From an uncultured Clostridia bacterium (GTDB lineage: Bacteria > Bacillota > Clostridia > TANB77 > CAG-508), in assembly GCA_947623285.1 (NCBI GenBank), contig CANQGP010000004.1, positions 74,965 to 138,964 of the forward strand: a DNA stretch of 64,000 bases, written 5' to 3'. Positions 1 through 64,000 of this stretch are shown in pieces; positions within the stretch are counted from its first letter, which is position 1; each line of letters opens with the position of its first letter. The notes below the pieces were generated by a model. It made no database searches and was not told the origin of the DNA. It was given only the letters and a program-made list of their open reading frames with translations. The translations under genes and the position numbers were made by a program.

Positions 1-339
1 GCCGGAATGATTGAGCCTGGTGAAAAATCTGAAGATGGTGCTATTAGAGAATTAGAAGAAGAAACTGGATATATAGCTAATAACATAAAATTAATGCGTT
101 ATGAATATCCTTCTATTGGTTATTCTAATGAAAGGTCTTTAATCTTTTTAGCAACAGATTTGAAAAAAACTCATAGACATTTAGATGATACTGAAGATAT
201 AAAAGTAATAAAAGTAAATTTAAAAGATTTAAAGCAAATGTTAGATACAAATGAAATTTTAGATGCAAGTACAACAATTGCTTTATTACATTATTTTATG
301 TATGAAGAACCACATTATTTAGAAAATATAAAAAAATGA
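1..339 (+). CDS. NUDIX hydrolase (ADP-ribose pyrophosphatase-like), 5'-truncated by the window edge
   Basis: The frame is open from nt 1. The translation contains the Nudix box GMIEPGEKSEDGAIRELEEETGY. Confidence 0.8.
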   Translation, partial: AGMIEPGEKSEDGAIRELEEETGYIANNIKLMRYEYPSIGYSNERSLIFLATDLKKTHRHLDDTEDIKVIKVNLKDLKQMLDTNEILDASTTIALLHYFMYEEPHYLENIKK

Positions 340-346
340 AAAAATC

Positions 347-375
347 GGGCATTGAAATCAAAGATTTCAGTGCCC
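347..375 (-). terminator. Intrinsic terminator hairpin downstream of the signal peptidase gene
   Basis: A 13-bp stem (gggcattgaaatc / gatttcagtgccc) with a 3-nt loop. On the minus strand it is followed by a T-rich run (gattttttcattttttt). Confidence 0.5.
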
Positions 376-405
376 ATATATGTGTTGCAAGTTACTTTAC
401 AACTT

Positions 406-960
406 TTATTGATTTATTCTAGCTTTATATTTTTTTCTAATAATTTCCTTTGCTATAATAGCATAAATTACATAAATACAAATTATAAACAGTATAATTA
501 ATACCATTCCTTTAGGATTATGCACATATTTTACAATTTTTCCAATTAATGGGATTTTACATATATATTTTCCTTGTATTTGAGATTCTTCAACCACATT
601 TACGTCAGGAATAGTATTGTTATCTCCCTTAGTTTTAAAAAACTTCTCTCCGTGGTTGTCTTCAACGACATGTGTTACTCTATGTGTAACAATAATATTA
701 TCTTCAAAGCTTTTATATGAAATTATATCTCCCTCTTTTATTTCATCAATGTTAACTTTTTTTATAATTATCATATCATCTACAGATATATTTGGTTCCA
801 TGCTTCCTGAAATAACAATAAAAGGTGTAAAGCCAAATACATCAGGTATTTCTTTAGAATTTGTTTCAGATTTAATAATTAAAACTGTATTTACAAATAT
901 AATTGAAATAGATAGTATAATGATAATAGCTTTTAAAGTCTTTTTTATGATTTTTAACAT
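406..960 (-). CDS. Signal peptidase I, SipW/ER-type
   Basis: SGSMEP catalytic-Ser motif and VTHRV (His-type) motif, with N-terminal and C-terminal TM segments. Confidence 0.8.
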   Translation of the reverse strand: MLKIIKKTLKAIIIILSISIIFVNTVLIIKSETNSKEIPDVFGFTPFIVISGSMEPNISVDDMIIIKKVNIDEIKEGDIISYKSFEDNIIVTHRVTHVVEDNHGEKFFKTKGDNNTIPDVNVVEESQIQGKYICKIPLIGKIVKYVHNPKGMVLIILFIICIYVIYAIIAKEIIRKKYKARINQ

Positions 961-994
961 TATTATTTAATTTTTTCCTTCCTGAAAAATGGAT

Positions 995-2368
995 TTAATT
1001 TTTCTTTTTTTCTTCTTTAAGTTTTGGCTTTTTAATGCTATATTTAACATCCTCCTTTGTATAATACTCAGGCTTTATTCCTACTTTATCTCTCATATAA
1101 TCTAACATTATAACAAGAGCTGCAGTAAATATACATCCTACAATTATAAATGTATTTGCTGTTGAAGTTATATTTAATAACACAGAGCAAATAAATGTAA
1201 ATAATGCTATTGATAAATTTGCTGTTAAATTTTTAAACGCAGAGATTTTTGAACGGATTTTTTTGTTCGTAAAATTATTTAAATATCTCGACATCAATCC
1301 CATATACGGTCCCCTAACACTTTGTTGGATAAAATATAGCAATACAATTAGTATTAAAGAAGATTTTGATAAAGGATCTTTTCCTATAAATCCAATTAAA
1401 ATGCATGACACTGTTACTGGTACAGATAAAATTGTTAGTGTTTTGTTTTTTAATGCTTTTTGAATTTTGTCTTGATATCTAGCAAGTAATCCAGCTCCTA
1501 TTTGTAAAGCTGCAAATATAATTCCAAACCATGCTTCTGGTACTTGCATCTCTTTTAGCATACTGCTTCGTAAATTTACTACTCCTAAAAGTACCCCCAT
1601 AAATATTGCGTTAAATATAAACAAGCTTTTAACTCTCTTAGATTTTTTAAAAAATTGAAATGCATCTTTTAATTGATTTATGTATGTTTTCAAAGATATA
1701 ACTTCAACTTTCTCTTCTACTATGGTTGTATGATTAAATCTTAAAGTATATATTGTACATATAACACAAGTTATGAAACATAAAATCATAGGTATATATC
1801 CATTTATTGCAAATGTTAATCCTGCAATTACTGATGAAATTCCATCAAAATAGAAAAAGTTTGACGATGCCTTTGCTTCTATCTTTGAAAACAATTTTCC
1901 TCTTTTAACATGTGCAGGCAAAGACTCATACAATATATTTGTTTCACATATTCCTTTAATTGAATATCCCAATGCATATATAAATTGAATTATTAGCAAT
2001 TCATAATAATTTTTCATAAAAATCATTGCTAAAATACTTATTGAATATAAAACATTTCCGACAATTAAAGAATTTCTCTTCCCTATTCTATCTACAAGCC
2101 ATGTTACAGGTATTTGCCAAAACGTATTTGCCAAAGTGTAAAAAGTATCTGCAAATAATGCTTGTGATGCAGAAAATCCTTTTACTTGAGTTAAAAACAA
2201 GAAAATTATTGGGTAATAGAATAATAAATCCCATGATATCATTCTATAAAAAGGGAACATTTTTACATTTTTCTTTTTTCGTTTTATTGACTTTCGTTTC
2301 TTTGATGGTTCTTTTCCTTTGTCCATTTTTTCCTCTCTTATCTTTACTATATTTTTTTGCTTTGTCAA
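995..2368 (-). CDS. MFS-type transporter with a Lys-rich N-terminal tail
   Basis: About 12 hydrophobic segments and an MFS motif-A-like LVDRIGKRNSLIVG. The N- and C-terminal tails are Lys-rich. Confidence 0.6.
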   Translation of the reverse strand: MTKQKNIVKIREEKMDKGKEPSKKRKSIKRKKKNVKMFPFYRMISWDLLFYYPIIFLFLTQVKGFSASQALFADTFYTLANTFWQIPVTWLVDRIGKRNSLIVGNVLYSISILAMIFMKNYYELLIIQFIYALGYSIKGICETNILYESLPAHVKRGKLFSKIEAKASSNFFYFDGISSVIAGLTFAINGYIPMILCFITCVICTIYTLRFNHTTIVEEKVEVISLKTYINQLKDAFQFFKKSKRVKSLFIFNAIFMGVLLGVVNLRSSMLKEMQVPEAWFGIIFAALQIGAGLLARYQDKIQKALKNKTLTILSVPVTVSCILIGFIGKDPLSKSSLILIVLLYFIQQSVRGPYMGLMSRYLNNFTNKKIRSKISAFKNLTANLSIALFTFICSVLLNITSTANTFIIVGCIFTAALVIMLDYMRDKVGIKPEYYTKEDVKYSIKKPKLKEEKKKN

Positions 2369-2450
2369 TATTAATATATTAGAATTTCTAGCATTACAAT
2401 TAATAAAATTAGCATTTTTACATAAAATATAAATATTAAAAGTATATTTT

Positions 2451-3089
2451 ATGGAGTTAATTATGAATCAAATTCTATTAGTTAAAGATAATAAAGAATT
2501 TAATAAAAAATCATTTGCTTTGAAAACACAATTTATATTTTATTTTATTATCTTTATTTCTCTAATTTTAATATTTATATATATGCGATATAACTCTCAA
2601 AAAAATTCTAATCAAATTGCAGCGAATTTATCTAATAGTTATCACGTTTATCGTTTATATGCAAACAATACTTCTTTAAATAAAACTTCAAATAATCCTT
2701 ATATTATTGGAAGTATAGAAATCCCAAAACTTAACATTTCTTATCCTGTTTTCTCTACATTAACAGAAGAACTTTTGAAAGTTTCTCCATGCCGCTTTTA
2801 TGGTGAAATTACTGATGATAGTAATTTGTGTATTGCAGGTCATAATCTTGATAATAATGCTTTTTTTAGCAGAATACGAACTTTAGTAAAAAATGATAAA
2901 ATTATTATTACTGATAAGTCTAATTACAAATATACTTTTTCTGTTTTTGATAATTATGAAGTATTACCTTCAGATTTGTCCCCTATCTATTCTACTAAAA
3001 ATAATAAGAAAGAATTAACCTTAGTCACTTGTAATAATAAAAATGACAAGCGCATAATTATTAAATCCAAACTTATATTTACTAATTGA
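2451..3089 (+). CDS. Sortase (cysteine transpeptidase)
   Basis: N-terminal TM segment, His motif IAGHN, catalytic TLVTCN, and a downstream Arg (RIIIKS). Confidence 0.75.
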   Translation: MELIMNQILLVKDNKEFNKKSFALKTQFIFYFIIFISLILIFIYMRYNSQKNSNQIAANLSNSYHVYRLYANNTSLNKTSNNPYIIGSIEIPKLNISYPVFSTLTEELLKVSPCRFYGEITDDSNLCIAGHNLDNNAFFSRIRTLVKNDKIIITDKSNYKYTFSVFDNYEVLPSDLSPIYSTKNNKKELTLVTCNNKNDKRIIIKSKLIFTN

Positions 3090-3106
3090 ATTTATTTACA
3101 CTAAGA

Positions 3107-4117
3107 TTATTCCTTTTTATTTTTGCATATATAATTCCATGAATCATTACACATATCTTCTAAAGTTTTTTCTGCCTTCCACCCTAATTCTTTATATGCT
3201 TTTTCTGCACTAGAATAATAACTTGCAATATCTCCTGCTCTTCTAGCTGTTACTTTGTATGGAACTTTTTGCCCTGTTGTTTTTTCAAAAGTTTTTATAA
3301 CATCAAAAACACTATAACCAATTCCTGTTCCTAAATTATATATAAATAAACCTTCTTTTTCTTTATCCAACTTATCTAAAGCATTTACATGACCTTTTGC
3401 TAAGTCTACAACATGTATATAATCTCTAACTCCTGTTCCATCAGGTGTTTCATAATCATCTCCAAACACAGAAAGTTGCTCTAATTCACCATTTGCTACT
3501 CTAACTATATAAGGCATCAAATTATTAGGAATTCCTTGAGGTTCTTCTCCAATTAATCCACTTTCATGAGCTCCAATTGGATTAAAATATCTTAATATAC
3601 ATATATCCCATGTTTTGTCTGACTTATAAATATCTTTTAATATTTGTTCAATATATAATTTTGTTGTACTATATGGATTAGTTGTTCCCCCTATTTTACA
3701 TTCTTCTGTTAGAGGTACAACTTCAGGTTCTCCATATACAGTTGCTGTTGAACTAAATATAAATTTTTTACAACCATATTTTTTCATAGTTTCCAAAAGC
3801 ACTAGTGCTCCTGAAACATTATTTTTGTAATATTCAATAGGTTTCTGTACAGATTCTCCAACTGCTTTAAATCCTGCAAAATTAATAACTGCATCAATTT
3901 TATTTTCTTCAAAAACTTTTTCCAGTTCTTTTCTATCTAAATAATCAATTTTGTAAAATTTGAAATCTTTACCTGTTATTTCTTTTATTTTATTTAAAAC
4001 ATCAGGTTTACTATTTGAAAAATTATCAATTATTACAATTTCTTTATCAGCATTTAATAGTTCTACAGCCGTATGACTTCCTATAAATCCTGCTCCTCCT
4101 GTTATTAATATTGGCAT
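3107..4117 (-). CDS. galE: UDP-glucose 4-epimerase
   Basis: ILITGGAGFIGSH Rossmann motif, the YSTTK (YxxxK) catalytic motif, and full-length similarity to GalE. Confidence 0.9.
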   Translation of the reverse strand: MPILITGGAGFIGSHTAVELLNADKEIVIIDNFSNSKPDVLNKIKEITGKDFKFYKIDYLDRKELEKVFEENKIDAVINFAGFKAVGESVQKPIEYYKNNVSGALVLLETMKKYGCKKFIFSSTATVYGEPEVVPLTEECKIGGTTNPYSTTKLYIEQILKDIYKSDKTWDICILRYFNPIGAHESGLIGEEPQGIPNNLMPYIVRVANGELEQLSVFGDDYETPDGTGVRDYIHVVDLAKGHVNALDKLDKEKEGLFIYNLGTGIGYSVFDVIKTFEKTTGQKVPYKVTARRAGDIASYYSSAEKAYKELGWKAEKTLEDMCNDSWNYICKNKKE

Positions 4118-4128
4118 GATTTTCCTCC

Positions 4129-5511
4129 CTATTTTTTGCTTATTTCCACTCCATTTGTAGTATCTTTTATATTATATCCTTTTTCATTTATCATATTTCT
4201 TAATTTGTCTGATTCTTCCCAATTTTTATTTTCTCTTGCTATTTTTCGTTTCTCTACTAATTCAAAAATTTCTTCTGGTATTTCATTATTATCTTTATTT
4301 TCGTTAATTTTCAAACCTAAAATACTATCAAATTTTAATAATAATTCTGCTAATTTTTTAGATTTCTTTTCATAACGTACAACTTCCCAAACTACACTCA
4401 TTGCTAATGGCATGTTCATATCATCATTAATTGCTTTATGAAATCTTTTTTCAAATTCTTCAATTATATTATCACCTATATAATCTTCGCTATTTGCATG
4501 AATTTCATAACCATTTTTTAATCTTTCCAATGATTTAGCACTTGCATCCATTGCTTCCCATGTGAAATTTATTTTATTTCTATAATTTCCTGAATATAAA
4601 AATATTTTATATACTAATGGATCATAACCTTTATTAATCAAATCATTCAATAAATAGACATTTCCTAAACTCTTTGACATTTTTCCACCATTTATAAGTA
4701 AATATTCTCCATGCATCCAATAATGAGCTGGATTTTTTCCACATTTTCCTTTGCTTTGCGCTATTTCATTTTCATGGTGTGTTGGAATTAAATCAATTCC
4801 CCCTGTATGTATATCAAATACTTCTCCTAAATAATGTTGACCCATTGCAGAACATTCTATATGCCATCCAGGATAACTTGGTCCCCATGGACTATCCCAC
4901 TTCATTAAATGATTTTCTGGAGCTTTTATCCATAATGCAAAATCATATGGATTTCTTTTTTCTTTATCTATTTCTACTCTAGCTCCGGCCTTTTGATCAT
5001 CTAAATTCAAATTTGATAATACTGGGTATTTATCTAATTTAGAAATATCAAAATAAATTGCTGTAGAAGTTTCATATGCATAACCATTATCTATTAAAGA
5101 TTTCACATAATCAAGCATAATACTTATATGATCAGTTGCTTTACAAATTATTTCTGGTGTCTCTATATTTAAATTTTTTAAATCTTCAAAAAATAATTTT
5201 GTATAATGTTCAGCTATTTCTTCTGGAGTTTTATGTTCCTCTTTTGCTGATTTTACTATCTTATCTTCTCCATCGTCTCCGTCTGATACTAGATGTCCTA
5301 CATCTGTTATATTCATTACATGTTTTATTTTATATCCGTTATATCTTAATACTCGTCTTAAGACATCTTGAAATACATTCGTTCTCAAATTTCCAATTGT
5401 TGCATCTTTATATACTGTTGGCCCACACGAATATATTTTTACTTCACTTTTATCAATTGGTATAAACTTTTCTTTTTGTTTTGTTAATGTATTATATAAA
5501 TATAATTCCAA
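4129..5511 (-). CDS. cysS: Cysteinyl-tRNA synthetase
   Basis: Class I aaRS with the CGPTVY...IGN (HIGH-like) motif, KMSKS, and the WHIECS zinc site. Confidence 0.95.
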   Translation of the reverse strand: MELYLYNTLTKQKEKFIPIDKSEVKIYSCGPTVYKDATIGNLRTNVFQDVLRRVLRYNGYKIKHVMNITDVGHLVSDGDDGEDKIVKSAKEEHKTPEEIAEHYTKLFFEDLKNLNIETPEIICKATDHISIMLDYVKSLIDNGYAYETSTAIYFDISKLDKYPVLSNLNLDDQKAGARVEIDKEKRNPYDFALWIKAPENHLMKWDSPWGPSYPGWHIECSAMGQHYLGEVFDIHTGGIDLIPTHHENEIAQSKGKCGKNPAHYWMHGEYLLINGGKMSKSLGNVYLLNDLINKGYDPLVYKIFLYSGNYRNKINFTWEAMDASAKSLERLKNGYEIHANSEDYIGDNIIEEFEKRFHKAINDDMNMPLAMSVVWEVVRYEKKSKKLAELLLKFDSILGLKINENKDNNEIPEEIFELVEKRKIARENKNWEESDKLRNMINEKGYNIKDTTNGVEISKK

Positions 5512-5522
5512 TATTTACCTCC

Positions 5523-8084
5523 TTATTCTTCTCCTCCTTCTGGTTTCGGAGAACTTCCTGCTGGTGTTGGTGTAGCTGGTTCACTTGGTGTTGTAGGTGA
5601 AGGTGATGGTTTAGGTGTGGTAGTAGTATTTGTGGTTTCTTTAGGCTTTTCTTCTTGTACTGGTGCTGTATGTACATTACATGTACCTGTAACTCTTTCA
5701 CCTGATGCTGAAGTTCCTTTTAAAGGCTTCCATAATTTTGTATTTTCCTTTGGTACAGCTCCTCCATACACATTATTTTTTGTTTCAGGACAATATGGTG
5801 TTGCAATTAATCCTGTTACAGTACAAATTTTTTGTGTTCCATGTCCTTCACAATTTTCTGGTAAATTATCTTTTGTAAATATTTCTGTATATTTATTACT
5901 ACAACCAGATGAAGCAATACAACCAGAATCTCTACATGCTGTTTCCTCTACAATTCCTGATGGCCTTTGGAATTTTGCGTTTTGTAAAGACTTGTGTATA
6001 TCTGTCATTACAGCATCCCATAGTAATCCTGCAGGATTATTACCATTTGTAACTTCCTCATTTTCATCATATCCATACCAACATGCTGCTGAATAATATG
6101 GACTAAATCCGCATAGCCATCTATCACAGCTATTGTCTGTTGTACCTGTTTTTGCTGCAACATCCATTCCTGGTATAGCACAATATGTTGCTGTACCATG
6201 TGCTCCGTTTACAGGTTCTTGTAATATTGATGATGTAATATAAGCATTTTGTTCTGATATAGCTCTTTCTTTTTCTTGTTTTGGTGTTAAAACTACATTT
6301 CCATTCGCATCTTCAACTTTAGTATAGAAAGTTGGTGTAATATGTATTCCTCCATTTGCTATTGTTCCATATGCTGATGCCATTTCTAATGGACTTACAC
6401 CATTTTTCATACCACCAATTGCTAATGATAATACTTCATCTTCTTCATTTAATGTAGTGATTCCCATTTTTTTCAAATATTCTAATGATTTTTCTGGTTT
6501 TAATTCTGCCATAATTTTTAATGCAGGTATGTTTTGAGATGTTTCAATGAATTGTCTTATATTAACAATTCCTTTAAAACCATTATAATTTTTAGGTGTA
6601 TATCCTCCTCCAAAGTCTGTTGCATTATCATCATATACTGTTGCTGCTGTAATTACTTTTTCTTCTAATCCTGGGGCTACTGATGCAAGTGGCTTCATAG
6701 AAGAACCTGTTTGTTTCTGCATTTGTGTAGCTCTATTCCATCCTCTAGCTTCTGTCTTTTCTCCAAGTCCTCCTGCTACTCCTACTACATTTCCTGTTTT
6801 ATAGTCTATAACTGCCATTCCTGCTTCTGAATGTTCGTTTAATAAAGTACCGTCTGATTTTTTAGCTCTTCCTTTTGAAATATATTTATCTTTTTTAAAT
6901 TCTTCTTCTAATCTAGCTTGCACATTAGCATCTACTGTAGAATAAATTTTTAATCCACTTCCATAAACATAGTTTTCAGCTAATTCTTTAGATATTCCTT
7001 TTTCTTCCATAATTTGATTAACTAATTGAGTAATCATTGCATCTGTATGGTAAGAATATATATTATTTGATGCAATTTGACCTTGAGTAAATGTTAACCC
7101 TGCATCTACTTTATCAACTGCAGCATTATATTCTTCTTCGTTTTCTATATATCCTAGTTCTTTCATTTTTGCTAGAACAGTTTTTGTTCTATTTTTAATT
7201 TTTTCGGTATTATCTGTTGATGTATCATATGGGCTATAATTGTTTGGTGAATTGTTTATACCTGCCATAAATGCACATTCTGCTAAATCTAAGTCTTTTG
7301 CACTCTTTGCAAAATAATATTGCGATCCTAGTTCAACACCATGAACATTTCCTCCTACATACAAGATATTTAAATATAACTCTAATATTTGATCCTTTGA
7401 AATCATACGTTCAACTTGATAAGCTTTTGCCCATTCTTTTACTTTTCTCATTATTCCTGCTAATCCACTACGTTCGTCATCTTTAGTTATATTTTTAACT
7501 AACTGTTGTGTTATAGTACTTCCACCATAAGAACTATTTTTAAATATTGTTCCAATAATAGCTCCTGCTGTTCTTTTGAAATCTACACCACTATGTTTGT
7601 AAAAACGCTCATCTTCTATTGCCACATATGCTTTTGGCAAATAATCAGCCATTTCCTCTAATGTAACTATTTGTCTTTTTTCATCTCCACTTAATTCAGT
7701 TATTTTATTTCCTTGTTGGTCTACAACCACTGAATTTGCTGTTGCTATTGTCAACTCTTCTTTAGTGATTTCAAAATCATCTCCAAATAGTCCAAAAAAT
7801 GTACCTGCTATAATACCTGCTCCTATTATGCATAATAGCAAGAATATTATAGTAGTCACTTTTAAAGTTGCTACTAATTTAGGATGTTTGCTTTTTTTCT
7901 TTCTTTTTTGGTTAGGACTTTTTCTATATAATTGTTCTCTTTCTTTGGCTGTTTGTTGTTTCATTTTTTTTATTGCTTTTGGTTCATCAGCTTCAACCTT
8001 TGATCTGCTCTTTCTAGTATTTGTGTATCGTGAATTTCTTGAAGAACCAGATTTTTTTCTATTTCTATAATTGTTGTTTGGCAT
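5523..8084 (-). CDS. Class A penicillin-binding protein (PBP1A-like) with a Cys-rich and Pro/Thr-rich C-terminus
   Basis: Glycosyltransferase motifs EDERFYKHSGVD and GGSTITQQL. Transpeptidase motifs SSMKP and KTGTT. A basic N-terminal tail plus one TM segment. Confidence 0.9.
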   Translation of the reverse strand: MPNNNYRNRKKSGSSRNSRYTNTRKSRSKVEADEPKAIKKMKQQTAKEREQLYRKSPNQKRKKKSKHPKLVATLKVTTIIFLLLCIIGAGIIAGTFFGLFGDDFEITKEELTIATANSVVVDQQGNKITELSGDEKRQIVTLEEMADYLPKAYVAIEDERFYKHSGVDFKRTAGAIIGTIFKNSSYGGSTITQQLVKNITKDDERSGLAGIMRKVKEWAKAYQVERMISKDQILELYLNILYVGGNVHGVELGSQYYFAKSAKDLDLAECAFMAGINNSPNNYSPYDTSTDNTEKIKNRTKTVLAKMKELGYIENEEEYNAAVDKVDAGLTFTQGQIASNNIYSYHTDAMITQLVNQIMEEKGISKELAENYVYGSGLKIYSTVDANVQARLEEEFKKDKYISKGRAKKSDGTLLNEHSEAGMAVIDYKTGNVVGVAGGLGEKTEARGWNRATQMQKQTGSSMKPLASVAPGLEEKVITAATVYDDNATDFGGGYTPKNYNGFKGIVNIRQFIETSQNIPALKIMAELKPEKSLEYLKKMGITTLNEEDEVLSLAIGGMKNGVSPLEMASAYGTIANGGIHITPTFYTKVEDANGNVVLTPKQEKERAISEQNAYITSSILQEPVNGAHGTATYCAIPGMDVAAKTGTTDNSCDRWLCGFSPYYSAACWYGYDENEEVTNGNNPAGLLWDAVMTDIHKSLQNAKFQRPSGIVEETACRDSGCIASSGCSNKYTEIFTKDNLPENCEGHGTQKICTVTGLIATPYCPETKNNVYGGAVPKENTKLWKPLKGTSASGERVTGTCNVHTAPVQEEKPKETTNTTTTPKPSPSPTTPSEPATPTPAGSSPKPEGGEE

Positions 8085-8255
8085 GTTATTATCCTCCTTG
8101 GCAATTTGCTATAAATTGACAATTGTATTATATTATATTTTTTAAAAAAAATAAAGGTTTTTTAACATTTTTTTGTTATAAGGGAAAGAAAGATTTTTAT
8201 AACATAAATTAATCGTTTTTTCATATAATTTAATATAATTATATGAGGTGATTCT

Positions 8256-9182
8256 ATGTATTATGTCTATGAAAATGACAAGCTTAGTAAGTATGAAAGG
8301 TTTTTCAGAACCTTTTTTTATCAAGTATGGTTAGAAAATAATCGAATACAAGTTGTATCTATTCCTAGGTTGAAATTGTTTGAAAAAGAAAATGGTCATA
8401 AATTAGCAAAAAGAAAAGATGTAATTAAGCGAAATCAATTAATACAAAAAATTGCTCAAAAAACTGTAAAAATATTAAATAAAACAAAGAGCAATAAAAT
8501 AATTGTAAGTAAAGAATTATTAAATGAAAAACTTTTTATCAATTATCTATATAGTCAAAATTTAGATATAGTTAATGGAAAATTTTTATTTAAACTACTT
8601 GTTCCTGAGATTTTAAGTTATTTGATAAAGAAAACTAATATTTCAGAAGAAGATTTAAAAATAGCTATTTTAGCTAATGATGTTAATGAAATTGTTTTAG
8701 GTAATATTAAATTATTAATACATAAATATAAAAATATCACTATAGTTACTAGACATGCTATGAAACTAAAAAACTTCCAAGAATCTCTATATGATAAAGA
8801 AGGTATTGTAATAGCGATAACAAATAATAAAAGAAATGCTTTGAACAAAGCTAATATTATATTTAACTTTGACTTTCCAGAAGAATTATTAAATAAATAT
8901 ACGATTTTTGAGTATGCTAATATAATAAATTTAGATAATAATGTTAAGATTAATAAAAAAAGATTTAACGGTGTAAATATCAATGATTATGAAATTGAAT
9001 TAAATAATAATAATTTATTAGATTTAGTAAATTATAATGAAATCATATTAGAAAAAAATTTTATCAAAAATTTATATGAAGCAAAATTATATAAAAGACA
9101 AAGTTTTGAACTTCTCAGAAATACTATACAAAAGGATAATGTTAAAATAAGGTATTTAATTGGAGAAAATACTAGATTTTAA
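8256..9182 (+). CDS. Hypothetical protein (308 aa, Asn/Lys/Ile-rich)
   Basis: Long ORF with SD gaggtg 6 nt upstream of the ATG. I recognise no motif except a degenerate Rossmann-like stretch, KIAILANDVNEIVLG. Confidence 0.5.
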   Translation: MYYVYENDKLSKYERFFRTFFYQVWLENNRIQVVSIPRLKLFEKENGHKLAKRKDVIKRNQLIQKIAQKTVKILNKTKSNKIIVSKELLNEKLFINYLYSQNLDIVNGKFLFKLLVPEILSYLIKKTNISEEDLKIAILANDVNEIVLGNIKLLIHKYKNITIVTRHAMKLKNFQESLYDKEGIVIAITNNKRNALNKANIIFNFDFPEELLNKYTIFEYANIINLDNNVKINKKRFNGVNINDYEIELNNNNLLDLVNYNEIILEKNFIKNLYEAKLYKRQSFELLRNTIQKDNVKIRYLIGENTRF

Positions 9183-9196
9183 AATCTAGTATTTTC

Positions 9197-10093
9197 TCAT
9201 AACACTATATCTCTTTTTAATAATTCCTGTTCTACTATTCCTGTTCCGATAAATTTTTTATTTAAATAAATTCTATATACTCCATCTTTTTTATTTTTTT
9301 GAGTAAGCTTAACTCCATTTATAAAATGTTTATATTTGTTTTCTTGTAATTCAATTAGTGGTTCGTTTTGAAATAATTTCTCAATATCAATGAAAGATTT
9401 TGAAAAATTACTTTTGAATGTTTCTAAATCTTTTTTTGAATTATAAATTTTTTCTAGTTCTTCAATTGTAATAGACTGACTTAATTTAAAATTACCTACC
9501 TGAACTCTTTCAAGTTCTGTCATGAATCCATAAGTTCCTAATTTGCTTGCTAAGTCTTCACACAAACTTCTTATATATGTGCCTTTTGAACATTTCACTG
9601 TAAATTTAATTTGTTTTTTATCTTTGTCTATTCCATTAAGTTTAATATTATATATTTCAATTTCTCTGGGTTCTACTTTTACTTGAATTCCTTTTCTTGC
9701 ATATTCATATAGTTTTTTACCTTTTATTTTTATTGCAGAATACATTGGTGGTACTTGCTTTTGTTTTCCTATAAATTGATTTAATGTTTTTTTGACTGTT
9801 TCTATTTTCAAAATTTCATAATCAACTTCTTTTTCTCCAACAATGTTTCCCTCTGCATCTGCCGTATCTGTTTTTTTGCCTAATTCTAAAGTTACATTAT
9901 ATATTTTATCATGATTAATTAAATATTTTGAACACAAAGTTCCTTTGCCAATTAAAAGAGGCAACACTCCTGTTGCCATTGGATCTAGTGTACCTGTGTG
10001 TCCCACTTTTTTATTAAAAATCTTTTTAACTTTATATACTACATCGTGTGAAGTAATTCCTTTAGGCTTATTAACTATAATAATTCCGTCCAT
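9197..10093 (-). CDS. truB: tRNA pseudouridine-55 synthase
   Basis: GHTGTLDPMATGVLP catalytic-Asp motif, plus synteny with rbfA and infB. Confidence 0.9.
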   Translation of the reverse strand: MDGIIIVNKPKGITSHDVVYKVKKIFNKKVGHTGTLDPMATGVLPLLIGKGTLCSKYLINHDKIYNVTLELGKKTDTADAEGNIVGEKEVDYEILKIETVKKTLNQFIGKQKQVPPMYSAIKIKGKKLYEYARKGIQVKVEPREIEIYNIKLNGIDKDKKQIKFTVKCSKGTYIRSLCEDLASKLGTYGFMTELERVQVGNFKLSQSITIEELEKIYNSKKDLETFKSNFSKSFIDIEKLFQNEPLIELQENKYKHFINGVKLTQKNKKDGVYRIYLNKKFIGTGIVEQELLKRDIVL

Positions 10094-10119
10094 TATTTCT
10101 CCTAATTATATATTTATTT

Positions 10120-11145
10120 TTATAATGCTTTTTCTGTTTCAGCTATTATTTTATTCTTTACTTGTTCAAGAGTTCCTTTAATTAAGCATCCTGCAGCTCG
10201 TGGATGTCCTCCACCTCCGAATAAATAACAAATGTCTGAAACATTAATTTCATTTGTAGAACGCATTGAAACTTTATAGCTATTTTCTTCATCCTTTTGT
10301 CTAATAAATATAGAAACTTCTACACCTTCAATACTTCTACCTATATCAACCAAACCTTCATGATCTCCTGGTTCAGCTTTAGCTTCTTCTTCATCTTTAC
10401 TATTTATGTATGAAAATGCTATTCTTCCATTTGCTAGTAATTCTATTCTATCAACAACTTTTTTTGATAATTCAAAATTAGGCTTAGTTCTTGTTTGTAA
10501 AATTTTTGTTGCTATATCTGGAACATCAATTCCTTTTCTTAATAATTCTGCTGCAAATTCAAAAGTTTCTGGAGTAACTCCTTGATATTGAAATCCACCT
10601 GTATCTGTCATTATTCCTGAAAGTAAGCATGTTCCAATATCTTTTGTTATTTCTATTTTAAAGTATTGAAGTATTGAAATTAGTACTTGAGCACATGCTG
10701 GTGCAACTTGATCTACATAATTTATATCTCCAAACATAGTATTTGTACCATGATGATCAATTACTATTGTTTCATTTGCATTTTCAAAATATTCTTTTCC
10801 TTCAAGTCTTTTCAAATCAGAACAATCCAATGAAATTGCTAAATCATAAACATCTTCACTTAAACTCTTTTTTATTTTGTCAGAAGATGGTAAAAATGCA
10901 AAAAGTCTAGAGTATTCAGGTATATACATTTCTGGTTCTTTTCCTATTTGTTTCAATGTAAGATACATTGCAATAGTACTGCCTATAGCATCTCCATCAG
11001 GTGATTCGTGAGTAAATAATGCTATCTTTTCTGCACTTTTTATTTTATTAAGCATTTCTGTCAAAGTTTTATTTTCTTCTACATCCTCTTCTTTGATTCC
11101 AAGAATTTTATTTAAATTTATATCAAGTGGTTTTATTATTTTCAT
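10120..11145 (-). CDS. nrnA: DHH/DHHA1 phosphoesterase (NrnA-like nanoRNase / pAp phosphatase)
   Basis: Motifs HESPDGDAIGS, DHH and GGGGHPRAAG (DHHA1). Confidence 0.8.
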   Translation of the reverse strand: MKIIKPLDINLNKILGIKEEDVEENKTLTEMLNKIKSAEKIALFTHESPDGDAIGSTIAMYLTLKQIGKEPEMYIPEYSRLFAFLPSSDKIKKSLSEDVYDLAISLDCSDLKRLEGKEYFENANETIVIDHHGTNTMFGDINYVDQVAPACAQVLISILQYFKIEITKDIGTCLLSGIMTDTGGFQYQGVTPETFEFAAELLRKGIDVPDIATKILQTRTKPNFELSKKVVDRIELLANGRIAFSYINSKDEEEAKAEPGDHEGLVDIGRSIEGVEVSIFIRQKDEENSYKVSMRSTNEINVSDICYLFGGGGHPRAAGCLIKGTLEQVKNKIIAETEKAL

Positions 11146-11303
11146 TTTTATCTTTCCCCTTTGTATTTATATTCAGCGCAAGATGCTGATTATTTTAATT
11201 CAAAAAAGAATTGATATATTACAAGGCAAACGAATTTAAAATCAATGAGGCATACTATTTGTACGTTGATTTGATTTTAAATGAAGTTTAACGAAGTAAG
11301 ATA

Positions 11304-11681
11304 TTAATTATCTTTTGAATTTTTTGGCATAATATCCTTTAGGATAGAATCAATCTTAAACCCATACTCAATCGAATCATCCAATTCAAATATCAATTCT
11401 GGTGTGTTTCTTAGATTAACTCTTTTAGCAAGTTCTGAACGTATAAAACCAGAAGATTTTTTTAAACCTGCTAATGTATTTTTTACATTCTTAGAGTTTA
11501 GTATGCTAACATATACCTTTGCATATTTTAAATCAGTTGTTACTTTTACTTTTGTAACACTAATTAACCCTGTAACATTAGGATTCTTTAATTTTTGGTC
11601 TATAATGTAACTTAATTCTTTTCTATATTCTTCGTTTATACGACCAAATCTAGCACTATTTTTATCTGCCAAGTAATTCAC
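11304..11681 (-). CDS. rbfA: Ribosome-binding factor A
   Basis: RbfA-like sequence (RINEEYRKELSYII...VTKVKVTTDLKYAKVYVS) located immediately downstream of infB. Confidence 0.85.
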   Translation of the reverse strand: MNYLADKNSARFGRINEEYRKELSYIIDQKLKNPNVTGLISVTKVKVTTDLKYAKVYVSILNSKNVKNTLAGLKKSSGFIRSELAKRVNLRNTPELIFELDDSIEYGFKIDSILKDIMPKNSKDN

Positions 11682-11689
11682 GCCCTTTC

Positions 11690-14446
11690 TTAACGTTTTA
11701 TTTCTTCCATAATATATGCTTCAATGATGTCTCCTTCTTTAATATCATTGTAATTTTCAATTTGAATACCACATTCAAATCCTTTTGAAACTTCTCTTGC
11801 ATCATCTTTAAAACGTTTCAATGTAGCAAGTTTTCCTTCATGTACTACAACATTTTCACGTATTACTCTAACACCCGCATTTCTTTCTACTTTACCTGTT
11901 AATACAAATGCTCCCGCAACAGTACCAACATTAGAAATTCTAAATGTTTCTCTAACTTCTGCTGTTCCAATAACTTTTTCCTCATATTTAGGGTCAAGCA
12001 TACCTTTCATTGCTGCTTCTACATCATCAATTGCTTGATATATTACAGAATATTGTTTTATTTGTACTTCATCTTTTTCAGCTAAATCTTTAGCCATATT
12101 GTCTGGCCTTACGTTGAATGCAATTATAATTGCATTAGATACTTTTGCAAGTGTAATATCAGATTGATTAACAGCACCTGCAGCTGCATGTATAACTTTT
12201 ACACGAACTTCTTCGTTTGACAATTTTTCTAATGATTGTTTTACTGCTTCAACAGAACCTTGAACATCAGCTTTTACAATTAAATTTAATACTTTTAGAT
12301 TTTCTTCTTCCATTTTGCTGAATAAATTATCTAATGTTACAGTTGTTTGTGCATTTATTTTCTTTTCTCTGGCTTGACGTTTTCTTCTTTCTATCAAGTG
12401 TTTAGCCATTTTTTCATTCTTAACCTCATAGAAAACATCTCCACCTTCTGGCACTTCTGTCAAACCAATGATTGATACAGGTGTTGATGGACCAGCTGAT
12501 TTTACTTTTTTACCTTTATCATTTCTCATTGCTCTTATTCTACCAATTGAAGAACCTACAACTATTGTATCTCCTTCATCTAGTTTACCTCTTTGTACTA
12601 ATAATGTAGCAACAGGTCCTCTTGATTTATCTAGTCTTGCTTCAATAACAACACCTTTTGCTTGTTTTTTAGGGTTAGCTTTTAATTCTAATACTTCAGC
12701 TTGTAATAATACCATTTCTAACAATTGGTCAATATTTTGATTTTGTTTTGCAGAAATTGGTACAAAAATTGTATCTCCTCCCCATTCTTCTGGAACTAAA
12801 TCATATGTCATTAATTCTTGTTTAACTTTTTCTACATTTGCATCTGGTAAATCAATTTTGTTTATTGCAACTATTATTGGTATTTCTGCAGATTTAGCAT
12901 GATTAATAGCCTCTATTGTTTGTGGTTTAACACCATCATTTGCTGCAACAACAAGTATTGCTATATCTGTAATTTGAGCACCTCTAGCACGCATTGCAGT
13001 AAATGCTTCGTGTCCTGGAGTATCTAAAAATGTTATTTCTTTATCATCAATTTTTACTTTATAAGCACCTATATGTTGTGTAATTCCTCCTGCTTCACCT
13101 TCAATAACATTTGTCTTTTTAACAGCATCCAATAAAGATGTTTTTCCATGGTCTACGTGTCCCATTACAACCACTACTGGAGGTCTTGTAACTAAATCTT
13201 CTTCTTTATCTTCTGAATCATCAAATAAAATATCTTCTTCTTTAACCTCTTGTTTTTTAATTGCTGTAACACCAAATTCTTGAGCAATCAAAAATGCTGT
13301 ATCAAAATCAATATCATTATTTATTGTTGCCATTATTCCATTTTGCATTAATTTTTTCATAACTTCTGCAGTAGTCTTTTTTAATTCTGCAGCAAAATCT
13401 TTTACTGTAATGATTTCTGGAATTGTTATTTCTGTTAATTTAAATATTTTTTGTTTTGTTTTATTACCTTGTTTTTTAGGCTTTTTCTTACCTCTTCTAC
13501 CTCTTGCAGTCGTTAAATCATAATAATCTAACATTCCGCCATCTTGGTCATTAAACATGTTTGACAATTTATTCGTTTGTTTTAAATTCTTAAGCTTTTT
13601 CTCATCAATAGAATTATCTCTATTATTTCTTTTGTTTCTATTTTTTCTAGACTTATTATCATCATATCTATTAATTGCCTTTTGTCTTTCCATTGTTCTA
13701 TTGTAATCTTTTACACTCTCTTTTTCTACTATATCTACTGACATTATATCTTTTATATTTCTATCAATACCTTTTTCATCCAATGGTCTTTTGTTTCCAA
13801 AACGTTTGTTATTAGGTCCAGTACTTCTATTATTATATTTTGTATTATTTCCATTATTATTAAACCTATTATTATTATAGGTTTTATTATTTTTATTTAT
13901 TTGAGCAGGTTTTTCATGTTTTTGAACTTCTTGTGTTTTAGGTTTTGTTTGCTTTGTTTCAGGTTTTGATTTAATTTCTATTACTTCTTGTTGTAATTTT
14001 GGTTCTTCTTTTTTTATTTCTTCTTTCTTTTCTTCTTTTTTATTTAAACCAAAAAGTTCACTAACAGACATTGGTTTTGTTGTTTTATTTCTATATACAA
14101 TTTTGAAATCTTTATTTGACTTTCTTTCTACAAATCCAATGTTGTTTCTTTTATCTTCCTTTTTTGGAACTTTCTCTTTTTTCTTTGTTGTTTCGTTATT
14201 TATAATAACCTCTCTTCTTATTATTACCGGTTGTCTTTCTTCTTTTTTAGGTTCTTTTTTTGTAGAAGTTTTTCCTTTTCCCTTTTTACTGCGTTCTTCA
14301 ATTTTTTTAGCATCTTTTTCATCAATACTACTCAAATGGCTTTTTGCTTCAATTTTTAATTTTTCTGCTATTTCTAATACTTCTTTACTTGATAAATTTA
14401 GTTTTTTGGCTATTTCATATATTTTTATTTTACCCAATAACTTCAC
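11690..14446 (-). CDS. infB: Translation initiation factor IF-2
   Basis: G-domain motifs [20 protein letters not shown] and NKID. The true start may be the TTG at 14437, 8-9 nt after GGGGGTGA. Confidence 0.95.
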
Positions 14447-14756
14447 CCCCGTTATATTTTCCTTGGATTCCTCTCACTATATTGATATCTTTTATACCTA
14501 TAATTGCTTTATTAGATTTTCCTATTGCTTTACTTAATTCTTCTATCTTGCCATCTATTATAATTGGTATATTGTTTAACTCACATATTTTTTTGAATTT
14601 TTCTTTAGTTCTATCAGAACTATCCTCGGCCACAATTACCAATTTCACTTTTCTTTTTTTTATATCTTCTTCAACACTGTCAGCGCCAAATGATATTTTT
14701 CTAGCTCTTGCAGCTAATCCTATTATTCCTATTATGTTATTTATCAAACAACACAC
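14430..14756 (-). CDS. ylxQ: L7Ae-family RNA-binding protein (YlxQ-like)
   Basis: [12 protein letters not shown] motif and a position between ylxR and infB. The start is uncertain; a TTG at 14747 follows AAGAGG. Confidence 0.7.
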
Positions 14757-14997
14757 CTCTTAACTCATCATAAATCTCATTTGATATTTTCATATCAAAA
14801 ACTTTTTCTAACCTTTTGCTTTTTATTAATTTTTCAAGACATTCCTTGTCCTTACATATATATGCTCCTCTGCCTTCTTTTTTTCCTGTTTCATCTATGC
14901 TTATAATATTTTGTTTGTTCTTAGTTATTCTTAATAATTCTTTTTTATCTTTTTTTTGATTACATCCCATGCATGTTCTAGTAACAGTTTTTTTCAT
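14737..14997 (-). CDS. ylxR: YlxR/DUF448 RNA-binding protein
   Basis: RTCMGCNQKKDKKELLRI and GRGAYIC motifs, located downstream of nusA. Confidence 0.8.
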   Translation of the reverse strand: MKKTVTRTCMGCNQKKDKKELLRITKNKQNIISIDETGKKEGRGAYICKDKECLEKLIKSKRLEKVFDMKISNEIYDELRGVLFDK

Positions 14998-15024
14998 AGT
15001 TGCAACACCTCTTTCTTATTTTTA

Positions 15025-16176
15025 TCATTCAGCAGATTCTTCCTCGTTTGATTCAGTTTTCTCAGAAGTTTCAACTGTTTCGGTGTTTTCTTCATTTGCT
15101 TTTTGTAACATCTCTCTAAATTGAGTTTCAGATTTAATATCAATCTTCCATCCTGTTAATTTTACTGCTAATCTAACATTTTGTCCTGCTTTACCTATTG
15201 CTAATGATAATTGATCGTCTGGAACAATTACTTGTGCAAATTTTTCTTCTTCGTTTATATCTACGGCTAATATTTTTGCTGGTAATAATGCAGATACAAT
15301 ATATATTGAAGGGTCTTCATTCCATTCAATTACATCTATTTTTTCTCCGTGTAATTCATTAATTATATTCTGAATTCTTACTCCTTTTTGACCAACACAT
15401 GAACCAACTGGATCAATATTAGGGTCTGGAGAATAAACAGCTACTTTACTTCTGTTTCCTGGATCTCTAGAAACACTTTTTATTTCAATAACACCTTCAT
15501 AAATTTCTGGAATTTCAAATTCTAACAATTTTCTTACAAAGTCCGGATTACTTCTAGAAACTATTACTTGTGGAGCTCCTTTAGCTCCTCTTTCTACACT
15601 TAACACATATCCTTTTATCTTATCATTAACATGATAATGTTCTGTAGGTATTTGTTCTTTTAAAGGCATTATTCCTTCTAATTTTCCTAAATCCATAATA
15701 ACAGCATTGCCATCAGCTTTTTGAACTAATCCAGAAACAATTTCACCTTTTCTATCATTAAATTCAGAAAATAATACATCTCTTTCTGCTTCTCTTAATT
15801 TTTGGACAATAACTTGTTTTGCAGTTTGGGCAGCTATTCTACCAAAGTTTTTTGGTACTATTTCAACTTCAACATTTTCTCCTACTTTAGCATCTTTTTT
15901 TATTTTTTTAGCATCTTTTAAGTTTATTTCAACTTTATCATCTTCAACTTCTTCTTTTACTTCCTTAACTGCATACACATGTGTTGCTCCTGTTTTTTCA
16001 TCCATATGTATATTTACATTTTCTACTTCAAAATTTCTTTTATATGCTGTAATTAATGCAGTATCTATAGCTTCTAATAAATATTCTTTTTTTATTCCTT
16101 TTTCCTTTTCTAATTCTTCTAATGCTATTATTAATTCTTTGTTATCAATTGCTTTCATTATTATTTCTCCTCCCAA
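15025..16176 (-). CDS. nusA: Transcription termination/antitermination factor NusA
   Basis: S1 and KH domains (GSCVGQKGVRIQNI, AIGKAGQNVRLA). The likely true start is the ATG at 16158, after GGAGGAG. Confidence 0.9.
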   Translation of the reverse strand: MGGEIIMKAIDNKELIIALEELEKEKGIKKEYLLEAIDTALITAYKRNFEVENVNIHMDEKTGATHVYAVKEVKEEVEDDKVEINLKDAKKIKKDAKVGENVEVEIVPKNFGRIAAQTAKQVIVQKLREAERDVLFSEFNDRKGEIVSGLVQKADGNAVIMDLGKLEGIMPLKEQIPTEHYHVNDKIKGYVLSVERGAKGAPQVIVSRSNPDFVRKLLEFEIPEIYEGVIEIKSVSRDPGNRSKVAVYSPDPNIDPVGSCVGQKGVRIQNIINELHGEKIDVIEWNEDPSIYIVSALLPAKILAVDINEEEKFAQVIVPDDQLSLAIGKAGQNVRLAVKLTGWKIDIKSETQFREMLQKANEENTETVETSEKTESNEEESAE

Positions 16177-16649
16177 TTATAAATTGTTTTTGCTTGTGCT
16201 ATATTGCTTATATCCACATTTACATTTTTTCCAAATTCTTCAATTGTTATTTCATGTGGACTAATTTTTTTCAAAATGCCTTTAATTTCTTTGTTTCCTT
16301 TTTCATCCTTTTTAAATAATTTAATTTGAATTTCCTTATTTATCGCTTTTTCATAATGTTCAAATTTTCTTAAATTTTTTTCAATTCCTGTTGACGAAAC
16401 TTCTAAATAATATTGTTCTTTAATAATATCTGCTTCATCTAATATAGGATTAACTATATCATTTACTTTTTCACAATCATTTAAAGTTATCACATTATTT
16501 AGATTTGATTCATCACATATTTTCTCAATATAAATTCTTAAATAAAAGTCTTTTCCTTCTTTCACATATTCTACATCATATAAGTCATATCCTTGTTCTT
16601 CAATAGGCTTTTTTATCAGACTTTCAACTTGTTTTTCTACTTTTGACAA
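16161..16649 (-). CDS. rimP: Ribosome maturation factor RimP
   Basis: RimP-like sequence (YDLYDVEYVKEGKDFYLRIYI...LEVSSTGIE) with a TTG start after AAGGAGG. It is the first gene of the nusA operon. Confidence 0.8.
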   Translation of the reverse strand: MSKVEKQVESLIKKPIEEQGYDLYDVEYVKEGKDFYLRIYIEKICDESNLNNVITLNDCEKVNDIVNPILDEADIIKEQYYLEVSSTGIEKNLRKFEHYEKAINKEIQIKLFKKDEKGNKEIKGILKKISPHEITIEEFGKNVNVDISNIAQAKTIYNWEEK

Positions 16650-16674
16650 ATTTTTCCTCCTTAATACAACATTT

Positions 16675-16699
16675 AAGAGTGGGATTTGTTCCCACTCTT
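16675..16699 (-). promoter_or_regulatory. 5'-UTR hairpin of the rimP-nusA-infB operon
   Basis: A 10-bp perfect stem (aagagtggga / tcccactctt) with a 5-nt loop. It lies between the predicted promoter and the rimP SD and has no U-run after it on the minus strand. Confidence 0.4.
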
Positions 16700-16723
16700 C
16701 TGTTTCTCTTTTTATGCATACTT

Positions 16724-16752
16724 ATTATACACTGTTTTTATTTAAATTGCAA
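16724..16752 (-). promoter_or_regulatory. Sigma-A-type promoter of the rimP operon
   Basis: On the minus strand: TTGCAA, a 17-nt spacer, then TATAAT. Confidence 0.6.
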
Positions 16753-16757
16753 GCTTT

Positions 16758-18017
16758 TTAAGATATTTTTTCTATTACATCTGCTGTTTCAGTAACCTCT
16801 GCAATTTTTATATCTCTAACATGTTCAATTTTTTCCCATGTAGTTGTTCTTCTAAATAAACATTTAAAGTTGATTACAAGCCATGATCCCATAAATATTG
16901 GATAACATAGAAGTCCTTTTACCATTGGCTTAATAGGTCTTCTGTCTAGTGCCATAACTATCATAGCTGTACCTATTGGTAATAAAAATGTTGGCATTAA
17001 ATACATTGCTAAATTGTACATTAATTCTATATTTGTCATTCCATCTCCAGCATACATTAAAAAGTTAGTTGCAACTATTATTAATGTAATTATAAACATT
17101 GGAATACTTCCTACGATATATAATAATCCATCAAAATTCATCATTGTTTTATTTTCTTTAGTAGCTACAGCTAATTGTTTTGTATAATTTGTAATACATT
17201 GCATATGTCCTACTGTCCATCTACTTCTTTGTGACCATGATTGTTTGAATCCTGTTGGTTGTTCATCATATACTATCGCATCTGTTGCCCATCCAAGTTT
17301 TTTACCTTTTATAATTCTTTGTAATGAAAATTCTATGTCCTCTGTTAAAGTTTTTGTATTCCATCCATCAGGTTTAACTACATCGAATCTTACCATAAAT
17401 CCTGTACCATTTAATAATGGTGATAAACCTAAATTATATCTTGCTAAGTGATAAAATCTATGCATTGTCCAATAGAATATTGCATATCCTGCAGTTATCC
17501 AGTTATCTGTTGGATTTTTAATATCTCTATATCCTTGAACTACATCTTCTCCTTGACATAATTTTTTATTCATATTTTTTATAAAATCTTTATCAACTAT
17601 GTTATCAGCATCGAATACAAAGAAAGCATCATAATCTGCATCTTCTTTTATTTTTTGTTGTAAAAACCAATTTAAAGCATATCCCTTTGTCTTTTTAGTT
17701 GGGTCAAATCTTTGATATACTATTGCTCCTGCTTTTTTTGCTATTTCAGCTGTATTATCTGTACAGTTATCTGCAATTACATATATATCATATAATTCTT
17801 TATCATAATTTTGATTTTTTAAGCTTTCAATTAAGTTTCCTACAACTGCCTCTTCATTATGTGCTGGAATTATAGCCATAAACTTATGATTTTTATCTAC
17901 TTTAAGTGGTTTATCTTTTAATTTTACTAATGAGCATAAACTTACCATTATTTGATATAGCCAGAATATAGTTACTATCCATACTAAGGCTTCTCTAATA
18001 ACATATAAATACTCCAT
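16758..18017 (-). CDS. Processive family-2 glycosyltransferase (membrane-embedded synthase)
   Basis: GT2 motifs IIPAHNEE and FDADN, the processivity motif QRSRW, and several C-terminal TM helices. Confidence 0.8.
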   Translation of the reverse strand: MEYLYVIREALVWIVTIFWLYQIMVSLCSLVKLKDKPLKVDKNHKFMAIIPAHNEEAVVGNLIESLKNQNYDKELYDIYVIADNCTDNTAEIAKKAGAIVYQRFDPTKKTKGYALNWFLQQKIKEDADYDAFFVFDADNIVDKDFIKNMNKKLCQGEDVVQGYRDIKNPTDNWITAGYAIFYWTMHRFYHLARYNLGLSPLLNGTGFMVRFDVVKPDGWNTKTLTEDIEFSLQRIIKGKKLGWATDAIVYDEQPTGFKQSWSQRSRWTVGHMQCITNYTKQLAVATKENKTMMNFDGLLYIVGSIPMFIITLIIVATNFLMYAGDGMTNIELMYNLAMYLMPTFLLPIGTAMIVMALDRRPIKPMVKGLLCYPIFMGSWLVINFKCLFRRTTTWEKIEHVRDIKIAEVTETADVIEKIS

Positions 18018-18081
18018 ATTATTATTACCTCACTTTATATTTGTTAAATTTTGTTATTTTCGTCAAATTGCCCTCATCTCT

Positions 18082-18110
18082 ATTATACTATTTTTTTACA
18101 TATTTGGCAA
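18082..18110 (-). promoter_or_regulatory. Sigma-A-type promoter upstream of the GT2 gene
   Basis: On the minus strand: TTGCCA, a 17-nt spacer, then TATAAT. Confidence 0.5.
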
Positions 18111-18166
18111 TATTTTTCAACATTTTTTTATTTTATTAGTCAGGGTAGTCAATTTTTAATCTTATT

Positions 18167-19957
18167 TTATATCTTTAATCTATCTTTATCTTTGTTAAAA
18201 TTCAACAGTTTATTAATAAATTTCTCTTTTTCTCTTTTTTCTTCTTCCTCACTAATATTTTGCATAAATTCATCTATTTTATTCTGGTTTTCTGTGTCAT
18301 ATCCTGAAATTTTTGGTCTTCTAATTTTTCTTTTTTTGATTGATTTTTTTGGATTCATCTTTCCTATAGGTTTTATATTTTTTATCTTTCTTTTCTTTGC
18401 CTCTATTTCTTGCATTTTTTCATTGTATTTAGAATCATATGCTGCTCCAAACTGAAAATAATCATCATCGTCATCATTATTTTCATAAGCTTCATCATCA
18501 TTTTCTTTATCAAGAATTTCTATCTTTTCATCTGAATCTTCATTATTCTCTTTGATTTTTTTATTTTCTCTTTCTAATTTATCTTCTTCATCTTCTTCAT
18601 TAATTTTTTCAAATTCAAATTCGTCTTCTTCATACTTTTCCAAATCATTTAGTACATCATCATCTTTTTCTTCAATAATATTTTCCTCTTCTTCATTATA
18701 TTCAGGATCACTTTCATTTATTAATTGTTCAACTTCATATCCTTCTTCATTTTCATCTTCTTCATATTCAGAAAGATTTCTATCAAATTTCTCTGGCACT
18801 TCTTCTCTAAATGCTGTATAAACATTTTTTATACCTTGAATTCTCCAATAATTTGAATTTATTACTGTTCCAACACTTATCTTTACATTTGTAATTTGCT
18901 TTTCAAAACTTTTTGCACTTTCTTCTATATCTCGTAAATATGTATTGTTGTATAGTCTATTATAGTCATTATCTGTAGCTTTTCCTGTTGTTTCTTTTTT
19001 TATTAATTCATATAATTTATCAATTTGATTTATATCTTTATCAAAATCTGCACAAGCTTCATCCATCATCTTTTCATGTACTATTTCACCATTAATTGCA
19101 GTCATTCTTTCATTATCTAAAAATCCTACAATATAATCTTTTTCTGCATCTAGAAATCTTAATTTAACAGATGTATCTCTTAAAGTTTTTTCATACTTTG
19201 ATATCAATAAATTATCGTCTTCAACTTCTTTCAATAATTTTCTTAATTTGTCATAAACTATCAAATAACATTTAGCTTCTCTTGTGCCTATATCCATTCT
19301 GACTTCTATAGCTTTTCTTATAACATTTTCATTAAATGAAACTCTTTCATTCCTTCCATTGTCCATCATAATATTAAAAATTTGTTCTTTTATTAAACTT
19401 TTGTCTCCATCTACAAAATGCTTCATTCTTTTTATGTCTTCTTTATCAATAATTTCAAATAATTGTCTTGTTTTTTCAATTGTTGTTATATGATTAGTTA
19501 CAGTTCCTTTTTTCTTTCTTGCGCAAATATTTCTATTTTTTTGACTCTCAATAAATTCATCTATTATTTCTACATAATCTCTACGTATTTGTTTTAACTC
19601 TTCATTGTTTTTATCAATTTGATTTTCTATTCGTATAAGCTTTTTTTCTAACAAATCTGGTCTTATGTCTAAATCACTAAATAAATTATGTCTTTGGTTT
19701 TCTAATGTTTCACTGCTTTTGTATAATATTTCTTCCTCTTTTTGTAATCCTTGTAATCTTTTTGCTACATCATCAAACTTGGTTAAAACATCCTCTTCTT
19801 CTTCTAGCATATTTTGGTAAATTTTTATCTCTTCTACCATTCCTTTATATGTATAAAAGTTATTTTTCATATTGTTTTGTTTGTTTAAACCAAGTATATC
19901 TTCCATATATCTCTCTAGTACAATTACACTTCTTTCATACATGATAAAAACCTCCAA
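18167..19957 (-). CDS. Hypothetical coiled-coil protein with a hyper-acidic region and a basic C-terminal tail
   Basis: 596-aa ORF. The likely true start is the ATG at 19942 (MYERS...), after GGAGGT. The C-terminal third is Glu/Asp/Asn-rich and is followed by KKRKIKNIKPIGKMNPKKSIKKRKIRRPK. I recognise no family motif. Confidence 0.6.
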   Translation of the reverse strand: MEVFIMYERSVIVLERYMEDILGLNKQNNMKNNFYTYKGMVEEIKIYQNMLEEEEDVLTKFDDVAKRLQGLQKEEEILYKSSETLENQRHNLFSDLDIRPDLLEKKLIRIENQIDKNNEELKQIRRDYVEIIDEFIESQKNRNICARKKKGTVTNHITTIEKTRQLFEIIDKEDIKRMKHFVDGDKSLIKEQIFNIMMDNGRNERVSFNENVIRKAIEVRMDIGTREAKCYLIVYDKLRKLLKEVEDDNLLISKYEKTLRDTSVKLRFLDAEKDYIVGFLDNERMTAINGEIVHEKMMDEACADFDKDINQIDKLYELIKKETTGKATDNDYNRLYNNTYLRDIEESAKSFEKQITNVKISVGTVINSNYWRIQGIKNVYTAFREEVPEKFDRNLSEYEEDENEEGYEVEQLINESDPEYNEEEENIIEEKDDDVLNDLEKYEEDEFEFEKINEEDEEDKLERENKKIKENNEDSDEKIEILDKENDDEAYENNDDDDDYFQFGAAYDSKYNEKMQEIEAKKRKIKNIKPIGKMNPKKSIKKRKIRRPKISGYDTENQNKIDEFMQNISEEEEKREKEKFINKLLNFNKDKDRLKI

Positions 19958-19979
19958 GATTTTCTTAGTTATTGTTCTT

Positions 19980-20008
19980 ATTATATATAAAAGAAAATAA
20001 AATGTCTA
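19980..20008 (-). promoter_or_regulatory. Possible sigma-A-type promoter upstream of the acidic coiled-coil gene
   Basis: On the minus strand: TAGACA, a 17-nt spacer, then TATAAT. Confidence 0.4.
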
Positions 20009-20045
20009 GCTTTATAATAAAAAAATGTAATATTTTTGTAATATT

Positions 20046-21140
20046 TTATTTTATAACTTCACTCATCACTTTTGAGAGATATTTCATACTAGTTAAACAC
20101 TGTTCTAATGTATTACCTGTTGCGCCTACTTCTATAATATTTGCAAATTTTCCCATATGCTGATTATATCTCGATTTTGTAAGCATTATAGGTTTAAATA
20201 AACCTGGATACATTTCTTCTGCTTTTTCTTGTATTTTTACTGCAAATTTTAAATTTTGATTCCAATTTGGATGTTCTAATCCTCCATTATTTGTACCTAT
20301 TACGAACATTATTTGTGCTGCATAATCTTCCCCTATTTTAACAATTGGTGCATAATCGCTTCTGCTTCCAATTGCATCTCTATGTAAATCTATAATTATA
20401 TCAGAAGGTGTCGTTTTTAAAATATTATTAACTGTTTCCAATGACCTAGTGTATGAGCCATTATATGCTGGATAATCATGGTAAGTTATATCATGTTGGA
20501 CATTGAAATTGAATTTTTTTAGATATTTTTCCAATTCTGTTCCAACTCTAGCTACAGTAAAATTCAAATCTGTTGTTCTAAAAGTTCCTGTTGGATTATA
20601 TTGATACATTTCACTTGCAGTATAACTTTCACATGTATGTGTATGAAAAATCAAAATGTTTTTGTTTTCAATTGATATGTTTGGTGTTAAAATTTCTTGA
20701 GTTAAATTATATTCAGTTTCATTTTTTATTTTTACTTTTCCGTATTCAACATTAAATTTTTCTTGTATAGGATTTTCTGTTACTACTTCAGTTGTAGCTG
20801 TAATAGGTATTTCTTCTGATTCTTGCTTTTCTTCATTATTTTCTTCAACTTCGATTTCTTGACTTTCGTTTATTGTATTTTCTTCTTTTTGTGCTTCTTC
20901 TATACTACTAATTTCTGAATTTATTATTTTTTCCATTTGATTTGTTTCAGTTTTTTTATCTTTAGTTGTATCTTTTTTATTTTCTGCTTGAAAAATCACA
21001 GGAACTGCTGTACTCAAACTTTTATTAAAATTCTTTTTATTTGTTAATTTAAATAGAAATACAATAGCTACAATAGCTATTGTAACAATTATAATATACT
21101 TCACTAAATCTTTAATTTTTAATATTGTAACATTAAACAT
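20046..21140 (-). CDS. spoIIP: Stage II sporulation protein P
   Basis: SpoIIP amidase-like motifs ILIFHTHTCESYT and IIIDLHRDA, with an N-terminal TM segment. Confidence 0.85.
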   Translation of the reverse strand: MFNVTILKIKDLVKYIIIVTIAIVAIVFLFKLTNKKNFNKSLSTAVPVIFQAENKKDTTKDKKTETNQMEKIINSEISSIEEAQKEENTINESQEIEVEENNEEKQESEEIPITATTEVVTENPIQEKFNVEYGKVKIKNETEYNLTQEILTPNISIENKNILIFHTHTCESYTASEMYQYNPTGTFRTTDLNFTVARVGTELEKYLKKFNFNVQHDITYHDYPAYNGSYTRSLETVNNILKTTPSDIIIDLHRDAIGSRSDYAPIVKIGEDYAAQIMFVIGTNNGGLEHPNWNQNLKFAVKIQEKAEEMYPGLFKPIMLTKSRYNQHMGKFANIIEVGATGNTLEQCLTSMKYLSKVMSEVIK

Positions 21141-21174
21141 TTAATTCTCCTCGTATGTATAAACTTCATATATA

Positions 21175-21202
21175 TGTATATGCTACAATTTTTAAATTAT
21201 GC
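21175..21202 (-). promoter_or_regulatory. Sigma-E-like promoter candidate for spoIIP
   Basis: On the minus strand: GCATAAT, a 13-nt spacer, then CATATACA. The Bacillus sigma-E consensus is kmATAww-14-CATACAhT. It sits just after the upstream terminator. Confidence 0.3.
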
Positions 21203-21204
21203 AT

Positions 21205-21246
21205 AAAAAAAACACATTCAGTAGATTTAATAATCTATTGAATGTG
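21205..21246 (-). terminator. Intrinsic terminator of the small membrane-protein gene
   Basis: A 15-bp stem (cacattcagtagatt / aatctattgaatgtg) with one mismatch. On the minus strand it is followed by a T8 run. Confidence 0.7.
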
Positions 21247-21264
21247 AAACTTATAAATTTATTT

Positions 21265-21603
21265 TTATACACTTTTCCAAAACCAATCTAAACTGTTGTC
21301 AATACTCTTTTTTCCCATTTTCTTTGCTTCTAAATCGTCCACCCATAGATAAGCAAAAAATGTTATTAATACAAATACAAAATCTACTGCCAAACAATAA
21401 CTTAAAGGTTGTATCATTTGAGTAAGTTCAGGTTTTAAAGTGAGTAATTGAACAACATGCATTACTAATAATGCTAAATATAAGAATAATGGGATTGCAA
21501 CTATATAACTTTTCTTTAATTCTTGTGCAAGAAATATAAGTAATATTGTTGCGATTAATAATAAAATAAGTGTAAATGGACTTGCTACATTTAAAAAGAA
21601 CAT
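21265..21603 (-). CDS. Small integral membrane protein (3 predicted TM segments)
   Basis: 112-aa hydrophobic ORF with SD GGAGGGG upstream. No family recognised. Confidence 0.5.
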   Translation of the reverse strand: MFFLNVASPFTLILLLIATILLIFLAQELKKSYIVAIPLFLYLALLVMHVVQLLTLKPELTQMIQPLSYCLAVDFVFVLITFFAYLWVDDLEAKKMGKKSIDNSLDWFWKSV

Positions 21604-21643
21604 TTTCTTCCCCTCCGTTTTTATCTTTTGATTCTATACTTTT

Positions 21644-21672
21644 ATATTAACATTACTGTTTTTATTTTTCAA
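21644..21672 (-). promoter_or_regulatory. Sigma-A-type promoter of the small membrane-protein gene
   Basis: On the minus strand: TTGAAA, a 17-nt spacer, then TAATAT. Confidence 0.45.
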
Positions 21673-21702
21673 GTTTTAACATAAATATTAATATTAATTT
21701 TA

Positions 21703-21732
21703 TGTTTCATTTTTGTTACATTTGTGTTACAT
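21703..21732. repeat. Three helically phased 8-mers (TGTTWCAT) with an 11-bp period
   Basis: tgtttcat at 21703, tgttacat at 21714 and tgttacat at 21725. They lie 31-60 bp upstream of the -35 box at 21667-21672. Confidence 0.6.
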
Positions 21733-21753
21733 TAACTGATGTGTTAAGAATAA

Positions 21754-23118
21754 TTATTGTAATTTTTTTTCAATTAAATCTGCTAATTCTTGAGCTTTTT
21801 TAGTTATATATTCTTGATCTTTTCCTTCAATCATAACTCTTACTAATGGCTCTGTTCCAGATGGCCTTATTAATACTCTTCCATTTCCTGCAAATTCTTT
21901 TTCTAATTTTTCTATTGCAGTTTTTATTTCTGCGTCTTTTTCATATTCATATTTTTTATCAGTATTTACCTTTGCATTTATTAATACTTGAGGAAATGCT
22001 TGCATTACATTCGCCATTTCTGAAGCAGCTTTTCCTTCTTCTAATATTGATTTTATTAACATTAAAGAAGTTAGTATTCCATCTCCAGTAGGATTATAGT
22101 CTAAGAATATTATGTGACCTGATTGTTCTCCTCCAAAATTGTACCCGTCTTTTAACATTTCTTCTAGTACATATCTATCTCCTACTTTTGTTTGAATTAA
22201 TTTTAAATTTTCTTTTTCTGCATATTTATTTAATCCAAGGTTACTCATAACAGTAGCTACTATTGTGTCTTTTTTTAATTTACCTTTTTTTATTAAACTT
22301 CTAGAGATTATTGCCATTAACTTATCACCATCAATTTCATTACCTTTTTCATCAATAGCTAAACAACGGTCTCCATCTCCATCATATGCAATTCCTAAAC
22401 TTAATTTGTTTTCTATTACTGTTTTCTTTAAATTGTCTAAATGTGTAGATCCACAATTATCATTAATGTTTATTCCATTTGGTGTATTGTTTATAATTAC
22501 ATGATTGATTCCTAAAGCAGTAAATACTTTTTCAGCCACAACAGATGTTGCTCCATTTGCTGTATCTATACCTACTATAAAATCTGGATTATGTAATCTC
22601 TCCATTGTATCATCAAAATATTTTCTAAAGAAATATATGTATTCATCTATTAAATCAAATCTATAGTCTGCCACTCCAATTTTCTCATTTTTTGCTGTAA
22701 GTTCATCCAATCTTCCTGAATCCATTATTTCTTCAATTTCTTCTTCTATATCATCTGGTATTTTCATTCCTTTATTGCTAAAATACTTAATTCCATTAAA
22801 TTCAAAAGTATTATGTGATGCTGAAATTACAACACCTGCATCAGCTTTTAATTTTCTTGTTAAATATGCAATACCAGGTGTAGGTAAAACACCTAATAAT
22901 TTTACGTTTGCGCCATAACTTAAAAATCCTGATACCATTGCGCTCTCAATTAAAGTTCCTGATATACGTGTATCTCTACCTATTAATATTGTAGGTCTGT
23001 GTTTTGTATGTTTTGATAATACATATGCACCTGCTTTAGCTACTCTATACACTAAATTCGGTGACAACTCTGTATTTGCAATTCTTCTAATCCCATCTGT
23101 TCCAAAATACTTTCTCAT
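21754..23118 (-). CDS. glmM: Phosphoglucosamine mutase
   Basis: Phosphoserine loop SASHNTFEFNGIK, metal loop DGDGDR, and GEQSGH. Confidence 0.95.
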   Translation of the reverse strand: MRKYFGTDGIRRIANTELSPNLVYRVAKAGAYVLSKHTKHRPTILIGRDTRISGTLIESAMVSGFLSYGANVKLLGVLPTPGIAYLTRKLKADAGVVISASHNTFEFNGIKYFSNKGMKIPDDIEEEIEEIMDSGRLDELTAKNEKIGVADYRFDLIDEYIYFFRKYFDDTMERLHNPDFIVGIDTANGATSVVAEKVFTALGINHVIINNTPNGININDNCGSTHLDNLKKTVIENKLSLGIAYDGDGDRCLAIDEKGNEIDGDKLMAIISRSLIKKGKLKKDTIVATVMSNLGLNKYAEKENLKLIQTKVGDRYVLEEMLKDGYNFGGEQSGHIIFLDYNPTGDGILTSLMLIKSILEEGKAASEMANVMQAFPQVLINAKVNTDKKYEYEKDAEIKTAIEKLEKEFAGNGRVLIRPSGTEPLVRVMIEGKDQEYITKKAQELADLIEKKLQ

Positions 23119-23130
23119 AAAATACCTCCA

Positions 23131-23910
23131 TTATTTACTAAAAAACATTTTTATTTTTTCTTTTATATTAAATTCTATTTGTTTTGGCTCTCTCATAGTT
23201 ATTCTTTTGTTATTTAATGCTAATTCTGGATTTTTTGTTGTTAATTCATTTAGCATTTCTTTTCCTATTTTTTCTTGTATTATTTCTAGAATTTCTGGTA
23301 TAAATTTATATATTGTATTCTCTCTGTGCACATTTGATCCTAAAAAATGAACTAAATTACTCTCTAACATTTTTTCCATAAGCATTTTTGCACGTTGTCC
23401 ATTTTCTCCAATTATACTACCATAATCTGCTTGTATATATACTCCTTTTGTTACTAGTTCATATAAAATATCTGGGTCTTTTTGTACATATGAACATTTT
23501 TCTGGATGTGCTAATATTGGTACTACTTTATTTTTCATTAAATTATATATACATTCAAATAAATATTCTGGTTCTTCATCTATTGGCAACTCAAACAACA
23601 CATAGCTTGTATTATTTATTGTTGAAGCTTGTGCTGTTTCTAATTGTTTCATTATGTTTTTGCTTAATAATATTTCACTTCCCAAATACATTTTTACATT
23701 ACGAATTTCTCTAACTTTTTTAGAAAATGAATTTAACCAAATTTCTCTTTCTTTTACACTTGTTTCGTAATAATTTTCTACATAATGTGAAGTAAAAACA
23801 ACTCCATTAAATCCAGCTATCCTTGCTTCTTTCAACAACCTTTGAGCTTCTTCGATAGTTCTAGCTCCATCATCTAGATTAGGAAGTATATGTGTATGAA
23901 AGTCTATCAT
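23131..23910 (-). CDS. PHP-family protein-tyrosine phosphatase (CpsB/YwqE-like)
   Basis: N-terminal MIDFHTHILPNLDDGA plus later His motifs (TSHY, AHPE). Confidence 0.8.
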   Translation of the reverse strand: MIDFHTHILPNLDDGARTIEEAQRLLKEARIAGFNGVVFTSHYVENYYETSVKEREIWLNSFSKKVREIRNVKMYLGSEILLSKNIMKQLETAQASTINNTSYVLFELPIDEEPEYLFECIYNLMKNKVVPILAHPEKCSYVQKDPDILYELVTKGVYIQADYGSIIGENGQRAKMLMEKMLESNLVHFLGSNVHRENTIYKFIPEILEIIQEKIGKEMLNELTTKNPELALNNKRITMREPKQIEFNIKEKIKMFFSK

Positions 23911-23952
23911 TTATGAATTCTCTCCTTTTTTACTTTTATGTGTCTGCTGTTA

Positions 23953-23981
23953 ATTATATACTAGTAATTTCTTTTTTGCAA
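23953..23981 (-). promoter_or_regulatory. Sigma-A-type promoter of the phosphatase-glmM unit
   Basis: On the minus strand: TTGCAA, a 17-nt spacer, then TATAAT. Confidence 0.55.
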
Positions 23982-24081
23982 CAAAATTCTAAAAAAAGAT
24001 ACGCTTATCAAAGAACACAACTTTGAACATATCTTTTTTTCCTTCATATTATTGTAGTATACAATAATATTCTGAGTTAGC

Positions 24082-24540
24082 TTATTTTTCTAATTCAGAT
24101 GTACAGTTAGGACATCTTGTTGCTTTATATTTTATTTCAGTCAAACAATATGGACATATTTTAGTCTCTGGCTCTTCAGCTTCATTATCAGAACTTCTTT
24201 TTAATTTTCCTTCAGGATCTATCTTATTTGCTAAATCTTCTCCTATTTCCTTTATTTTATTTAATTTATTTAAATATCTTACAACTAAAAAGATTGAAAA
24301 AGCAATAATCAAAAAGTTTATAATTGCAGTTATAAAGTTTCCATATTTTATAGTTGAACTTCCAATTTGTATAACCATATCTGAAAAATCAACTTTTCCT
24401 GTAAACATTGAAACAAACGGCATCATTATATCTTCTACAAGTGATGTAACTATTTTTTGAAATGCGCCACCAATAACAACACCAATAGCTAATTCCATAA
24501 TATTACCTCTTGCAATAAATTCTTTAAATTCTTTGAACAT
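24082..24540 (-). CDS. mscL: Large-conductance mechanosensitive channel with a C-terminal CxxC...CxxC zinc-ribbon
   Basis: MscL signature [20 protein letters not shown]. The C-terminus reads [23 protein letters not shown]. Confidence 0.85.
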
Positions 24541-24588
24541 AATTTATTCCTCCTAATATTTCTTTTTTTATTATATTTCTAATTTAAA

Positions 24589-24613
24589 GAAGTGAGTTGT
24601 TATTTCTCACTTC
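24589..24613 (-). terminator. Weak terminator-like hairpin downstream of 24652..25470
   Basis: An 8-bp stem (gaagtgag / ctcacttc) with a 9-nt loop and only a short T-run on the minus strand. Confidence 0.35.
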
Positions 24614-24651
24614 CTATTATTTGTTATTATTATAATTCTATTTATTTATCA

Positions 24652-25470
24652 TTAAATAGAAATTCCTAAAAATGCTAATAAGAATGATATTATGTAATAA
24701 ACTGCTTCGATAATTATAAATTCTTTAATAGCATCTTTGTCTTTTTCTTTTCCTAATATAGCTTTTATTGCAAAATAAACTAGTACTGTACTAATAGTTC
24801 CTAAAAAAGCTCCAATTGGTGCTGTTATTTTATATGCTTCTACACTTATTATTGTTAATAATGATAAAATTGAAGATATAACATTAGGTAATTTTGCTGC
24901 TGTGATTGCTGTTATAACTGTTGTAAGAGATTTCTTATTTCCTTTGTTTCTAGCCAAAACTATTATAGACATTATTAAAACTACTAATGCAGGAGTTATT
25001 GTTGCTTTTATTATTTCTAATAATGAATTAAAAAATCTTGTATATCCTTGTACTCCTATTGAACAACATTCTCCAATTAATCTAGCACTCATCCATATTG
25101 CTAATATTATAAGTGCATATGTAAAATGTTTTGCTGATTGTTTTTTTGTAATATCTTGTAATTTTCCCATAGGGTTTTTAACTATTTCAATTACAAAACC
25201 TTTTGTTTCAACTCCGTCTTTTTTTATATCTACTTTTTTTATAGAATCTTTTACTTGATTTACTGTTTCTGTAGCTTCTTTTTTTACTTTTGTCTTTATT
25301 TCATCTGTATCTTTTTTGTTTGTTGTATTTTTTACATCCTTTTTAGCTGTAGTTGTTTTATTTGAATTTGTTTTTTTTGTAGTTGTTTTGTTTGTGTTTG
25401 TTTTACTGGTATTGCTTTTAGTATTGCTTTTAGCTTTTGAATTTGTTTTTGTTCCTTTTTTTTCTTCCAT
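24652..25470 (-). CDS. Multi-pass membrane protein with a Lys/Thr/Asn-rich N-terminal tail
   Basis: About 70 aa of KTN low complexity, then 4-5 hydrophobic helices. SD AAAGGAGAA upstream. The family is uncertain (Yip1-like topology). Confidence 0.45.
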   Translation of the reverse strand: MEEKKGTKTNSKAKSNTKSNTSKTNTNKTTTKKTNSNKTTTAKKDVKNTTNKKDTDEIKTKVKKEATETVNQVKDSIKKVDIKKDGVETKGFVIEIVKNPMGKLQDITKKQSAKHFTYALIILAIWMSARLIGECCSIGVQGYTRFFNSLLEIIKATITPALVVLIMSIIVLARNKGNKKSLTTVITAITAAKLPNVISSILSLLTIISVEAYKITAPIGAFLGTISTVLVYFAIKAILGKEKDKDAIKEFIIIEAVYYIISFLLAFLGISI

Positions 25471-25540
25471 TTTATTTCTCCTTTTCTATTCTTTTCAAGT
25501 GTAATTATATCACTGTTACAGAAATTTGTAAACAAGAATC

Positions 25541-25578
25541 TGACCCACTTATGCAATCAAAAATTGCTTAGTGGGTCA
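25541..25578 (-). terminator. Hairpin downstream of the pilin-like gene
   Basis: tgacccact / agtgggtca outer stem with an inner gcaat / attgc stem, followed by a modest T-run. Confidence 0.5.
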
Positions 25579-25595
25579 AATCCTTGTTTTATTTA

Positions 25596-26012
25596 TTAAT
25601 CTTCATTTTCTAATAATTCCACTGATACAGAGGCTGCTTCATCTATTTTGTATTCTCTTCCACTTGGCATTACTATTGTTAGTCTTATTGTACCATCAGA
25701 ATTTGTAGTTTGTGTAACAGTTGCAGTTTCAAGTTCTTCACTTATATGTAGTGCTTCTTCTAATGCTTCTGCTGTAACTACAGACTTTTCTTTATCATTT
25801 TCATATAAATCTACTATTACTGCAGAATATGCCATTCTTATTTTTGCCATTTCATTTGCTATTTCTGTTTCTAATCCTGCATTATTTGCTTTTGATAAAA
25901 TTCCATTATTTCCAAGTAATATAGCGAGTGTCACTCCTGCTATTATAAGTAAAACAATAATTGTGATTATTAATGCTATTAGAGTAATACCTCTATTATT
26001 GGCTTTTTTCAT
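25596..26012 (-). CDS. Prepilin-type (class III signal peptide) pilin-like protein, orphan
   Basis: N-terminus MKKANNRG|ITLIALIITIIVLLIIAGV, a G-x-TLI cleavage/methylation-type motif with Ala at +5 instead of Glu. Confidence 0.7.
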   Translation of the reverse strand: MKKANNRGITLIALIITIIVLLIIAGVTLAILLGNNGILSKANNAGLETEIANEMAKIRMAYSAVIVDLYENDKEKSVVTAEALEEALHISEELETATVTQTTNSDGTIRLTIVMPSGREYKIDEAASVSVELLENED

Positions 26013-26075
26013 CTTCTGTATCCTCCTATATTTTCCTAATAATTAATTTTCGATTTTTCATGTAAGTATATTTTT

Positions 26076-26104
26076 ATCATATATTAAGCGTTTGCAAATG
26101 TCAA
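26076..26104 (-). promoter_or_regulatory. Sigma-A-type promoter of the pilin-like gene
   Basis: On the minus strand: TTGACA, a 17-nt spacer, then TATGAT. Confidence 0.55.
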
Positions 26105-26180
26105 TAGTTTTTTGTCACTTTTTATTTATTTTATTTGTCGTTTTTTGTTTGTTTTTGCTTGCAATGTGATTGCGTAAATT

Positions 26181-26202
26181 AAAAACTAGCCATTTGGGCT
26201 AG
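26181..26202 (-). terminator. Intrinsic terminator of ileS
   Basis: A 6-bp GC-rich stem (ctagcc / ggctag) followed by a T5 run on the minus strand, directly after the ileS stop codon. Confidence 0.55.
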
Positions 26203-26212
26203 CTTTCAATCT

Positions 26213-29200
26213 TTATACCTTTTCTACATCAATATTTAGTTTTTCTCCATTGATATTTGTTTGAGTATATTCTTTTCTTTCTGCATCATATATTACTTTT
26301 TCAGCTAAAGTATCTGTTTTTAAAGATTCTTCAAATTTCTTTATTACTTCTTCTAACTTTTCATTTCCAGACACATATAAATTGATGTGGTCAAGAACTT
26401 CAAAGTCTTTGTCTTTTCTCATATTTTGTACTTTTGAAAGTATTTCTCTCACATATCCTTCTTCTCTTAATTCATCAGTTATGTGTGTATCTAATACTAC
26501 ACCTATCTCACCTTCACCAGCAAATGCAAATCCATCTTTTCCTTGCATTGTAACAAGTAAATTGTCAGCATTTAATTCTATTTGTGTTCCATCTATTTCT
26601 ATATAGTCTACTCCTCCATTTTTTATTGTATTTGCTAAATCTACTTGATTTTTATTTGCTAGCTCTTGTTTTATTTTTGGTATAAATCTTCCGTATTCTC
26701 TACCTATTACTGGCAAATTAGGTTTGATTTCAAAGTTAACATATTTGCTCATTTCTGCACCAAGTTCTATTGCTTTTACATTTAATTCTTCTTTTATTAT
26801 ATTTGCATAATATTCAGGTAATGTGTCTACAGATATTAGCATTTCTGATAGTGGTTGTCTATTTTTGATGTTTGCTGAGTTTCTAGCGCTTCTTCCTAGT
26901 TTTACTATTGCATATGCTAAATCCATTTCCTCTTCTAATTGTTTATCTATTATACTTTCATCTACTTCTGGCCATAAACATAAATGTACACTTTCAGGTG
27001 CATTTTTGTCTAAACTTACAACTAGGTTGTTGTATATTTCATCTACCATAAATGGTACAAATGGCGCTGATATTTTGCATAGTGTAACAAGTACGTTATA
27101 TAGAGTAACATATGCACCTATTTTATCGTCATCCATTTCTTTGCCCCAGTATCTTTCTCTGTTTCTACGTACATACCAGTTTGAAAGTTCGTCTGTAAAT
27201 GCTTCTATCATGTTTGCTGCAGCTGTTATGTTGTAGTGTGCTAATTTGTCGTCAACTTCTTTTACTAATGTATTTAATTTAGACATAATCCATTTGTCCA
27301 TTATATTTGTAAGCTTGAAGTCTTTATGTTCTAATGGGTTGAATTTGTCGATTTCCGCATATAACACATAGAATGAGTACACATTCCATAATGTGCTTAA
27401 AAATCCTCTTTGTGTTTCTTTAACACTGTCTAATCCAAGTCTTGTTGGTAACCATGGTGCATTGCAAGTATAGAAGTGCCAACGTGTTGCGTCTGCTCCA
27501 ACTGTGTTTAGTAGTAACATTGGATCTACACCATTCTTTTTAGATTTTGACATCTTTTGACCGTGTTCGTCAAGTACATGTCCTAAGACTATACAATTTT
27601 CAAATGGTGTTTGTCCAAATAGAGCTGTTCCAACAGCTGTTAAAGTATAGAACCATCCTCTAGTTTGGTCAACGGCTTCTGATATGAAACCTGCTGGGAA
27701 GTTTGTATCAAATTTGTCTTTGTTTTCAAATGGATAATGCCATTGTGCAAAAGGCATTGAACCAGAATCAAACCAACAGTCTATAACTTCTTTTGCTCTC
27801 TTCATTTTCTTTCCACATTTAGGACATTTTAAATAAACATTGTCTATATATGGTTTGTGTAATTCTATATCTTCTGGTACATCTATTCCCTTTTCTTTTA
27901 ATTCTTCTATACTTCCTACACATTCTCTATGTCCGCAATTTTCATCTTCGCAAGTCCATATTGGTAGAGGTGTTCCCCAATATCTATCTCTTGAAATTGC
28001 CCAGTCTATAACATTTTCTAGGAACTTTCCAAATCTTCCTGTTTTGATATTATCAGGATACCAATTTACTTTATTGTTGTTTGCAACTAACTCATCTCTA
28101 AGAGATGTCATTCTTACAAACCAACTTTCTTTTGGATAATATAAAAGTGGTGTATCACATCTCCAGCAATGAGGATATGAGTGTAAGTGTTTTTCTTTAG
28201 AGAATAGTTTTCCTTCTTCTGCAAGCCATTTACATATATCTTCATTACAATCTCTAACAAATCTTCCTGCCCATGGCTCTACCTCATCTACAAATTTTCC
28301 TGTTTTATCAACCAAATTTATAAATGTAATTCCATTTTGCTTAGAAACAAAACTATCGTCTTCACCATAAGCTGGTGCAATATGAACAATACCAGTACCA
28401 TCTTCAAGATTTACGTAATCACCATGTATAACTTCAAAAGCTTTACCTTCAACCTCTCCGAATGGCATCAATCTTTCATATTTTGTACCTAATAATTCTG
28501 TACCTTTATATGTTTTTAAAACTTCATATTCTTTACCATTTAAAACTTTTTCAATTAAATCTTTTGCTAATACATATGTCTCATATTTTGGTTCATCCTC
28601 TGTTCCAACATTTACTTTAACATCTGCATAATCATAAGCTTTATTTACACATAAAGCTAAATTTGAAGGCAATGTCCATGGAGTTGTTGTCCATGCTAAT
28701 ATATACTTATCTTCCCCTTCAACTTTAAATTTAGCAACACATGTTAAATCTTTAACATCTTTATATCCTTGTGCAACCTCATGTGAAGACAAAGCTGTTC
28801 CGCATCTTGGGCAATATGGCATAACTTTATGACCTTCGTATAATAAATCCTTATTCCACATTTCTTTTAAAGCCCACCATACAGATTCGATGTAGTCATT
28901 ATGATATGTTACATATGGATTATCCATATCAACCCAGAATCCAACTTTGTTTGTCATTTCTTCCCACATATTAACATATGTAAAAACACTTTTCTTACAT
29001 TGCTTAACAAACTTTTCTACACCATAATCTTCTATTTGTTGTTTACCAGATATTCCAAGTTTCTTTTCAATCTCAAGTTCAACTGGAAGGCCATGAGTAT
29101 CCCAACCAGCTTTTCTTATAACTTGATAACCTTTCATAACTTTATATCTAGGTATAATATCTTTCATAACCCTTGTTTCGATGTGTCCAATATGTGGTTG

Positions 29201-29356
29201 TCCATTCGCTGTTGGTGGTCCATCATAAAAAGTAAAATATTCCTTTCCTTCATTCATAGCAAAATTCTTTTTTATGATATCTTTTTCTTTCCATCTTTTT
29301 GCTACATTATTTTCCATTCTTACAAAGCCATCTTTTAGTTCTACTTTTTTGTACAT
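26213..29356 (-). CDS. ileS: Isoleucyl-tRNA synthetase
   Basis: Class I aaRS with [12 protein letters not shown] and KMSKS motifs, an editing-domain-sized insertion, and Zn-binding CxxC pairs. 1047 aa. Confidence 0.97.
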
Positions 29357-29358
29357 TT

Positions 29359-30204
29359 TTATTCCTCCTTAAAATTATTATTATTTTGTTTCTCAGGGTG
29401 TAAACCTTCATCTAAAATACTCAAAAAACCTTGTTGTTCCATTTCCAAGTTTACACTTAATTTCTCCAAAATATCATGATTCATGTCAAAGACAATTGAA
29501 TATGCCAAATATTTTTTCCATAAATAAACTTCTAATATATTTCTATCTTTAATTAAAGAAAAATCTTTTAAATAATTTTTTAAACCTTCAATTTTCCTTT
29601 TTTGAATGTTCGACTCCTCAGTAAACATATTAACTGCTTTTGATTTTCTAAAATAAATAATTCCACCGACCAAACCAATTGGTACAGTTATAATTTCAAA
29701 TATTAGTGGTTCCAATCTTTCAGTTACAAAGCAAAATATAAGTGGTATAAAAAGCGCTGTTGCCGCAAACTTTTCTTGCTTTTCAAAATATTTTTGCTTT
29801 AATGCTAATCTTTCTTTGTCCAATATTCCATCTTCAATAGCTTCTTCAACAATAGCATTTTTTATGTTAATTCTATTTTTTAAAAATATAGTATTATTTT
29901 CTTTTGTAATTTCATTCAAAGTAAGTTTTTTATCATTATTTTCATCACTTTTTCTCAAAGTTTCTAAAATTACTTCTTCTGACTTTTTTAATTTCTCATC
30001 AGAATCTTGTAATAAAATTACAACTCCATCCTGGTCTTCACTTTTTTCAAATCTAACATACTTTTTTAAATGCAAAATAAAAATAGTACTTATAATTATT
30101 TTATTTAAAACATCTTTTTTTAATATTGTTTCATAGCATATTAAAGCTACTTCACCCATTGAAATATTATCATCTAATTCATCCCTATAGTATTCTTTGC
30201 TCAA
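29359..30204 (-). CDS. DUF2207-C-terminal-like membrane protein, translationally coupled to ileS
   Basis: TTG start 7 nt after AAGGTGA. Two central TM helices and a [13 protein letters not shown] motif. Its stop TAA lies 2 nt before the ileS ATG, and the ileS SD (AAGGAGG) is inside its last codons. Confidence 0.55.
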
Positions 30205-30227
30205 ATAAAAATCACCTTCTTTTGCAT

Positions 30228-30460
30228 CAAAATAGAGCCATTCATCCTATTCTTATTAGGACGAAATGGCTCTGTTATTTCCGCGGTACCACCTAATTTA
30301 GTAAATACTAAATAATATTTACTCACTTAATTTATCTTTAACGCAGATTTTACGTCTAACTTACTTTTTTCAGATTAGAAACAATAAAGTGATAATATAT
30401 AACTTTTCCTTACCAAACTCACACCTAACATTGGCTCTCTTTAAGTAATTACATTATATA
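30228..30460 (-). promoter_or_regulatory. T-box leader (probable Ile specifier ATC) with terminator/antiterminator
   Basis: On the minus strand: an AGAGAG GA-motif near 30435-30440; ATC followed by A at 30391-30393 in a plausible specifier-loop position; the conserved T-box AAATTAGGTGGTACCGCGG at 30281-30299; and a terminator stem (30234-30273) followed by ATTTTG. Confidence 0.85.
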
Positions 30461-30499
30461 CCGTGTCTTTATTTTTGTTTATTTTTATTCACATGTAAT

Positions 30500-30527
30500 A
30501 TTATAGCACGTTTTTCAGATTTTGCAA
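30500..30527 (-). promoter_or_regulatory. Sigma-A-type promoter of the T-box/ileS operon
   Basis: On the minus strand: TTGCAA, a 16-nt spacer, then TGcTATAAT (extended -10). Confidence 0.6.
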
Positions 30528-30543
30528 GAGGTATTTTATAATA

Positions 30544-31254
30544 TTATTTACAAAATCTGTGTTTTCCAATTGTCACAGTCATTGGTCTTGACCAAATCCA
30601 TTTACTTGTTGCTGTTGATGGATTAAAATAATAAATTGCTCCATAACTTGGATCCCAACCATTTATTGCATCTTGTGCAGCTTTTTTTGCAGTAGAATCT
30701 GGAGATAAATTTATTTGTCCATCTGAAACAGCATCAAATGCACCGCTTTGGTATATTACTCCTGATAATGAATTAGGGAATGAACTATTTTTTACTCTAT
30801 TTAAACATACAGCACCAACTGCAACTTGACCTGTATATGGTTCACCCCTTGATTCTGCATATATTAATCTACTTAATAAATTTACATCTGTTGTATTATT
30901 AGAATTTGATGAACTTCCAGAAGAAGTATATATTCCTAATGCCTTTAAAGTATTAGTCCCTGCTATTCCATCTACTGTTAATCCATTTTTTCTTTGAAAA
31001 TATTTTACTGCTTCCACTGTTTTACTTCCATATATTCCATCTACATTTCCAGTATAATATCCCCATCTTTTTAATTTATTTTGTATAGTTCTTACTTCAT
31101 CTCCTCTTGATCCATACCTTGATAATGTTTCTACTGCAATTTCTTCTGTATCATTTTTCTCTATCTTTTTAGTTATATATGAAGTCAATCCCCATGCTAA
31201 TATTGATAAAATTATAATTACAATTATTAAATTTCTTTTCTTATTTTTTTGCAT
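30544..31254 (-). CDS. sleB: Spore cortex-lytic enzyme SleB
   Basis: Signal/TM segment, a PG_binding_1 repeat (GDEVRTIQNKLKRWGYYTGNVDGIYG...), and a Hydrolase_2 core (YAESRGEPYTGQVAVGAVCLNRV). Confidence 0.85.
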   Translation of the reverse strand: MQKNKKRNLIIVIIILSILAWGLTSYITKKIEKNDTEEIAVETLSRYGSRGDEVRTIQNKLKRWGYYTGNVDGIYGSKTVEAVKYFQRKNGLTVDGIAGTNTLKALGIYTSSGSSSNSNNTTDVNLLSRLIYAESRGEPYTGQVAVGAVCLNRVKNSSFPNSLSGVIYQSGAFDAVSDGQINLSPDSTAKKAAQDAINGWDPSYGAIYYFNPSTATSKWIWSRPMTVTIGKHRFCK

Positions 31255-31363
31255 AAAAACTCTTTCCTTTCAGATAACAAAAATAACCATTCACAGATAA
31301 AATTCTTAGTTAATGTTATTTTATCCATAAATGGTTTTTTTATACTTTTTATAGTTTTAGTCG

Positions 31364-31392
31364 TTGACATAATTTTTGTTGTATGTTATACT
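31364..31392 (+). promoter_or_regulatory. Sigma-A-type promoter
   Basis: TTGACA, a 17-nt spacer, then TATACT. Confidence 0.55.
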
Positions 31393-31424
31393 CTTTTTAA
31401 CAAACTGGTCAAGTACCAAAATAT

Positions 31425-31643
31425 ATGAGAGGAACTACAGTGATTTTATTAATTATACCCCTATTTTGTATTACTTTATCACTACTACTAATAGCTATAG
31501 CTTTCATCATGGATTTTATTGGGTATGAAAGTTTGTCTGATAAAATAATCCAAATTGGAATGTTCCTATACATGATAGCAGCAATAGTTCTTTCTATTAC
31601 TATTATTATTGCGTTAATTGCTGCTATGGTAAAAATACTCTGA
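31425..31643 (+). CDS. Small hydrophobic membrane protein
   Basis: Two TM helices. The better start is probably the GTG at 31440, 7 nt after GAGG. A promoter lies upstream and a strong terminator downstream. Confidence 0.45.
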   Translation: MRGTTVILLIIPLFCITLSLLLIAIAFIMDFIGYESLSDKIIQIGMFLYMIAAIVLSITIIIALIAAMVKIL

Positions 31644-31644
31644 A

Positions 31645-31672
31645 TCGACCCTCTGCTGAGGGTCGACTTTTT
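31645..31672. terminator. Terminator shared by the convergent small ORF and holA
   Basis: A 9-bp GC-rich stem (tcgaccctc / gagggtcga) with loop tgct, followed by T6 on the plus strand. Confidence 0.75.
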
Positions 31673-32718
31673 TAGCTATATTCACATAATATTGATTCTA
31701 ATCCTATTTCTACATCTATTAAACCTATTTTATATTGATAATCTAAATCTCTCAATTTTTGTAAAATTTGCCACAATTGGTTTTCTGTAAAATTTGCAGA
31801 TTGACGTACATATTTGTTTACCAAAAACATTTGATTTGGTTTTAATTTAAGTGCTTGTGCTATATTTCTATTTGTTCTTTGTGCTAACTTTGTAAAATAT
31901 AATTTTTTAAAATGATTATATATAGTTATTAATATTTTTTGTATTGGTTCTTTTGCAAATAATAAATTTTGTAATATTTGAACACTGCTTTCATTTTTTC
32001 TAGTTATATTTGATGAGTTTCTATTTGTTCCTAAGCTATCTGTCAAATCAAATATTATACTTTCCATCTTTTTTGTACATAATAAATCTATTTCTTTTTT
32101 TGTTATGGTTCCATTTTTTCCTGTATATTCTATTAATTTTCGTATTTCATTTATTAGTTCTTGCATATTAGTTCCACAACTTTCAATAAAATACATTATA
32201 GTACCATCATCTATTGTTACTTCATATGCTTTGCAGATTGCTTTTAATCTTTTTGCAATTTGTTGTGGTTTTAGAAACTCAAATTTGCATACTAACCCAT
32301 TCTTATCCATTGTTTTAAACAATGCTAACCTTGTATCTACTTCTTTCTCTACAAATACTAGTACCACACTTTGATTTACTATACTTATATTTTCCTTAAT
32401 ATATGTGTTTATTTTTTCCTTTATTTTAGTCATTTCTGTGTTTTTTCGTTTTCCTTCTGCTTTAAATAAACATGTATTTCTTGCTATTATTAATTTTTTT
32501 TCATATCCAAAAGCTGGAGTCTCTATATTTGATATTAGTGAATCTATATTAGTTTCATCCAATGTAATATAATTTATTCCTTTTAATGTTTCTCCAAAAA
32601 GCTTTTTTATTTTTTTCAAAGAAGTTTCTAATAAAAATGTTTCCTCACCATACAACAAATACATACTATTTAATTTTTCGGCTTTCAACTCTTTTTCTAA
32701 TTCCTCAACCTTTATCAT
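31672..32718 (-). CDS. holA: DNA polymerase III delta subunit
   Basis: HolA-like N-terminus (LYGEETFLLE) and typical length, with the overall delta-subunit pattern. Confidence 0.8.
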   Translation of the reverse strand: MIKVEELEKELKAEKLNSMYLLYGEETFLLETSLKKIKKLFGETLKGINYITLDETNIDSLISNIETPAFGYEKKLIIARNTCLFKAEGKRKNTEMTKIKEKINTYIKENISIVNQSVVLVFVEKEVDTRLALFKTMDKNGLVCKFEFLKPQQIAKRLKAICKAYEVTIDDGTIMYFIESCGTNMQELINEIRKLIEYTGKNGTITKKEIDLLCTKKMESIIFDLTDSLGTNRNSSNITRKNESSVQILQNLLFAKEPIQKILITIYNHFKKLYFTKLAQRTNRNIAQALKLKPNQMFLVNKYVRQSANFTENQLWQILQKLRDLDYQYKIGLIDVEIGLESILCEYS

Positions 32719-32746
32719 TTCATACTTCCTTTTATATTTTACTTAG

Positions 32747-32837
32747 GAATTATGATATATTAATATCGATAAAGCCAAGACCCTGATTGTGTCACCCCAG
32801 CTATGGTTTGGCTAGAGATATTAATATATCATAATTC
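32747..32837. repeat. Structured palindromic element, copy 1 (21-bp perfect arms plus a 49-nt conserved core)
   Basis: Arms are gaattatgatatattaatatc (32747-32767) and gatattaatatatcataattc (32817-32837). The core at 32768-32816 matches 61286-61334 at 46 of 49 positions. Confidence 0.85.
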
Positions 32838-32869
32838 TATAGTCTTTTTATTAATTATAAGTTAATAAA

Positions 32870-33382
32870 TTATAATTTTTGTGCAAACTTAGCTGAATGT
32901 GCATGGCAAATTGCCATTGCCATACTATCTGTAATATCATCAAGTTTTGGCAATTTCTCTACATTCAAAATCATTTTTACCATTCTTTGTACTTGCATTT
33001 TATCTGCTCTACCATAACCTGCAACAGCTTGTTTTATTTGAAGTGGTGTATATTCATATGTTGGTATATTATTCATTCTTCCAACTACTAATATTACTCC
33101 TCTTGCATGTGCAACATGTATTGCTGTTTTTGCATTGTTGTTAAAAAATAATTCTTCTACTGATATTGCATCTGGTTTATATGTTTTTATTATTTCATCT
33201 AAATCTCTATATATTTTTTCTAACCTTAATGGAAAAGAAACTCCAGCATCTGTTAAAACAGCTCCTGAAGTTATTAAGTTAAATTTATTTCCTATATAAT
33301 CTATTATGCTATAACCAACTATTGCATATCCTGGGTCAATTCCTAGTATTCTCATTTTTTTATTTGCTCCTTCTAAATTCAC
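32870..33382 (-). CDS. ruvC: Holliday junction resolvase RuvC
   Basis: MRILGIDPG motif; the likely true start is the ATG at 33355. Catalytic region DDITDSMAMAICHAH. Confidence 0.9.
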   Translation of the reverse strand: MNLEGANKKMRILGIDPGYAIVGYSIIDYIGNKFNLITSGAVLTDAGVSFPLRLEKIYRDLDEIIKTYKPDAISVEELFFNNNAKTAIHVAHARGVILVVGRMNNIPTYEYTPLQIKQAVAGYGRADKMQVQRMVKMILNVEKLPKLDDITDSMAMAICHAHSAKFAQKL

Positions 33383-33388
33383 AAAGGT

Positions 33389-35428
33389 TTACCTACCTAG
33401 CATAATTCTAAATACTTCTGCTACACTCCATGCTTGTGCAATTGCACCTTTAGGTAATTGTGGTCTTTTTGAATCATATATTTCTGCTATACTTCCTATA
33501 CAACCTCTTTCTTGTATTTCTTTTGCAAATGTCTTTCTGGTTTTTTCTACAAATTTTTCTATTTTTTCTTCTATTTCTGCTTTAGCTTTTTTAGTTTTTA
33601 TTGCATCTCTAGTGTTTTTTAAAGCATTATAATATAATCCTAGTAGCCATGTCCATGTTATTCCTTGATGATAACTTGTATCTCTTTGATATTCTCCTCC
33701 TTCATATATATCCACATAGTTCTCTTCTCTGTTTGCTAATGTTTTTAATCCATAATTATTTAGTAATTTCTTTTCTACTGTATTTATTATATTATTTGCT
33801 ATTTCAGTATTTGGTTCTATTACTGGATATGTTAAACTTAAAGCAAATAATTGATTTGGACGTATTTTTTCATCTCCAATTACATCACACAATGATTTTT
33901 TTCTTTTTATATAAAATTTTTCATTAAATGAATGTTTACATTCTCTTGCTAATTTTCTATATTCTCTTTCTTTTTCCTTTTTGCCATATTTTTTTGTAAA
34001 GTCAGCCATTATTTTTAATGCATTATACCACATAGCATTTATTTCTACAGCCTTTCCATTTCGTGGTGTTACTGCTAATCCACCAACCTTAGCATCCATC
34101 CATGTATTTTGTGTATCTGGTCTTCCTGATACTATTAATTTATCACTATCTAAATATATATTGTTATTATCTATATCTATCCCTTTTGTATAATTTTCAA
34201 TTATCTCTTCTAACTTTTCGTAAAGAACTTCTCGTATAAATTGTTCATCACCTGTATAATCTAAGTATTTCTTTGCTTGTTCAAATAATAATAATGATGC
34301 ATCCACACTATTATATAATGGTCTATTATCAAATCCGGAATATCCATTTGGTATTAATCCATCTTTGATATCTCTAATCATTGTTTGAAGTACTTCTTTT
34401 GCTTCTTTAAATCTTTTTGGAATTAATAATAATCCTTCAAAAGCAATTAAACTATCTCTTCCCCAATCTAAGAACCATGGATATCCTGCTATTATTGTAT
34501 GGTAACCAAATGATGGTCTATATACTATAAAATTATCTGTTGCCACTAAAAAATTTTTTATCTCTTCATCTTTTTGTTTTTCTGCTTTTGTCTTTTTTAC
34601 TTTTCTATTATCTATTAATAATGAATCATTAAATAATATATTCAATCTTATTATTTCATTATCAATCATTTTCTTTACATTAAGCTTATCTACATTGTCC
34701 TCTAGTGAGAATGTAAATGATATTTCTTTTTTCTTTCCACTATCTATATTTATTTCATATACTCCTGGAACCGCATGGTTTTCTTCTGGATCAAATCCTC
34801 TTTGTTCTTCTTCAGGATAAAACATATTTCTAAAGACATCATTTTCATGTATTTTATATGTTCCTTCAGACACTTTCATATACATTGGGTGAAATGCTTT
34901 TTCATTTATTATTAATTTTACTTTTGTTCCTTCTACATTTTGCTTAATATTAAAATATTCATCTTTATTTACACAATGGAAATCTCTATAATTTACTACT
35001 GGTGCTAGTGATAAAGTTACAGGTATTTCTTCTTTATTTTCTATTTTGTAATAAATTCCTACTGTATTTTTTCCATATTCCATACATATAATTTTATTTA
35101 TTGATACTTTTCCAACTTGATATTTAAATACTGGAACAAAACTTTTTTCAAAACTTGTTTGGTTTTTATATCCGTGAGAGATATAATTTTTACAAACATT
35201 AGTAAATAATTCGTGTTTTTTATTTCCTATTGTTATACTTTCATCTACTTTTGAAAGCATTAAAAATCTTCTTGCAGGTGGTGTAAGTGGTGCTATTAAT
35301 AATCCATGATATTTTCTAGTATTTGCTCCTAATATCGTAGATGATGCATATCCTCCTATTCCATTTGTTATAATCCATTCTTTGTTTAATCCATTTTCTA
35401 AACTAATTTGTTCTTTTGTAAATTTCAT
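33389..35428 (-). CDS. Glycogen debranching enzyme (amylo-alpha-1,6-glucosidase, GDE_C family)
   Basis: Motifs GYPWFLDWGRDSLI and TWMDA, plus (alpha/alpha)6-type C-terminal motifs. 679 aa. Confidence 0.8.
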   Translation of the reverse strand: MKFTKEQISLENGLNKEWIITNGIGGYASSTILGANTRKYHGLLIAPLTPPARRFLMLSKVDESITIGNKKHELFTNVCKNYISHGYKNQTSFEKSFVPVFKYQVGKVSINKIICMEYGKNTVGIYYKIENKEEIPVTLSLAPVVNYRDFHCVNKDEYFNIKQNVEGTKVKLIINEKAFHPMYMKVSEGTYKIHENDVFRNMFYPEEEQRGFDPEENHAVPGVYEINIDSGKKKEISFTFSLEDNVDKLNVKKMIDNEIIRLNILFNDSLLIDNRKVKKTKAEKQKDEEIKNFLVATDNFIVYRPSFGYHTIIAGYPWFLDWGRDSLIAFEGLLLIPKRFKEAKEVLQTMIRDIKDGLIPNGYSGFDNRPLYNSVDASLLLFEQAKKYLDYTGDEQFIREVLYEKLEEIIENYTKGIDIDNNNIYLDSDKLIVSGRPDTQNTWMDAKVGGLAVTPRNGKAVEINAMWYNALKIMADFTKKYGKKEKEREYRKLARECKHSFNEKFYIKRKKSLCDVIGDEKIRPNQLFALSLTYPVIEPNTEIANNIINTVEKKLLNNYGLKTLANREENYVDIYEGGEYQRDTSYHQGITWTWLLGLYYNALKNTRDAIKTKKAKAEIEEKIEKFVEKTRKTFAKEIQERGCIGSIAEIYDSKRPQLPKGAIAQAWSVAEVFRIMLGR

Positions 35429-37143
35429 TTTTTCACCCTTTTTCCTTCTTTTTTCGTTGTATGTTTTCCTTTTGTAGTTTTTGCTCTTCTTGCAGTTGTT
35501 TTTGTTTTTGGTGTTTTCTCTTTTGTTGCTTTTGTTCTAGTAGATGCTGTCTTCTGCTTTGCTCTTGTTTTCTTTTCCTTTTGAACATTCTTTTTCATTT
35601 CTTCTTCAACTTTTTGAGCTTTTTCAGCAAGGTCTTTTAATATTCGCTTTTGAACATCTGGATCAAATTTTGCGTCGGCTTTCTTTATTGCAACTATTCT
35701 ATCTCTATACTTATTGCTGAATTTACTCTTACCTTTTGTAATTTCATTATTACTTTTTTTGCCATATTTTTTAAGCCTTTTATTTGTCTCTTTTTTTGTT
35801 TTGTTGATTCGTTTTTCTTCTCTTAATTTATTATTTAACATTAAATATTGTGGATCATTTTGTTTATCTTGATATTTTAAATCATCACATATTAATTCTA
35901 TTATTGAAGATGCAACTAAGTCTGGATCATGTCTTATATATTCATCTTTAATTGTTGCTAAATCTTTTTGTATAAATTTTACTCCTTTTGAATTTGAAAG
36001 ATCTGGATGTACTAAATCTTGTCCCTCCATATTATATTTCTTTATGAATTCTGGAATAATTTCTCCAGTATCATAAATGCAATAATCTATAATATTTTGT
36101 CTACAGTGTTCCCTCATTGTTCTTAAATGATCTGATACTGTGAAATCATCAGTTTGTCCTATTTCAGTCATTATATTGCTTATATATACTTTTATTGCCT
36201 GTGATTCTGCAATTGCCTTTGTAATTCCATTTACTAATAAACATGGAATTACATTTGTATATAAACTACCTGGACCTATTACTATACAATCTGCATTTTT
36301 TATTGCTTCGATTGCTCCTGGTGTTGCTTTACAATTTGAAGGAGATAATCTTACTCTATTTATTTTTGTAAACTTATCTACTACAACTTCTGGTATTTTA
36401 GCTTTTTCCTCAACTGCATAACCATTAGCTAACTCTGCTACTATTTTCATTTCATCTAATGTTACTGGTAAAACTTTTCCGCTTATATTAAATATGTTAC
36501 TACCTCTTATTATAGAATCTGCAAAATCTCCTTTACTTGTTTCATTCATTGCTGAAAAATAAATATCTGAAAAATCTAATCCTTTTAATTTTCCTTCTTC
36601 AAATTTATAATCAAGCAATTTTCTCATTTCTTCTGAATTTTCAGCAAGCGAAATTATACTTTCTTTTATATCTCCTAATGGTAATGTTTTCAATTTTTTT
36701 CTAGATTCTGTTTTTGCTTCCCCATAGTCTGATATTGCAACAATTGCTGTTATATTATTTGTGTATTTTTTTAACCCTTCTAAAACTGTATTAAGACCCG
36801 TTCCTCCTCCTATTGCAACTATTTTTGGTCCTTGGTCATATACTGTTTTATTAAATATTAATGAATTTACATTGACATTTTTTCCATTATTTTTCATCCT
36901 AGCATCTGTTGATTCAATTACTAATTCCATTGCTCTCTTGTTTAAAAAAATTAAACCTAACACAATTGCTATAAAACCAACAGCAAAAATTGCTATTACT
37001 TTACCTGCTTTTGCAAATGACATTTCATCTATTACTAATATTTCTGCTATACCATAGCAAGAAAACATTATTCCAACTAATACTACTAACATCCATCTTT
37101 TCATTTTTGAGCTTGATTTAAACCACTGTATAAGTCCTTTCAT
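35425..37143 (-). CDS. yvcK: YvcK/CofD-like gluconeogenesis-cell-shape factor with N-terminal TM helices and a Lys-rich C-terminal tail
   Basis: IVAIGGGTGL and IVIGPGSLYTNVIP motifs. Two N-terminal TM helices and about 140 aa of basic tail. An ATGA overlap joins it to the downstream GDE gene. Confidence 0.8.
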   Translation of the reverse strand: MKGLIQWFKSSSKMKRWMLVVLVGIMFSCYGIAEILVIDEMSFAKAGKVIAIFAVGFIAIVLGLIFLNKRAMELVIESTDARMKNNGKNVNVNSLIFNKTVYDQGPKIVAIGGGTGLNTVLEGLKKYTNNITAIVAISDYGEAKTESRKKLKTLPLGDIKESIISLAENSEEMRKLLDYKFEEGKLKGLDFSDIYFSAMNETSKGDFADSIIRGSNIFNISGKVLPVTLDEMKIVAELANGYAVEEKAKIPEVVVDKFTKINRVRLSPSNCKATPGAIEAIKNADCIVIGPGSLYTNVIPCLLVNGITKAIAESQAIKVYISNIMTEIGQTDDFTVSDHLRTMREHCRQNIIDYCIYDTGEIIPEFIKKYNMEGQDLVHPDLSNSKGVKFIQKDLATIKDEYIRHDPDLVASSIIELICDDLKYQDKQNDPQYLMLNNKLREEKRINKTKKETNKRLKKYGKKSNNEITKGKSKFSNKYRDRIVAIKKADAKFDPDVQKRILKDLAEKAQKVEEEMKKNVQKEKKTRAKQKTASTRTKATKEKTPKTKTTARRAKTTKGKHTTKKEGKRVKK

Positions 37144-37163
37144 CTTCTATATCATCCTTTCGC

Positions 37164-38108
37164 TTACTTATTTTTTGATGTTCCTATAATTTTCATTTCT
37201 AATTCTATTTTTTTGCCAATTTTTTCATATACTTTTCTTTGCACATATTTTGCTAAATCAAGTACATCTTGTGCTGTTGCATTTCCTGTATTTACAATAA
37301 AGCCTGCATGTTTTGTTGATACTTGTGCACCACCTATTTTATATCCTTTTAATCCACATTCATCTATAAGTTTTGCTGTTATAAAATCTTTTCCTCTTTT
37401 AAAGGTACTACCTGCATTTGGAAACTCAATCGGTTGAGTTTTTTTTCTACTATCTGCATACTCTTGCATTTTATTTTTTATTTCTTCATTTTTATTATTT
37501 CTTTCTAGTTGTAGTGTAACTTCTAGTATCACATATTGTTTTTCTTGAAATATACTATGCCTATATTCAAACTCTGCTTGTTTATCTGTCATCTTTTTTA
37601 TTTGTTGTTTTTCATCTAAATATATTATTTCTTTTACAACATTTTTCATTTCTTTTCCATATGCGCCTGCATTCATATATATAGCTCCTCCGATTGTTCC
37701 TGGAATACTTGATAATTCTTCCATTCCAACCAAGCCATGTTCTGCTACTTTATATGAAACTTCAATGAGTTTATTACCTGCTCCTACTATCACTTGTACT
37801 TTTTTATCTTGTAAATTATTAGGTAAATTTATTTCTAATTTTTGAATGTCTATTTTTAAAGTTATTCCTTCTATTCCCTCATCTAAAACCAAAATATTGC
37901 TTCCATTTCCTATAATTGTTATAGGAATATTTTTTTCCTTTGCATACTTTAATACTTCTTCTACTGTATTTATATTACAAGCTTTTATCAAAGCTTCAGC
38001 TGTTCCTCCAATTTTAAATGATGTGTACTTTTTCATTGACTCATTAAATAAAATTGTAGAAGGACTTTTTACAATATTTTTTAATTCTTCTTTTTGGGTT
38101 TTAGTCAT
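37164..38108 (-). CDS. murB: UDP-N-acetylenolpyruvoylglucosamine reductase
   Basis: FAD-binding motifs FKIGG and GNGSNIL, and a C-terminal PNAGSTFKRG motif. Confidence 0.9.
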   Translation of the reverse strand: MTKTQKEELKNIVKSPSTILFNESMKKYTSFKIGGTAEALIKACNINTVEEVLKYAKEKNIPITIIGNGSNILVLDEGIEGITLKIDIQKLEINLPNNLQDKKVQVIVGAGNKLIEVSYKVAEHGLVGMEELSSIPGTIGGAIYMNAGAYGKEMKNVVKEIIYLDEKQQIKKMTDKQAEFEYRHSIFQEKQYVILEVTLQLERNNKNEEIKNKMQEYADSRKKTQPIEFPNAGSTFKRGKDFITAKLIDECGLKGYKIGGAQVSTKHAGFIVNTGNATAQDVLDLAKYVQRKVYEKIGKKIELEMKIIGTSKNK

Positions 38109-38560
38109 TAATCTTCCTCCACATTATCTACAGAGTAAATATACATTTTATCACCAAATGTTGCATATCTGTCCTTATCTATAACTTCTCCTGTATTATA
38201 ATTTACAATATACGTATTTTCTGTATTTGTAATTCCTAATTCTTCTAGATTTTTTTTATTTAGTTTTTTATATTCACCATCTATTCCTTTTAAAGTTTTT
38301 TCTTTTACTATTTCTTGAACTTCATTTTTTGATATTTGTTCACCTGGCAAATCTTCATAATTTGTTTTTGTCAAATCTGCCTCAGTTTTTCTTTGTAAAA
38401 TTGCATTTTGAACCATCTTTAATTCTGACTCTGCAACATTAAGTTTTGTATCATCTTTATTTCTGCTAAGTGCTCCAAAAGTTATTCCTGCTAATATTGC
38501 TAGTGCTGCTATAAAAGCTACTAATGTTATTAGTGTTATTCCTCTTTCATTACTTTTCAT
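38108..38560 (-). CDS. Prepilin-type pilin-like protein, translationally coupled to murB
   Basis: N-terminus MKSNERG|ITLITLVAFIAALAILAGI, with Thr at +5 instead of Glu. Its stop TAA overlaps the murB ATG (TAATG at 38106-38110). Confidence 0.7.
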   Translation of the reverse strand: MKSNERGITLITLVAFIAALAILAGITFGALSRNKDDTKLNVAESELKMVQNAILQRKTEADLTKTNYEDLPGEQISKNEVQEIVKEKTLKGIDGEYKKLNKKNLEELGITNTENTYIVNYNTGEVIDKDRYATFGDKMYIYSVDNVEED

Positions 38561-38662
38561 TTAAAAATCTTTCCTTTCTTTTTATAATGCAAAGTTTCAT
38601 ACTTACTATATCATTTTTTTTATTTAATTACAATATATATTACTAAAAGTTTAATAATAAAT

Positions 38663-39787
38663 TTGCAACAATTTATATTAAATTTTTATAAACTATTATT
38701 AAATTTTGGAGATGGTTTTTTGTATTTATCTAGAGTTGTTAATATTCGTAAATATATACACAAATTTTTCTTTCCTGTTATCTTTTCAATTTTTACTTTT
38801 TGTTTATTAGTTTTTTCTAAAGCAAATTTACCTGCTATTAAAAATAGTCTTGTTTTATGGGTTAATTCAGTTGTTCCATCATTATTTCCTTTTTTTGTAG
38901 CAACTGAATTATTAATGCATACAAATATAATTTATTATTCAGGAATACTTTTTAAAAATATAATGAAACCTCTTTTTAATGTTAAAGGTGAATGTTCCTT
39001 TGCTTTTATTATGGGAATTTTAAGTGGATATCCAATTGGCGCAAAACTTGCTTGTGAATTTAGAAATAAAAATATTTGCTCTAAAGTTGAATGTGAACGA
39101 TTACTTAGTTTTACAAATAATTCTGGTCCTTTATTTATTATTGGCTCTGTTGGAATTTCTATGTTTGGTAATGTAACAATTGGAATATTACTTTTCATAA
39201 CACATTTGTTAGCTTCTATTACTGTTGGACATTTGTTTAGATTTTGGGGCAATGCCTCTAATAAATATTATATTGAACATAAAAATAATTCTCAGTTAGA
39301 ACATAGTATCAAAATGCCTGTAAATCTTTCTAATTTAGGAGAAGTTTTGGCTGAAAGCATTTCTTCTGCCACCTCTACAATTTTTATGATTGGTGGATTT
39401 ATTGTTATTTTTGCATGTATAATTTCAATACTAAAAACATGTGGTATTTTTTCTACATTGACTATTGTTATATCTCCTATTTTTGACTTTTTGCATATTA
39501 ATACTGCCTTTATTACTCCATTACTTACAGGATTTTTTGAGATTACTAGCGGAATTTCTGCTATTTCTAATATCGCTATAAAAGAAATTTCTATTAATGT
39601 AATTTTTTCTGCTTTTTTACTTGGTACTGGTGGAATTTCTATTTTACTACAAGTTTGGAGTATCGTATCTAAAACCGATTTATCAATTAAACCTTATATT
39701 ATTGGAAAACTTTTACAAGGTTTATTTGCTGCCATTTATACTTATTCATTTATTAGTATTTTCCCAGTTTTTAATTTTAATTTATAA
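38663..39787 (+). CDS. ylbJ: Sporulation integral membrane protein YlbJ (nucleoside-recognition/Gate domain)
   Basis: A multi-TM protein with a YlbJ-like pattern (GILSGYPIGAKL, FTNNSGPLFIIG). The likely true start is the TTG at 38720, 7 nt after GGAGA. Confidence 0.75.
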   Translation: MQQFILNFYKLLLNFGDGFLYLSRVVNIRKYIHKFFFPVIFSIFTFCLLVFSKANLPAIKNSLVLWVNSVVPSLFPFFVATELLMHTNIIYYSGILFKNIMKPLFNVKGECSFAFIMGILSGYPIGAKLACEFRNKNICSKVECERLLSFTNNSGPLFIIGSVGISMFGNVTIGILLFITHLLASITVGHLFRFWGNASNKYYIEHKNNSQLEHSIKMPVNLSNLGEVLAESISSATSTIFMIGGFIVIFACIISILKTCGIFSTLTIVISPIFDFLHINTAFITPLLTGFFEITSGISAISNIAIKEISINVIFSAFLLGTGGISILLQVWSIVSKTDLSIKPYIIGKLLQGLFAAIYTYSFISIFPVFNFNL

Positions 39788-39868
39788 GGATTATTTACAT
39801 AAAATTGACTTTTTCCCTAATCTGTAGTAAAATGTATACAAATAATTTTTTATGGGGGTATCACTGAA

Positions 39869-40165
39869 ATGAACATTTCAAAGTTAATGATCTTCTCTAG
39901 TGTCTTTATGGCATTATTGATTTATGGAGGAAAGCCCTATGTGCCATTATCTTTGCGGTGTTGCATACTTGCATTAATGTGTGTTGTAGCAATCATTATT
40001 TGCGAAATTGCTAATGATATTGTCCAACCAACAAATACTTCCCAAGATAATGTTGTTGATAGTATTTTAATGTGGATAATCTTAATAGCTGGATTCATAT
40101 TCTTTTGTTTTGTAGCAGTCTGGCTTGGATGGTTTCTTGTAAATCTTGTCCCATTTTTGAACTAA
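39869..40165 (+). CDS. Small membrane protein (3 TM segments)
   Basis: 98-aa hydrophobic ORF with GGGGGT upstream and a terminator directly downstream. Confidence 0.4.
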   Translation: MNISKLMIFSSVFMALLIYGGKPYVPLSLRCCILALMCVVAIIICEIANDIVQPTNTSQDNVVDSILMWIILIAGFIFFCFVAVWLGWFLVNLVPFLN

Positions 40166-40170
40166 ACAAC

Positions 40171-40199
40171 AAGGAGATTTCTGCTAGAAATCTCCTTTT
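40171..40199. terminator. Bidirectional terminator between convergent genes
   Basis: A 10-bp stem (aaggagattt / aaatctcctt) with a 7-nt loop, followed by a T-run. Confidence 0.7.
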
Positions 40200-40491
40200 A
40201 TCTTGGTCTGGAATTATTTGAATTATTATTTCCATTATTGCCATTATTACACATTTTTTCATATTCTTTGCATTTCATTTTATAATCCATTTGCATACAT
40301 AAAAATCGATAATATGTATATGCCTGTTCATATTGCATAATAGGATTAAAATTAGTTGGGTCAGAATACATATTTCCAAAATCTTCATTAGATATTTGAC
40401 TAGCACCATAGTTCATATATGGTGAATATGAATTAAATTCTTTTTCCATAAATCCTCCCTCCAATTTTATATTTATTAAAATTAATAACAA
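40198..40491 (-). CDS. Small Tyr/Met/Asn-rich protein (possible spore-associated), function unknown
   Basis: The likely true start is the ATG at 40449 (MEKEFN...), after GGAGGGAGG. The C-terminus is NNGNNGNNNSNNSRPR. Confidence 0.45.
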   Translation of the reverse strand: MLLILINIKLEGGFMEKEFNSYSPYMNYGASQISNEDFGNMYSDPTNFNPIMQYEQAYTYYRFLCMQMDYKMKCKEYEKMCNNGNNGNNNSNNSRPR

Positions 40492-40560
40492 ATATCTCTT
40501 CTATAAAATAATATTATTAAAATAAAAATTTATGACAAATTTAATAACCTAAGTTCCAGC

Positions 40561-40589
40561 TTGACATAAAGTTGTAAAGGGTGTATAAT
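40561..40589 (+). promoter_or_regulatory. Consensus sigma-A promoter
   Basis: TTGACA, a 17-nt spacer ending in TG, then TATAAT. This is a perfect -35 and -10, but the TG is one position off the TGn extended -10 register. Confidence 0.7.
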
Positions 40590-40677
40590 TTATATATTAA
40601 TATTTTAATAAAAGTTGTTTTTGTAATTATAAAAGTTTAATTAAACTTAGTTTTTAAAATTATGAAAGGATTTTTTA

Positions 40678-41058
40678 ATGAACGTTAATTTTTACGAATT
40701 GGATCAGGCATACATATTCTGTTTTAATGTGGTTATGAGCCTTGTTTCATTTGATGATCCTACAAAATTTTACTCTAGCGAAATGCAGGACAAATATAAA
40801 GAATTATTTAATGCTTTAAAAAAAGCTGGTGACATACCTGATGATAAGGAATTTCATCCTTTGGAATTAACAACTGATTTATTACATGGAATAATTAAAG
40901 AATTAATTAAGTCAATTCCTGATAGTATTCCAAATAAAACAGAATATTTAGAAAAATTAAATGGCCTTTTAGAAAACAAATTAACTGTTCATGAAGTTAT
41001 AGAATTCTTTTCAAAAGAAAGAATTCGTATTGATAACCAAATTTATTATAACGGATAA
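40678..41058 (+). CDS. Hypothetical helical protein (126 aa)
   Basis: ORF with SD AAAGGA, the consensus promoter upstream and a strong terminator downstream. No motif recognised. Confidence 0.5.
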   Translation: MNVNFYELDQAYIFCFNVVMSLVSFDDPTKFYSSEMQDKYKELFNALKKAGDIPDDKEFHPLELTTDLLHGIIKELIKSIPDSIPNKTEYLEKLNGLLENKLTVHEVIEFFSKERIRIDNQIYYNG

Positions 41059-41068
41059 ATCCTCTGTT

Positions 41069-41099
41069 GAAGCACTTAGATTCAAAGTGCTTCTTTTTT
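41069..41099 (+). terminator. Intrinsic terminator
   Basis: A 9-bp stem (gaagcactt / aagtgcttc) with a 7-nt loop, followed by T6. Confidence 0.8.
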
Positions 41100-41175
41100 A
41101 TTCCTCTTTTCTTTATTTGTTTTTTATGTTAAAATATATAAAGTTTATTTAATAGATTTTATAAGGAGTTTTTAT

Positions 41176-42942
41176 ATGGCATTTGATGGAATTGTATGTA
41201 AAGCTATAGCTTCTGAATTAAATATGCTTTCAGGAGCAAGAATGGATAAAGTTTTTCAACCTAGCAAAAATAATATTGTTTTAGGTTTTTATTCAGATGG
41301 AAAAAATTATGCTCTTAACTGCTCTATTGATCCTGGCTACTATAGATTAAACCTTACTACTAATAGTAAACCCAACCCTAAAGTTGCTCCCAATTTTTGC
41401 ATGGTTTTGCGTAAACATATAATTGGTCTACGTTTAAAAAGTGTATATACTTTGGATTTGGAAAGAGTTATTTTTATTGAGTTTGAAGGGTTTAATGATA
41501 TTGATGAAATAATTAATTTAAAGTTGGTTATAGAGTTAATGGGACGTCATAGCAATATTATTTTATTAGATGATAACAATGTTATTATTGATAGTTTGCG
41601 TCATATCAAAGAAATTGACAATACTTATCGTAATATTTTGCCACATTATAAATATCAATTTCCTACTACTAATAAAATTAATTTTTATGATATTAATTCT
41701 TCTGATGAATTTGAAAATCATTTAAATTGTGAGATTAATAATGATACTGATTTAGCAAATTTTATTGCTAAAACGTTTAATGGTATTAGTAATTCTTTTA
41801 TAGTTGAAGCTTTAAATAATATAAAAAAAGATAATTCTTCATATGCACAAACTACTTCATCACATACTGCAAAAACTTCATTCCATAAAGACATTTATAA
41901 TTATATTTCAAATACAGTTAACAATATTGATAATTTAAAATTTAAACTTTTATCTTCAGGAAAAGACTACACTGTTGAAATTGTAGAAAATAAGAAACCA
42001 TTTGAATTGAATTTTGCTATTGATGATTTTTATACTGTAAAAGAAAATAATTCGAATTTTAAAATATATAGAGATAGTGTTTTAAAATTGATTCTTTCAA
42101 CTTTAAAAAAATATAATAAACGTTTATATAATATTGATGCAAAGCTTAAACAATGTGAAAATATGGATGTTTATAAATTGTATGGTGAGCTTATTACTGC
42201 AAATTTATATAAAATTCCAGAAGTTAATACAGAACATATAGAATTAGAAAATTATTATGATAATAATAATTTAATTAGAATTCCTTTGGATAAAAAATAT
42301 TCTCCAAATGAAAATGCCAAAAGATATTTTAAAAAATATAACAAATTGAAAAATGCTTTAGAAATAGTTTCTATTCAAAAAAAGGAGACTATTCAAGAAT
42401 TAAAATATATTGAAAGTGTTGTTTATGAACTAGAAAGTGCTACAACAGTAGAAGAAATTGATACTATTTATGATGAAATTACAGAAAATTCTATTTTTAA
42501 AATGTCTACCTCAAAATCAACTAAAAAAATGAAAGTTAAAAAATCTAGATTTACTAAAAATAAAACAGTTAAATTTAATCCAATTAAATATATTGTTGAT
42601 AACCATACCATTTTAGTTGGAAGAAATAATAAAGAAAATGATTACTTAACTTTAAAATTTTCAAAAAAATCAGATTATTGGTTTCATACAAAAGATATTC
42701 ATGGTAGTCATGTTATTTTAAAAGTTGAAGCTAATGAAAAAATTTCAGATGATTTGCTAATTAAATGTTCTGAAATTGCTGCTTTTCATAGTAAAGCTAA
42801 AAATTCTTCTAATGTCCCTGTTGATTATTGCTTAGTTAAATTCGTAAAAAAACCTAATGGTTCAAAACCAGGAATGGTCATTTATACAAATAATAAAACT
42901 CTAAATGTTCAACCTAAAAACAAGAAGACTCTGATTTATTAA
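41176..42942 (+). CDS. rqcH: NFACT-family ribosome quality-control protein (RqcH/FbpA-like)
   Basis: NFACT-N start MAFDGIVCKAIASELN, a central coiled coil, and the NFACT-R/DUF814 motif GRNNKENDYLTLKFSKKSDYWFHTKDIHGSHVILK. Confidence 0.85.
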   Translation: MAFDGIVCKAIASELNMLSGARMDKVFQPSKNNIVLGFYSDGKNYALNCSIDPGYYRLNLTTNSKPNPKVAPNFCMVLRKHIIGLRLKSVYTLDLERVIFIEFEGFNDIDEIINLKLVIELMGRHSNIILLDDNNVIIDSLRHIKEIDNTYRNILPHYKYQFPTTNKINFYDINSSDEFENHLNCEINNDTDLANFIAKTFNGISNSFIVEALNNIKKDNSSYAQTTSSHTAKTSFHKDIYNYISNTVNNIDNLKFKLLSSGKDYTVEIVENKKPFELNFAIDDFYTVKENNSNFKIYRDSVLKLILSTLKKYNKRLYNIDAKLKQCENMDVYKLYGELITANLYKIPEVNTEHIELENYYDNNNLIRIPLDKKYSPNENAKRYFKKYNKLKNALEIVSIQKKETIQELKYIESVVYELESATTVEEIDTIYDEITENSIFKMSTSKSTKKMKVKKSRFTKNKTVKFNPIKYIVDNHTILVGRNNKENDYLTLKFSKKSDYWFHTKDIHGSHVILKVEANEKISDDLLIKCSEIAAFHSKAKNSSNVPVDYCLVKFVKKPNGSKPGMVIYTNNKTLNVQPKNKKTLIY

Positions 42943-42955
42943 AAATCAGAGTCTT
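42925..42955 (+). terminator. Hairpin spanning the rqcH stop codon
   Basis: A 13-bp perfect stem (aagactctgattt / aaatcagagtctt) with the stop codon in the loop. The T-run is weak. Confidence 0.5.
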
Positions 42956-42985
42956 TATTATCAAAGATAAGAAATTTTTCAATGT

Positions 42986-43459
42986 TTACCAAATCATTAA
43001 TATTATTAATACTCCCCAGAATAATTCTGCTGTTGTTAAATCTTTTGGTAATAGATTTATTTCTAATCCTTCTTCTGGACCTTTTTCATCTGCTATTGAT
43101 AATTTATAACTTTTTATACCTCGTACTTTAAAATAAAGTTCTAATGGTTTTGTTCCATCTGTTGAAAGTTCTCCTATTGATATATATCTTATTCCTATTT
43201 CATTGTCATGATCTGAAAACAATTCTAGTTTAACATATTTATTTGATAAATTGTTCTGCTCAGAATTTGTTATAATTCCCTTTATTCTACCATTTATCAA
43301 AGTAGCTTCTGCTTGTATTATCTGTATTTGTTCGGTATTATCTAATCTTTCTATTGGTTTATATGTTGAATTTATTCCTACTTTTATTAGCAAATCAGAC
43401 AAAAGCCAAAATCCTAATATTATTAGACCATATATTAAAAAGGTTTTTAATCTTTTCAT
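42986..43459 (-). CDS. Hypothetical protein with N- and C-terminal TM anchors
   Basis: 157-aa ORF with no obvious SD adjacent to its ATG. A hairpin lies upstream at 43470-43491. Confidence 0.4.
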   Translation of the reverse strand: MKRLKTFLIYGLIILGFWLLSDLLIKVGINSTYKPIERLDNTEQIQIIQAEATLINGRIKGIITNSEQNNLSNKYVKLELFSDHDNEIGIRYISIGELSTDGTKPLELYFKVRGIKSYKLSIADEKGPEEGLEINLLPKDLTTAELFWGVLIILMIW

Positions 43460-43537
43460 AATTCATTTTGTATAGTTAGGTTCAACTATACACTCCTTTC
43501 ATTTCTTCCTATATTAACTATTATATCAAAGAAATGC

Positions 43538-46500
43538 TTATTTTTCAATAGATACTTCAATTTCTCCTAACCATGTAGAATATATATAGCATTTTTTTAC
43601 TTCTGTTTTTAATGCATCTTCAAGTGCTCTTTTATATAATTCTAATTGTTTTTTATATCTTTCTACTAATTTCTGTTCTTCTCCTTTTTCTGCATAGTCT
43701 GTTTTGTAATCTACTAATACATACTCTCCATATTTGTTTTTATAATATAAATCTATTATTCCTTGTACTAATATTTTTTCTTCTGTTTCTTCTTTATATA
43801 TTTCTTTTGCTGGTATATTAATATAAAAAGGTTTTTCTTGTTGTATTTTTTCTGCTTCTGTCAACTCTTTCCATATGTTTGACTTCGTAAATTGCAATAT
43901 TGCTATTGGGTTTATTGCTTCTGCTTCTTTAGTTGATATTATTTGTTTATCTACTAACTCATTAATTAATTTCTTTATTTCATTCATGTCATATTGTTTT
44001 TTAGGATTTAGTTTTTGCATACATAAATGTATTAATGTCCCTTTTTGTGCACCTGTAAGTTTTTCTTCTCCTTGTGTTTTTATAAACTCTGGTTTTGAAA
44101 AAGTTATTTCTTTTGTTTGACTTCCTTCATGCTGCCCTTTTATAAGCTCTGGCTCCGAAAAAGCTACCTCCTTTGTTTTGCTTACTTCATGCATTAATTC
44201 TTCTAAATCTTGCAATTGTTCTAATTCCATTTGCTTAATTTTTGTTACAGATGTTTTTGTAGGAATCCTTGTCGCTAATTCATATTTGTACTTAAATTGT
44301 CCTTTTCCATTACTTTGATTTATTTGGCTCGCATCTTTATTTATTTGCTCCTGTGTTTCATCAGCTTTTGGGTTTGCTTGCTCTTGCGCTTCATCAACTT
44401 TTTGATTTGCTTGCCCCTGCGTTTCGCTATCAAAAGTATTTTGACTTGATGACAGTTGCATGCATTTCTTTATTACATCTTTTTTATCTATTATATTTAT
44501 ATCTATCTCATCTTCAATTTTATTCTCATTGTATTTGCATACCAGCAATATCCAATCTAAAAATGTTTTATATTGCTTTATTAATATTGGATTTATTTTT
44601 TCAAATGTTTTTGGATATAAGTTTATTTGTTGTTCCATTTTTTCATTTTTCTTAGGATAATCTTTTTTTATTCCTGTTATTATAATTTTTTCTTTTGCTC
44701 GCGTTAATGCAACATACAATACTCTCATTTCTTCAGACAAATTTTCATTTAGCATTTTTTCTTTTATTGCTGCTTTTGTTAAAGTGTCATATTCTAATTG
44801 ACCTTCGTAGTCTATATATTTAACGCCTATTCCCATTTCTTGATGTAATAATATATTTTTATTTAAATCCATTAAATTAAATTGTTTTCCTGTACTTGAT
44901 AAAAATACTACAGGGAATTCTAACCCTTTACTTTTGTGTATACTCATTATTCTAATTACATTGTCATTTTCACCTATTATCTTTGCAGAATTCAAATCGC
45001 CATTATTTATTCGTAATTTATCTACAAATTTAATAAAATTGTATAGTCCTTTAAAACTTGCTGTTTCATATTGTTTTGCTTTTTCAAATAATAATTTTAA
45101 ATTGGCTTGCCTTAATTCTCCATTTGGCATTTTTCCTACATAATTATAAAAGTCTGTATCTGAATATATTTTCCATATCAATTCATCTAATGCTAGATAT
45201 TCTTGCTCCTTTCTCCACATATCCAGATTGTCCATAAAACGCTTTATTTTTTCTCTTAATTTTTCATCTACCTGCACTCGTGCTTTTTGCAAACATGTAT
45301 AAAAGTTCGAATACTTATCACATAAGCGTATATCTACCAAGTCATTGTCTGTAAAACCACCTATGTTTGAACGCAACACTGTTATTAAAGGTATGTCATT
45401 TACTGGATTGTCTATTATTCGTAATAACGCCATCATTGTTTCTATTTCGATTGAATCTAAATATTGACTAGAAGAATCTGAAAACACTGGCATCTGCAAT
45501 TTTAATATTTCTTGCTCATATATTGGTGCTGTTGTCGCTGTTGAACGCAAAAGTATTACTATGTCTTTATATGTAATGTTTCTAAACTCTTGTTTTTTGC
45601 TGTCATAAACTTTAAATTTAGAATCTATCATTTCTTTTATTTTACTTGCTACAAATCTTGCCTCTAATTCTATATCTTCTATATGCTCTTCATCATCTGT
45701 ATATTCACTATTTTTTGTATTTCCTGCATGTTCAAACTCTCCAATGCTTTTTACATTCTTAAACTCTCCAATATTTTTTATGTTTTCTGAATTCTCAAAT
45801 TCACTGATGCTTTTTCCATCCTCTGCATTCTCAAATTCTTCAATATCTTTTTCACTTTCTTCTTTTTCTATTGATATAATATTTATCTCTGTTTTTAAAT
45901 TTTGTTTTGCATCTTCATAGCTTGCGCCTAAATTTAAAAATTCTTCTTCATTATATTCTATATCTCCTAATAAATTACTCATTATGTTTTCAAATACTAG
46001 GTTAGTGAAATCTAATACATTGCCTCTGCTTCTAAAGTTTTTGAAAAGTTGGATTTTCAAATCGCCGGCTTGAGGATTTTCTTTTTCTTGCAAATTTTCT
46101 TGCTCTATTTTCTCTGATTGCAAATTTGCTTGTTCTTCTTGCCTTATTTGCTCATTTTGGGCTTTTTGTCCTGGTTGCAAATTTACTCTCCCTGCTTGCC
46201 CTTCATGCTCTATCTTTTTCGATGCATAACTTTCATATTTGCTTAAAAATAATTCTGGCATTGCTTGTCTAAATTTATAAATACTTTGTTTTACATCTCC
46301 CACCATGAACATGTTATTTCCTCTAGATACTGATGTTAATATGTATTCCTGTACTAAATTGCTGTCTTGATATTCGTCTATTGCTATTTCTTCAAATTTG
46401 TTCATGTATTTTTTTGCTATTTCGCTTTGCTCTATTTTTCCATCTTGTTGTTTTAATAATATTTGTAAGGCAAAGTGCTCTATGTCACTAAAGTCTAATA

Positions 46501-47572
46501 TGTTTTTTTCTCTTTTGGCTTTAGCAAATTCTTCTCCAAATTCTAGTATTAGATTTTTTAACTTTGTCAATATCTCATACATTTCAAATATGTCTGTGTT
46601 TACCTCTTTTGAGCTGGCTATTAATATTTTTGACAACTGTGCATTTTTGCCTACATAATGACTTTTTACATTGTCGCGAATTGCCTTTGCTTCTTCTTTT
46701 ATTTCTGATTGGACTTTTTTCCTTGACCATATAGCAAATGTCAAGTTGCTGTATATCTCTACTGCTTTATCCCAATTATTTATGTTTTGTTTTAATAATT
46801 GCAATTTTTCAATGTCGTCTTCTATGATTTTTTGAAATGTATCCAATTCTGCATCATATGATAGACTTTCTTCGACATCTTGCAATTTTGTTATATCTTC
46901 AATTAATGTTTCTTCTACTCTGTGTAAAAGTGTTTCTCCCCAGACCGTTTCCGAAAAGTCTTTTTCTAATTCTTTTTCTAGATTAAACATTTCTATTTTT
47001 TCATTAATCCATTTTTCTGGAAATGGATTGCTTTGTATATATGTATAAATTGTTTGTACTATTTCTTTTAATGGTGTATCATCTCTATAACTTGTGTATG
47101 TTGTTATTAATTTGGCAAAGTCTTCATTTTGACTTTCGTATTTATCTTCAAAAATTTTTTCTATTACTTCTTGTTTTAATAGTTCTATTTCTGCTGTGTC
47201 TGCTATTCTAAAGTTTGGAGATATATTGTCTAATTCATAAAAATTATTTCTTACTACATCTAAACAGAATGAATCTATTGTGCAAATACTTGACTTATTT
47301 AAAAGTGTTATTTGTCTTTGTAAATTTACATCATCTGGATTTTCTTCAAGCTTTTTATATATTGCATCTAATATTCTTTCTCTCATTTCAGATGCTGCTG
47401 CATTTGTAAATGTAACAACTAAAATTTTGTCTATGTCCATTCTTTCATTTACAATTTTATTTATTATGCGCTCGACTAAAACTGCCGTTTTTCCACTTCC
47501 GGCAGCTGCAGCAACTAATATATTATTTCCTTTTTCATATATCGCTTGTTCTTGTTCTTTTGTCCAGTTCAT
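43538..47572 (-). CDS. addA: ATP-dependent helicase/nuclease AddA with four low-complexity insertions
   Basis: UvrD-type motifs AAAGSGKT, VGDVKQSIYKFRQA and NFRSR. C-terminal PD-(D/E)xK nuclease motif GIIDLYY...VLVDYKTD. 1344 aa. Confidence 0.9.
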   Translation of the reverse strand: MNWTKEQEQAIYEKGNNILVAAAAGSGKTAVLVERIINKIVNERMDIDKILVVTFTNAAASEMRERILDAIYKKLEENPDDVNLQRQITLLNKSSICTIDSFCLDVVRNNFYELDNISPNFRIADTAEIELLKQEVIEKIFEDKYESQNEDFAKLITTYTSYRDDTPLKEIVQTIYTYIQSNPFPEKWINEKIEMFNLEKELEKDFSETVWGETLLHRVEETLIEDITKLQDVEESLSYDAELDTFQKIIEDDIEKLQLLKQNINNWDKAVEIYSNLTFAIWSRKKVQSEIKEEAKAIRDNVKSHYVGKNAQLSKILIASSKEVNTDIFEMYEILTKLKNLILEFGEEFAKAKREKNILDFSDIEHFALQILLKQQDGKIEQSEIAKKYMNKFEEIAIDEYQDSNLVQEYILTSVSRGNNMFMVGDVKQSIYKFRQAMPELFLSKYESYASKKIEHEGQAGRVNLQPGQKAQNEQIRQEEQANLQSEKIEQENLQEKENPQAGDLKIQLFKNFRSRGNVLDFTNLVFENIMSNLLGDIEYNEEEFLNLGASYEDAKQNLKTEINIISIEKEESEKDIEEFENAEDGKSISEFENSENIKNIGEFKNVKSIGEFEHAGNTKNSEYTDDEEHIEDIELEARFVASKIKEMIDSKFKVYDSKKQEFRNITYKDIVILLRSTATTAPIYEQEILKLQMPVFSDSSSQYLDSIEIETMMALLRIIDNPVNDIPLITVLRSNIGGFTDNDLVDIRLCDKYSNFYTCLQKARVQVDEKLREKIKRFMDNLDMWRKEQEYLALDELIWKIYSDTDFYNYVGKMPNGELRQANLKLLFEKAKQYETASFKGLYNFIKFVDKLRINNGDLNSAKIIGENDNVIRIMSIHKSKGLEFPVVFLSSTGKQFNLMDLNKNILLHQEMGIGVKYIDYEGQLEYDTLTKAAIKEKMLNENLSEEMRVLYVALTRAKEKIIITGIKKDYPKKNEKMEQQINLYPKTFEKINPILIKQYKTFLDWILLVCKYNENKIEDEIDINIIDKKDVIKKCMQLSSSQNTFDSETQGQANQKVDEAQEQANPKADETQEQINKDASQINQSNGKGQFKYKYELATRIPTKTSVTKIKQMELEQLQDLEELMHEVSKTKEVAFSEPELIKGQHEGSQTKEITFSKPEFIKTQGEEKLTGAQKGTLIHLCMQKLNPKKQYDMNEIKKLINELVDKQIISTKEAEAINPIAILQFTKSNIWKELTEAEKIQQEKPFYINIPAKEIYKEETEEKILVQGIIDLYYKNKYGEYVLVDYKTDYAEKGEEQKLVERYKKQLELYKRALEDALKTEVKKCYIYSTWLGEIEVSIEK

Positions 47573-47602
47573 TCAATATCCTCTTTCACTTAATAAACTC
47601 TT

Positions 47603-48745
47603 CTAGTCTCCTAAACTTATTCCAATATCTCTTGCTGTAATTACTAAATCATGATCTAATGATACTTTTCTAATATTACTTTCTGCAGTGTTTCCTGACA
47701 CTGCTCCAATTTCTGTATTGTTTCCCACTACATCTTCTAATGATGCTGAATCTAATTTGCCATTTTTTAAAACTGCTAGTGTACCAAATTTTCCTTCTAG
47801 TGCAAGCTCCATTGCTTTTACTCCATATTTTGTAGAAAGTACTCTATCAAACGCAGTTGGTGTTCCTCCTCTTTGCATATATCCAAGAGTTGTACTTCTT
47901 GCTTCTAATCCTGTTAGTTCTTGTAATTGAGTAGCTACTATTTGTCCTACTCCTCCTAGTTTTGTGTTGTCAACTCCTGTTCCATTATTTCTTGTTCCTT
48001 TTATAGTGATTTCCCCACCTTTAGGCGCTGCACCTTCTGCAACTACTACTATACTAAAATCTTTTCCTCTTTTACTTCTATTTTTAATTTTTTCTGCTAC
48101 TCTATTTATATCATATGGAATTTCTGGTATTAATGCAGCATCTGCTCCACCTGCTATTGCTGATTCTAGTGCTATCCATCCTGCATAACGTCCCATTACT
48201 TCTAATACCATTATTCTATGATGTGTTTCTCCTGTTGAGTGAAGTCTATCTATTGCTTCTGCTGCTACTGATACTGCTGTATTGTATCCAAATGTTATAT
48301 CTGTACATGCTACATCATTATCTATCGTCTTTGGGACACCTATAACATTTATTCCTTTCAAAGATAAGTCTCTTGCTGATTTTTGTGTTCCATCTCCTCC
48401 TAACGTAAATACACAATCAAATCCTGCTTCTTTTACATTTTGAACACATATATCTGATACATCTTTATATTCTACACTTCCATCTTCATTTGTTATTTTA
48501 TAGTTAAATACATTTGCATTTGTAGAAGACCCTATTATTGAACCACCTTTTGGTAATATTCCTAATGCTGGTCCATGAGCTGCTGTTGATAATAATTCGT
48601 AATCTTTTTTATATAATCCATTATAACCATCCAATATTCCATAACATTCTATTCCTTTATTTTCTGCAGTTTTTACTATTGCTCTTATTACTGCATTGAA
48701 TCCTGCTACATCTCCACCATTTGCTAATATTGCTACTTTTTTCAC
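47603..48745 (-). CDS. pfkA: 6-phosphofructokinase
   Basis: Motifs GGDVAGFNAVIRA, TLGGDGTQ, PKTIDND and MGRYAGW. GTG start after AGGAGGT. Confidence 0.9.
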   Translation of the reverse strand: MKKVAILANGGDVAGFNAVIRAIVKTAENKGIECYGILDGYNGLYKKDYELLSTAAHGPALGILPKGGSIIGSSTNANVFNYKITNEDGSVEYKDVSDICVQNVKEAGFDCVFTLGGDGTQKSARDLSLKGINVIGVPKTIDNDVACTDITFGYNTAVSVAAEAIDRLHSTGETHHRIMVLEVMGRYAGWIALESAIAGGADAALIPEIPYDINRVAEKIKNRSKRGKDFSIVVVAEGAAPKGGEITIKGTRNNGTGVDNTKLGGVGQIVATQLQELTGLEARSTTLGYMQRGGTPTAFDRVLSTKYGVKAMELALEGKFGTLAVLKNGKLDSASLEDVVGNNTEIGAVSGNTAESNIRKVSLDHDLVITARDIGISLGD

Positions 48746-48800
48746 TTTTTTATACCTCCTAAATTTATTTGCTTTTGTATTTTAAGCTTTTGCTAGTCTT

Positions 48801-48828
48801 ATTATATCAATAATTATTTTTTTTACAA
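48801..48828 (-). promoter_or_regulatory. Sigma-A-type promoter of pfkA(-addA)
   Basis: On the minus strand: TTGTAA, a 16-nt spacer, then TGaTATAAT (extended -10). Confidence 0.5.
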
Positions 48829-48956
48829 CTAATTTTTAGAAAAAAGTTTTAAGTAGGCGATTTAATAAACAAGCAATTTTTTTGAATAAGAACCTGTCCT
48901 ATTTTAAAAAAAATACCCGTACAGCATTTTTATTGCATATACGGATATTTTAGTTT

Positions 48957-50441
48957 CTATTTTTTATCGGCTTTTCCACCTTTTTTCTTTACAATAATTA
49001 TTCCTGTTGCTACTGCTACAAGTACAATTAATGTAATTACAGCCCATGCTACAGAGTGGTTTGCACCTGTTTTAAATGGATTTAAATTGTCTAATATTGA
49101 ACCTTTTCCTTTATCAGGATCCTCTGCACTCCAACCATTGTTAGTTCCACCTGGATTTGATGTTGGTGATGAACTTGGCTCAGAACTTGGTTCAGCACTT
49201 GGCTCTGTTGTAGGTTCTGATGATGGTTCTGTACTTGGCTCTGATGAAGGTTCCGTTGATGGTGTAGTACTTGGTTCAGTACTTGGACTTGTTGAAGGTT
49301 CTGTTGATGGTGTAGTACTTGGCTCAGTACTTGGACTTGTTGAAGGTTCTGTTGATGGTGTAGTACTTGGCTCTGTACTTGGACTCGTTGAAGGTTCCGT
49401 TGATGGAGATGTTGTTGGCTCTGGACTTGGATTAACTGGCTCGCTTGTTGCCAATATTTGAAGTCCTGCTTCTTCTCCTACTTTATCTGTATGAGATTGT
49501 TCATCTTCTCCTGTGTATGTTACATACATTTCAACTCTATATGTAGCACCTTCCTCTAAATTTTCTTCAAATTTTACTGGTTGTTCTAATTTTTCTAAGT
49601 CTTGTTTTGAAATTGTCTTTGTTTCAACTGGGTCATCTTGACCTTCTTTGTACAATTTTATTTCTATATTTGTTAAAGAATCTGTTTCATCTCCTACTTC
49701 AAAATATGTTGATATCATAGGTTTATTGTCTTGTCCTTCAATAACATTTGTTTCAACTTCTGCGTTAAAACTTGTTATTTGTGGAGCTGATTTTAGTATT
49801 ATTCTTCCTTGATATAGATTATCTGATTCTACCTTTATTTGTTCTGATGAATGTGATAAAGATGCTGTTTTTGAGAATGTGTCTATTGCTTGTATTGCAA
49901 CTCCTGATGTTCGTGGTGTTGCTGTTGTTGTTTGTTCACCTTCTCCTTCTTTATGTGTTTTTATATATATTGTACCTAATTTTACACTATCTATATCTTC
50001 ATCATCTTTTAAATGATTTAATTCTTTTGTTCCAACATAATATAAGTTCATTCTTTCTTCTATATTTCCTGTTGTTTCATCTTTAGCTTGTTCTGTAACT
50101 CTAACTTCATTAAGCTCAGGTTTTCCTTCTTTTGTTAGTTCTTCGTTCCATTCAAAGCTTGAATCGAAACAGTCTGCTATATCTACTTCCAATCCAACTT
50201 GAAAGCTTGCTATACTTGATGTATCATGCATTCCAAGATACACGTCAACTTTTTCATATGTATCTTTTTCTGTTGCATTATTTATTTCTGCTTCTTGGAA
50301 ATATATACTTGAATATGGTCTTGTAACAGTTTTTGCATTTTCATTTATTTTATTTACATTTGCCAAAACAAAACCTGCTATTGCTATAATAAGTATTGTT
50401 AGAGATGCTAATATTACTTTTTGTTTCTTGTTTATTTTCAT
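48957..50441 (-). CDS. Surface protein with a cohesin-like N-terminal module, a Pro/Thr/Ser/Glu linker and a C-terminal sorting-signal-like anchor
   Basis: N-terminal TM/signal segment and a beta-rich module ([23 protein letters not shown]...VKLGTIYIK). ([16 protein letters not shown])x3 repeats. C-terminus is NPFKTG, a hydrophobic helix, then [10 protein letters not shown]. Confidence 0.65.
49249..49392. repeat. 48-bp tandem repeat x3 (plus a partial fourth) encoding the PT-linker
   Basis: The units 49249-49296, 49297-49344 and 49345-49392 differ at only a few positions. Confidence 0.9.
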
Positions 50442-50517
50442 AACGTCCTCCTTTCATTTTTGGGCTACATTTCTGTAGAGGAGCTTTATGCTCCGTCTAC
50501 ATACTTTGTATTTTTTA

Positions 50518-53500
50518 TTATTTTTTTGTTCTATCATCTGTTAATGTTATTGAGCCGAAATTCGTAGGTAGTTTCATATTTAATGTATCACTAACTGTTC
50601 TGTCTCCAGTTAATTTTATTGCATCATCTACACGTAATAATTCTGCTTTTACTTCTCCGCCTTTTTCTTTTATTCTCGTATAGAATTCATTTGCTTTAGT
50701 GCTTCCATGTTCATCTGTAGTCTCTGGTTCTACTACATAAACCCAATTTCCATCATTTGTTTCTCCAAGATCTGCTTTTCCTGGGTCATCTGCTAATATT
50801 ACTTGATATCCATCTACTATTTCCCACTTATCTGAACCAGTTTCTTTATACCATAGTAATACAACGTTATATGCTGGATTTCCTTTGTATTTTCCTGTAA
50901 ATACTATTGCATCTTTAGGTATTGAATATTGTTCACTACCATCTTCATTGTATGAATATACAAATTTATCTGCATTTAATCCTACTGATTCTGCTACTGT
51001 ATCTCTAAATTCTACATTATCTCCTGTTTGACCAATCAAGTCTAATTCTTTTATTGATATGCTTGAACTATGTATTATGAATTTAACATATGTGCAGTCG
51101 TAATCATAGTTATAAAATTCGTTTTCACCGTCTTCACTTACTTTTGTGAAGTACAATGTTTCTTCTCCATTTTCTAGAGTCTTAGCTGTATCTATGTTAA
51201 AGAAGTTTGCAATATTTGCTATTGCTGTTGGTTTGTTTGATTTAACTGTTGTCCAGTTTTCTTTATCGTTACTTACTTGGATTTCATAGTTTTCTATTTG
51301 TTTGTCTGCATAATATTTTAATCCAACTAATTTTTTAACTTCTGGTAATTCTATTGTTATTTCAACATCTTTTCCATCTGGTGTTGTTGCTTCAAATGGA
51401 ACTTTTTCGTTATCTGCTAATGCTGATGCTCCTGATATAACTTGTACTCCATCTGATGTATCTACTTGTTTATTTTTAGGGTCATTTTCAACTTTTGTAT
51501 CTGAAGTTGACGTTGCGTTTGTTGTTATTTGCCAATCTGTTTTATCTATTTCACCTTTGTGTGAAACTTTTACTGGCTCTAATGTTTTTTCTCCAACTTT
51601 CATTAACCATTTGTCATATGCAACAATTTTATATGTGAATGCTCTATTGTTAATTGTACTTACAACATCTGTAAATTGAAGTTTAGTTTGACCATTTGCT
51701 TCTACAAATGCTACTGGTCTTGAATTTTCTTTTAATTCTAATCCGTTTGGGTCTTTATCACTATATGTTCTTATTACTTCATATCCTAGCATTGCATCTT
51801 TGAAATCATCTGGTATAGTTACTTCGAACTTAACTTCATTTCCATTTATTCTATTATTTTCTGCATTTGTTATATTTGCTGTTAATTCAAATTGTTTGTT
51901 TTTCTCTGCTTCAATCATCATTACAGCAGGTTCATAGTCTACCATATAACTATTTGCCTCATCATTTACATATTGAACTGCCATTACACCTTCATCAAAT
52001 TGACTTGCATATTCTATTGTTTCTTCATTTGGTTCCATTCCCCATTGTTCAAAGAAATATAGTATATTGCTCTTAGTTGCTGCACATGCTAATTTCATTA
52101 AGTTATCATCTTTGCTTTCTGTTAGTGTTAAATCTACTTGTTTTGTTTTTCCTTTTGGAGCTTTTTTAGTATCTCTAGCATATGTATCCATACGTGCAAA
52201 TATTGAGCTATTTTGTTGTTCTTGTGGAGTACTTAAATCCATATAGCTATATCCTGATGTATCATATGCTAAGTGTAATTGCCAATATAGTCCAAGTTGT
52301 GTAAATACATTTTGTGCTTTTCCTTTTTTGCCTGATGTTACTTTGTTGTATACATCTTTATAATCAAATCTTACTGTATTTCTTGTATTATCTGTTTGAG
52401 CTAATATTGAGAAGTAGTTGTTTGTAACTTCTCCGTGTACATATGCTTGTTGATTGATTACGTGTCCAATTTCATGAGCAATACCCCATCCAAAGTAATT
52501 TCCATCTGAATTTGTTACTTTTCCAGTCTCATCAACTACAAATGGTGAACCTTTTGATAGGTCTTTTACTTCATTCCATTGAATTCCTATATGTTGACCT
52601 CCTGCATACATGAATGCATCTCCTGTCATTCTCATGCATCTAATATTTTGTCTTGTACGAGGGAATGTATGTGCATATTCTGCACCTGGTGTACCTTCTT
52701 CACTTAAACCTTTTTGGTTATAGAATAGTTTCATCATGTCTTCCATTGCTGTTAATGTTTTTTCTAATCCTGCAACTTTCTCAGCATTTGTCTTATATCC
52801 TTTTTCTTCTAATCCTTTCCAGATTTGTTTTGAAGATACTGAATACATCATTTCATCTAATACAATTTCTGTTGCTCCTAAGATACAATCTTCACCATCA
52901 GCATAATTTTGTATTCCGTAATCTGATTTGTATTCTTTACATTCTTCGTTATGTCTTTGTTGTAATGATTTTTGTTCAGCATTTCCATTTATTGTTTTAT
53001 CCAATTCATCTATATATGCTGTTATTCTCTTTGTTCTTTCTTCAGCTGAAATTGCTTTTCTTGTTGCTACTCCATAGTTTGGATCTAATACTTCTTCTTT
53101 ACTTAAATCTAATACCGGTATTTCATGTCCGCCTGTTACTCTTACTTTGTATTCTCTATCTATATATCTTGTTGGGTCATCTTCTTTTAGTCCTGTGTAA
53201 TTTATGTATAATGAACCTCCATGTTCTCTATTAGTTGTAATCAAGTCTGGTATAGTTATAGTATTTGCACCGACACTTAAATTACTTATTACTGTTGATT
53301 GCCAATTTCCAGCTTCTGCACGCCATTGTGTAGCAATTAATTGTAATCTTGTACTATCTCCTGATACTTTGTATGGATTTCCTACATATATTGTAACTTC
53401 TTCTCCTCCACGTGCTGATACTCCAAGTGGTTGCCATCCATTTAAGCTTCCTTTAAATTCTATATCTTTTTTATTATCAGCACTATATGTATCATACCAT

Positions 53501-56500
53501 GTTGACATTGTGCTATTAACTTTTGTTACTTCTCCTAAATCACCTTTTTGAATTAATACTCTTGCTGTATCTAATTCTCTTTTTAAGCTTTCTTTTTCTG
53601 GACTTGTTTCTCCTGTTTCATCTCCCTTGTTTATTTTATCTTCAATTGCTTGAACTCTATCAAGGGCTGCTTGCTTATTAGCTTCTGTTGATATGTCTAT
53701 ATCTTTTGCAAGTGTTAAACGCATTGCATCTTCAAATAATGCATCTATTTCATCTTCAATTGTATCATAGTTATAGAATCCCATTTCTGCTATAGTGACA
53801 TTTCCGCCACCTCCAACTCCAATAACCAATCTATCTGTTGTAATTGGTTTTGCAAGTTTTATTGCAGTATAGTAATCTCCATCATTGTCTTCTCTTCTAG
53901 CTACTAAAGATGCTCTCATTCTATTATTATTTGATGTTCCTGCTTCATCTCTGTAACGTATTGTTGCATGTTGGAAAGCTCCATCCCATTGTACTTTTGC
54001 AAGTGTTATATAGTTCATTTTATATGGTTTATCAAATTCTACTACAATACATTTATCATTTCCATCATAGAATCCTCCAGCATCCCAGTCAGTACATTCA
54101 AAATATGAACTAAAGTCATTATCTACTAAACCTTTTGCTGAATATAATGATTTATTGCTAGGATTTTGAATTGGATTTCCATTTTCGTCTACATCTAGTG
54201 AACTATCTTTCATGCTACGTTTTATACCATCTACCTGATACCATATATTTGTGATTGTTGGTGATACAGTTCCACGTTCACCTTGTTGATTTATTCTATG
54301 ATATTTTGGTAATTCAACTTCTTTTACATCTAGTGTTTTTGCTGAAGCAGTTTCTTTAGGGTCTTCCCCCATTCCTAATGAATTACGTCCTACTACTTTT
54401 ATTTCGTAATTTTGTAAGCTCTTTAATGCTTCTCCATCTTTCATTTCTGTAATTGTATATGAAGTTTCTGTGATACCTTTTTCTACATCTGGTACAGTTG
54501 TAGGTGTCCCTGTAGTAGGGTCTACTTTTATTTCAGATTCTTTTTTAGTTGGACTAACTAATGTCCAGCCTTCATCTGATTCTCCATTTTCATTTGCTTC
54601 TCTACAATATACAAAATAATCCGAAGCTCTACGGTCTGCATTCCATGTTACTTTTATTGTTTTATATCCACCTTTTGCTGTTATTCCTGTAATTGCTTGT
54701 GGGACTCTCGTTGGTTTTGGTTGAACTTCAAGTTCTTTACTTGGAGCACTTTGCCATTCTCCATTTACTGCATATACTGTAATATAGTATTTTGTGAAGT
54801 CCTTATAATTGTTTTTGTTCATATAATTTTTTATGAAATCATTTTGGAATCTTTCTATTTTTAATTCATGACCGTCAATTCCTTCATGAATATCTGTTAA
54901 TTCTATACCATTAATTTCTGCTTTTATTTGTACTTTATATCCTGTAACATTTGGCACATTATTCCATCTAACTGTAAATCCTTCTTCTGTTACTGAATCT
55001 AAAATTTCTTGTTCCCTTAATTCTGGTTCTCCTAATTGTGGAGCTGGTATTTTGTCTCCCATTCCATTTAAGAATTCAACTTTTGCTATATCTGCTAATT
55101 TTGTACCTTCTGTTCCTGTTACTCTTATTGTAACTCTTTTTACTGCAATTTGTGAACCAAAGTCTACTGTTATGCTACCATCATTTTCTACATATGCTTT
55201 TCCACCATCAATTGGTTCATAAGTTGGTTCTGTAGCTATTGCTTTTGGAGCACCTACATCTGATATAATATTATTTTTTTCTGCATATACTCCTAAAACT
55301 TTTACTCCTAAGTCACCTTCTTCAGTTACTTCTGTTGGAGATGGTGAATTTGTTGATTGTCCATTTCTTTTTTCTATTTCACATATAACTTTTACAGCTT
55401 TACCTTCACCACCATTATATGTATAATCATATCCATCTACAGTTATTACTCCGTCTGTTATATTATTATCAGCATTTTGTGACGGTGCTATACTTAATAA
55501 TTCAGTTGCTGTTGTATCATTATTTACTTCTAACCCTATTTCAATTGGGTTTGTTTCTGATATTGGTTGTGTTACATCATTAGGTTGTAATGTTACATGT
55601 TTATCATTATTTTCTAACACTTCCTTTATATCTGTTGCCAATGTTGGGTCTGGTTTACCCTCTGGGTCAGTTTTTCCTGCAAAATAATTTCCTGCTGTTT
55701 TTGTTGAAGATATATCATTAACAATTATATTTGTTATATGTCTTTGTGTTGGTCCAATTATTGTACTATCTTTGCTATTTATTGCAGCATATGATAAATC
55801 TACTATATCTATTTCTCCATCTTGATTAAGGTCATAAGTAAAACCTTTATCTTCTCCAGTTTCAATTCTGTTAAGCAATTCGTTTTGGTCATCTTTTGTT
55901 ACACCATTTTTTCCGTCAACATCTCCAAGCTTAAGTATACCTACTCCCATGCTCTTTCCTGTTACGGGGTCTACATATGAAGCATCATATCCATTTGTGA
56001 ATTCTAGGTGTGTTGTTGTATTTGCTTTTATTTCAATTGCATCATCTGCTGTTTCAGCTACAGTTTCATATGTTTGATAACCTTTTCCTTCAATACGCAA
56101 TTTATATTTACCTGCTTCCAAATTATTGAACACGTAAAATAATTGCTTTTCGTTTCCTTTTCCAGTTTCTTTTTGGTCTGAAACTCTATCAGCGCTTCCT
56201 GTTTTGATTAAAGTTATTTTAATATCTCCAGTTTCAGTTGTTACTTGTGGAAATCTTAAATCTAACTTTATTTCTAAGCTACCAGGCATTTTTGAAATTT
56301 GGTCTTGTAGTTTACTACCTTCTCCTTCTTCCAAAGATATTGCACTTGGCTCAGTATTTGGGTCTACACTTACCTCGTTTGGTTCATCGCTAGGCTCAAC
56401 ACTTGGCTCGGTGCTTGGTGTTTCACTAGGTTCAATGCTTGGCTCTGTTGATGGTGTAGCTTCATTTTCTGTTACCTCTTCATTTGTTTCTACATTTGAT

Positions 56501-56700
56501 TCTACTCCATCTAGATTTTGAGCTGTTTTTCTAACTCCTTGCACAGTTGCCTTGCTTTCTTGTGTTGCCATAGTCGCTGCTTTTGTTTTTGATTGTTCTT
56601 TTATTGTTTCAGCTATATCTGCTGCAAGTACTGCTACATTGCCACTTAACATAGCAAATATAATACTTAAAACAATAGTAAATTTTAAAAGTTTTTTCAT
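50518..56700 (-). CDS. Secreted 2060-aa multidomain protein: PT-linker, dockerin-like repeat, FN3 and discoidin-like modules, and an M60-like zinc metallopeptidase
   Basis: Signal peptide MKKLLKFTIVLSIIFAMLSGNVAVLAA. Dockerin-like GDVDGKNGVTKDD...DLNQDGEIDIVD (nt 55777-55926). FN3-like FTVRWNNVPNVTGYKV. M60 motif GWGIAHEIGHVINQ...EVTNN (HEIGH at nt 52462-52476). Confidence 0.8.
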   Translation of the reverse strand: MKKLLKFTIVLSIIFAMLSGNVAVLAADIAETIKEQSKTKAATMATQESKATVQGVRKTAQNLDGVESNVETNEEVTENEATPSTEPSIEPSETPSTEPSVEPSDEPNEVSVDPNTEPSAISLEEGEGSKLQDQISKMPGSLEIKLDLRFPQVTTETGDIKITLIKTGSADRVSDQKETGKGNEKQLFYVFNNLEAGKYKLRIEGKGYQTYETVAETADDAIEIKANTTTHLEFTNGYDASYVDPVTGKSMGVGILKLGDVDGKNGVTKDDQNELLNRIETGEDKGFTYDLNQDGEIDIVDLSYAAINSKDSTIIGPTQRHITNIIVNDISSTKTAGNYFAGKTDPEGKPDPTLATDIKEVLENNDKHVTLQPNDVTQPISETNPIEIGLEVNNDTTATELLSIAPSQNADNNITDGVITVDGYDYTYNGGEGKAVKVICEIEKRNGQSTNSPSPTEVTEEGDLGVKVLGVYAEKNNIISDVGAPKAIATEPTYEPIDGGKAYVENDGSITVDFGSQIAVKRVTIRVTGTEGTKLADIAKVEFLNGMGDKIPAPQLGEPELREQEILDSVTEEGFTVRWNNVPNVTGYKVQIKAEINGIELTDIHEGIDGHELKIERFQNDFIKNYMNKNNYKDFTKYYITVYAVNGEWQSAPSKELEVQPKPTRVPQAITGITAKGGYKTIKVTWNADRRASDYFVYCREANENGESDEGWTLVSPTKKESEIKVDPTTGTPTTVPDVEKGITETSYTITEMKDGEALKSLQNYEIKVVGRNSLGMGEDPKETASAKTLDVKEVELPKYHRINQQGERGTVSPTITNIWYQVDGIKRSMKDSSLDVDENGNPIQNPSNKSLYSAKGLVDNDFSSYFECTDWDAGGFYDGNDKCIVVEFDKPYKMNYITLAKVQWDGAFQHATIRYRDEAGTSNNNRMRASLVARREDNDGDYYTAIKLAKPITTDRLVIGVGGGGNVTIAEMGFYNYDTIEDEIDALFEDAMRLTLAKDIDISTEANKQAALDRVQAIEDKINKGDETGETSPEKESLKRELDTARVLIQKGDLGEVTKVNSTMSTWYDTYSADNKKDIEFKGSLNGWQPLGVSARGGEEVTIYVGNPYKVSGDSTRLQLIATQWRAEAGNWQSTVISNLSVGANTITIPDLITTNREHGGSLYINYTGLKEDDPTRYIDREYKVRVTGGHEIPVLDLSKEEVLDPNYGVATRKAISAEERTKRITAYIDELDKTINGNAEQKSLQQRHNEECKEYKSDYGIQNYADGEDCILGATEIVLDEMMYSVSSKQIWKGLEEKGYKTNAEKVAGLEKTLTAMEDMMKLFYNQKGLSEEGTPGAEYAHTFPRTRQNIRCMRMTGDAFMYAGGQHIGIQWNEVKDLSKGSPFVVDETGKVTNSDGNYFGWGIAHEIGHVINQQAYVHGEVTNNYFSILAQTDNTRNTVRFDYKDVYNKVTSGKKGKAQNVFTQLGLYWQLHLAYDTSGYSYMDLSTPQEQQNSSIFARMDTYARDTKKAPKGKTKQVDLTLTESKDDNLMKLACAATKSNILYFFEQWGMEPNEETIEYASQFDEGVMAVQYVNDEANSYMVDYEPAVMMIEAEKNKQFELTANITNAENNRINGNEVKFEVTIPDDFKDAMLGYEVIRTYSDKDPNGLELKENSRPVAFVEANGQTKLQFTDVVSTINNRAFTYKIVAYDKWLMKVGEKTLEPVKVSHKGEIDKTDWQITTNATSTSDTKVENDPKNKQVDTSDGVQVISGASALADNEKVPFEATTPDGKDVEITIELPEVKKLVGLKYYADKQIENYEIQVSNDKENWTTVKSNKPTAIANIANFFNIDTAKTLENGEETLYFTKVSEDGENEFYNYDYDCTYVKFIIHSSSISIKELDLIGQTGDNVEFRDTVAESVGLNADKFVYSYNEDGSEQYSIPKDAIVFTGKYKGNPAYNVVLLWYKETGSDKWEIVDGYQVILADDPGKADLGETNDGNWVYVVEPETTDEHGSTKANEFYTRIKEKGGEVKAELLRVDDAIKLTGDRTVSDTLNMKLPTNFGSITLTDDRTKK

Positions 56701-56727
56701 AAAAATATCCTCCTTTTGTGCAAATTA

Positions 56728-56759
56728 AAGAGCAAGCTTTTTTTTAAGAGCTTACTCTT
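56728..56759 (-). promoter_or_regulatory. 5'-UTR hairpin of the giant surface-protein gene
   Basis: A 10-bp stem on the minus-strand RNA (aagaguaagc / gcuugcucuu, including one G-U pair) with a 12-nt A-rich loop. It lies between the predicted promoter and the SD and has no U-run. Confidence 0.4.
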
Positions 56760-56776
56760 TTGTATTTTCTTGCCTA

Positions 56777-56805
56777 ATTTTACCATATTAACTCGTTTTT
56801 TTCAA
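56777..56805 (-). promoter_or_regulatory. Sigma-A-type promoter of the giant surface-protein gene
   Basis: On the minus strand: TTGAAA, a 17-nt spacer, then TAAAAT. Confidence 0.45.
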
Positions 56806-56862
56806 CACGTTTTACCTACAATTTCATTACATTTTTATTACAATTATGACAACAATATTTAA

Positions 56863-57519
56863 TTATTTAATAGAAATATGTATATTCTTAGGCTCAGATT
56901 TTAATTCCCTCTGTATTATCTCTTGCAATTGTGTAACTTGTTCTTTAGTTAATTCAGTAGTACCAATTATCACATTAATACTTTCCCCATTTACAAATAT
57001 AACACTATTATCAAAGCCTTTTGTTTTTATTAAATTCTCACATATCATTATACTATTTTTAGTGTTATTTATTTTTTGTATTTCTTCTGTTGCGGCTTGT
57101 TTCTGTGCTTCTTGTGAGCTTGTACTGTTTAATACATTTTGATATACTTCCAGCATTTGTGAATACATTTTATCTCTTTCAATTTTTGAAGTTGCAAAAT
57201 AATCACTTGGACTTGCTGCAGTATTTTGTTCCGTTGTTGCATTATTAGTTTCGGTTGTATTGGACGTATTAACTGTGTTAGTTTCTGTTGCATTTGCTAC
57301 AGTTGTTGTATTAGTATTTTCTCCTGCACTTTCTGTTACTACATCATCGCTATTAACTAATGCAGCATCTCCTATGTCTGCTATTTCGGCTACATCGTTT
57401 GTTGTACTGCTTGTTTGAGTTGTCTTTGAATTGTTTGTTGTATAGTTTAAATATCCTGCTGCTACTAACATTAAAGCTATAACATAAATTATAACTTGAT
57501 TTCCTTTTAAAAATTTCAT
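56863..57519 (-). CDS. spoIIIAH: Stage III sporulation protein AH
   Basis: N-terminal TM segment, a Thr/Asn-rich linker and a C-terminal YscJ/FliF-like ring-building region. It is the last gene of the spoIIIA operon. Confidence 0.8.
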   Translation of the reverse strand: MKFLKGNQVIIYVIALMLVAAGYLNYTTNNSKTTQTSSTTNDVAEIADIGDAALVNSDDVVTESAGENTNTTTVANATETNTVNTSNTTETNNATTEQNTAASPSDYFATSKIERDKMYSQMLEVYQNVLNSTSSQEAQKQAATEEIQKINNTKNSIMICENLIKTKGFDNSVIFVNGESINVIIGTTELTKEQVTQLQEIIQRELKSEPKNIHISIK

Positions 57520-57602
57520 TATTTCTACCTCCCACTTTTTATTGTTGAAAATAACAAGATTTCTAGATATCTTCTTTCAATTTCCATTGCATTTCTCATT
57601 AA

Positions 57603-58247
57603 TCAGTTCATTTCAAATACTTGAATTTTATGAGTAGGCAAACCAGTAGCAGCTTCAACTGCTTGGATTATGCTTGTTTTTACATTTACATTATTAGTAC
57701 CTTTAGCTGTAATTATTGCTCCTTCTATTTTTGGATTAACTACTTTTTGAGTTATTGGAACCTTTTCCCCATTGTTTTCTTGGTATATAACTTCTTTTTG
57801 TGTATCATTTTCTTCTATTTTTCTTGTTCCTCCTGATGTATCTGCTTCTTCAGTTTGTGTGGTTTTAGAATTCTCATTATACATTGCAAGAGTTTCACTT
57901 GATTCAGAATAATTTATAAATACTTTTACGTCTTGCACTCCTTGAATTTTTTTTAATATTTCTTCTAATTCCTTTCCTAAATCTGCATTTGTAGAATTAG
58001 TTTGAACAACTTCTTCTTTGTTCAATCCTAGTGTACTCGCCAATTGTTTTGTTTTGTTAGAAATATTTTGTTCATTTGTGTTTTTATCTTTATCATCTTT
58101 TAATATTAAATTTATTACAACTATTGTTATTATTACTAACACTATAAAAAAAGCTAAATTTTCTATTTTTCTCTTATTTCCTTTATCATCATTTTGTCCC
58201 TTATTGTTCTTTTTTTCTAGTAATTGTTTTATGTTATTACTAAGCAT
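57603..58247 (-). CDS. spoIIIAG: Stage III sporulation protein AG
   Basis: TM segment plus the conserved C-terminus (VKVFINY...PKIEGAIITAKG...ATGLPTHKIQVFEM). Operon position supports the call. Confidence 0.8.
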   Translation of the reverse strand: MLSNNIKQLLEKKNNKGQNDDKGNKRKIENLAFFIVLVIITIVVINLILKDDKDKNTNEQNISNKTKQLASTLGLNKEEVVQTNSTNADLGKELEEILKKIQGVQDVKVFINYSESSETLAMYNENSKTTQTEEADTSGGTRKIEENDTQKEVIYQENNGEKVPITQKVVNPKIEGAIITAKGTNNVNVKTSIIQAVEAATGLPTHKIQVFEMN

Positions 58248-58822
58248 TTTTCATTCACCTCGTATTCTTCTTTTAAAAATTTTTTTAAGTCTTTTTTTTG
58301 AGTTTCAGTTAATTCGTTTTCTTTTTTCTCTGTTTTATCATTTGTGTTTATCTTTTTTATTTTTTGTATTTCCACTAAGAGTTTGTCTTCTACTTCATCT
58401 TTTTGTTCTTTGTTTTCTCCTACTTCAACATCTAAAGTAATTTTATTTATTTTTGTATTTTGAACATTATCTGCTATTGTTGCATCTACATTACATTCAT
58501 TTACAACATATCCTTGTTCTTCTACTTTTTTCTTTATATTTTTTTCAAGTTCTTCTATATACAATTCGTTTATTCTTTTGTTCATTGATTCTTGATTTAT
58601 TTCTATAGAAGAAGTATTTTGTGCATATTCTTCCATTTTAAAGTCATTTATATTTATTTCTTTTTTTAAAAATGGTGATATTATACAAAAAATTATGTAT
58701 GTTCCCATTACCATTTTTATATATTTTTTCGTTTTATTATTAGGCAATATCATTTCTAAAATAGAAGTAATAACTACTGCTAATTCTATGTTTTTTGCCC
58801 AATTACTTAGAAAATTTATCAT
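58229..58822 (-). CDS. spoIIIAF: Stage III sporulation protein AF
   Basis: Two N-terminal TM segments (WAKNIELAVVITSILEMILPNN...). Operon order supports the call, and it overlaps spoIIIAG by 19 nt. Confidence 0.75.
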   Translation of the reverse strand: MINFLSNWAKNIELAVVITSILEMILPNNKTKKYIKMVMGTYIIFCIISPFLKKEININDFKMEEYAQNTSSIEINQESMNKRINELYIEELEKNIKKKVEEQGYVVNECNVDATIADNVQNTKINKITLDVEVGENKEQKDEVEDKLLVEIQKIKKINTNDKTEKKENELTETQKKDLKKFLKEEYEVNEKCLVIT

Positions 58823-58829
58823 TTTTTAC

Positions 58830-59999
58830 CTACCTATACATCATTCCACTATTGGACATTTTTATAACTAGTGTTGTTCCTATTATTATCATTACTGATA
58901 TCGAGCATAATATTGCTAAGAATATTTTAAATATATCCCCCATTTGTTCTAATAAATTTATTATTTTTTCCTCTGCTATTGGTTGACTTACTGCTGATAA
59001 TAATTTATATGAAAGCATTATAACTAATAATTTTATAATTGGAATTATACAAATGCCTACTACTATTATTACTCCTACTATTCCCACTGCATTTTTTAAT
59101 ACTAGTCCACATCCCAATACTGTATCTACTGCATCACCTAATATTTTACCCACTACCGGTATTGCACTACTCACAATTGTTTTTGTTGTTTTTGCTGCAA
59201 TACCATCCACACTACTAGAAAGAGTTCCTTCTAATGATATTATCCCAACAAATATTGTTAAAATAATTCCTAAAAAGCCTATAACTCCTGATTTTAAGAA
59301 GTCACTGATTTTATTTATTTTTATTTGGTCAGATATTTTAGATATTACACATATACTTGTTACCACTAAAACAATTGGAATTATTACTGTTTGTATTATA
59401 TTTCCCAAAAAATTTATTGAAAACAATATTATTGGTTCAAGTACACTGCTTGTTGTGATACTTCCTGTAAATAACATTAAATTTATTAGCAGTGGCACTA
59501 ACATATTCATAAATCCTATTAAATTTGTTGTTGCTTCTTTTACTATACTTACTACATCTGATACATTTGTCATTATTATTGTTACTATTAATATATATTG
59601 AACATAATATATTATTTTTGAAATATTAGAATTTTCAATATTTTCACTGATCGCTTTTAATACACTGTGAATTAATATAATTGTTAAAATACTAACTAGT
59701 GATGTTACTGTTGTTTTTACTTCCTCTCCTAAAAGATTTAATATTTTTTTATAAATGTTTGTATTATCTACTTTTCCTTGAATAGCATTTTCTAGGATTT
59801 TTGAAATATCTATGTCATTAAAAAATTCTCCTGTATATTCTTTTGCATCTTTTAGAAAATCATTTATTCCAAATGTTTCTTGTTGTTCTTCTATTTTTAT
59901 TTGTTGATCTGAATTTATATTTTGTTCTGCATATGTATTTATCCCAATTAACATCAGTAAAACAGTACATACCATTATTATTTTTTTCAGTTTTTTCAT
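58830..59999 (-). CDS. spoIIIAE: Stage III sporulation protein AE
   Basis: Signal peptide and a polytopic membrane protein of about 390 aa, at the expected operon position. Confidence 0.85.
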   Translation of the reverse strand: MKKLKKIIMVCTVLLMLIGINTYAEQNINSDQQIKIEEQQETFGINDFLKDAKEYTGEFFNDIDISKILENAIQGKVDNTNIYKKILNLLGEEVKTTVTSLVSILTIILIHSVLKAISENIENSNISKIIYYVQYILIVTIIMTNVSDVVSIVKEATTNLIGFMNMLVPLLINLMLFTGSITTSSVLEPIILFSINFLGNIIQTVIIPIVLVVTSICVISKISDQIKINKISDFLKSGVIGFLGIILTIFVGIISLEGTLSSSVDGIAAKTTKTIVSSAIPVVGKILGDAVDTVLGCGLVLKNAVGIVGVIIVVGICIIPIIKLLVIMLSYKLLSAVSQPIAEEKIINLLEQMGDIFKIFLAILCSISVMIIIGTTLVIKMSNSGMMYR

Positions 60000-60035
60000 T
60001 AGTTCTCCTTGTATAAAACTCTCTTTTGTTTTTTA

Positions 60036-60425
60036 TTAGTTTGGCAATATATTAATTATAACTTCTAATAACCTTGATATTATAGGAATTGATATTGCTA
60101 TTATTATTATTTTGCTACCTATTTCTACTTTAGTTGCTATTGCTCCTTCACCTGCATCTTGACAGATACTAACTGCAAATTCTGATAAAAATGCAATCCC
60201 TGTTATTTTTAACAATAAGCCTAGATATTGACTATTAATGTTGCTTTTATTTGCTAAGTTTTGAATCAAATTTATTATTCCAGTTAGTTTATCTAATACT
60301 AAAAATAATATTATTGCTCCGGCTATTATGCTTACATATATTGCAAATTCTGGTCTATGTTGTTTTATTATTATTACTATTATTAATGCTATAAAGGCAA
60401 CACCTATTATTTTTATTACTTCCAT
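60036..60425 (-). CDS. spoIIIAD: Stage III sporulation protein AD
   Basis: Conserved LKITGIAFLSEFAVSICQDAGEGAIATKVEIGSKIII motif, as in Bacillus SpoIIIAD. Confidence 0.8.
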   Translation of the reverse strand: MEVIKIIGVAFIALIIVIIIKQHRPEFAIYVSIIAGAIILFLVLDKLTGIINLIQNLANKSNINSQYLGLLLKITGIAFLSEFAVSICQDAGEGAIATKVEIGSKIIIIAISIPIISRLLEVIINILPN

Positions 60426-60439
60426 ATTCTTTTCCTTTT

Positions 60440-60634
60440 TTATAAATTAAATATTGTTCTTACTGTATTAAATAAAGTACTTATTTCTTTTATTACCATT
60501 GTTAAAACAATTATCAAACCTGCAAGTGTTGTCATCATAGCCTGGTCTTCTCTGCCTGCTCTTACTAATACTTGATATAAAACAGCAACTAATATTCCTA
60601 TTGCTGCTATTCTAAACAATAGACTTATATCCAT
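60440..60634 (-). CDS. spoIIIAC: Stage III sporulation protein AC
   Basis: 64-aa protein with two TM segments, similar to SpoIIIAC. Operon position supports the call. Confidence 0.8.
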   Translation of the reverse strand: MDISLLFRIAAIGILVAVLYQVLVRAGREDQAMMTTLAGLIIVLTMVIKEISTLFNTVRTIFNL

Positions 60635-60676
60635 CTTTACCTCCTAAACTTTTCTTGCAGTTTAAATAAATATTAA

Positions 60677-61186
60677 TTAAAATAAAATCACAATTACAGC
60701 TAATCCGATTGTAGGTACAAGTTTTTTATATAATTTTTCATTTTTTTCTCTTTCAATTTCTGCTAAATTTATTTGTTTTTCCAAAAATTGTTCCGTTATC
60801 TCTATTTGACTTATCTGTCCTTCTACATCTGTTTGTCCTAGTAGTTTCGATAACATTTTTAAAATTTGCTTGTCCTCTTTAACTAAATTATTTTCACCAT
60901 GTTCTATTGCTTCTTCCCATGCTAATCCTGCTGATTGTACTTTCATTCTATTATTTGCTTCTTCAAAAATATGTCCTATATTATTTTTTAAAGTATTTGC
61001 TATTTCTAAAAAAATCTCTCCTATTGGCTCATATGTAAATTTTATTTTTGACTTAAACATATTTAATGCATTTTTCATGTCTTTTAATTCGTGTACTCTA
61101 TCTACATATTTTTTAGACATAAGGGTTCCTATTGACAATGATGCAAAAAATAACATTATAAATAATATGTATTTTACTATTTGCAT
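60677..61186 (-). CDS. spoIIIAB: Stage III sporulation protein AB
   Basis: N-terminal TM segment plus a helical domain of about 170 aa, at the expected operon position. Confidence 0.75.
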   Translation of the reverse strand: MQIVKYILFIMLFFASLSIGTLMSKKYVDRVHELKDMKNALNMFKSKIKFTYEPIGEIFLEIANTLKNNIGHIFEEANNRMKVQSAGLAWEEAIEHGENNLVKEDKQILKMLSKLLGQTDVEGQISQIEITEQFLEKQINLAEIEREKNEKLYKKLVPTIGLAVIVILF

Positions 61187-61212
61187 AAACTCCTCTTTTC
61201 TTAAACTATTGT

Positions 61213-61241
61213 ATTATATGCTTGTCTATTTCAATTTATGC
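61213..61241 (-). promoter_or_regulatory. Sigma-E-like promoter directly upstream of spoIIIAB
   Basis: On the minus strand: GCATAAA, a 14-nt spacer, then CATATAAT. Against the Bacillus sigma-E consensus kmATAww-14-CATACAhT, the -35 matches 7/7 and the -10 matches 7/8. Confidence 0.5.
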
Positions 61242-61262
61242 TATATATTTATTTTTTTAATT

Positions 61263-61357
61263 AAAAAAGCTAATATATTAATATTGATAAAGCCAAGACC
61301 CGGATTGTGTCGCCCCAGCTATGTTTTGGCTAGAAATATTAATATATTAGCTTTTTT
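61263..61357. repeat. Structured palindromic element, copy 2 (23-bp perfect arms plus the 49-nt conserved core), shaped like a bidirectional terminator
   Basis: Arms are aaaaaagctaatatattaatatt (61263-61285) and aatattaatatattagctttttt (61335-61357). The core at 61286-61334 matches 32768-32816 at 46 of 49 positions. A6 and T6 runs form the outermost arm positions. Confidence 0.85.
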
Positions 61358-61392
61358 GTATAAATATAATTTCTTTAATGATATTAATCTTT

Positions 61393-62253
61393 CTATAAAA
61401 ATATGATTTTTTCAATCTGCTTATTCTCAACCAATTCATAAATCTCTTTGTTCTTTTCTATATCTGACATATTTTTTCCATGTATTGTAAATATTCCTTT
61501 TACTCCCGAAATCATTGCCTCTTTAATTGCTTCAGCATCCTCTTTTGTTCCTATTTCATCACAAGCTATAACCTGTGGTGACATTGAACGTATTAACATT
61601 TTCATTCCTTTTGATTTGTTTATATTTCCTATAACATCTGTACGTATCCCTACATCGTTTTGCGGAATTCCTCTATATGCTGCTGCTATTTCCCCTCTTT
61701 CATCTACTACTCCACAAGTTTGCCCTGGAAATTCTATTTCTGGTATTCCATTGCTTATTGTTCTTATAATATCTCTTAACAATGTTGTTTTTCCCTTTCC
61801 TGGCGGAGAAACTATTAAAGTGTTATTTATAGTTTTATTTTTTAAATCTAAAATTTGTCCTATTACATTATTACTACACCCTATAATTTCTCTCGCTATT
61901 CTAAAGTTCAAACTGTTTACGTATTTCATATTTATTATTTCATTATTTTCTATAACAACTGTTCCTGATACACCTATTCTATGTCCACCTTTTATTGTTA
62001 AAAATCCTTCACATAACTGTTTTTTATACGCATAAATAGAATTTTCACATAATTTTTCTAATGTTTGCAATACTTCTGTTTGTTCTACTATATAATCTAT
62101 TGGTATATCTGACATTCTTAACCTCAAAATGATAGGATTATTTGAACGTATTCGTATTTCTTGTAATTCATTACTTAATTTACTATTTTGAAAAATTACA
62201 TTTTCAAGTGTTTTATATAAATTATTTGGAAAATATCGTAAAATTTCTTCCAT
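61393..62253 (-). CDS. spoIIIAA: Stage III sporulation protein AA (AAA+ ATPase)
   Basis: Walker A SPPGKGKTTLLRD and Walker B VIACDEIG. It is the first gene of the spoIIIA operon. Confidence 0.85.
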   Translation of the reverse strand: MEEILRYFPNNLYKTLENVIFQNSKLSNELQEIRIRSNNPIILRLRMSDIPIDYIVEQTEVLQTLEKLCENSIYAYKKQLCEGFLTIKGGHRIGVSGTVVIENNEIINMKYVNSLNFRIAREIIGCSNNVIGQILDLKNKTINNTLIVSPPGKGKTTLLRDIIRTISNGIPEIEFPGQTCGVVDERGEIAAAYRGIPQNDVGIRTDVIGNINKSKGMKMLIRSMSPQVIACDEIGTKEDAEAIKEAMISGVKGIFTIHGKNMSDIEKNKEIYELVENKQIEKIIFL

Positions 62254-62333
62254 ATAAACTCCTTATTTTTATAAGTGACCTTGCTACGTATGTATATTAC
62301 TTAATAGCCACACGGATTTAAATAACTTAATAC

Positions 62334-62376
62334 ATCAAAAAAACATACATTATATTTAATGTATGTTTCTTTTTTA
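62334..62376. terminator. Bidirectional intrinsic terminator
   Basis: A 12-bp perfect stem (aaacatacatta / taatgtatgttt) with a 4-nt loop, flanked by an A7 run and a T6 run. Confidence 0.7.
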
Positions 62377-62429
62377 TATTTTAGAACTGTCCTTCTGTAA
62401 TTTTGATTTCATCCTTTGAACATCTTTTA

Positions 62430-64000
62430 TTATTTAGCTACTGTCATTTCATAACGCGTTTGCCCTTCATCTGTCTTATTTATACTTCCTTCTATTGTTT
62501 CTCCATCTTCTGATGTCCATTTTATTTTAATATATGAATCTGTTACCTCAACATCATATGTTCCATTTGATGTATCCACATTTTTTAATCCACTCTCACT
62601 TAAAATCTTTTCTTCATTACCTGGTGTCATTATGTTGTCTCCCGCACCATACATATTAGCCAATAATTCGGCATAACAATAATTAAGCGCTGTATTTATC
62701 CTATCACGTACTTCTTGTCTAACATTTTCTGAAAGCGCAGTTTCTGATGCACTTAAGATTCCTGTTGTTTGACTTTGATTATATAATTCAATAGGCATTG
62801 CAAATGGTATCAATACTGGTATTAAATTTCCATCTTCTCCTATTCCTGCTTGTTCAGACAATTGCTTATTAACTTCCTCTAATCTTTCTCCTACTTGCAT
62901 CATGAAAGATGTTACTTCTTCAATAGAATGGTCTGTTAGCATAAGAGTGTTTTCTTCTGAAAGGTCTTCTATTTCTACACTATCAACAAAATTAACATTA
63001 TTAGTAAGCTCGTAATTGAAAGCTACTGGCATTTCTTCTGGAATATCCATACTCATTACATATTGCTCATTTACATTTTGCATTGTTTTCAATCCAGAAT
63101 ATGAAATACTAAAATCTGCTATATTTATTGCATCTTCTGAGCCTTTTTTTGTGGCAAGTGATAGTTTATATTGAGAATTATCATCATTAACATTTTTTTC
63201 TATAGTTATCTGTACTTGTTCTTCCTGATTTGTTTTAAAATTCAATCCTATCTTATTTAATTTTTTATTTTTCTTATATACTATAATTTCTATAGCTCTC
63301 TCATCATCACTATCTTCGTTTTGTCTACCATTATCTATTATTTTTTGTATATCTTCTCCCATTATTTGGTCTGAATTTTCTTGACTCATTGTTAAACTAT
63401 TAATCTTGTCTAATATTATTTGATCGTCTTTAATTTTTTCTAATATTCCATAATATATATTTTTTATTTCATTTACTGTTAACGTTAATGTGTAACCTGT
63501 TGAATCTATTTCTTCAACCTTGGAAAACTTCTCATTTGGTAATTGTTCATTTATTGCTTCCATATATGTATCTTGTATATGCTTTTTTTCTTCATCTGTA
63601 AAATTCAATTGTGTCATACTTTCCAAATTAATATCCATTCCTAATAAATCACTTACATTACTTAAATCGACTGATATATATTTTGGAGTCAAACAATCTG
63701 ATTGGATTCCATATATACTATTTGTTTGTTTGTATTTTATTGGGAGATTGACTTCTTCAGAATAATTTAGATTTATCTCTTTTTCGTTTTTTGAATTCAT
63801 ATTATCTGTTTTTCCAGAAAACGAAATACCCATATTGTTTAGTTTTTCTATATTTTCCTCGTTAAGCATACTTGATTGTGAATCATCATCTGATGGTATT
63901 AACTCTATTTTATATTCGCCTTGATTTTCATATGGTGCTTCTTGCTTTTTTTCAAAATAATCAAATATTCTCTTATTTATAAAGCCTTCTTTTTCATCTG
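62430..64000 (-). CDS. Large hypothetical protein, 5'-truncated by the window edge
   Basis: The reading frame stays open upstream of the listed Met at 63869 through nt 63998 (...DEKEGFINKRIFDYFEKKQEAPYENQGEYKIELIPSDDDSQSS-MLNEE...). No family motif recognised. Confidence 0.55.
   Translation of the reverse strand, partial: DEKEGFINKRIFDYFEKKQEAPYENQGEYKIELIPSDDDSQSSMLNEENIEKLNNMGISFSGKTDNMNSKNEKEINLNYSEEVNLPIKYKQTNSIYGIQSDCLTPKYISVDLSNVSDLLGMDINLESMTQLNFTDEEKKHIQDTYMEAINEQLPNEKFSKVEEIDSTGYTLTLTVNEIKNIYYGILEKIKDDQIILDKINSLTMSQENSDQIMGEDIQKIIDNGRQNEDSDDERAIEIIVYKKNKKLNKIGLNFKTNQEEQVQITIEKNVNDDNSQYKLSLATKKGSEDAINIADFSISYSGLKTMQNVNEQYVMSMDIPEEMPVAFNYELTNNVNFVDSVEIEDLSEENTLMLTDHSIEEVTSFMMQVGERLEEVNKQLSEQAGIGEDGNLIPVLIPFAMPIELYNQSQTTGILSASETALSENVRQEVRDRINTALNYCYAELLANMYGAGDNIMTPGNEEKILSESGLKNVDTSNGTYDVEVTDSYIKIKWTSEDGETIEGSINKTDEGQTRYEMTVAK

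Follow-up and report, generated by a model that had tools for sequence, protein, structure and literature searches.

Correia elements of Neisseria are characterized by a TA duplication, terminal repeats of ~26 bp, and an IHF site. REPs, which are associated with a Y1/HUH RAYT gene, are imperfect palindromes of 20-40 nt with a conserved GTAG-type head; REP and BIME sequences are inserted without a target duplication and, as RNA, stabilize upstream mRNA. Small hairpin-loop inversions in plastid non-coding DNA are passive polymorphisms of unique loci, and invertons are recombinase-driven promoter switches of ~100-700 bp. The small palindromic repeats of bacteria have been reviewed (PMC2229807, PMC10969869). 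In Neisseria, RNase III binds or cleaves the transcribed hairpins of one such MITE, the Correia element (PMC2649163), and in Clostridium cellulolyticum the stoichiometry of operons is set by intergenic stem-loops (PMC4423207).

The element located between ruvC and holA in the window, i.e., the whole stretch of 64,000 nucleotides analyzed here, is one copy of a previously undescribed small MITE-like palindromic repeat that is abundant in some genomes of uncultured gut Clostridia. Most probably, it represents the central hairpin module of a non-autonomous mobile palindromic DNA repeat of the MITE type, with two copies in the window and at least three in the species (Table 1).

Table 1. Positions of the repeat copies and of the spacers that contain them (window coordinates, except for copy 3)
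Feature	Position	Strand	Description
Copy 1, left arm	32747..32767	+	gaattatgatatattaatatc
Copy 1, core	32768..32816	+	49 nt
Copy 1, right arm	32817..32837	+	gatattaatatatcataattc; 21/21 pairs with 32747-32767
Copy 2, left arm	61263..61285	+	23 nt; AAAAAAGCTA + ATATATTAATATT
Copy 2, core	61286..61334	+	49 nt; 46/49 identical to copy 1 core
Copy 2, right arm	61335..61357	+	23 nt; 23/23 pairs with 61263-61285
Inner helix AGCCAA/TTGGCT	copy 1, 32773-32778/32808-32813; copy 2, 61291-61296/61326-61331		
ruvC-holA spacer	32719..32869	-	151 nt; host of copy 1
spoIIIAA-spoIIIAB spacer	61187..61392	-	206 nt; host of copy 2
Copy 3 of the window species	L217, 14124-14211		3.2 kb past the window's left end; 22-bp arms, diverged 45-nt core

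Copy 1 reads exactly as described in the initial annotation, as a perfect stem closing a 49-nt core. The recurrence of this core in copy 2 with three differing positions, the presence of the inner helix in both copies, and the replacement of the C:G pair adjoining the core in copy 1 by T:A in copy 2 were likewise found on reading both copies. The arms of copy 2, regarded at that stage as different in sequence but complementary, are indeed fully complementary, but only their outer 8-10 bp are copy-specific, whereas both copies share the inner 12 nt, ATATATTAATAT. In copy 1 the copy-specific outer arm is the 8-nt GAATTATG, and ATATATTAATAT followed by C is also found in an AT-arm subfamily of the metagenome-assembled genome (MAG) BRZ_PK__bin13, so that one subfamily of this MAG has arms of the window type. 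The copy 1 core includes the family-wide conserved stretch CAAGACCCkGATTGT...AGCTATGkTTTG. Beyond the shared module, each window copy continues as a perfect palindrome of its own, GAATTATG/CATAATTC in copy 1 and AAAAAAGCTA/TAGCTTTTTT in copy 2.

A 33-nt core pattern occurs twice in the window, with 0.00 occurrences expected from 100 shuffles, and both sites were also picked up by a repeat finder. The folding energy of the copies on either strand is -35 to -38 kcal/mol (z = -7.3 to -8.8), and none of 200 shuffles was as stable. A scan of the whole window with a covariance model, filters off, yielded no copies beyond these two. The same scan gave a weak match to an unrelated nested hairpin at 25520-25600. 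Copy 1 is flanked by the genes for RuvC (PF02075) and the delta subunit of DNA polymerase III (PF06144), and copy 2 by those for SpoIIIAA and SpoIIIAB, all on the minus strand; gene annotation here agrees with the initial reading, which had placed both copies between co-directional minus-strand genes and had named ruvC and holA.

No known RNA family had been recognized in the element earlier, and Rfam 15 gave no matches at the gathering threshold in the whole window. In a permissive Rfam search of the window and of a full-length copy, only sub-threshold matches resembling eukaryotic miRNA precursors or generic AU-hairpins were obtained. No terminator-like site was found at copy 1 or copy 2, where the stems are AT-rich, 21-23 bp long, and enclose a 49-nt interior, unlike the short GC-rich stem-loop with a U-tract that defines an intrinsic terminator. 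A promoter-like arrangement, TTGGCT-N16/18-CATAAT, can be read on both strands of copy 1; it does not exceed shuffled sequences, is not conserved in other subfamilies, and was rejected.

The first exact core pattern had no matches among GTDB genomes because the inner helix differs there. A 22-nt core pattern was found in one metagenome contig (L089), which breaks off inside the element, and in two GTDB MAGs, the Hadza MAG CAKPRQ01 and BRZ_PK__bin13, the latter having seven exact cores. Two GC-rich matches (L088, L094) and one in a Pelobium tile (L203) were discarded as chance matches. A covariance model built from ten copies recovered further copies with diverged cores. It detected at least 142 copies in the 652 kb sampled from BRZ_PK__bin13 and 41 in the 269 kb from the Hadza MAG, in addition to a single copy in BRZ_FD__bin6 and the two window copies. 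The total is 186 copies (133 + 53) over the sampled DNA, all of them intergenic. An arm-only pattern occurred in more than 120 8-kb tiles among the matches listed. In the BRZ_PK__bin13 and Hadza MAGs, both distant relatives of the window species, the density is approximately one copy per 5 kb; the window species has at least three copies in the ~90 kb sampled. Several assembly contigs end inside copies of the family.

The family module consists of AT-rich arms, an inner helix of 6-9 bp, and a GC-richer asymmetric core of 29-49 nt, with a total length of 75-95 nt. The two carrier MAGs come from sister species, with orthologous genes 88-97% identical. Their arms mostly have another sequence (...GATATATAGCTATTT) and are again complementary, and AGTCAA/TTGACT or AATCAA/TTGATT takes the place of AGCCAA/TTGGCT in their inner helix, the changes being compensatory.

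The phylogenetic distribution of the family is patchy. The covariance model found no copies in 80 holA loci (560 kb) from species that are closer to the window species than the carrier MAGs; MurB of the window species is only 46% identical to that of BRZ_PK. The window species, one of the uncultured gut Clostridia, is represented by few metagenome assemblies, and its nearest relatives in the protein collection are at most 77% (HolA) and 83% (SpoIIIAB) identical. At the same time, 35 nt of the copy 2 core, CAAGACCCGGATTGTGTCGCCCCAGCTATGTTTTG, are identical to copies from BRZ_PK__bin13 (e.g., L096:6125-6231). The patchy distribution combined with a near-identical core points to a horizontally spreading element, and horizontal spread is also implied by the sharing of the family between organisms whose housekeeping proteins are less than 50% identical.

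Outward-extended alignment of the copies defined full-length members of 140-155 bp, with the left end GTTACAATTCAG... and the right end ...CTGAATTGTAAC. Both terminal inverted repeats are present in 53 copies. Of these, 18 are immediately flanked by perfect 8-bp direct repeats and nine more by repeats matching at seven of eight positions (27/53 vs. 2/53 in a shifted control); if a one-base offset is allowed, the number rises to 34/53. For instance, ACTTTTAT is found on either side of a copy in L148 as a target-site duplication. In all four orthologous spacers of BRZ_PK and Hadza whose flanks could be matched, the site is filled in one genome and empty in the other, and these sister species have no copy in common at orthologous sites (four sites). 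Nested insertions are also present, including one AT-arm copy inside the core of another copy. The full-length copies thus have the tested features of MITEs: they are small, non-coding, and dispersed, and have terminal repeats, 8-bp duplications, and insertion polymorphism. Of the roles considered in the initial annotation, that of a REP/MITE-like mobile palindrome is therefore backed by hundreds of copies, terminal repeats, target duplications, and presence/absence polymorphism.

We found no transposase or autonomous element with matching ends in the ~0.9 Mb sampled, where terminal-repeat pairs separated by 0.2-4 kb and multi-copy ORFs were examined. The candidate parents suggested by terminal-repeat pairs proved to be either two small copies lying separately or ordinary genes, and the multi-copy ORF clusters were only orthologs shared by the BRZ_PK and Hadza MAGs. 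A BLAST search of the full-length element against plasmids and phages and exact patterns against viral contigs gave no match.

The two window copies differ from the full-length members in their ends. No terminal inverted repeats or target duplications are recognizable at copies 1 and 2, as the search results did not exceed chance; a three-edit match to the AT-type terminal repeat at 61229-61241, near copy 2, is weak (p ~0.05). Still, comparison with the closest relatives suggests that both sites received inserted DNA. The ruvC-holA spacer that holds copy 1 corresponds in the closest relatives, where the element is absent, to spacers of 22 nt (L009) and 55 nt (L225); this comparison, already proposed in the initial annotation, supports insertion and counts against a dedicated RNA at this place. 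Similarly, the 206-nt spoIIIAA-spoIIIAB spacer with copy 2 corresponds to 58 nt in the relatives L222 and L223, again with no element. Measured to the point where the homologous flanks resume, the extra DNA at copy 2 amounts to ~146 nt, the size of a full-length member and not of the 95-nt hairpin. A 12-nt inverted match between the empty L009 spacer, ATAATTCTATAG, and the copy 1 flank at first made the outer arm look like the target copied in inverted orientation; as the motif is not conserved in L225, this reading was not relied upon.

The following scenario would account for these data. Full-length copies would be moved in trans by a DDE-type transposase, and the window copies may be derivatives that lost their termini or in which these diverged, as suggested by the full-length size of the insert at copy 2. 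The arms would be kept complementary, paired changes included, by recombination or template switching between them, possibly with a contribution from selection for hairpin-proficient master copies. The exposed loops would then mutate freely while the arms correct each other.

One group of observations fits this scenario less well. Copies without terminal repeats make up 36 of 133 in the family, and their hairpin has diverged no further than that of complete copies (0.06 broken arm pairs per copy). Such well-kept hairpins would not be expected from simple decay of old insertions, which counts against what we consider the best explanation. Moreover, the same module is found inside at least two different outer shells, the second being an unrelated palindromic shell of ~200 bp that elsewhere has a 29-nt center of its own. 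Hence the module may be a separate unit; no other part of the family is as persistent or as conserved as the hairpin. It is conceivable, with a rather small chance, that the hairpin is an independent genetic unit, either self-mobile, entering palindrome centers by a hairpin or single-strand route, or a selected cargo of different shells, with a flipping loop and an apical stretch of 4-5 hypervariable nucleotides.

In the self-mobile variant, the module would be transposed by REP/RAYT- or IS200/IS605-like HUH enzymes or spread by replication template switching, would land in the centers of palindromes, and the shells with terminal repeats would be invaded hosts. Such a history would agree with the abundance of pristine copies without terminal repeats, with the occurrence of an identical module in two unrelated shells, with the AT-arm copy nested in a core, with the copy-specific perfect palindromes just outside the shared module in both window copies, and with the distribution of variation, as the unpaired linkers are hypervariable, as are the 4-5 apical nucleotides, with 83 variants in 133 copies, and the paired parts are conserved. 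A shell that contains no module does exist (L106 6455-6522), but it is equally explained by deletion between short direct repeats. Several further facts make self-mobility of the hairpin unlikely. Neither a Y1/HUH transposase nor a RAYT-like gene turned up in the sampled regions, and the window genes are core housekeeping ones; the outer-arm variants in BRZ_PK are common to many copies, i.e., they are features of subfamilies and not derived from targets; the GTAG head of REPs is not seen, and REPs are much shorter than this module; and the insert at copy 2 exceeds the hairpin in length.

Covariation is pronounced. In the stem, 97% of cells are paired and 18 pairs show double changes, a level that none of 500 shuffles reached. 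The reading of the C:G to T:A change as covariation preserving structure is correct in this sense; it is not, however, specific to RNA, since inverted-repeat DNA elements give the same signal, and covariation is thus not decisive. Other features of the family bear on the level at which the structure is maintained. Between co-directional genes, the strand with GACCC is sense in 50 copies and antisense in 36 (p = 0.16), and another 33 copies reside in divergent or convergent spacers. Of the 47 full-length copies that could be scored owing to asymmetric outer shells, eight (~17%) have the core turned around with respect to the shell. In copy 3, the 45-nt cores of strains with 99.4-99.7% identity are exact reverse complements of one another, with arms and context unchanged. 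This exact inversion and the flipped cores are direct evidence for DNA-level inverted-repeat processes. Although covariation is strong, the use of both orientations, the lack of copies shared at orthologous sites of the sister species, the inversion at copy 3, the flipped cores, and the contrast between conserved paired and hypervariable unpaired parts argue for the dynamics of a DNA palindrome and not for a selected RNA.

A slight hint of strand asymmetry is provided solely by mismatches on the GACCC strand, where G.T (39) exceeds A.C (22), and by an invariant G.U that extends the inner helix on the same strand; in the window it is the other strand that is transcribed. We therefore regard as improbable the explanation that the element is a selected cis-acting intercistronic RNA, an RNase III site or a barrier to 3'-exonucleases, that tunes the expression of ruvC/holA and spoIIIAA/spoIIIAB. 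It draws on the location of both window copies between co-directional operon genes, on extremely stable folds, on covariation in the arms and the inner helix, on the asymmetry just mentioned, on the position of copies nearer to the stop codon of the upstream gene (median ~57-67 nt) than to the next start (~130 nt), and on the control of operon stoichiometry by stem-loops in other Clostridia (PMC4423207). All this has to be weighed against the mixed orientations and the copies in divergent or convergent spacers, the transcription in the window of the complement of the G.U-favored strand, the absence of the element from the same spacers of relatives and its polymorphism at 4/4 sites in the sister species, the inversion of the core between strains, the terminal repeats and target duplications of full-length copies, and the lack of a terminator-like tail and of an Rfam match. 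Intercistronic structured RNA, proposed initially as a candidate role, is hence unsupported as the main one.

Some effect on RNA is nevertheless compatible with a mobile DNA repeat. As the copies reside inside operons and have no terminator-like tail, they should be co-transcribed with their neighbors and folded, with a predicted perfect RNA duplex of 21-23 bp and an energy of approximately -35 to -38 kcal/mol. In silico, both stems, with 21 and 23 perfect pairs, reach the length of an RNase III substrate (~20 bp or more of uninterrupted double-stranded RNA). It is plausible that the transcribed hairpin would be cleaved by RNase III or would act as an mRNA stability barrier. Any such effect would be a by-product and not the reason for the existence of the element. 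Occlusion of the holA ribosome-binding site is not expected, since this site is outside the hairpin.

The idea of a miniature invertible switch, in which the arms serve as recombinase sites and flipping of the core toggles neighboring genes, is prompted by the exact inversion at copy 3, in a divergent promoter region with an Xer-like tyrosine recombinase gene 1.2 kb away, and by the flipped cores of full-length copies, but is very improbable, since the segment is only 45-49 nt long and bounded by its own symmetric inner helix, so that a flip changes little; no promoter-like signal exceeds shuffles or is conserved across subfamilies; the recombinase scores as a generic XerC/D-type protein, below equivalog cut-offs; copies 1 and 2 have no recombinase nearby and show one orientation only across five assemblies; and inverted repeats that form hairpins are known to undergo small loop inversions passively.

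Interpretation of the element as the hairpin module of a MITE-type repeat removes a tempting false lead from annotation, as it is not a novel riboswitch- or ribozyme-like RNA. More generally, compensatory changes in a long stem are insufficient to call an RNA structure if the element is a DNA palindrome. The analysis also defines a very abundant new repeat family in AT-rich MAGs of uncultured gut Clostridia, which fragments short-read assemblies and inserts inside essential operons. Owing to nesting, pristine copies without terminal repeats, and loop inversion, the family is a natural system for studying the maintenance and rearrangement of palindromes and their co-option for mRNA processing. 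Its practical use lies in annotating and assembling the genomes that carry it and in the caution needed with covariation in palindromes, rather than in a new RNA class or system.

The closest analogues of the element are Correia/CREE, RUP/BOX, ERIC, and REP/BIME. Like the Correia repeats (CREE/NEMIS) of Neisseria, the family comprises non-coding elements of ~100-155 bp with terminal inverted repeats and a conserved core, and is present in hundreds of intergenic copies that are often co-transcribed with neighboring genes and vary in presence between strains (PMC2649163, PMC2229807). There is, however, no sequence similarity: tested for Correia/CREE features, the family differs in the sequence of the terminal repeat, here GTTACAATTCAG, and in the length of the duplication, here 8 bp. 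Its most conserved part is the central hairpin, and the window copies show no recognizable termini.

The REP and BIME sequences of Enterobacteria and Pseudomonas are likewise extragenic palindromes of high copy number that often separate co-directional genes in operons, with compensatory changes in stems; the window copies resemble them in having no recognizable target duplication. Unlike REPs, the module described here is 75-95 nt long and has an asymmetric conserved core, and full copies have terminal repeats and 8-bp duplications. Accordingly, neither the size nor the sequence agrees with the REP/RAYT type, and no RAYT gene was found in the Pfam-annotated neighborhoods of the partly sampled genomes.

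Similarity to the pneumococcal RUP, BOX, and SPRITE repeats, to ERIC, and to bcr1 of Bacillus cereus concerns the general plan, i.e., palindromic or modular intergenic repeats of ~100-150 bp that form stable hairpins when transcribed, and the population structure, with subfamilies and lineage-specific bursts (PMC3049150, PMC10969869). The sequence and the host clade are different. To our knowledge, a nested modular architecture, with the same hairpin in different shells or alone and with a flipping loop, has not been described for any of these repeats. As in plastid hairpin-loop inversions and bacterial invertons, closely related genomes have the short spacer between the inverted repeats in either orientation. 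Unlike in those systems, it is the 45-49-nt core of a dispersed repeat that flips here, and nothing indicates that it works as a switch.

In summary, the element belongs to a new family of the MITE type that is not in Rfam and shares no sequence with anything searched. Its general features are those of known small palindromic repeats; less usual are its modular nesting, the pristine copies that consist of the hairpin alone, and the loop inversion between strains.

A hypothetical gene and a PBP gene, divergently oriented, flank the spacer in which the third copy of the element lies. The 45-nt core of this copy shows an exact inversion when strains with 99.4-99.7% identity are compared, and a gene for a Xer-like tyrosine recombinase is located 1.2 kb away. 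Upstream of the PBP gene, the copy is directly adjoined by a tandem repeat with a 34-nt unit (aaaatataaatagtt.atataaa.cttcttgt.g), the number of units differing between the strains.

The uncultured gut Clostridia genome BRZ_PK__bin13 carries a second family of palindromic repeats, about 200 bp long (…GCAGAGTAAAACTATTCATAATAAAATAGAGTTAGAAGTTCTTAATATTTTTTACGG…). The centre of these repeats is occupied either by their own 29-nt core (AAAGAGTTCAAGTTTACCTTGGAAGGGTG) or by the hairpin module of the element. Several short-read contigs start or stop within the element; they include Logan contigs as well as one contig from a metagenome and one from a MAG. Because contigs begin or end inside it, the element fragments the assemblies of these genomes.

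Coordinates of the features described in this part (L-numbers denote sampled sequences)
Feature	Location	Description
Element copy 3, diverged	L217:14124-14211; L216:14124-14211	Same species as the window; ~3.2 kb past its left end
34-nt tandem repeat	L217:14215-14320; L216:14215-14286	3 vs 2 units
~200-bp family	L097:6880-7110; L149:3260-3500; L190:1680-1920	
~200-bp family with hairpin module at centre	L092, L095, L109, L176, L166	
Contig ends within the element	L006:1; L007:1; L215:3408; L089:1; L095:1	
Second clamped core	window 11197-11321	26-nt arms, 85% complementary; 73-nt centre
Nested hairpin	window 25530-25589	20-bp arms AAACAAGAATCTGACCCACT/AGTGGGTCAAATCCTTGTTT; inner stem GCAAT/ATTGC
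Perfect palindrome without spacer	window 9163-9198	36 bp; GAGAAAATACTAGATTTT|AAAATCTAGTATTTTCTC
Hairpin in ruvC-holA spacer of relatives	L011:2925-3000; also L027, L029, L034, L036	
Tandem repeat, 12-nt periodicity	window 49137-49443	Units resembling ACTTGGTTCAGC; within a long ORF on the minus strand
798-aa ORF	L214:4813-7209; also L003/L004 1-2142	~1-3.4 kb past the window's right end

Other palindromes were observed within the window, one of them free of any spacer. The second clamped core is unrelated in sequence to the ruvC-holA element, and its centre holds an inner palindrome of its own. The nested hairpin matches the covariance model of the element weakly (29 bits), and its core differs from that of the element. 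In several related species, the ruvC-holA spacer contains a different conserved hairpin, TTGTATAcGAAAAAATC-[CATATAGGGTCAAGATAGAAGTA]-GATTTTTTCtATACAA, which may represent either a regulatory structure that is orthologous among them or a further family of repeats. The 12-nt tandem repeat presumably encodes a repetitive, low-complexity protein segment.

The 798-aa ORF beyond the right end of the window combines an Exo_endo_phos domain (EEP/APE-type nuclease) with the RVT_N, RVT_1, and GIIM domains of group II intron-type reverse transcriptases. Among bacterial group II intron-like reverse transcriptases, such a fusion to Exo_endo_phos is unusual.
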